Shown: positions 1-20,000 of the stretch, piece after piece
How the letters are laid out: every line of letters begins with the position of its first letter
Position numbering within the stretch: the stretch's first letter is position 1
Virus record (IMG/VR): IMGVR_UViG_3300035670_000036
Strand: one strand, 5' to 3'
Source of the DNA: an uncultured virus (IMG/VR IMGVR_UViG_3300035670_000036)
Lineage: Duplodnaviria > Heunggongvirae > Uroviricota > Caudoviricetes
Length of the DNA: 20,000 nucleotides
Program-made: the position numbers and the translations under genes
Notes under the pieces: generated by a model
What the model saw: the letters and a program-made list of their open reading frames with translations, nothing else
What the model was told of the DNA's origin: nothing
Database searches by the model: none

Positions 1-1
1 A

Positions 2-382
2 TTAAGAGGATTGCCGGGTTCAGGTAAAACAACTTTGGCAAATCAATTAGGCGGATCTCTAGTTGAAGCCGACAGATATTTTATGGAATATGGTGAGTAT
101 AAGTTTGATGCTTCTAAATTGAAAGAGGCTCATGCTTGGTGCAGGAATCAGGTTAAAGAGTGGATGGAAACCAATGATAGAGGATTTGATGTCCCCAGGA
201 TTGTTGTTTCCAATACCTTTACACAAGAATGGGAAATGAAACCTTACTTTGATTTGGCAAAAGAACATGGTTATACGGTCTTTTCATTAATTGTAGAAAA
301 TAGACATGGAGGTAAAAATGTTCATGATTGCCCGGAAGAAACTATAGCAAAGATGAGAGAAAGATTTGAAATTACATTATAA
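2..382 (+). CDS. P-loop kinase (AAA_33 / polynucleotide-kinase-like), 5'-truncated by window edge
   Basis: Frame open from base 2: LRGLPGSGKTT Walker A; EADRYF; IVVSNTF (DNTN-equivalent); HDCPEETIAKMRERF lid, as in PNK/N4BP2-like kinases. Confidence 0.85.
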   Translation, partial: LRGLPGSGKTTLANQLGGSLVEADRYFMEYGEYKFDASKLKEAHAWCRNQVKEWMETNDRGFDVPRIVVSNTFTQEWEMKPYFDLAKEHGYTVFSLIVENRHGGKNVHDCPEETIAKMRERFEITL

Positions 383-388
383 AAAAAT

Positions 389-757
389 ATGGAAATAACA
401 CACGAAATTAGAGAGTATATCATCAGTGATGGAGAAAACAAATATTCAGTTAGACACAATGTTGGTAAAGAATTTTATTTAATTCAACAAATTGTAGCAA
501 ACAAAATATATGGGGATAGAAATTCAATGGTTTATGTTGATGCGACTAAAGATTTTTTAGATAAAGTTAAAGAAGTCATAAATAAATCACATAAAGAGAA
601 AAGTAATATTCCCAATGTTTATGAATACATTTGGTCAAAGGTATTCCCAGATGAAGAATTTAATTATGGTGATTTCTATGATTGGTCAAGAGAAAACGCT
701 AATATTGCATTAGAATTAGCTTTACAGTATTGCGACCTAATGACTTGGAAAAAATGA
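389..757 (+). CDS. Hypothetical protein, probably an inserted gene
   Basis: 122 aa ORF with ATG, lying between two copies of a kinase-like 3' end. Confidence 0.75.
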   Translation: MEITHEIREYIISDGENKYSVRHNVGKEFYLIQQIVANKIYGDRNSMVYVDATKDFLDKVKEVINKSHKEKSNIPNVYEYIWSKVFPDEEFNYGDFYDWSRENANIALELALQYCDLMTWKK

Positions 758-783
758 GAGAAAGATTTAATGTAAAACTTTAA
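745..783 (+). repeat. Diverged duplicate of kinase 3' end (LEKMRERFNVKL*)
   Basis: ATGAGAGAAAGATTT is identical at 353-367 and 754-768; translation matches the kinase C-terminus IAKMRERFEITL* with the stop at the same register. Confidence 0.75.
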
Positions 784-794
784 AAACAATAATC

Positions 795-1139
795 ATGAGT
801 GGAGGGTTTTTTAATTATGACCAGGCTCGAATTAAAGGCATAATTGATTCTATCGAAGAGTTAATTGAAAGAAATGGGAGGGCTAAAACAGAAGAAGAGA
901 TTTTAGCGGGTGCTTGGGGTACTCTTGATGATGATTATTTTAATAAGTATCCAGAAGATAAGTTTTGGTACAAGTATCCGGATGAAGTTATAGAAGAGTT
1001 TAAAATAGCGGTAGAGTTCTTAAGGATTGCTTATGTATATGCTCAAAGAATTGATTGGTTAGTATCAGGTGATGATGGTGAGGAATCATTTATGGAAAGA
1101 CTAAAAAAAGATTTAACCTTAATAATATATTCGAAATGA
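795..1139 (+). CDS. Phage hypothetical protein (MSGG-F-Y N-terminus)
   Basis: 114 aa; MSGGFFNY start and RIDWLVSGDDGEESF segment recalled from conserved phage hypotheticals. Confidence 0.8.
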   Translation: MSGGFFNYDQARIKGIIDSIEELIERNGRAKTEEEILAGAWGTLDDDYFNKYPEDKFWYKYPDEVIEEFKIAVEFLRIAYVYAQRIDWLVSGDDGEESFMERLKKDLTLIIYSK

Positions 1140-1357
1140 AAAGCATGTTACTTCTTATTTTATTAGCGTGTGGGCTTACCTTTTTAGGGTTGTATTGTGA
1201 ATCTAAGAAAGATCCTTACGAGATTGGTATGCATTGGGATTATAGTATCACTTGCGAGAATGGATTTATCTTTAAAATATTAGATCAGCGAAGAGGTACG
1301 ATTCAAATTTTTAATAGCGATGGGACTCCTTTGAAATGTGGAGAAAGAATATATTAA
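1136..1357 (+). CDS. Small membrane-anchored or secreted hypothetical protein
   Basis: ATGA overlap with upstream stop; hydrophobic N-terminus MKSMLLLILLACGLTFLGLYC. Confidence 0.7.
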   Translation: MKSMLLLILLACGLTFLGLYCESKKDPYEIGMHWDYSITCENGFIFKILDQRRGTIQIFNSDGTPLKCGERIY

Positions 1358-1366
1358 AAACTTGTA

Positions 1367-1489
1367 TGTCGGATATATATTTTCGATAGCCTGTACCCTT
1401 GAGAAACTCGTATTAGCCAGCTGTAAATATAACGGCAGGTAAGATAAGCAGGCATGCTCTGATATAAAGGGGTAGTAGAATAAAGAGCA
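1367..1489 (+). ncRNA. Candidate structured RNA with multi-stem junction and pseudoknot, family unrecognised
   Basis: Intergenic and GC-enriched. Stems: 1367-1373/1382-1388; GCCTG 1389-1393/CAGGC 1449-1453; GAG 1401-1403/CTC 1407-1409; 1411-1424/1432-1446 with internal loops; TGCTCT 1455-1460/AGAGCA 1484-1489. Pseudoknot TACCCTT 1394-1400/AGGGGTA 1468-1474. Confidence 0.55.
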
Positions 1490-1514
1490 AATTTTAACTT
1501 AAAAATGTAAAAAG

Positions 1515-1688
1515 ATGTTTGAAAAGCTGTATGAAGGTTTTAAAGATGTGGATGATCCTAGTAGATTGTATGAGATTAAAATGGATATTAGGAGATCCAG
1601 ATATGAAATGTATGAAAAATGTTTTAGTAACCTAGCAAAGCCTATCGTTAAATTTTTTACTGATGATTGGTTTGTTTTAAAAAGATAA
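1515..1688 (+). CDS. Small hypothetical protein, 57 aa (not in supplied ORF track)
   Basis: ATG 1515 to TAA 1688: MFEKLYEGFKDVDDPSRLYEIKMDIRRSRYEMYEKCFSNLAKPIVKFFTDDWFVLKR; A-rich leader; stop is 1 nt before next ATG. Confidence 0.7.
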   Translation: MFEKLYEGFKDVDDPSRLYEIKMDIRRSRYEMYEKCFSNLAKPIVKFFTDDWFVLKR

Positions 1689-1689
1689 T

Positions 1690-2454
1690 ATGAAAAGTGT
1701 AATTATTGGAGACATTCATGGTAGAATATCATGGGAGAAAATTGTTGAAAAAGAAAATGATGCAGATAGATTTATATTTGTAGGAGATTACTTTGATACA
1801 CATGAAAATATAAGAATTATAGTTCAATTACATAATTTTAAACGTTTGATTGACTTTAAGAATGAGTCAAAAGCAGATGTTATTATGTTAATTGGTAATC
1901 ATGACTTTCATTACATGCCTTTTGCTAATGAGACGTATTCAGGACATCAGAGAGGACATCATCATACTATTCAGACGTTATTGATGGAAAATATAAATGA
2001 GTTATCTATGTGTTATAAGATGGATAATTATTTATTTAGTCATGCGGGAGTTAGTTCTGAATGGTTAGAGTACTGGGGAAGTAGGATGAAGGTAAATATG
2101 AAGGATGCTGTTGATGTTATTGTTAATGATTTATTTATTGGTTCTCCCCGCGCTTTTAAATTTGCCGGATGGGACCCTTATGGAGACAGTGCCGAATCTT
2201 CTCCTATATGGATCCGGCCTAAGTCATTACAGGAATCTAACTATGATACCTTCCGGAAAGAATACATCCAGGTTGTAGGCCATACACAACAAAAGAAAAT
2301 AGATATTAATGGGCACACTACGGGAGGAAGGTATTACTACATTGACACTCTAGGTACTAGCCAGGAATATCTAATTATCGAAGACGGTAAAGTTAGCGTA
2401 GGTCAATTATCGGATGATTTTACTTCATATCAATCTTCTTCAAAAGAAATTTAG
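1690..2454 (+). CDS. Calcineurin-like metallophosphoesterase
   Basis: Full motif set GDIHG, GDYFD, GNHD, SHAG, VGHT. Confidence 0.92.
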   Translation: MKSVIIGDIHGRISWEKIVEKENDADRFIFVGDYFDTHENIRIIVQLHNFKRLIDFKNESKADVIMLIGNHDFHYMPFANETYSGHQRGHHHTIQTLLMENINELSMCYKMDNYLFSHAGVSSEWLEYWGSRMKVNMKDAVDVIVNDLFIGSPRAFKFAGWDPYGDSAESSPIWIRPKSLQESNYDTFRKEYIQVVGHTQQKKIDINGHTTGGRYYYIDTLGTSQEYLIIEDGKVSVGQLSDDFTSYQSSSKEI

Positions 2455-2482
2455 GTTTTCTAGAAAAATTGTTTTATATTTG
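2451..2482 (+). promoter_or_regulatory. Bacteroidota-type sigma70 promoter
   Basis: -7 TATATTTG at 2475-2482; imperfect -33 TTAG at 2451-2454; 20 nt spacer; 22 nt before ATG 2505. Confidence 0.65.
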
Positions 2483-2504
2483 TATTAAGTTGTAAAAATA
2501 AAGT

Positions 2505-2870
2505 ATGAAAAAAGAAAATTTTAAAAACATCTTGAAATCGTATCGTGATGTATTCACTCACTTGTGTGATTTACATGATATGGGATTTAACTTATTAGAT
2601 AATAAACGTTTTCCCATAAATGATTTGATTTCTAATATATTCAACCAAAGTATCCTATCCCACTACAATGATGAAGGATTAGATTGGATAACATGGTATC
2701 TTCTAGAATTTATTAAAGTTGATACTCTTATTTCAGATAATGAGTTGATGTATCCGGATAGAGAACCTGCTGCATGGGATTCCAATGGAGCTCCTATATG
2801 TTTTAATATTGATGTATTATATGATTACATTAATAAGAATTGTAAACCTGAAAAACAAGAATGTTGCTAG
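2505..2870 (+). CDS. Phage hypothetical protein
   Basis: 121 aa; EGLDWITWYLLE and AWDSNGAPIC...LYDY segments; downstream of promoter. Confidence 0.8.
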   Translation: MKKENFKNILKSYRDVFTHLCDLHDMGFNLLDNKRFPINDLISNIFNQSILSHYNDEGLDWITWYLLEFIKVDTLISDNELMYPDREPAAWDSNGAPICFNIDVLYDYINKNCKPEKQECC

Positions 2871-3178
2871 TAAAATCAAAAGTTGTACATTGTAAGAAAG
2901 AAAGTTATAATGTATATATTGGAAGGCCGAGCAAGTGGGGGAATCCTTTCACGCATAAACAAGATGGAAAAACACTTGCTAAGTATGTAGTGGAAGATAG
3001 AGATGCTGCTGTCAATGCTTATAGGGAATGGATTACAAATGGAGATGGAAAACATTTATTGGATGATTTACATGAATTAAAAGGTGGAAAGATTCTTGGA
3101 TGTTGGTGTAAGCCACAAGCATGTCATGGAGATGTTTTATTAGAATTGTTAGATAAATTAACCCCGCAAAATAAATAA
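2861..3178 (+). CDS. DUF4326 domain protein
   Basis: VYIGRPSKWGNPF and LGCWCKPQACHGDVL signature motifs. Confidence 0.9.
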   Translation: MLLVKSKVVHCKKESYNVYIGRPSKWGNPFTHKQDGKTLAKYVVEDRDAAVNAYREWITNGDGKHLLDDLHELKGGKILGCWCKPQACHGDVLLELLDKLTPQNK

Positions 3179-3179
3179 C

Positions 3180-3422
3180 ATGAATTTAGAATCTATACTT
3201 GAAAAATATCCGGATGAAACATTTTTAAAAGCAGATGGATTTGATGATGCTATACTTGGAGTGGATGAATCTTCCATGCGTCTTATCTACTCTATATCTA
3301 AATGTATTGATATCCTGATGGAAGACATGTCAGATGAAGATGCCTTAGAACATTTTTATTATAATGTCAGTGGTTCATATATGGGAGAACAAACTCCTAT
3401 CTGGTGCGATGATCTTGATTAA
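3180..3422 (+). CDS. Conserved phage hypothetical protein (acidic)
   Basis: 80 aa; ADGFDDAILG...EHFYYNVSGSYMGEQTPIW pattern recalled from aquatic phage proteins. Confidence 0.8.
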   Translation: MNLESILEKYPDETFLKADGFDDAILGVDESSMRLIYSISKCIDILMEDMSDEDALEHFYYNVSGSYMGEQTPIWCDDLD

Positions 3423-3437
3423 CTTAAATTAAATGAT

Positions 3438-3683
3438 ATGACAAACGAAGATTTATTAAAAGAAAATGGATGGGAAATTGAATGTGAAAGCCCATTTGAG
3501 ATACGACACGAAGATGGAAGTTTTGCAAGTATGAACGCTGCTTATAGAGTAGTTGAAGAATTGCGTTTATCTGATGTTATGAGTAGTGTTTTATTGATTA
3601 AAGATGCCTACAAAGCTGAACTGATTAATAAAGATATGTTCATAACTAAAATGATAGACTTACTTGAAAAACATTACTCATAA
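3438..3683 (+). CDS. Hypothetical protein
   Basis: 81 aa ORF in operon; GWEIECESPFEIRH segment. Confidence 0.75.
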   Translation: MTNEDLLKENGWEIECESPFEIRHEDGSFASMNAAYRVVEELRLSDVMSSVLLIKDAYKAELINKDMFITKMIDLLEKHYS

Positions 3684-3753
3684 CTAATGGCTTGGCGATA
3701 CTGTATTAAAAGTAAAAAGGTTATTATAAATTCTTAAACCTAAATTTATTACT

Positions 3754-4311
3754 ATGTACATTTTAATTATTTTATTCATTGTTATAATTGGGTATATCCC
3801 CGCAATAATTCTCTATTACTATATTAAATCCTATGTGTCTTACAAAATAGGATTGCGTAAGCTAGAGAAGAAGTTTGGTTCAATGTCAAGCAAAAGTGCG
3901 AGATACAAATTTCCTCCCGTAGCTTTCAGAGATATTCTACTATGTTTCTCCAACCACAGAGAAGATAGATATAAATATATAGGCATTTCTTGGAATATAT
4001 TTAAAGAAGGTACTGATTTGCATGAATACCTAGAGGACTTTATTATGTTTGTTGCAAAGAAAGCTAAACCTTGGTGGTGTCCTACATTTGTGCTGAATCT
4101 CCTTAATTTATTTGCTAATGATAACTCGATTGTTAGATGTAGGAATCAACATTTAGCATTCGCTTTTAGAAATATTACTGGTGGATTGTTAATAACTGAC
4201 ATAAAAGTAAAGTATGGAACAATAAGAGTTTATGGTTATTTTACTAAAGAGGTTGACGAGGAATTAACAAAACTTGAAAAATTAATTGATCCACATTTAG
4301 AGGCTTATTAA
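3754..4311 (+). CDS. Hypothetical protein with N-terminal TM helix
   Basis: Hydrophobic residues 1-24; C-terminal DIKVKYGTIRVY resembles the QIKEKFGxLRxY motif of phage hypotheticals. Confidence 0.75.
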   Translation: MYILIILFIVIIGYIPAIILYYYIKSYVSYKIGLRKLEKKFGSMSSKSARYKFPPVAFRDILLCFSNHREDRYKYIGISWNIFKEGTDLHEYLEDFIMFVAKKAKPWWCPTFVLNLLNLFANDNSIVRCRNQHLAFAFRNITGGLLITDIKVKYGTIRVYGYFTKEVDEELTKLEKLIDPHLEAY

Positions 4312-4312
4312 T

Positions 4313-4612
4313 ATGATTACGCAAAAAAGAAAAGAATATCTTAGAAATAGGTTTGCTAATTTATCGGAGGAAAAGAAAGAGGAGCATAGGAGAAAAAGAT
4401 TGGCTGATTACCACTCCATGTCTGAGTATGCTAGGCAAAAAGAAGTGAAAAGACGACAACAATATTACATAAAAAACAAAGAGAAGTTAAGAGAAAGACA
4501 AAGAGAATACTATGCGAAAAACAGGGAAATTTATGTAGAATACGCTAGAAATAAAAGGGAGAGAGAAAAAGAATTAAAAAAGTCCTTAATTAGTTTGGAA
4601 GTTACAAAATAA
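4313..4612 (+). CDS. Highly charged helical hypothetical protein
   Basis: R/K/E-rich, with repeated YYxKN(K/R)E units. Confidence 0.7.
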   Translation: MITQKRKEYLRNRFANLSEEKKEEHRRKRLADYHSMSEYARQKEVKRRQQYYIKNKEKLRERQREYYAKNREIYVEYARNKREREKELKKSLISLEVTK

Positions 4613-4625
4613 TAAGTTATCTTTG
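4594..4625 (+). promoter_or_regulatory. Bacteroidota-type sigma70 promoter for RNA ligase
   Basis: Perfect consensus: TTTG 4594-4597, 20 nt spacer, TATCTTTG 4618-4625. Confidence 0.8.
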
Positions 4626-4644
4626 TGTCATTAAATCATAGTTT

Positions 4645-5775
4645 ATGAAAAATGAAAACAGTGTTTGTTTCGTGTCCGTGATAAATGATATTCAATCTAT
4701 TCCGGATGCTGACAATATAGAACTAGCTGTTATAAATGGCTGGCAATGTGTTGTAAAAAAAGGTTCTCACTCAATTGGAGATTTAGTTATCTGCGCTACT
4801 ACAGATGCTATGATACCTTTAGAAATTTCAGAGAAATTAGGTATCACTAATTATCTCCGTAACAAAGAAAGAGTTAGGACAATTAAGCTAAGAAGTGTTT
4901 ACAGTGAATGCTTGATAATGCCGATTGATTTGATTCCGGAAAATAAGAGGAAAAAATGGGAGGATGTAATGGATATTCTTAAAATATCTAAGTATGAACC
5001 TGCGGTTAAAATGATTAGATTAGCCAATGGTAAAAAAAGAAAATACCATGAAAATCCTAATTTCCCTATTTACTACAAATTCCCTAATTTTAAAAATGTT
5101 CCTAATATTTTTGATGAAAATGATTATGTCGAAATTACTAGGAAAATACATGGAACAAATGCAAGATACGGGATTGTTAAGAAAAATAAGCTATCTCTGT
5201 GGATTAAAATTAAAAAATTCTTTGGTTTTGAGACAGGTTGGGATGAATATGAATTCGTGGTAGGTTCTCATAACGTAGAAAAAGGATCTGATAGTCAAGG
5301 TTTCTATGATACTAATGTTTGGTATGATATTGAGAAAAAATATGATATTAAAAATAAGCTCTGGAATCTTGTTAAGAAAAATTTTGGTGGTTATTCTCGC
5401 ATGAGCTCTGGTTTTATAATCTACGGCGAAATATATGGGAAAGGAATCCAGAAAAACTATGAGTATGGATTAGATGATATACAGCTATGTATTTTCGATA
5501 TTGAATTAGATAAAAAGTATTTCAATTTGTCCGCAGCTCAATATATGACTGAAGAATATTTAAATCTACCCTACGTTGAAGTCTTATATAAAGGACTTTA
5601 TTCAGAGGAAGTAAGAAATTCATTCGTGTTCAATAATTTTATAAACAACACTAAAGTTCCTCACGAAGGTATTGTTATAAAAGCTGTTGATGGAAATAGA
5701 TCGAAAGTAGCTAAAGTAATAAACCCGGATTACTTAATATACAGCGAAAAAAATAATGTCGGGGATTCACATTAA
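4645..5775 (+). CDS. ATP-dependent RNA ligase, DRB0094-like (Rnl2-related) with N-terminal OB fold
   Basis: N-terminal IPDADNIELAVINGWQCVVKKG; nucleotidyltransferase motifs I KIHGTN, III GEIYG, IIIa FDI, IV EGIVIK, V KVINPDY. Confidence 0.92.
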   Translation: MKNENSVCFVSVINDIQSIPDADNIELAVINGWQCVVKKGSHSIGDLVICATTDAMIPLEISEKLGITNYLRNKERVRTIKLRSVYSECLIMPIDLIPENKRKKWEDVMDILKISKYEPAVKMIRLANGKKRKYHENPNFPIYYKFPNFKNVPNIFDENDYVEITRKIHGTNARYGIVKKNKLSLWIKIKKFFGFETGWDEYEFVVGSHNVEKGSDSQGFYDTNVWYDIEKKYDIKNKLWNLVKKNFGGYSRMSSGFIIYGEIYGKGIQKNYEYGLDDIQLCIFDIELDKKYFNLSAAQYMTEEYLNLPYVEVLYKGLYSEEVRNSFVFNNFINNTKVPHEGIVIKAVDGNRSKVAKVINPDYLIYSEKNNVGDSH

Positions 5776-5799
5776 TCAATCACAATTATATCACAAAGT

Positions 5800-6021
5800 A
5801 TGAGAAAAGTTTTTGTTAATTTATTGGTTTTATTGTTCTTCTTAATAACAACTTGTATTGGGTCTTTTATGGTTATGGTGTGTTGGAATTTTTCAATTGC
5901 TGATTATTTTGAATTGAAAGATTTATCCTTCCTTCAATCTTTTGGATTCTATGTCATGTTAAGAATTATCCTAGACAATCCTATAAAGATAGAGGCAACG
6001 GATCAGTCTGATAAGGACTAA
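5800..6021 (+). CDS. Small membrane protein
   Basis: 73 aa with two hydrophobic segments. Confidence 0.75.
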   Translation: MRKVFVNLLVLLFFLITTCIGSFMVMVCWNFSIADYFELKDLSFLQSFGFYVMLRIILDNPIKIEATDQSDKD

Positions 6022-6034
6022 TAAAATAAACAAG

Positions 6035-6069
6035 TATGAGGCCTTTTTACAAAGGCCTCATATTTATTT
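6035..6069 (+). terminator. Intrinsic terminator hairpin
   Basis: Perfect 12-bp inverted repeat TATGAGGCCTTT-TTAC-AAAGGCCTCATA (6035-6062) followed by TTTATTT. Confidence 0.8.
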
Positions 6070-6074
6070 AAAAG
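6061..6074 (+). promoter_or_regulatory. Putative phage-specific (late) promoter motif TATTTATTTAAAAG
   Basis: Matches motif upstream of three - strand genes; core ends 11 nt before ATG 6080. Confidence 0.5.
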
Positions 6075-6079
6075 ATATT

Positions 6080-6733
6080 ATGGATTCTAAGAAAATAGAC
6101 TCGGTTAAATTTGGAAATCAACCAGAAGAGTATGTAAGAAAGATTGAGAAAGATGAATACGGAACTCTTAAAAAAGCAAAAGATTCCGGTATGATAGATG
6201 AATTTATAAAAAAGTTTCCTCCTCCAAAGAATTCTTCCGATACCGCAAAGAAAGAACTTGAACATCTTAAAAAAATTTCTGATAATGTTACGGATAAAGA
6301 AAAAAGTATGTGTTTTTATATGGAGCATCATCATTTAGATTTCTTCGTGAAAACGGCGGAAAAATTGGGTATTAAAGGTGTAGACCGGAAAAAAGTTAAC
6401 TCCTGGGCTGGTGAGGCTTTTCCTATAGTGTACTACCTTAAAGATTACTTCAATAGACCTAGGCCAAACGAACTAGCCGGAGAGTACGGAATTAAGCTAC
6501 ATCCTATAACTAGAACCGATGCAAATTCAGCTGCTTACCCTTCCGGACATACCATGGATTTTCTAGTTATGATTTACCAATTAATGAAATTGAAACCCTC
6601 CTCGAGAAAATATTTTGTAGATCTCTACAATAAAATAAAGGATGTTAGAGAGTTATCAGGAGTTCATTATCCGTCGGATGGGGATGGAAGTGAAGAATTG
6701 TTCAAATTAATGTTGAAATACAAAATAATATAG
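6080..6733 (+). CDS. PAP2 superfamily phosphatase (acid phosphatase / vanadium haloperoxidase fold)
   Basis: Motifs KDYFNRPRP, YPSGH, RELSGVHYPSD; no TM segments. Confidence 0.88.
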   Translation: MDSKKIDSVKFGNQPEEYVRKIEKDEYGTLKKAKDSGMIDEFIKKFPPPKNSSDTAKKELEHLKKISDNVTDKEKSMCFYMEHHHLDFFVKTAEKLGIKGVDRKKVNSWAGEAFPIVYYLKDYFNRPRPNELAGEYGIKLHPITRTDANSAAYPSGHTMDFLVMIYQLMKLKPSSRKYFVDLYNKIKDVRELSGVHYPSDGDGSEELFKLMLKYKII

Positions 6734-6742
6734 TTATATTTG
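6712..6742 (+). promoter_or_regulatory. Bacteroidota-type sigma70 promoter for thyX operon
   Basis: GTTG 6712-6715, 19 nt spacer, TATATTTG 6735-6742. Confidence 0.7.
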
Positions 6743-6800
6743 CACAACAAACTTAATTGGTTTATTACACAAAATTTAGTTTACTAGAAAGTTTCAAACA

Positions 6801-7664
6801 ATGAAAGCAGAATTAATTGATTTTATGGGAAGTGACCTCAAGATTGCAAATGTCGCTAGAGTTTCTTATGACAAGGAAGCCTCGAATTATCCCGACAGTC
6901 AAAATGAGAATCTATTAGAATTTCTATGGGAAGAAGGGCATGTATCTCCCTTCAGACATGCGCAATTACAATTTCGGTTGTCATGTCCAATATATGTAGA
7001 AAGGCAGCTTAGAAAGCATGAAATTGGCGTTGAAGTGAATTTACCAATGGAGAATATGTCTGTAAACTCAATATCGGGGAGATATGTAGATTTCTCAGAT
7101 TCTTACTATACTATTCAAACATTTAGGTCCCAGTCGAAAGATTCAAAACAAGGTAGTGGTGAAGATCTAAATAAATTAAGTAATGTAATAGCAAATATTA
7201 CTCAAGATGAAATAATAGAGAATGCTAAAACAGCTTATGAAAAGTTACTTGAACTAGGAACAAGTAAAGAGCAGGCTAGATCGGTACTTCCATTATCCTT
7301 GGAGACAACTTTTATTTGGACTATGAGTTTTTTAGCTTTCATACACTTAGTTAAATTAAGAATCAAGAAAGATGTACAAAAAGAAACTAGAGACTTAGTT
7401 GCAGATATGTTGGAACAAGTAAAAAACATGCCGGGTAATCCTTTTAAGAAGTCTTTAGAACTCTTGGAAAGAAAAGAAGAGGCTTTTATTGTGACAAACA
7501 ATAGCGGAGATATTATATCTGTATTTACTAGCCTAAGAAAATTAAAAAAACATTTCTTGAATAAAGGTTGGATTTTTGATAAAACTTCCTTATCTTTGCA
7601 GAATAATTTGAAAACATTATTTATTACTAAAATGGGATTAGACGGAAGTTATGAAGAGATCTAA
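6801..7664 (+). CDS. thyX: FAD-dependent thymidylate synthase ThyX with C-terminal extension
   Basis: MGSDLKIANVARVSY, GHVSPFRH, RQLRKH...NSISGRY, EQARSVLP, LRIKKDVQKET. Confidence 0.92.
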   Translation: MKAELIDFMGSDLKIANVARVSYDKEASNYPDSQNENLLEFLWEEGHVSPFRHAQLQFRLSCPIYVERQLRKHEIGVEVNLPMENMSVNSISGRYVDFSDSYYTIQTFRSQSKDSKQGSGEDLNKLSNVIANITQDEIIENAKTAYEKLLELGTSKEQARSVLPLSLETTFIWTMSFLAFIHLVKLRIKKDVQKETRDLVADMLEQVKNMPGNPFKKSLELLERKEEAFIVTNNSGDIISVFTSLRKLKKHFLNKGWIFDKTSLSLQNNLKTLFITKMGLDGSYEEI

Positions 7665-8154
7665 AGGTATTTTTTACATCGAGGGAGTTATAGGAAGCGA
7701 AGTATATGCTTCTTTATTTAGAAAAAATTTGTACGGAAAAGAGAATTATGATAAAACCATAATTTTTGATGAAATCATGCATAAAATAGATGGAGAGATA
7801 AGAATAGAGTCTTTAGTCTATCCAGGAAAAGATGCTAAGATAATTCAGCAAAATGAGTTTGACAAGAAAGGGATCTCAAAAATTGGACTTGTTTCAGATA
7901 AAATAGAAAATGTTTACTTCCTATATCCTCCTACGGGTTGGTATGATAGCGAAATACATTTAGATGAGCAGGGGGAAGTTGAACAAGTCATTTTTGATTT
8001 TAAGTATTTAGATTCAGAAGATCCGGACGATATAGATGATTTACTATTCTTTGATTCAAAGTACCTTCGTCTATTTATGGATAGTTCTCTAAAAGTAAAA
8101 GACTGTTATAAATTCACAAACTTAAATTTACTATGTTACAATCACCAGATTTAA
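7651..8154 (+). CDS. Hypothetical protein
   Basis: 167 aa ORF overlapping thyX stop. Confidence 0.75.
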   Translation: MKRSKGIFYIEGVIGSEVYASLFRKNLYGKENYDKTIIFDEIMHKIDGEIRIESLVYPGKDAKIIQQNEFDKKGISKIGLVSDKIENVYFLYPPTGWYDSEIHLDEQGEVEQVIFDFKYLDSEDPDDIDDLLFFDSKYLRLFMDSSLKVKDCYKFTNLNLLCYNHQI

Positions 8155-8426
8155 AAAGGGATTTACCTAAATTTATTATTGCTTCTACTTCTTACTTAGC
8201 ACAAGAAACATTTATATTTGAAGCAGAGGACATGGGAGGATTCCCTAAAATAGTAAAATCAGGCGGGCTAGAAGAATTAACCGGATTGGCGAAAAGGTGG
8301 GGGGATAAAAATTGGGAGTCGAAGGAAGATGCGGTAAATTTATATGCCTCGGGTTCTTATGTTCGTGTTAAAACAGAAGTGCCAAATTTTGATAGCGCTT
8401 ATTTGTATATGTTAAAAAATGATTAA
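8133..8426 (+). CDS. Hypothetical protein
   Basis: 97 aa ORF overlapping both neighbours. Confidence 0.7.
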   Translation: MLQSPDLKRDLPKFIIASTSYLAQETFIFEAEDMGGFPKIVKSGGLEELTGLAKRWGDKNWESKEDAVNLYASGSYVRVKTEVPNFDSAYLYMLKND

Positions 8427-8427
8427 A

Positions 8428-8862
8428 ATGAAAAGATTATTTGTTTTTGTGTTATTGTTATCTACTGTAAAGAGTTTTTCTCAGTATTTCAGTCTTAATA
8501 ATCCTGTTAGAAAATCAATTGACAGTATTGTATGTATTACGATTGAATACAAAAAAAGAGCTCCAGCTCCTTGTAGTATTGAAATGGATACTTATGAGGT
8601 ACCTATTTATATGATTAGAGTCGGCCTTTATGATAGGGCTATAAAGTCAGGTCCCGAAATCATTAAAATAAAGTTGGGGATACAGAATTATTACTATTAT
8701 GCACGTATGTATAATTCTTACAAGAAGGCTGCTATTGATTTAGAAAAATTAAAGAAGGCCGGATTTTGTGATGCGTTTATTGCAGCCGCTCCTTTTGATA
8801 TGCGAGGATTCTCGTTTTTTCCGGAAGGGGCGGGTTTTTCTAGTGAGATTATTTTTAAATAA
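8428..8862 (+). CDS. Secreted protein with SPOR-like peptidoglycan-binding domain
   Basis: Signal peptide MKRLFVFVLLLSTVKSFSQ (start 8428 or 8419); YMIRVG...YNSYKKAAIDLEKLKKAGFCDAFIAA resembles Bacteroidota SPOR-like domains. Confidence 0.65.
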   Translation: MKRLFVFVLLLSTVKSFSQYFSLNNPVRKSIDSIVCITIEYKKRAPAPCSIEMDTYEVPIYMIRVGLYDRAIKSGPEIIKIKLGIQNYYYYARMYNSYKKAAIDLEKLKKAGFCDAFIAAAPFDMRGFSFFPEGAGFSSEIIFK

Positions 8863-8866
8863 TACT

Positions 8867-8892
8867 AAGGCCTGCTTTTTAGCGGGCCTTTT
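8867..8892 (+). terminator. Intrinsic terminator hairpin
   Basis: AAGGCCTGCT-TTTT-AGCGGGCCTT stem (one G-U) ending in a short T run, just after stop at 8862. Confidence 0.7.
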
Positions 8893-8905
8893 CAATTTAA
8901 CTTTT

Positions 8906-9157
8906 ATGCAAACACCCCTAGAACAGATTTTATATTGGGCGGAGACAAAGAAAGATCAGTATAGTGCTTTGTCAGAGGTGTCTAATGATCCTTCCTTTCA
9001 CTTAGGTAGAATAGACGTAATGTTAGAATTAGTAGCTTTAATCTATAAAAAACTACCGGAAGAAAAAGAAATGATTGAAAATGCTTATGAAGACGGTAAA
9101 ACAGGAAATGGTAGAGGCAGCCACTACTATGAATCCCTATTTAATCAAGATTCTTAA
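8906..9157 (+). CDS. Phage hypothetical protein, 83 aa (start corrected to MQTPLEQ)
   Basis: ATG 8906 lies after the terminator; QTPLEQ...EKEMIENAYEDG...HYYESLF pattern recalled from Flavobacterium-like phage proteins. Confidence 0.75.
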   Translation: MQTPLEQILYWAETKKDQYSALSEVSNDPSFHLGRIDVMLELVALIYKKLPEEKEMIENAYEDGKTGNGRGSHYYESLFNQDS

Positions 9158-9506
9158 GCAAGTAAGTCGTTTGGTATATTAAACTTGCTATTTCGTCACA
9201 GGTATTCATCAAATAAGTATCTTTTGGGAGACTTTTAGTTTTACTTTCTACATATTTGCTTAGTAAATCAAAATATTTTATAATATCTTCGTCTGTTTTT
9301 ATATTATTGATGTTACCCGGAACTTTTATATCCTTTATTATTCCATATTTACCTTGATATGATTCTGCTAATGTATCAACTAAATCAAGAATGCTGTCAT
9401 AATAAGATTGCAGAGCTTTATGCTTAGCAAAAGAAGATGTTTGTAAATGGTAGATTCTTGTTTGGGTGCTAGAATGTAGTAAAAATCCGATGTATTCGTT
9501 TATCAT
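9141..9506 (-). CDS. DUF5856 family Dps/ferritin-like four-helix protein
   Basis: YHLQTSSFAKHKALQSYYD...DTLAESYQGKYG and NTCDEI...TTYLL. Confidence 0.8.
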   Translation of the reverse strand: MINEYIGFLLHSSTQTRIYHLQTSSFAKHKALQSYYDSILDLVDTLAESYQGKYGIIKDIKVPGNINNIKTDEDIIKYFDLLSKYVESKTKSLPKDTYLMNTCDEIASLIYQTTYLLKNLD

Positions 9507-9509
9507 AGC

Positions 9510-9523
9510 TTTTTATATAAATA
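9510..9523 (-). promoter_or_regulatory. Putative phage-specific (late) promoter motif TATTTATATAAAAA
   Basis: On coding strand; core ends 9 nt before ATG 9506. Confidence 0.6.
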
Positions 9524-9542
9524 TTCTGTTTTATTATAAAAA

Positions 9543-10118
9543 TTAACTTCTCAAATAAAAATCTAACAACCTAACCAATACTTCTTCGTAATCTACACAT
9601 GCTTCTTTATCCATTATACTGTTCATTGAATCTACTGTAGTATCATAATCATCGGCATCAAAGTTTATTTTTAGCGTTTTTAACTTATGTACGACCATGG
9701 CATCCGGATCTTTTTCTTTAAACATGGAGTCTATGAACTTTCTATTAAAACCTAGCAAGTCGATATCCATTTCACTTTTTAGGATAATATCGAACTCTTC
9801 CTTTAGCATATCGTAATCCCATTCTCCAGAAAGCGCTATCTTATTGTCTGCTATGATGAAAGCTCTTTTTTTATCATCAGTAAGGTGAGTAAGCCGTATT
9901 GTAGGAACTTCTTCAAGATTTAAATGTTTAGCTGCCATAAATCTTCCATGTCCAGCTATAATCTCATTTTCCTCATCTATAATAATCGGATTAACAAAGC
10001 CAAACTCTTCTATACTATTGGCAATTTTCTCTACTTGAGCTTCACTATGTATTCTCGAGTTATAATTTGATTCTTTTATTTCCTCAATGTCAACAATTTC
10101 TATATTTAATTTACTCAT
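9543..10118 (-). CDS. ParB/Srx N-terminal domain protein (copy 2)
   Basis: NSRIHSEAQVEKIANSIEEFGFVNPIIIDEENEIIAGHGRFMAA...ADNK; likely start MSKLNIE at 10118 (ATGAGTAA overlap with upstream stop). Confidence 0.88.
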   Translation of the reverse strand: MSKLNIEIVDIEEIKESNYNSRIHSEAQVEKIANSIEEFGFVNPIIIDEENEIIAGHGRFMAAKHLNLEEVPTIRLTHLTDDKKRAFIIADNKIALSGEWDYDMLKEEFDIILKSEMDIDLLGFNRKFIDSMFKEKDPDAMVVHKLKTLKINFDADDYDTTVDSMNSIMDKEACVDYEEVLVRLLDFYLRS

Positions 10119-10725
10119 GATGTCTTTCATTATAGTGTTCAATCAATAATCTTATAACTTCTGCGTTAGCTTTTATATCGTTCTCATTCATTACCGTCTT
10201 GAATTTCTTCATCATGTTTGTATAATCTTCTATGTTATATGAGAAGACAATGCTTTTTTTATTTTTAGATGCAGGAGAAGATTCAGATTTAGTTGCAGAT
10301 AAGATGTCATCATCATTTTGAAAAGATTCATTTAACATTTCAAAATCCTCATAATCAAATCCCATGGCCATTGCATCTATGTCGACAGAATTAAGATATT
10401 CTAATTCATCGCTTAATTTTGTATAATCCCATTCCCCTAATTCTGTTAGCTTGTTATCCGCTATGGAGTAGGCTCTTATTTGATCATCTGTTAAATTTTC
10501 GATGCGGATAGATGGAATAGAATCTATATGTAATGCTTTAGCTGCCAGGAATCGAGCATGTCCAGCAATAATCATGTTTTTCTTATCAATCAGGATAGGA
10601 ATGTTAAATCCGAACTCTGTGATGCTCTTCATTAATTTTGCTATCTGTTCATCCGGATGTATCTTACTGTTTCTTGGATTCTCTGATAACCTATTTACAT
10701 CTATATATTCAATCTTATTCTTCAT
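10111..10725 (-). CDS. ParB/Srx N-terminal domain protein (copy 1)
   Basis: NPRNSKIHPDEQIAKLMKSITEFGFNIPILIDKKNMIIAGHARFLAA...ADNKLTELGEWD. Confidence 0.9.
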   Translation of the reverse strand: MKNKIEYIDVNRLSENPRNSKIHPDEQIAKLMKSITEFGFNIPILIDKKNMIIAGHARFLAAKALHIDSIPSIRIENLTDDQIRAYSIADNKLTELGEWDYTKLSDELEYLNSVDIDAMAMGFDYEDFEMLNESFQNDDDILSATKSESSPASKNKKSIVFSYNIEDYTNMMKKFKTVMNENDIKANAEVIRLLIEHYNERHHE

Positions 10726-11032
10726 CTTTTAATGTTTGGGCTCTCCGTTGTCTATATATTTCTTTATCTTTTCTTTCTTCATATTTTTTTAAAGCTCTTA
10801 TGTTTCCACTTTTAGCTTCTTCAAATAGTTTCATGTCTATGACGTAGTCTGCTTTATCTATTCCTTTCTTGTATGCTCTATATACTTCACTGTTCTTATT
10901 GTAAAATTCATCTGTAAATGATTTCATATCAGATGTAGGAATATCTAATACATTCATTATTTTTTCTAATGAGTATCCTAATGTTCCTACGCCTACTATT
11001 CTTCTTAGAAAGTCTTCATCATTAAAATTCAT
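10715..11032 (-). CDS. Terminase-small-subunit-like HTH protein (tentative)
   Basis: GYSLEKIMNVLDI HTH-like segment, then AYKKGIDKADYVIDMKLFEEAKSGNIRA resembling the TerS oligomerisation helices; adjacent to ParB genes. Confidence 0.5.
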   Translation of the reverse strand: MNFNDEDFLRRIVGVGTLGYSLEKIMNVLDIPTSDMKSFTDEFYNKNSEVYRAYKKGIDKADYVIDMKLFEEAKSGNIRALKKYEERKDKEIYRQRRAQTLKDEE

Positions 11033-11553
11033 GTTTCTGGGTTTATGGATTGGTTTCTTAAATCTTTGTTCTTTACTCTTTCTTTATACGCTTTTTTCAT
11101 TTTCATTGATTCATTCTTTGATTCTTCCCATTGTGCTCCTAGTATCTGATGCATCCATTTCCAATAATCCCCGCCCTTTTTTTTGACTAGCCATTTCTCA
11201 TACTCCGGCCTCCTCAATACATCCTCTTTCCTACATTCCTTGATAAAGACATCATAAATAAATGCTTCATCTTTTTTCATTTTTTCATGTCTTCCGAATG
11301 GGAAATAATAATACATGGCATCAATTAGAAAATAAATTCTATCTGCGGAAGATATGTCATTAAATGTTTTAGAATCTACGACAAATGCAAACAATCCTTT
11401 AATAGCATTTAGATGTAGTTTATCCCTGCGACGAATTAACCTATCACTATAATCAGCACCTTCTTCTGCTATAATCTGCAAGTATTTATGAAAGTTATCT
11501 AAATCTTTTCGTAAATATCTTCTCAAATAATCGGTAATGATAATACCACTCAT
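11029..11553 (-). CDS. Hypothetical protein
   Basis: 174 aa; ATGA overlap with downstream gene. Confidence 0.75.
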   Translation of the reverse strand: MSGIIITDYLRRYLRKDLDNFHKYLQIIAEEGADYSDRLIRRRDKLHLNAIKGLFAFVVDSKTFNDISSADRIYFLIDAMYYYFPFGRHEKMKKDEAFIYDVFIKECRKEDVLRRPEYEKWLVKKKGGDYWKWMHQILGAQWEESKNESMKMKKAYKERVKNKDLRNQSINPET

Positions 11554-11559
11554 GTAAAA

Positions 11560-11946
11560 CTATTTTTTAAATCCTCTGAAAAAACTTAGTGTAGCGTCTT
11601 TTAATTTCTGTAATATGGATTTCTCTCCCTTGTAAAAGTTTTCCTGAATCATTCTTGGATTAGTTTTGATAACTTTATCCGGATCTATTTTAACATTACA
11701 TGAATTTTGTCTTTCATATTTAATTGCTTGAACTATCCTTGATACACTGTCGGTAACTATAACTCGGTCTCCTTGCGAAGTATTTAGATTGAGTTTATAC
11801 ACGTGCTCTGAAGGGATTGTAGTTCTAAATCCCGAAGCGTCCTCTCTTGTCTTATTTACAGGAGATGCTTTCTTTTTATTTTTAACTTCTTGATCCGTCT
11901 TTACTTCTTTTTGCGAATCTATCTCTGTTTTCCTAGGTCTGCCCAT
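11560..11946 (-). CDS. Basic hypothetical protein with N-terminal AT-hook-like motif
   Basis: Begins MGRPRK; lysine-rich. Confidence 0.7.
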   Translation of the reverse strand: MGRPRKTEIDSQKEVKTDQEVKNKKKASPVNKTREDASGFRTTIPSEHVYKLNLNTSQGDRVIVTDSVSRIVQAIKYERQNSCNVKIDPDKVIKTNPRMIQENFYKGEKSILQKLKDATLSFFRGFKK

Positions 11947-11956
11947 AATTACAGCG

Positions 11957-11970
11957 TTTTATTATAAATA
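11957..11970 (-). promoter_or_regulatory. Putative phage-specific (late) promoter motif TATTTATAATAAAA
   Basis: On coding strand; core ends 16 nt before ATG 11946. Confidence 0.6.
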
Positions 11971-12012
11971 GTGTTATTTTGCTATAAACTTACTTTTTTA
12001 TATAATTACACA

Positions 12013-12690
12013 TTAATAACGATTATTTGTTATCGATTTTATGTTGTAATATAATTCTAAGTCTTCATTTGCTAAACATTTAATTAATCTCCTAGCTCCT
12101 TCACTATGACTTAATTTATGAGAATCAGATGTATTCAATCTCTTTATTTCGGTAAATGGTATATTTAATTTATTGCATACATCCTTGAAGTCCTCATCTA
12201 AAAATTCTGTACGTCCTATAAAATTAATGGGCTTATCTATCCATGATATTTGCGTTACATGATTATCCATTTTACTATCATTTATAGCAGGATAGAACCA
12301 AAAATCATTAAGCAATTGGATTATCATTATGTGCTTTTCGTGCAACGTTCCATTTACAGGTTCCGGCAAAGTATTAGAATCTGTCAAAATCAAACCTAAA
12401 CTTTTTTTTGCTAGTTCACTATCTTTATCCCATGAATAATTCAAAAGATCCGAGTAGTAGGATTTGTACCACTGATAAGGTTCTCGTATGAAGGTGAATT
12501 TATAATAAGAGTTCCATACTGTGTGACCATGTTCTTCTAATAACTGCGAACATGTATCGTGTCCATACGGAGGTTTATCCCCTGATGAGATACAGTCCGG
12601 GTCGACTTCTTTTAAATAGGTCTCTACACTAGTTGAACCAGTTTTGGGAATTCTTATGAAAATACATTTATATTTATGAGATATAATCAT
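12013..12690 (-). CDS. Sulfotransferase family 2 protein
   Basis: MIISHKYKCIFIRIPKTGSTS (5'-PAPS-binding loop) and FIREPYQWYKSYY (3'-phosphate-binding motif); likely start ATG 12690. Confidence 0.85.
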   Translation of the reverse strand: MIISHKYKCIFIRIPKTGSTSVETYLKEVDPDCISSGDKPPYGHDTCSQLLEEHGHTVWNSYYKFTFIREPYQWYKSYYSDLLNYSWDKDSELAKKSLGLILTDSNTLPEPVNGTLHEKHIMIIQLLNDFWFYPAINDSKMDNHVTQISWIDKPINFIGRTEFLDEDFKDVCNKLNIPFTEIKRLNTSDSHKLSHSEGARRLIKCLANEDLELYYNIKSITNNRY

Positions 12691-12737
12691 GACATACAGA
12701 GCTATAAACAATTATTTAACGTAAAAATTAAAAAATA

Positions 12738-12769
12738 GTTGCGTAAGTGAATTGTTTTTACTATATTTG
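12738..12769 (+). promoter_or_regulatory. Bacteroidota-type sigma70 promoter for YopX gene
   Basis: GTTG 12738-12741, 20 nt spacer, TATATTTG 12762-12769. Confidence 0.72.
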
Positions 12770-12802
12770 CGCTTATTATTTATTTTTAAACATGAACATA
12801 CT

Positions 12803-13381
12803 ATGGAGACTATTTTTAGACTGAGGTTTAGAGCAGAAAAAAGTTTTGTGGAATTAAAGAAAGGTGAAATTATTGAAGTATTTGAAAACATATTCGATAC
12901 AGACAATAAGGACTTGGGCTATGTTTATGCTGGTACACCTAGAGGATTTTCTCTTGAGTCCTGTGATGCATGGACGGGCTTTAGAGACTCTCTGGGAAAT
13001 CGGATCTATGAAAATGATAACATACTCAGTAGATACCTTGGAGACGATTACAAGTTATATATGAGGCTAGAAAGGGTAAGGTGGAATCCGGTCACTTTAC
13101 AATTTTTCTGCGGGGACTACCCATTATATAGATATCAAGAAATCAAAAGATTAAATATCATTAGTAACATAACAAAAGATAAACTAAATGAGATACAAAA
13201 AATAATAGGGCATAATTTCTCCAATGAAGATTTAACTAATTTAATATGCCCTTTTGAAGTCATGGGAAATATTTATGACCAGTCAAAAGATATAGACGGT
13301 AAAGAAGATAACTTCTACCTACCGCCAAGTAAAAAGATTAGAAATCCAAAAAAATCAGAGACGTATGATCCGGTTGTTTAA
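12803..13381 (+). CDS. YopX family phage protein
   Basis: LRFRA...WTGFRDSLGNRIYENDNI...FEVMGNIYD; start set to ATG 12803, downstream of the promoter. Confidence 0.8.
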   Translation: METIFRLRFRAEKSFVELKKGEIIEVFENIFDTDNKDLGYVYAGTPRGFSLESCDAWTGFRDSLGNRIYENDNILSRYLGDDYKLYMRLERVRWNPVTLQFFCGDYPLYRYQEIKRLNIISNITKDKLNEIQKIIGHNFSNEDLTNLICPFEVMGNIYDQSKDIDGKEDNFYLPPSKKIRNPKKSETYDPVV

Positions 13382-14262
13382 ATGCTTCTTATCATATCAA
13401 TTATCTCATCCTGCGGGAAAATATCCCATTTGCCGGACATGATAACGTTTGTATGAGAGAATACACCCTTTACAAGACCTTTCTTTACATCATCCTTGTA
13501 ATCTAATGCAACAAATGGGTCTTGTGAATTAAAGTAAGTGTGTAATCCTCCTTTTAAATCTATAGAGTGGTCATTAGATATTTTTATAAGTAATTTTTTC
13601 AATGCAGATATTTGATTGTCAGAATACCTATGGAAATGTCTAAACCCTCTAAAGTCTTTTTTCAATGTTACTACTTGACTAGGATGTACTTCTCTTTTTG
13701 TGTAGGTATAAAATTTAGTACCTTCTTTTGTTAAATATCCGAAGTTGCAAAGTTCTATACCCACGGATCTTAAGTGCATGTAAGTAGCTCCGATTCCTAA
13801 ATGATATGCGTAGTATTCTTTAGGAAAGGCCTCCACTATTACGCCGTCGTATTTATGTGAAACATCTGTAACATTCTGCCCACCGATAACATATTGAGTT
13901 CCTATCCTACCTCTAGTATCCGTAGCCCATCCGTTAATAACATTATACGGATTATCCCAACCTGCTGTGTGATGTAGGAATATATACTCTTTTTTTGTTT
14001 CTGTCTTTATATACTCTTTGTCAGGCATGTGTCTCCGGTCAATAACTAAATCTCCAGATACTTCTACTCTACTTAAAAAATCGGTAGTTAGCTCTCCTTC
14101 AAAAATAAGATTAACCGTATAATTATCTAATTTTCCGTCGGGGTAAATTTCATTATTTCTTTGAATGTTCTTTACCGCAGCTTCTGTCAAAGGATCATAT
14201 TGTCCAGTTTTACTAAATCCAAAATACTCTTGAATTCTTTTTATTAAATCCATGTCTTGCAT
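13378..14262 (-). CDS. Endolysin: peptidoglycan-binding domain plus N-acetylmuramoyl-L-alanine amidase (Amidase_2)
   Basis: TGQYDPLTEAAVKNIQ...PDGKL (PG_binding_1-like); IFLHHTAG, AYHLG, SVGIELCN, FSHTNV...KWD; start ATG 14262 or 14253. Confidence 0.88.
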   Translation of the reverse strand: MQDMDLIKRIQEYFGFSKTGQYDPLTEAAVKNIQRNNEIYPDGKLDNYTVNLIFEGELTTDFLSRVEVSGDLVIDRRHMPDKEYIKTETKKEYIFLHHTAGWDNPYNVINGWATDTRGRIGTQYVIGGQNVTDVSHKYDGVIVEAFPKEYYAYHLGIGATYMHLRSVGIELCNFGYLTKEGTKFYTYTKREVHPSQVVTLKKDFRGFRHFHRYSDNQISALKKLLIKISNDHSIDLKGGLHTYFNSQDPFVALDYKDDVKKGLVKGVFSHTNVIMSGKWDIFPQDEIIDMIRSI

Positions 14263-14303
14263 TTTATTACATTGTTTTAATCCCAAAAAATAGATACAAC
14301 ATC

Positions 14304-14837
14304 TTATCTCTTTCCTATCGACATGGCAGCACCAACTAATCTGCCAATACCTCCAACTTTTCCACTCTTAGGTTTTCTACTATAAAATCCTTCATCTGTC
14401 TTCTTAAATGCATTAGGATCATTCTCTAATTCATTTGACATGTATTGACATAAGGTTGTCATGTAATCGTGAGCTTTAGTTATTTTAGATTCAACCCATT
14501 CCGGTAAATCATCTCTTTCATTTATCATCTTGTGAATCTCTAAAGCATATTTCATAATGTCTTTAGCTTGATTTTTTGCCATGCTACCTTCTTCTGCATT
14601 TTCTGCATCATTAGGTTTTACATCCGGCATTACATTTTCTTTTTTCATCTTTAATAATTCTCTTAGTTCTTCAATATCCTCTTTTGTCAATTTAGTATAT
14701 TTGTCAATTTCCTTATCTGACATGTCTTTAGCTGCATCTTCTACATTCTTTCCTACATCTGCTGCGGACATTTTCTTATCTTTGTAGGCTTTCACTATCT
14801 GAAAGAATTTTTGCTGTTTTTCTGATTTTGATGGCAT
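14304..14837 (-). CDS. Phage protein with DUF3008-like N-terminus and LPEWVxSKIT domain
   Basis: MPSKSEKQQKFF...MSDKEIDKY; EGSMAKNQ...DDLPEWVESKITKAHDYM, recalled from large aquatic phage proteins. Confidence 0.65.
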   Translation of the reverse strand: MPSKSEKQQKFFQIVKAYKDKKMSAADVGKNVEDAAKDMSDKEIDKYTKLTKEDIEELRELLKMKKENVMPDVKPNDAENAEEGSMAKNQAKDIMKYALEIHKMINERDDLPEWVESKITKAHDYMTTLCQYMSNELENDPNAFKKTDEGFYSRKPKSGKVGGIGRLVGAAMSIGKR

Positions 14838-14846
14838 ATTATTGGC

Positions 14847-14859
14847 TTTTATATAAATA
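14847..14859 (-). promoter_or_regulatory. Putative phage-specific (late) promoter motif TATTTATATAAAA
   Basis: On coding strand; core ends 14 nt before ATG 14837. Confidence 0.6.
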
Positions 14860-14861
14860 GC

Positions 14862-15527
14862 TTAGTTATTATATTTCTCCATGTATATTTTAGTATCATT
14901 ATCCAGGATGCTATTAAATGTCGATGATGATAGTGTCTGTGAGAATGGTGATGCTTTTATGTTTTTGAATGTATAGACTTTTCCTCCATTTTCTAGTACA
15001 TGTTTTGTTAGGTAGTCATCTCCAAACCATATCTTTAATTCATTTGGGATATCTGTCCATGTATATCTATGTAATATGAAGAAGCATCCCCACCCGGTTC
15101 CTCTACCTTCATTGTCTGTTAAGTATATTTTATTGGATGTTGGTTCTTCTATATAACATGATGTTGATATACCATAGATACTAGTATATATGTCTTTATT
15201 ATCTTGATGTGTTTTTATTATGTTCTTTAATGTTTTTTTAGATGTTATATGGAAGTCATCATTTACTATCATTAAGTGTTTCCCTTGGGCTTCTAATGCG
15301 CCTAAGTTCCATGCCGGATTTACATATATATTTTCATCTTGTGGATAGTATTTTATTTTAGGACTTAGATTTAGAATGTTAGATTTTATTGTTTGTTTGA
15401 ATGTTATGTCATTGTCTATTAATATGATCTCTTTTATTTGAGGTTCCCCGCAGAAAATTAGCATGGTCTTATAAAAGTTTTCTAAATTGCATTTCCATAA
15501 TGTAGGAATGATTACGCTATATGTCAT
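14862..15527 (-). CDS. Glycosyltransferase, GT2-like (GT-A fold)
   Basis: YSVIIPTLW, EIILIDND, NIYVNPAWNLG, IVNDD, IWFGDDY. Confidence 0.88.
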   Translation of the reverse strand: MTYSVIIPTLWKCNLENFYKTMLIFCGEPQIKEIILIDNDITFKQTIKSNILNLSPKIKYYPQDENIYVNPAWNLGALEAQGKHLMIVNDDFHITSKKTLKNIIKTHQDNKDIYTSIYGISTSCYIEEPTSNKIYLTDNEGRGTGWGCFFILHRYTWTDIPNELKIWFGDDYLTKHVLENGGKVYTFKNIKASPFSQTLSSSTFNSILDNDTKIYMEKYNN

Positions 15528-17376
15528 TGTATATAAAGTTTACATGATTTTCATCTTTTCCAAATCTACTTTCTACATTTAAGGGATTGTCTTTATTCTC
15601 CTTATATGCATAATCAATAACTCCTAATTCTTTAAATCTTTCATTTATTGCATCATTATAGAAATACATGATTGATCTAACTCTTCTCTGGATATCTGCT
15701 CTAGCTAAGTCATGTGTATTTCTTCCATTTGAATTATTGTATATGTATTGAAGATATCCTAATTTTGGTACTTTTACAAATTTAGTTTTTAGGAATGTTC
15801 TAACAATAAGTTCATAATCATCTGCGATGGATAGATTTCTATTGTGCCCTCCCACCGAAAAATATACATCTCTCCTCCATGTTCTTATGTGATTGGGTAC
15901 TCCTACGATATGTCTAATTGTTTTCGGATTGATATTAGGTGTATCTACTACGTCCCAGGTTTTTTCATAATCGTGGTGATACTCTTTCCTATATTTTCCA
16001 TACCCAAAACAAAAACCATCTGGGTATTTCATAGAGTTATGCCACTCATCTAGTTCTGCACTATCCGTATATATAAATCCTGCATCCGGAAAATTATTCG
16101 CCGCTTCTATTATATACTTAGCACAATCCGGCATTAAATAATCATCGTGGTCTAATTCTGCTAACCATCTGCCTTTAGTGAGCGTAGCTGCCCTGTACTT
16201 AGATTCGCCTATAATACCGCCTGATTTTTCTCTAAAGTCATACACTCTAACTCTATGATCCTGTGACGCTATCTCCAAAGCAATCTTTATCGTTTTACCT
16301 CCATCAGAAGAATCATTTACTATAACCCACTCCCAATCCGGATAAGTTTGACTTCTAACTGATTCATAGGTTCTCCAAAGTTTTTCTCCTGTATTATATA
16401 TCGGTGTGAAGAAAGAAACCACAGAATCATAGTCAGACCTAAGTATGCTATTCATTGCACAATTATACGCTATCTCTCCCGTATTATAAGCTATCCCTGT
16501 TTCCTTATCCTGGTGAAGATTTAAGTTTATCCATCTATTTCTCACATAGGAAGGCTGATTGCATAGATTTCTGTATTGGTCATAATAATCGTCGGAAATG
16601 CTTATGATAGAGTCTGGATTAAAGGAAGATAATATTTCGCTTATTTTTTCGTCGTTCTCAATATATTTCACATTTAAAGAATCGTCTTCATAATCCGCGT
16701 ACTTTATACTTTTTAATTCGGGTTTATCGGGTCCTAAATATAATACTTTTGGAACTCTAGCTTTCGGCTCACTTGTTAAAGCATTGTAATAGCATAGTGT
16801 TTTTTCTATGAAGCCAAAGTCATCAGGATATTCATCATATAATTTTTCTATGAATTTACCGTCAGCATCATATCCGGATTCGTATTTTAATTTTTGATGT
16901 AATTCCGTGTGTATGATATATTGTGCGGAATCAATATGTTTTAACTTCATGTGCTCCGGTCCGACTTTCCTTATATCTAACCCGGTAAAATCCCTACCAT
17001 TGACTTCTTGTTCATACGCGTAAGCAGCCTTTTTACTAGCTCTTATTTCGTCATTAAAGACATCAAAATAATTAGGATAACATACATTATCATCATCCAT
17101 AATTAAAACCCATCCTGTATTAAGATTACTTACAACATCGCTTATTTGAGGATATAAATAATCTGTACCATCACTTTCCACAAAATGTAAGTGAGCGTCT
17201 AACTTACTTAAATCTAAGAGCAATTTGGAATCAATATCAATCAAAGATGAAGTATCGAATAAGACATGCCAAAGTACACAATATTGATCATTTTCTGTGT
17301 AATTAAAACTATCATATATCTGTAAAAGATTTTGAGGTCTTGTACATCTGGTTATAACATGGAATCTAATCTTCAT
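15517..17376 (-). CDS. Double-domain glycosyltransferase (two GT-A/GT2 domains)
   Basis: N-domain HVITRCTR...LIMDDDN; C-domain FFTPIYNT...SVRSQTYPDWEWVIVNDS...ELDHDD...ADDYEL. Confidence 0.9.
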   Translation of the reverse strand: MKIRFHVITRCTRPQNLLQIYDSFNYTENDQYCVLWHVLFDTSSLIDIDSKLLLDLSKLDAHLHFVESDGTDYLYPQISDVVSNLNTGWVLIMDDDNVCYPNYFDVFNDEIRASKKAAYAYEQEVNGRDFTGLDIRKVGPEHMKLKHIDSAQYIIHTELHQKLKYESGYDADGKFIEKLYDEYPDDFGFIEKTLCYYNALTSEPKARVPKVLYLGPDKPELKSIKYADYEDDSLNVKYIENDEKISEILSSFNPDSIISISDDYYDQYRNLCNQPSYVRNRWINLNLHQDKETGIAYNTGEIAYNCAMNSILRSDYDSVVSFFTPIYNTGEKLWRTYESVRSQTYPDWEWVIVNDSSDGGKTIKIALEIASQDHRVRVYDFREKSGGIIGESKYRAATLTKGRWLAELDHDDYLMPDCAKYIIEAANNFPDAGFIYTDSAELDEWHNSMKYPDGFCFGYGKYRKEYHHDYEKTWDVVDTPNINPKTIRHIVGVPNHIRTWRRDVYFSVGGHNRNLSIADDYELIVRTFLKTKFVKVPKLGYLQYIYNNSNGRNTHDLARADIQRRVRSIMYFYNDAINERFKELGVIDYAYKENKDNPLNVESRFGKDENHVNFIYNDI

Positions 17377-18302
17377 ATATCAAAAAAGAATAAGTGAAAA
17401 AATCTGCTATTTTCTTTTGTGTCTCCAAAGTAATTTACGGCAGCATGTATATTTTTAGCATCGAATAAAACTAATCTATTATATACATTTGCAATATTAT
17501 CTACGAGTTCAAAAGATGTCTTATCATAAAAATTTAATCCGCTACTTCTTCCTTTGAATGTCTTCTCATAATCTCCCCCCTGTGCTTCTTCAAACTTTGT
17601 CTTATTTGTATAGATACTTTTATAAGTTGCTGTACCACTCTGTAAAGGTGCGTCCGGAGTTAAGTAAACCATGGCGGCGTAGTTTTGAGAATCTACATGA
17701 TAAACAATTGGATCTGTCGATATACAATACTGGAATTTACCATTAGCATAATTAGGATTGTTCCAATTGTATATGGGCCTTCCTAATATCTCCTCAAATC
17801 TTTCTAGTGTTCCATTTAGTATAAAAGAGGTCTCACTTCTTTTTCCTCTATGGTAATCAGATTCAGAGTACTTTAGATTATGAATTGCATAGCTTCTGAC
17901 TAAATCAGGTTGCATGTAAAAATTATCTACAACAATAATGTCTTTAGAAGCGTAAGGATTAAAACCTGAATTAAACACATGCCAGGAATCTAAAGTACCT
18001 ATATTTAAAATTTCAACTCCATTATCCAAAATAATATCTATAGGAGCATTTACATTAGAAGGTTTAACCATAAAAGTCCAACCTACTAAATCATTAGGTA
18101 AATCCGGGTAAACATCCTTAACATCTTTTCTAGGGTACAATCCATTTTGTAGATTTGTATATTCTACGTCTCCTATAATTATTTTTTTAATACTTCCCTC
18201 TGTACTGAAAATCCAACCGCTTACCTCGTACAAATCATTGTCAAATAATCGCATACTATCTATATGCCAAAAAACATTCTCAAAATTACTTTTATGTGTC
18301 AT
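17373..18302 (-). CDS. 2OG-Fe(II) oxygenase (DUF6445-like) with extra N-terminal beta domain
   Basis: IIVVDNFY, HVD (HxD), MVYLTPDAP..SGT, YNRLVLFD..NIHAA, SRFFHLFFFD. Confidence 0.85.
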   Translation of the reverse strand: MTHKSNFENVFWHIDSMRLFDNDLYEVSGWIFSTEGSIKKIIIGDVEYTNLQNGLYPRKDVKDVYPDLPNDLVGWTFMVKPSNVNAPIDIILDNGVEILNIGTLDSWHVFNSGFNPYASKDIIVVDNFYMQPDLVRSYAIHNLKYSESDYHRGKRSETSFILNGTLERFEEILGRPIYNWNNPNYANGKFQYCISTDPIVYHVDSQNYAAMVYLTPDAPLQSGTATYKSIYTNKTKFEEAQGGDYEKTFKGRSSGLNFYDKTSFELVDNIANVYNRLVLFDAKNIHAAVNYFGDTKENSRFFHLFFFDI

Positions 18303-18308
18303 AGCTTT

Positions 18309-18857
18309 TTACTTTATTTTTTTAATCCAACTAGTGTCCATGAATGTTTTATCCGGTTCTCCTAGTATTTCATTTATCCCTCTTACAACTCCATACCAAT
18401 TTAAATGATAATCATGTCCACCTATTAATCCATCTTTATTTAATAGAGGGAGATAATTAGTTATGTCTTTTTTTATCTGTTCGTAGGTATGTAGTCCATC
18501 TATATATATAAAATCAAATTTTTCATCTTTTAGTTCCTTTATAGCATCATCAGATGTCATTCTTATGTGTTTTATATTAGGATGACTGTTTATAACTTCT
18601 TTAAAAATATCATAAACCTTATCCAATGGCATAAATTGACATGTAATATCATTTGGATCATAATCATTAATAAACGGGTCAATTGAAATTACCTGTTTAA
18701 AATTTTCAGAAAAAATCCTAGTAGATTCACCAGCATAAGATCCAATTTCAATCATTGACATTTCTTCAGGCTTTTTATACTGTCTAATATAATTAATTAG
18801 ATCAACAAGTCCTTGCGTATATGTCTGATCACGCATTTGAAATAAATCATTTACCAT
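18309..18857 (-). CDS. Class I SAM-dependent methyltransferase (Methyltransf_24-like)
   Basis: MIEIGSYAGEST, FDFIYIDGLHTYE, GLIGGHDY. Confidence 0.9.
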   Translation of the reverse strand: MVNDLFQMRDQTYTQGLVDLINYIRQYKKPEEMSMIEIGSYAGESTRIFSENFKQVISIDPFINDYDPNDITCQFMPLDKVYDIFKEVINSHPNIKHIRMTSDDAIKELKDEKFDFIYIDGLHTYEQIKKDITNYLPLLNKDGLIGGHDYHLNWYGVVRGINEILGEPDKTFMDTSWIKKIK

Positions 18858-18870
18858 ATTTCACTTTTTA

Positions 18871-19791
18871 TCAACCTAAATTTGCTACATAATCGTGTCC
18901 ATGTCTTTCCATATCGGTATAATTTTTAGAATGGTCACATAATTTACAAAATAACTCTTCCGGGAAAAAATAGCCATACTTACATCCCCCACATCCTGTT
19001 TCAAGATATTTTCTACATGTTTTTATTTCACTACAAAGATTTTCATATTTTTCATAGTAATTCCATGATTCACAATGTACCATATTTCCGAGTAAGAGGT
19101 AAGCCGAATTAAGAACAAATGCCCTAGACTCAGCATCTATCTCGGCTTGACCCCACATAGGTAAACCTTTTAATTCAGCCGGATTTCCTTCGTCGTCATA
19201 GAATTCTTTCAAAGGTAAAACTCCGGCATCATAAAAATCTTTAGTTCGTCTTATGTGAGGATTATTTACATACTCCTTTTTTATTAATTCGAGATATTTG
19301 TTTTTAAGTTGTACTATATTTTTTATATTGTCTTCCTTTATCCAATATCCTAAACCGTACTGCCTATCATCATAATCACTAATATATCTTCTTAATAACA
19401 CTTGACTAATGGTTTTGTTCTGCTCCATGTAATTTAAACAATCTCTTAACCAATCCTCTTGACCAGAAATATCGCGGGGCAAACAAATCCAATCTCCTTC
19501 TAAAAATAAAACATATTCATAATCCTTAACTAACGAATTAAGGTAGTTTATCCCTACTCCACATCCCATGTTTTTTTCAGAAAATGAGTATGTAAAATTA
19601 ATTACATCTTTATAATTTTCAATACATTCTTTTACCACATCGTCAATCAATTCATTTTTACCATTACAATGAATATACCAATCAATGATGCCATCAAATT
19701 CTGTATTATTAATGAAACTATCTATTGTTCTTTTTAAATAAACATCTCTGCTAGTATCATTGTGAGTTAGGGTAGCTATGCAAAATTTCAT
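18871..19791 (-). CDS. GT-A fold glycosyltransferase-like protein with Cys-rich C-terminus
   Basis: IATLTHN..YLKRTIDSF, NMGCGVGINYL, VLFLEGDW; C-terminal CGGC and CKLC. Confidence 0.7.
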   Translation of the reverse strand: MKFCIATLTHNDTSRDVYLKRTIDSFINNTEFDGIIDWYIHCNGKNELIDDVVKECIENYKDVINFTYSFSEKNMGCGVGINYLNSLVKDYEYVLFLEGDWICLPRDISGQEDWLRDCLNYMEQNKTISQVLLRRYISDYDDRQYGLGYWIKEDNIKNIVQLKNKYLELIKKEYVNNPHIRRTKDFYDAGVLPLKEFYDDEGNPAELKGLPMWGQAEIDAESRAFVLNSAYLLLGNMVHCESWNYYEKYENLCSEIKTCRKYLETGCGGCKYGYFFPEELFCKLCDHSKNYTDMERHGHDYVANLG

Positions 19792-19998
19792 CTATATGTT
19801 ATTTACTATAAAATTAATATCAAACATTTCATCCAATGTGCTATAAGGACATTCATGCACATTATAATCAAATTGATAATCAAACAAGTATGAACCAATT
19901 AACTGGTTCTTGTTTTTGGGTGGATTTGCAACAATATTATTATGCAAGTCATACCCAAAAACCTTGGGCGATGTTCCAACCCAAAACACCGTTGACCG
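19792..19998 (-). CDS. C-terminal fragment of GT9-like (heptosyltransferase-like, GT-B) glycosyltransferase, truncated by window edge
   Basis: Frame open to the window edge: RSTVFWVGTSPKVFGYDLHNNI resembles the GT9 C-terminal signature. Confidence 0.65.
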   Translation of the reverse strand, partial: RSTVFWVGTSPKVFGYDLHNNIVANPPKNKNQLIGSYLFDYQFDYNVHECPYSTLDEMFDINFIVNNI

Positions 19999-20000
19999 CA

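Follow-up and report, generated by a model that had tools for sequence, protein, structure and literature searches.

Bacterial Y RNAs (YrlA/YrlB) are structured noncoding RNAs that are related to tRNA and are encoded with the Ro and RtcB RNA-repair genes, and in phages tRNA and repair genes habitually cluster. Phage T4 carries two RNAs, rnaC (species 1) and rnaD (species 2), of 139 and 119 nt, whose annotation in NC_000866 reads ‘small, stable RNA’. The theta ribozymes of uncultured phages, which are HDV-like, lie within 5 nt of tRNA ends, and the catalytic cytosine of HDV-like and theta ribozymes stands at the start of J4/2, as given in the accessible part of PMC10879173. A catalogue of candidate structured RNAs from IMG/VR contains 8,495 ‘DNAVirus_n’ csRNAs (PMC10690425, accessible part), and the ncRNA arrays of UG27 reverse transcriptases consist of tandem units of ~150 nt whose sequences are little conserved (bioRxiv 10.64898/2026.09.22.753630, accessible part).

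Here, we analyzed a 20,000-nt stretch (the window) of low-GC (~30%) DNA from an uncultured tailed phage. An earlier note, made from the letters of this DNA, had proposed an unrecognized, pseudoknotted structured RNA in its largest intergenic gap. The RNA of the window at 1387-1490 is almost certainly a member of a real structured RNA family of uncultured phages; this copy is intact, has a long arm and lies next to RNA-repair genes. The gap of 157 nt (1358-1514) was confirmed from the limits of the flanking ORFs, which stop at 1357 and resume at 1515. It is the largest spacer between + strand genes of the window; the 471 nt at 12907-13377, which are flanked by minus-strand ORFs, have an unsupported + strand ORF as their sole cover. 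The gap is also richer in GC than other spacers, as the note had said (0.35-0.37 over 1351-1500 vs. 0.19-0.20 in spacers near 2451-2550 and 3701-3800). The + strand gene block of the window (2-9157) encodes RNA-repair-type proteins, i.e., a polynucleotide-kinase-like ATPase, a phosphoesterase and an RNA ligase (Table 1), and also small unknown ORFs, a DUF4326 protein, a PAP2 protein and ThyX; the minus-strand block includes ParB-like, methyltransferase and minor-coat genes. ARAGORN found neither tRNA nor tmRNA in the window (0 genes).

Table 1. Coordinates of the RNA element, its parts and the neighboring genes in the window.
Feature	Position	Strand	Details
AAA_33 / polynucleotide-kinase-like ATPase	2..382	+	truncated by window start; PF13671 E 7.4e-12; phrog_2071, phrog_505
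73-aa ORF, no family, upstream of element	1136..1357	+	
Promoter-like site (candidate), TTAAAA -16- TATATT	1354..1381	+	9/12 matches
Whole structured RNA	1387..1490	+	cmsearch with model R1: 81.8 bits, E 1.7e-18, model positions 1-80 of 80
P1	GCCUG 1389..1393 with CAGGC 1449..1453	+	sequence and MFE fold; family covariation
Pseudoknot	UACCCUU 1394..1400 with AGGGGUA 1468..1474	+	7 pairs including one U-G
P2, mini-hairpin GAG-AAA-CUC	1401..1409; GAG 1401-1403 with CUC 1407-1409	+	MFE fold
P3, interrupted hairpin, variable peripheral arm	1411..1446	+	base UAUU 1411-1414 with GAUA 1443-1446
Conserved AG	1447..1448	+	directly 5' of P1 3' strand
P4, 3' hairpin	1455..1489; UGCUCU 1455-1460 with AGAGCA 1484-1489	+	MFE fold; family covariation
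A/U-rich tail	1491..1514	+	reaches ATG of 57-aa ORF; U4 run begins 3 nt past P4
57-aa ORF (ORF57), no family, downstream of element	1515..1688	+	
Calcineurin-like metallophosphoesterase	1690..2454	+	PF00149 E 2.7e-09; phrog_246, phrog_1649
RNA ligase, N-terminal OB domain	4645..5775	+	PF21189, PF09414; phrog_968 E 3.5e-59

The element is ~100 nt long in the window and ~80 nt in its minimal form. Its helices follow one another in the order P1, PK5', P2, P3, P1', P4-5', PK3', P4-3' (PK, pseudoknot), such that the junction closed by P1 bears two variable arms, P2 and P3, and the P4 loop gives seven bases to the strand just after P1, which makes the pseudoknot. This loop comprises 23 nt, in which the pseudoknot strand lies between a linker, GAUAUAA, and a UANNA-GAAUAA segment, both of them conserved and A-rich. 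The nested helices were all recovered by MFE folding: the closing stem GCCTG/CAGGC, the long interrupted hairpin and the TGCTCT/AGAGCA hairpin stood at the coordinates that the earlier note had proposed, the mini-hairpin was likewise present in the window, and the complementarity for the proposed 7-bp pseudoknot was found. The tail is unpaired in the MFE fold. A 5' hairpin of the same fold (1367-1388) was excluded from the element, as it is not kept in three close loci (L005, L006, L010). The P3 extension (1416-1440) is specific to the clade of the window, and the minimal family form has just a 4-nt loop there. A small minus-strand ORF (33 aa in the window, 45-78 aa in relatives) was rejected because indels in P3 shift its frame between close relatives.

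Folding energies went against the proposal on one point that the earlier note had itself named as refuting it, namely a fold no better than shuffled controls. The MFE was -30.9 kcal/mol vs. -27.3 +/- 3.6 for shuffles (z -1.0), and 35 of 200 shuffles folded as well; the minus strand also folded no better than its shuffles (z +0.63). The G-U bias to the + strand that had been claimed was borne out by four G-U pairs, which are A-C on the opposite strand, and the RNA was therefore assigned to the + strand. Thermodynamics alone fails to single out this region, whereas comparative evidence does, and because the energy z is only -1.0 the case for the element rests on comparison. The MFE value is also in keeping with a reading in which the region is not a functional RNA, and is instead a DNA-level signal (a promoter block or a site of recombination or homing) or a mobile sequence in decay, whose folding is incidental.

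To collect relatives, 66 IMG/VR loci were fetched with the phosphoesterase as a handle, and the spacer was present at 92-97% identity in eight of them (L001-L007, L010). The alignment of this nine-sequence clade is invariant from 1371 to the ATG except near the tip of the long hairpin, and the upstream coding DNA varies. Changes in the long-hairpin extension of L005 and L006 are partly compensating, and in the pseudoknot of L004 a G-to-A change converts U-G to U-A. In L008 and L009, whose phosphoesterase is 83% identical, the small ORF is kept and the RNA is absent, the spacer being an unrelated 70 nt. An 18-nt core string from the window recovered 51 IMG/VR stretches (35 distinct), mostly from unrelated phages, and a 20-nt motif of the 3' loop, used as a second anchor, recovered at least 120 further stretches. 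A covariance model, R1, was built from 14 minimal copies and has 80 positions; of 100 sources searched with it, 96 gave a match at E < 0.01, and in the other four the 20-mer occurred by chance. The copy in the window matched the full length of the model and bears every core motif. When checked by regular expression, both cores were present in 115 of 120 loci from the loop-anchor scan and in 47 of 51 from the 18-nt core scan. One match (L066, 967-1045; 20.4 bits, E 0.019) lacked the core motifs and was judged to be chance.

Some of the carriers come from runs or MAGs with aquatic, wastewater or gut labels. Among 185,579 prokaryote species genomes, the loop 20-mer occurred 63 times, and six occurrences scored as the element (58-79 bits), all of them on MAG contigs, with labels of Lachnospiraceae, Eubacteriales, Clostridia (sheep colon), Porphyromonadaceae and, for two, just ‘uncultured bacterium’; on several of these contigs a tRNA lies 3' of the element. 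The other matches in these genomes, at 24.5 bits or less, were rejected as chance. Megablast and blastn searches of 50,697 GenBank phage records with the region and with the minimal element gave no match at E <= 1e-3; at E <= 10, blastn returned just 20-25-nt patches in 11 records, and the nearest record (G001, a 23.7-kb fragment) had no match to 1136-1700. The element was present as a single copy in five of five long phage records (129-207 kb), one of which has terminal repeats and is rated 100% complete. Four of four phosphoesterase-sharing records, including one that is 100% complete, lacked it, and it therefore appears to be an accessory gene with a patchy distribution. This patchiness among related phages, the homing endonuclease genes that lie near several loci (L073, L091, L094, L112, L329) and the occurrence of degenerate copies (L080, and L084/L098 with the loop deleted) would also fit a DNA-level signal or decaying mobile sequence.

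We tested pairing on a 96-row alignment with 90 distinct rows, in which partners were shuffled (500 times) or slid as controls. Standard pairs made up 95.4% of cells vs. 83.8% after shuffling and 37-50% in the slid controls; changes on both sides were seen in 215 cells vs. 45 expected, and none of the 500 shuffles reached either the pairing or the change value. Covariation among homologues, which the earlier note had named as a way to judge its proposal, was thus found on the distinct sequences, and it extended to four of the five helices. All five pairs of P4 change on both sides across the family, the two outer pairs of P1 covary (AU 50, GC 12, UA 10, GU 6, CG 4), and so does the base of P3 (UA 68 / GC 15; UG 49 / CG 12). 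The pseudoknot has a single variable 5' position (columns 13/203), at which the combinations were U-A 63, U-G 13, C-G 11 and other 1; in 63 rows fetched by the 3' anchor, the same position gave U-A 44, U-G 7, C-G 11 and no C-A. The mini-hairpin P2 was found to be general only in part: in 48 of 74 cells of the family the third position does not pair, which leaves an invariant GA/UC base, and some copies carry optional hairpin insertions between GA and AAACUC (L167, L169, L170, L176, L184, L210, L211, L218, L284). The compensatory changes in P1, P3, P4 and the pseudoknot, the excess of pairing over the slid controls, the G-U asymmetry that fixes one strand, the preservation of hairpins through insertions and deletions in the arms, and an exact same-strand nesting of copies between tRNAs all argue against a signal in DNA or a sequence in decay, which we regard as exceedingly improbable.

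Exact anchors inside the element inflate apparent conservation, and each half of the structured RNA was therefore measured in the set fetched by the anchor of the other half. In these cross-anchor sets, the 5' core (CCUG-UACCC...) was conserved at 95% or more, and the 3' loop (GA.AUAAA.GGGUA..AGAAUAA) at 90% or more (31 rows fetched by the 5' anchor). The linker before the 3' strand of the pseudoknot reads G-A-(A/U)-A-U-A-A-A in 28-31 of the 31 rows, with no conserved C. Altogether, ~45 positions of the ~80-nt RNA are near-invariant, and nearly all bases outside the covarying stems are conserved. The covarying stems imply long divergence, and the near-invariance of the unpaired core despite them suggests a self-contained activity or a partner that is conserved across hosts.

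Comparison with known RNAs left the element unrecognized, as the earlier note had found it to be: there was no Rfam, tRNA or known-ribozyme match. At gathering thresholds, Rfam 15 (4227 models) gave 0 matches in the window and, on 20 family loci, 56 tRNA matches and one DUF3800-XI match, none of them on the element. In E-value mode (E <= 10), over the window and 41 family loci, the best matches overlapping the element had E values of 0.4 or more and scores of 17 bits or less. A match to the end of IMES-1 (8.6 bits) was rejected as chance because it was not repeated in 20 other members, and matches to Plastid-rpoB (opposite strand) and DUF2815 (14.3 bits) were at chance level and not recurrent. 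Identity as a tRNA or tmRNA was rejected, since ARAGORN reported none in the window and no locus had an Rfam tRNA match on the element.

Like Y RNAs, the element is encoded beside RNA-repair enzymes, but it has no long terminal stem of the Y-RNA type, no Rfam Y RNA match was obtained at the thresholds used, and no Ro was found among the scanned genes of the window. The tRNA-embedded copies of the family resemble T4 rnaC and rnaD in being non-tRNA RNAs that abut, and are co-oriented with, phage tRNA genes; in contrast, the copy in the window is detached from any tRNA, and the lengths differ. Searching positions 69500-72500 of NC_000866 with R1, filters off, left the RNA strand of rnaC/rnaD (70908-71171) without a match, the best match nearby scoring 8.3 bits on the opposite strand. 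Homology to these RNAs was therefore rejected, and the likeness is one of placement only.

Theta ribozymes share with the family that they are small, pseudoknotted RNAs of uncultured phages found a few nt from tRNA ends (PMC10879173, accessible part). However, HDV-like ribozymes, which cut themselves at the 5' edge of P1, form a nested double pseudoknot with the order P1-P2-P3-P1-P1.1-P4-P2, from which the order of the element differs: its 3' pseudoknot strand, the counterpart of the 3' strand of P2, is enclosed by the P4 loop, and it has an extra arm between P3 and P1'. Unlike in theta ribozymes, the linker equivalent to J4/2 (GAWAUAAA) has no C. Identity with HDV-like or theta ribozymes was rejected on account of the helix order, the missing linker C and the lack of an HDV-type Rfam match. 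The UG27 ncRNA arrays, as their accessible description has them, were also rejected as a match, their tandem and poorly conserved units being unlike the element.

The csRNAs of PMC10690425 come from the same data source and are the same kind of object as the family described here; the accessible part of that paper names no pseudoknotted RNA of tRNA arrays and assigns no function. The core strings were absent from the six of its supplementary files that the search covered. With >100 copies in IMG/VR, the family may well be one of the unnamed csRNA models of this catalogue. Literature searches found no description of the family, and the exact core strings were in no paper; it is apparently an undescribed structured RNA.

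The genomic contexts of the family bear on what this RNA might do. In 32 of 114 loci, ARAGORN places a tRNA of the same strand no more than 30 nt from the element (upstream in 16, downstream in 24 and on both sides in 8), typically with gaps of 0-6 nt, and every adjacent tRNA that was counted is on the strand of the element. Thus, in one locus the element sits between tRNA-Glu and tRNA-Asp (L077) and in another between tRNA-Cys and tRNA-Phe (L081). Many odd tRNA-like neighbors are overlooked by ARAGORN; a T-loop motif adjoins the element in 60 of 111 distinct contexts. Roughly every second copy has a tRNA or tRNA-like gene of its own strand next to it, at a spacing of 0-6 nt. Hypervariable tRNA-Leu-like genes often flank the element. 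In 17 of the 111 distinct contexts a U-run begins within 14 nt past the element, and terminator hairpins follow it in two loci (L068, L103). Protein neighbors are otherwise unrelated, with RNA and tRNA enzymes recurring among them: an RNA ligase of the same PHROG as that of the window ends 7 nt upstream of the element (L103), a Thg1-like tRNA-His guanylyltransferase stops 11 nt before it (L341), the element has phosphoesterases at its flanks in L074 and L085 and a weak tRNA-nucleotidyltransferase-like match downstream of it in L075, and a DUF4326 gene is a neighbor in L067. The RNA-repair neighborhood may merely reflect the clustering of tRNA and repair genes in phages.

In the window, where no terminator follows the RNA, it could form the 5' portion of an mRNA for ORF57 and the phosphoesterase. 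The earlier note had suggested a riboswitch-like cis-regulator, i.e., a ligand-sensing leader of these two genes. The element does lie directly upstream of co-oriented genes, two RNA-library contigs (X17, 1284-1522; X18, 1356-1555) bridge it and the start of the ORF, and its conserved junction and loop bases resemble an aptamer. However, downstream partners are inconsistent across loci (tRNAs, tRNA-like genes, terminators, baseplate, DNA ligase and unknown ORFs), copies wedged 0-6 nt from tRNAs stand in arrays that hold no mRNA to control, and others end in U-runs or terminators. Furthermore, no expression platform with alternative pairing was found, there were 0 terminator-like sites in 1100-1800, with no terminator hairpin in the tail, and ORF57 and the phosphoesterase do without the RNA in L008 and L009. 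The suggestion did not survive this comparison, and control of ORF57 and the phosphoesterase by the element now seems very doubtful. An independent, processed RNA is, in contrast, highly probable.

How the RNA in the window might begin is suggested by a promoter-like site that overlaps the start of the gap (Table 1). A transcript starting ~7 nt past this site would fall on the 5' edge of P1, and the site is placed in the clade-invariant block (9 of 9 members). Promoter-like sites in 1100-1800 numbered 4 vs. 3.8 expected, not rarer than chance, which makes the match weak by itself, and we treat this one as a candidate promoter. In RNA libraries from three studies, contigs cover the whole stretch (X15) or the parts given above (X17, X18); as contigs, they carry no strand, ends or levels. 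In addition, a 52-nt contig with a depth of 43.8 covers P4 and continues into letters like those after the element in L241, and a single adapter-flanked fragment of 130 nt lies at 1481-1610 (X16). We take the contigs as a weak hint of expression, DNA carry-over being possible.

Among orphan RNAs of this type, ribozymes, riboswitch aptamers and RNP cores have repeatedly come to light. If the element were a self-cleaving ribozyme of a new class, it would help to cut phage tRNA transcripts, as HDV-like theta ribozymes do, or would make 2',3'-cyclic-phosphate and 5'-OH ends for the neighboring kinase, phosphoesterase and ligase. A compact pseudoknotted RNA whose core is invariant and whose peripheral arms vary is consistent with this, as are the recurrence of healing-and-sealing enzymes as neighbors and a distance of 0-6 nt from tRNA ends, which recalls the 5 nt within which theta ribozymes lie (PMC10879173, accessible part). 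On the other hand, no Rfam ribozyme matched even at E <= 10, the topology is not HDV-like, and the GAWAUAAA linker has no C. Flanking tRNAs supply RNase P and RNase Z cuts at either side, and stand-alone copies have a promoter-like site and U-run ends, so that maturation can be explained without self-cleavage. Moreover, the ~45 conserved positions exceed the usual need of small self-cleaving classes, which is for fewer than that. A putative new ribozyme class is, in our judgment, quite unlikely.

We also considered a wider proposal, in which the RNA represents a new functional class with a self-contained activity, putatively either a self-cleaving ribozyme or a decoy or sponge. If the ribozyme version were true, products with 2',3'-cyclic-phosphate and 5'-OH ends would be handled by the adjacent kinase, phosphoesterase and ligase; if the decoy version were true, RNA from phage tRNA operons would neutralize tRNA-targeting host defenses or bind a signaling nucleotide. 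This proposal is on the unlikely side, though less so than a new ribozyme taken by itself.

The explanation that we favor, and which we think is rather probable, is that the element is a small noncoding RNA of the phage tRNA/RNA-repair island that is processed and most likely acts in trans. The gene at 1387-1490 (+) would yield a discrete small noncoding RNA and not a regulatory leader. The tight nesting of copies between tRNAs points to excision as a discrete molecule by RNase P and 3'-trimming enzymes. In tRNA arrays, the trimming of neighboring tRNAs or tRNA-like genes would also set the RNA free, with RNase P presumably cutting at its 3' side and RNase Z or an equivalent at its 5' side. 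In the window, its own promoter-like site would start the RNA, which would probably end at or soon after P4. The invariant pseudoknotted core may then bind, in trans, a partner that is conserved across hosts; our guesses for this partner are a factor that handles tRNA or repairs RNA, a nuclease that targets tRNA (for which the RNA would be a decoy) or a small ligand. A putative role of the RNA as a binder or decoy in tRNA or RNA repair is put forward tentatively, as somewhat less likely than not. The absence of the element from all four phosphoesterase-sharing relatives, and hence its patchy presence, fits an accessory role and specifies none. As candidate functions, we rank a binder or decoy first, a self-cleaving ribozyme second and a riboswitch a distant third.

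This widespread family amounts to an ~80-nt orphan RNA with ~45 near-invariant positions and a covarying pseudoknot, present in >100 copies in contigs of uncultured phages. Its minimal form is short enough for in-vitro cleavage assays, probing and structural work. Copies released from tRNA arrays would be a clean example of tRNA punctuation setting free a non-tRNA RNA in phages. If the proposal of a new functional class is true, this RNA could, together with the flanking tRNA-Leu-like genes, form a phage toolkit released by tRNA-processing enzymes. Its habitual site in tRNA operons, beside genes for RNA ligase, kinase, phosphoesterase and Thg1-like proteins, suggests that the contest between phage and host over tRNAs has an RNA component that is unexplored.

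A family of tRNA-Leu-like genes was found to be a frequent downstream neighbour of the element, and in some loci its upstream neighbour; in 24 of the 111 distinct flanking contexts, such a gene starts no more than 22 nt downstream of the element. The acceptor, D and T arms are kept across the copies, the middle is hypervariable (15-90 nt), and most copies are missing a proper anticodon loop. With default settings, ARAGORN left the majority of these genes undetected, and with the -i option it called odd introns. The Rfam tRNA model scored them at 31-38 bits. Comparison of the D-arm with those of the tRNA isotypes placed it closest to tRNA-Leu, with a median of 16 of 19 positions versus at most 13 for the other isotypes.

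In the phage locus L212, a copy of the tRNA-like gene lies 3 nt past the element and is cut down to its acceptor hairpin, which is followed by a T-run. This arrangement looks like an intrinsic terminator derived from a tRNA acceptor stem. The 3' end of the small stable RNA rnaC of phage T4 can be read as a tRNA-type T arm and acceptor strand (GGGTTCGAATCCCGG...), a design shared with the tRNA-like genes beside the element.

Coordinates of features in the window, the family loci and the phage T4 comparison stretch (L350)
Feature	Locus	Position	Strand
tRNA-Leu-like gene copy	L085	1578-1679	
Further tRNA-Leu-like genes, either side of element	L083, L212, L215, L244, L260, L275, L277		
Hairpin module in peripheral P3 insertion of element	L244, L073		
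Hairpin module in variable middle of upstream tRNA-like gene	L215		
T4 rnaC	L350	1409-1547	minus
52-nt RNA-library contig (X17), P4 domain only	window	1456-1491	
DUF3800-XI RNA motif	L104	1293-1339	
Reverse-transcriptase-like gene	L070	1840-2958	minus
Two ParB-like nuclease/partition genes	window	9543-10725	
471 nt between minus-strand ORFs	window	12907-13377	
TTG-started ORF, 209 aa	window	12752-13381	plus

Other features were noted near family copies. The DUF3800-XI motif, which scored 40.1 bits against a gathering threshold of 37.8, sits in a tRNA array, and the element follows some 155 nt downstream of it. The reverse-transcriptase-like gene, which matches phrog_2825 and phrog_1423, shares its strand with the element and ends 313 nt upstream of it. 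Within the window itself, the ParB-like genes (199 and 204 aa) lie side by side, overlap and both match phrog_620. The 471-nt stretch is covered solely by the TTG-started ORF, which had no PHROG match, and may be a non-coding gap larger than the 157-nt gap that holds the element (1358-1514).

The 52-nt contig from the RNA-library run X17 continues past the 3' hairpin P4 into letters resembling those that follow the element in another family locus, L241. Its depth was 43.8, versus 2.2 for an adjoining 241-nt contig, which may be a hint that the element RNA is abundant, although contigs are no basis for ranking expression.

Finally, one hairpin module, with the core ACGGTCCATAA...TTGGAC, was present in both the element (two phages) and the tRNA-like gene (a third phage). 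This double occurrence may point to a docking or protein-binding module that the two have in common.
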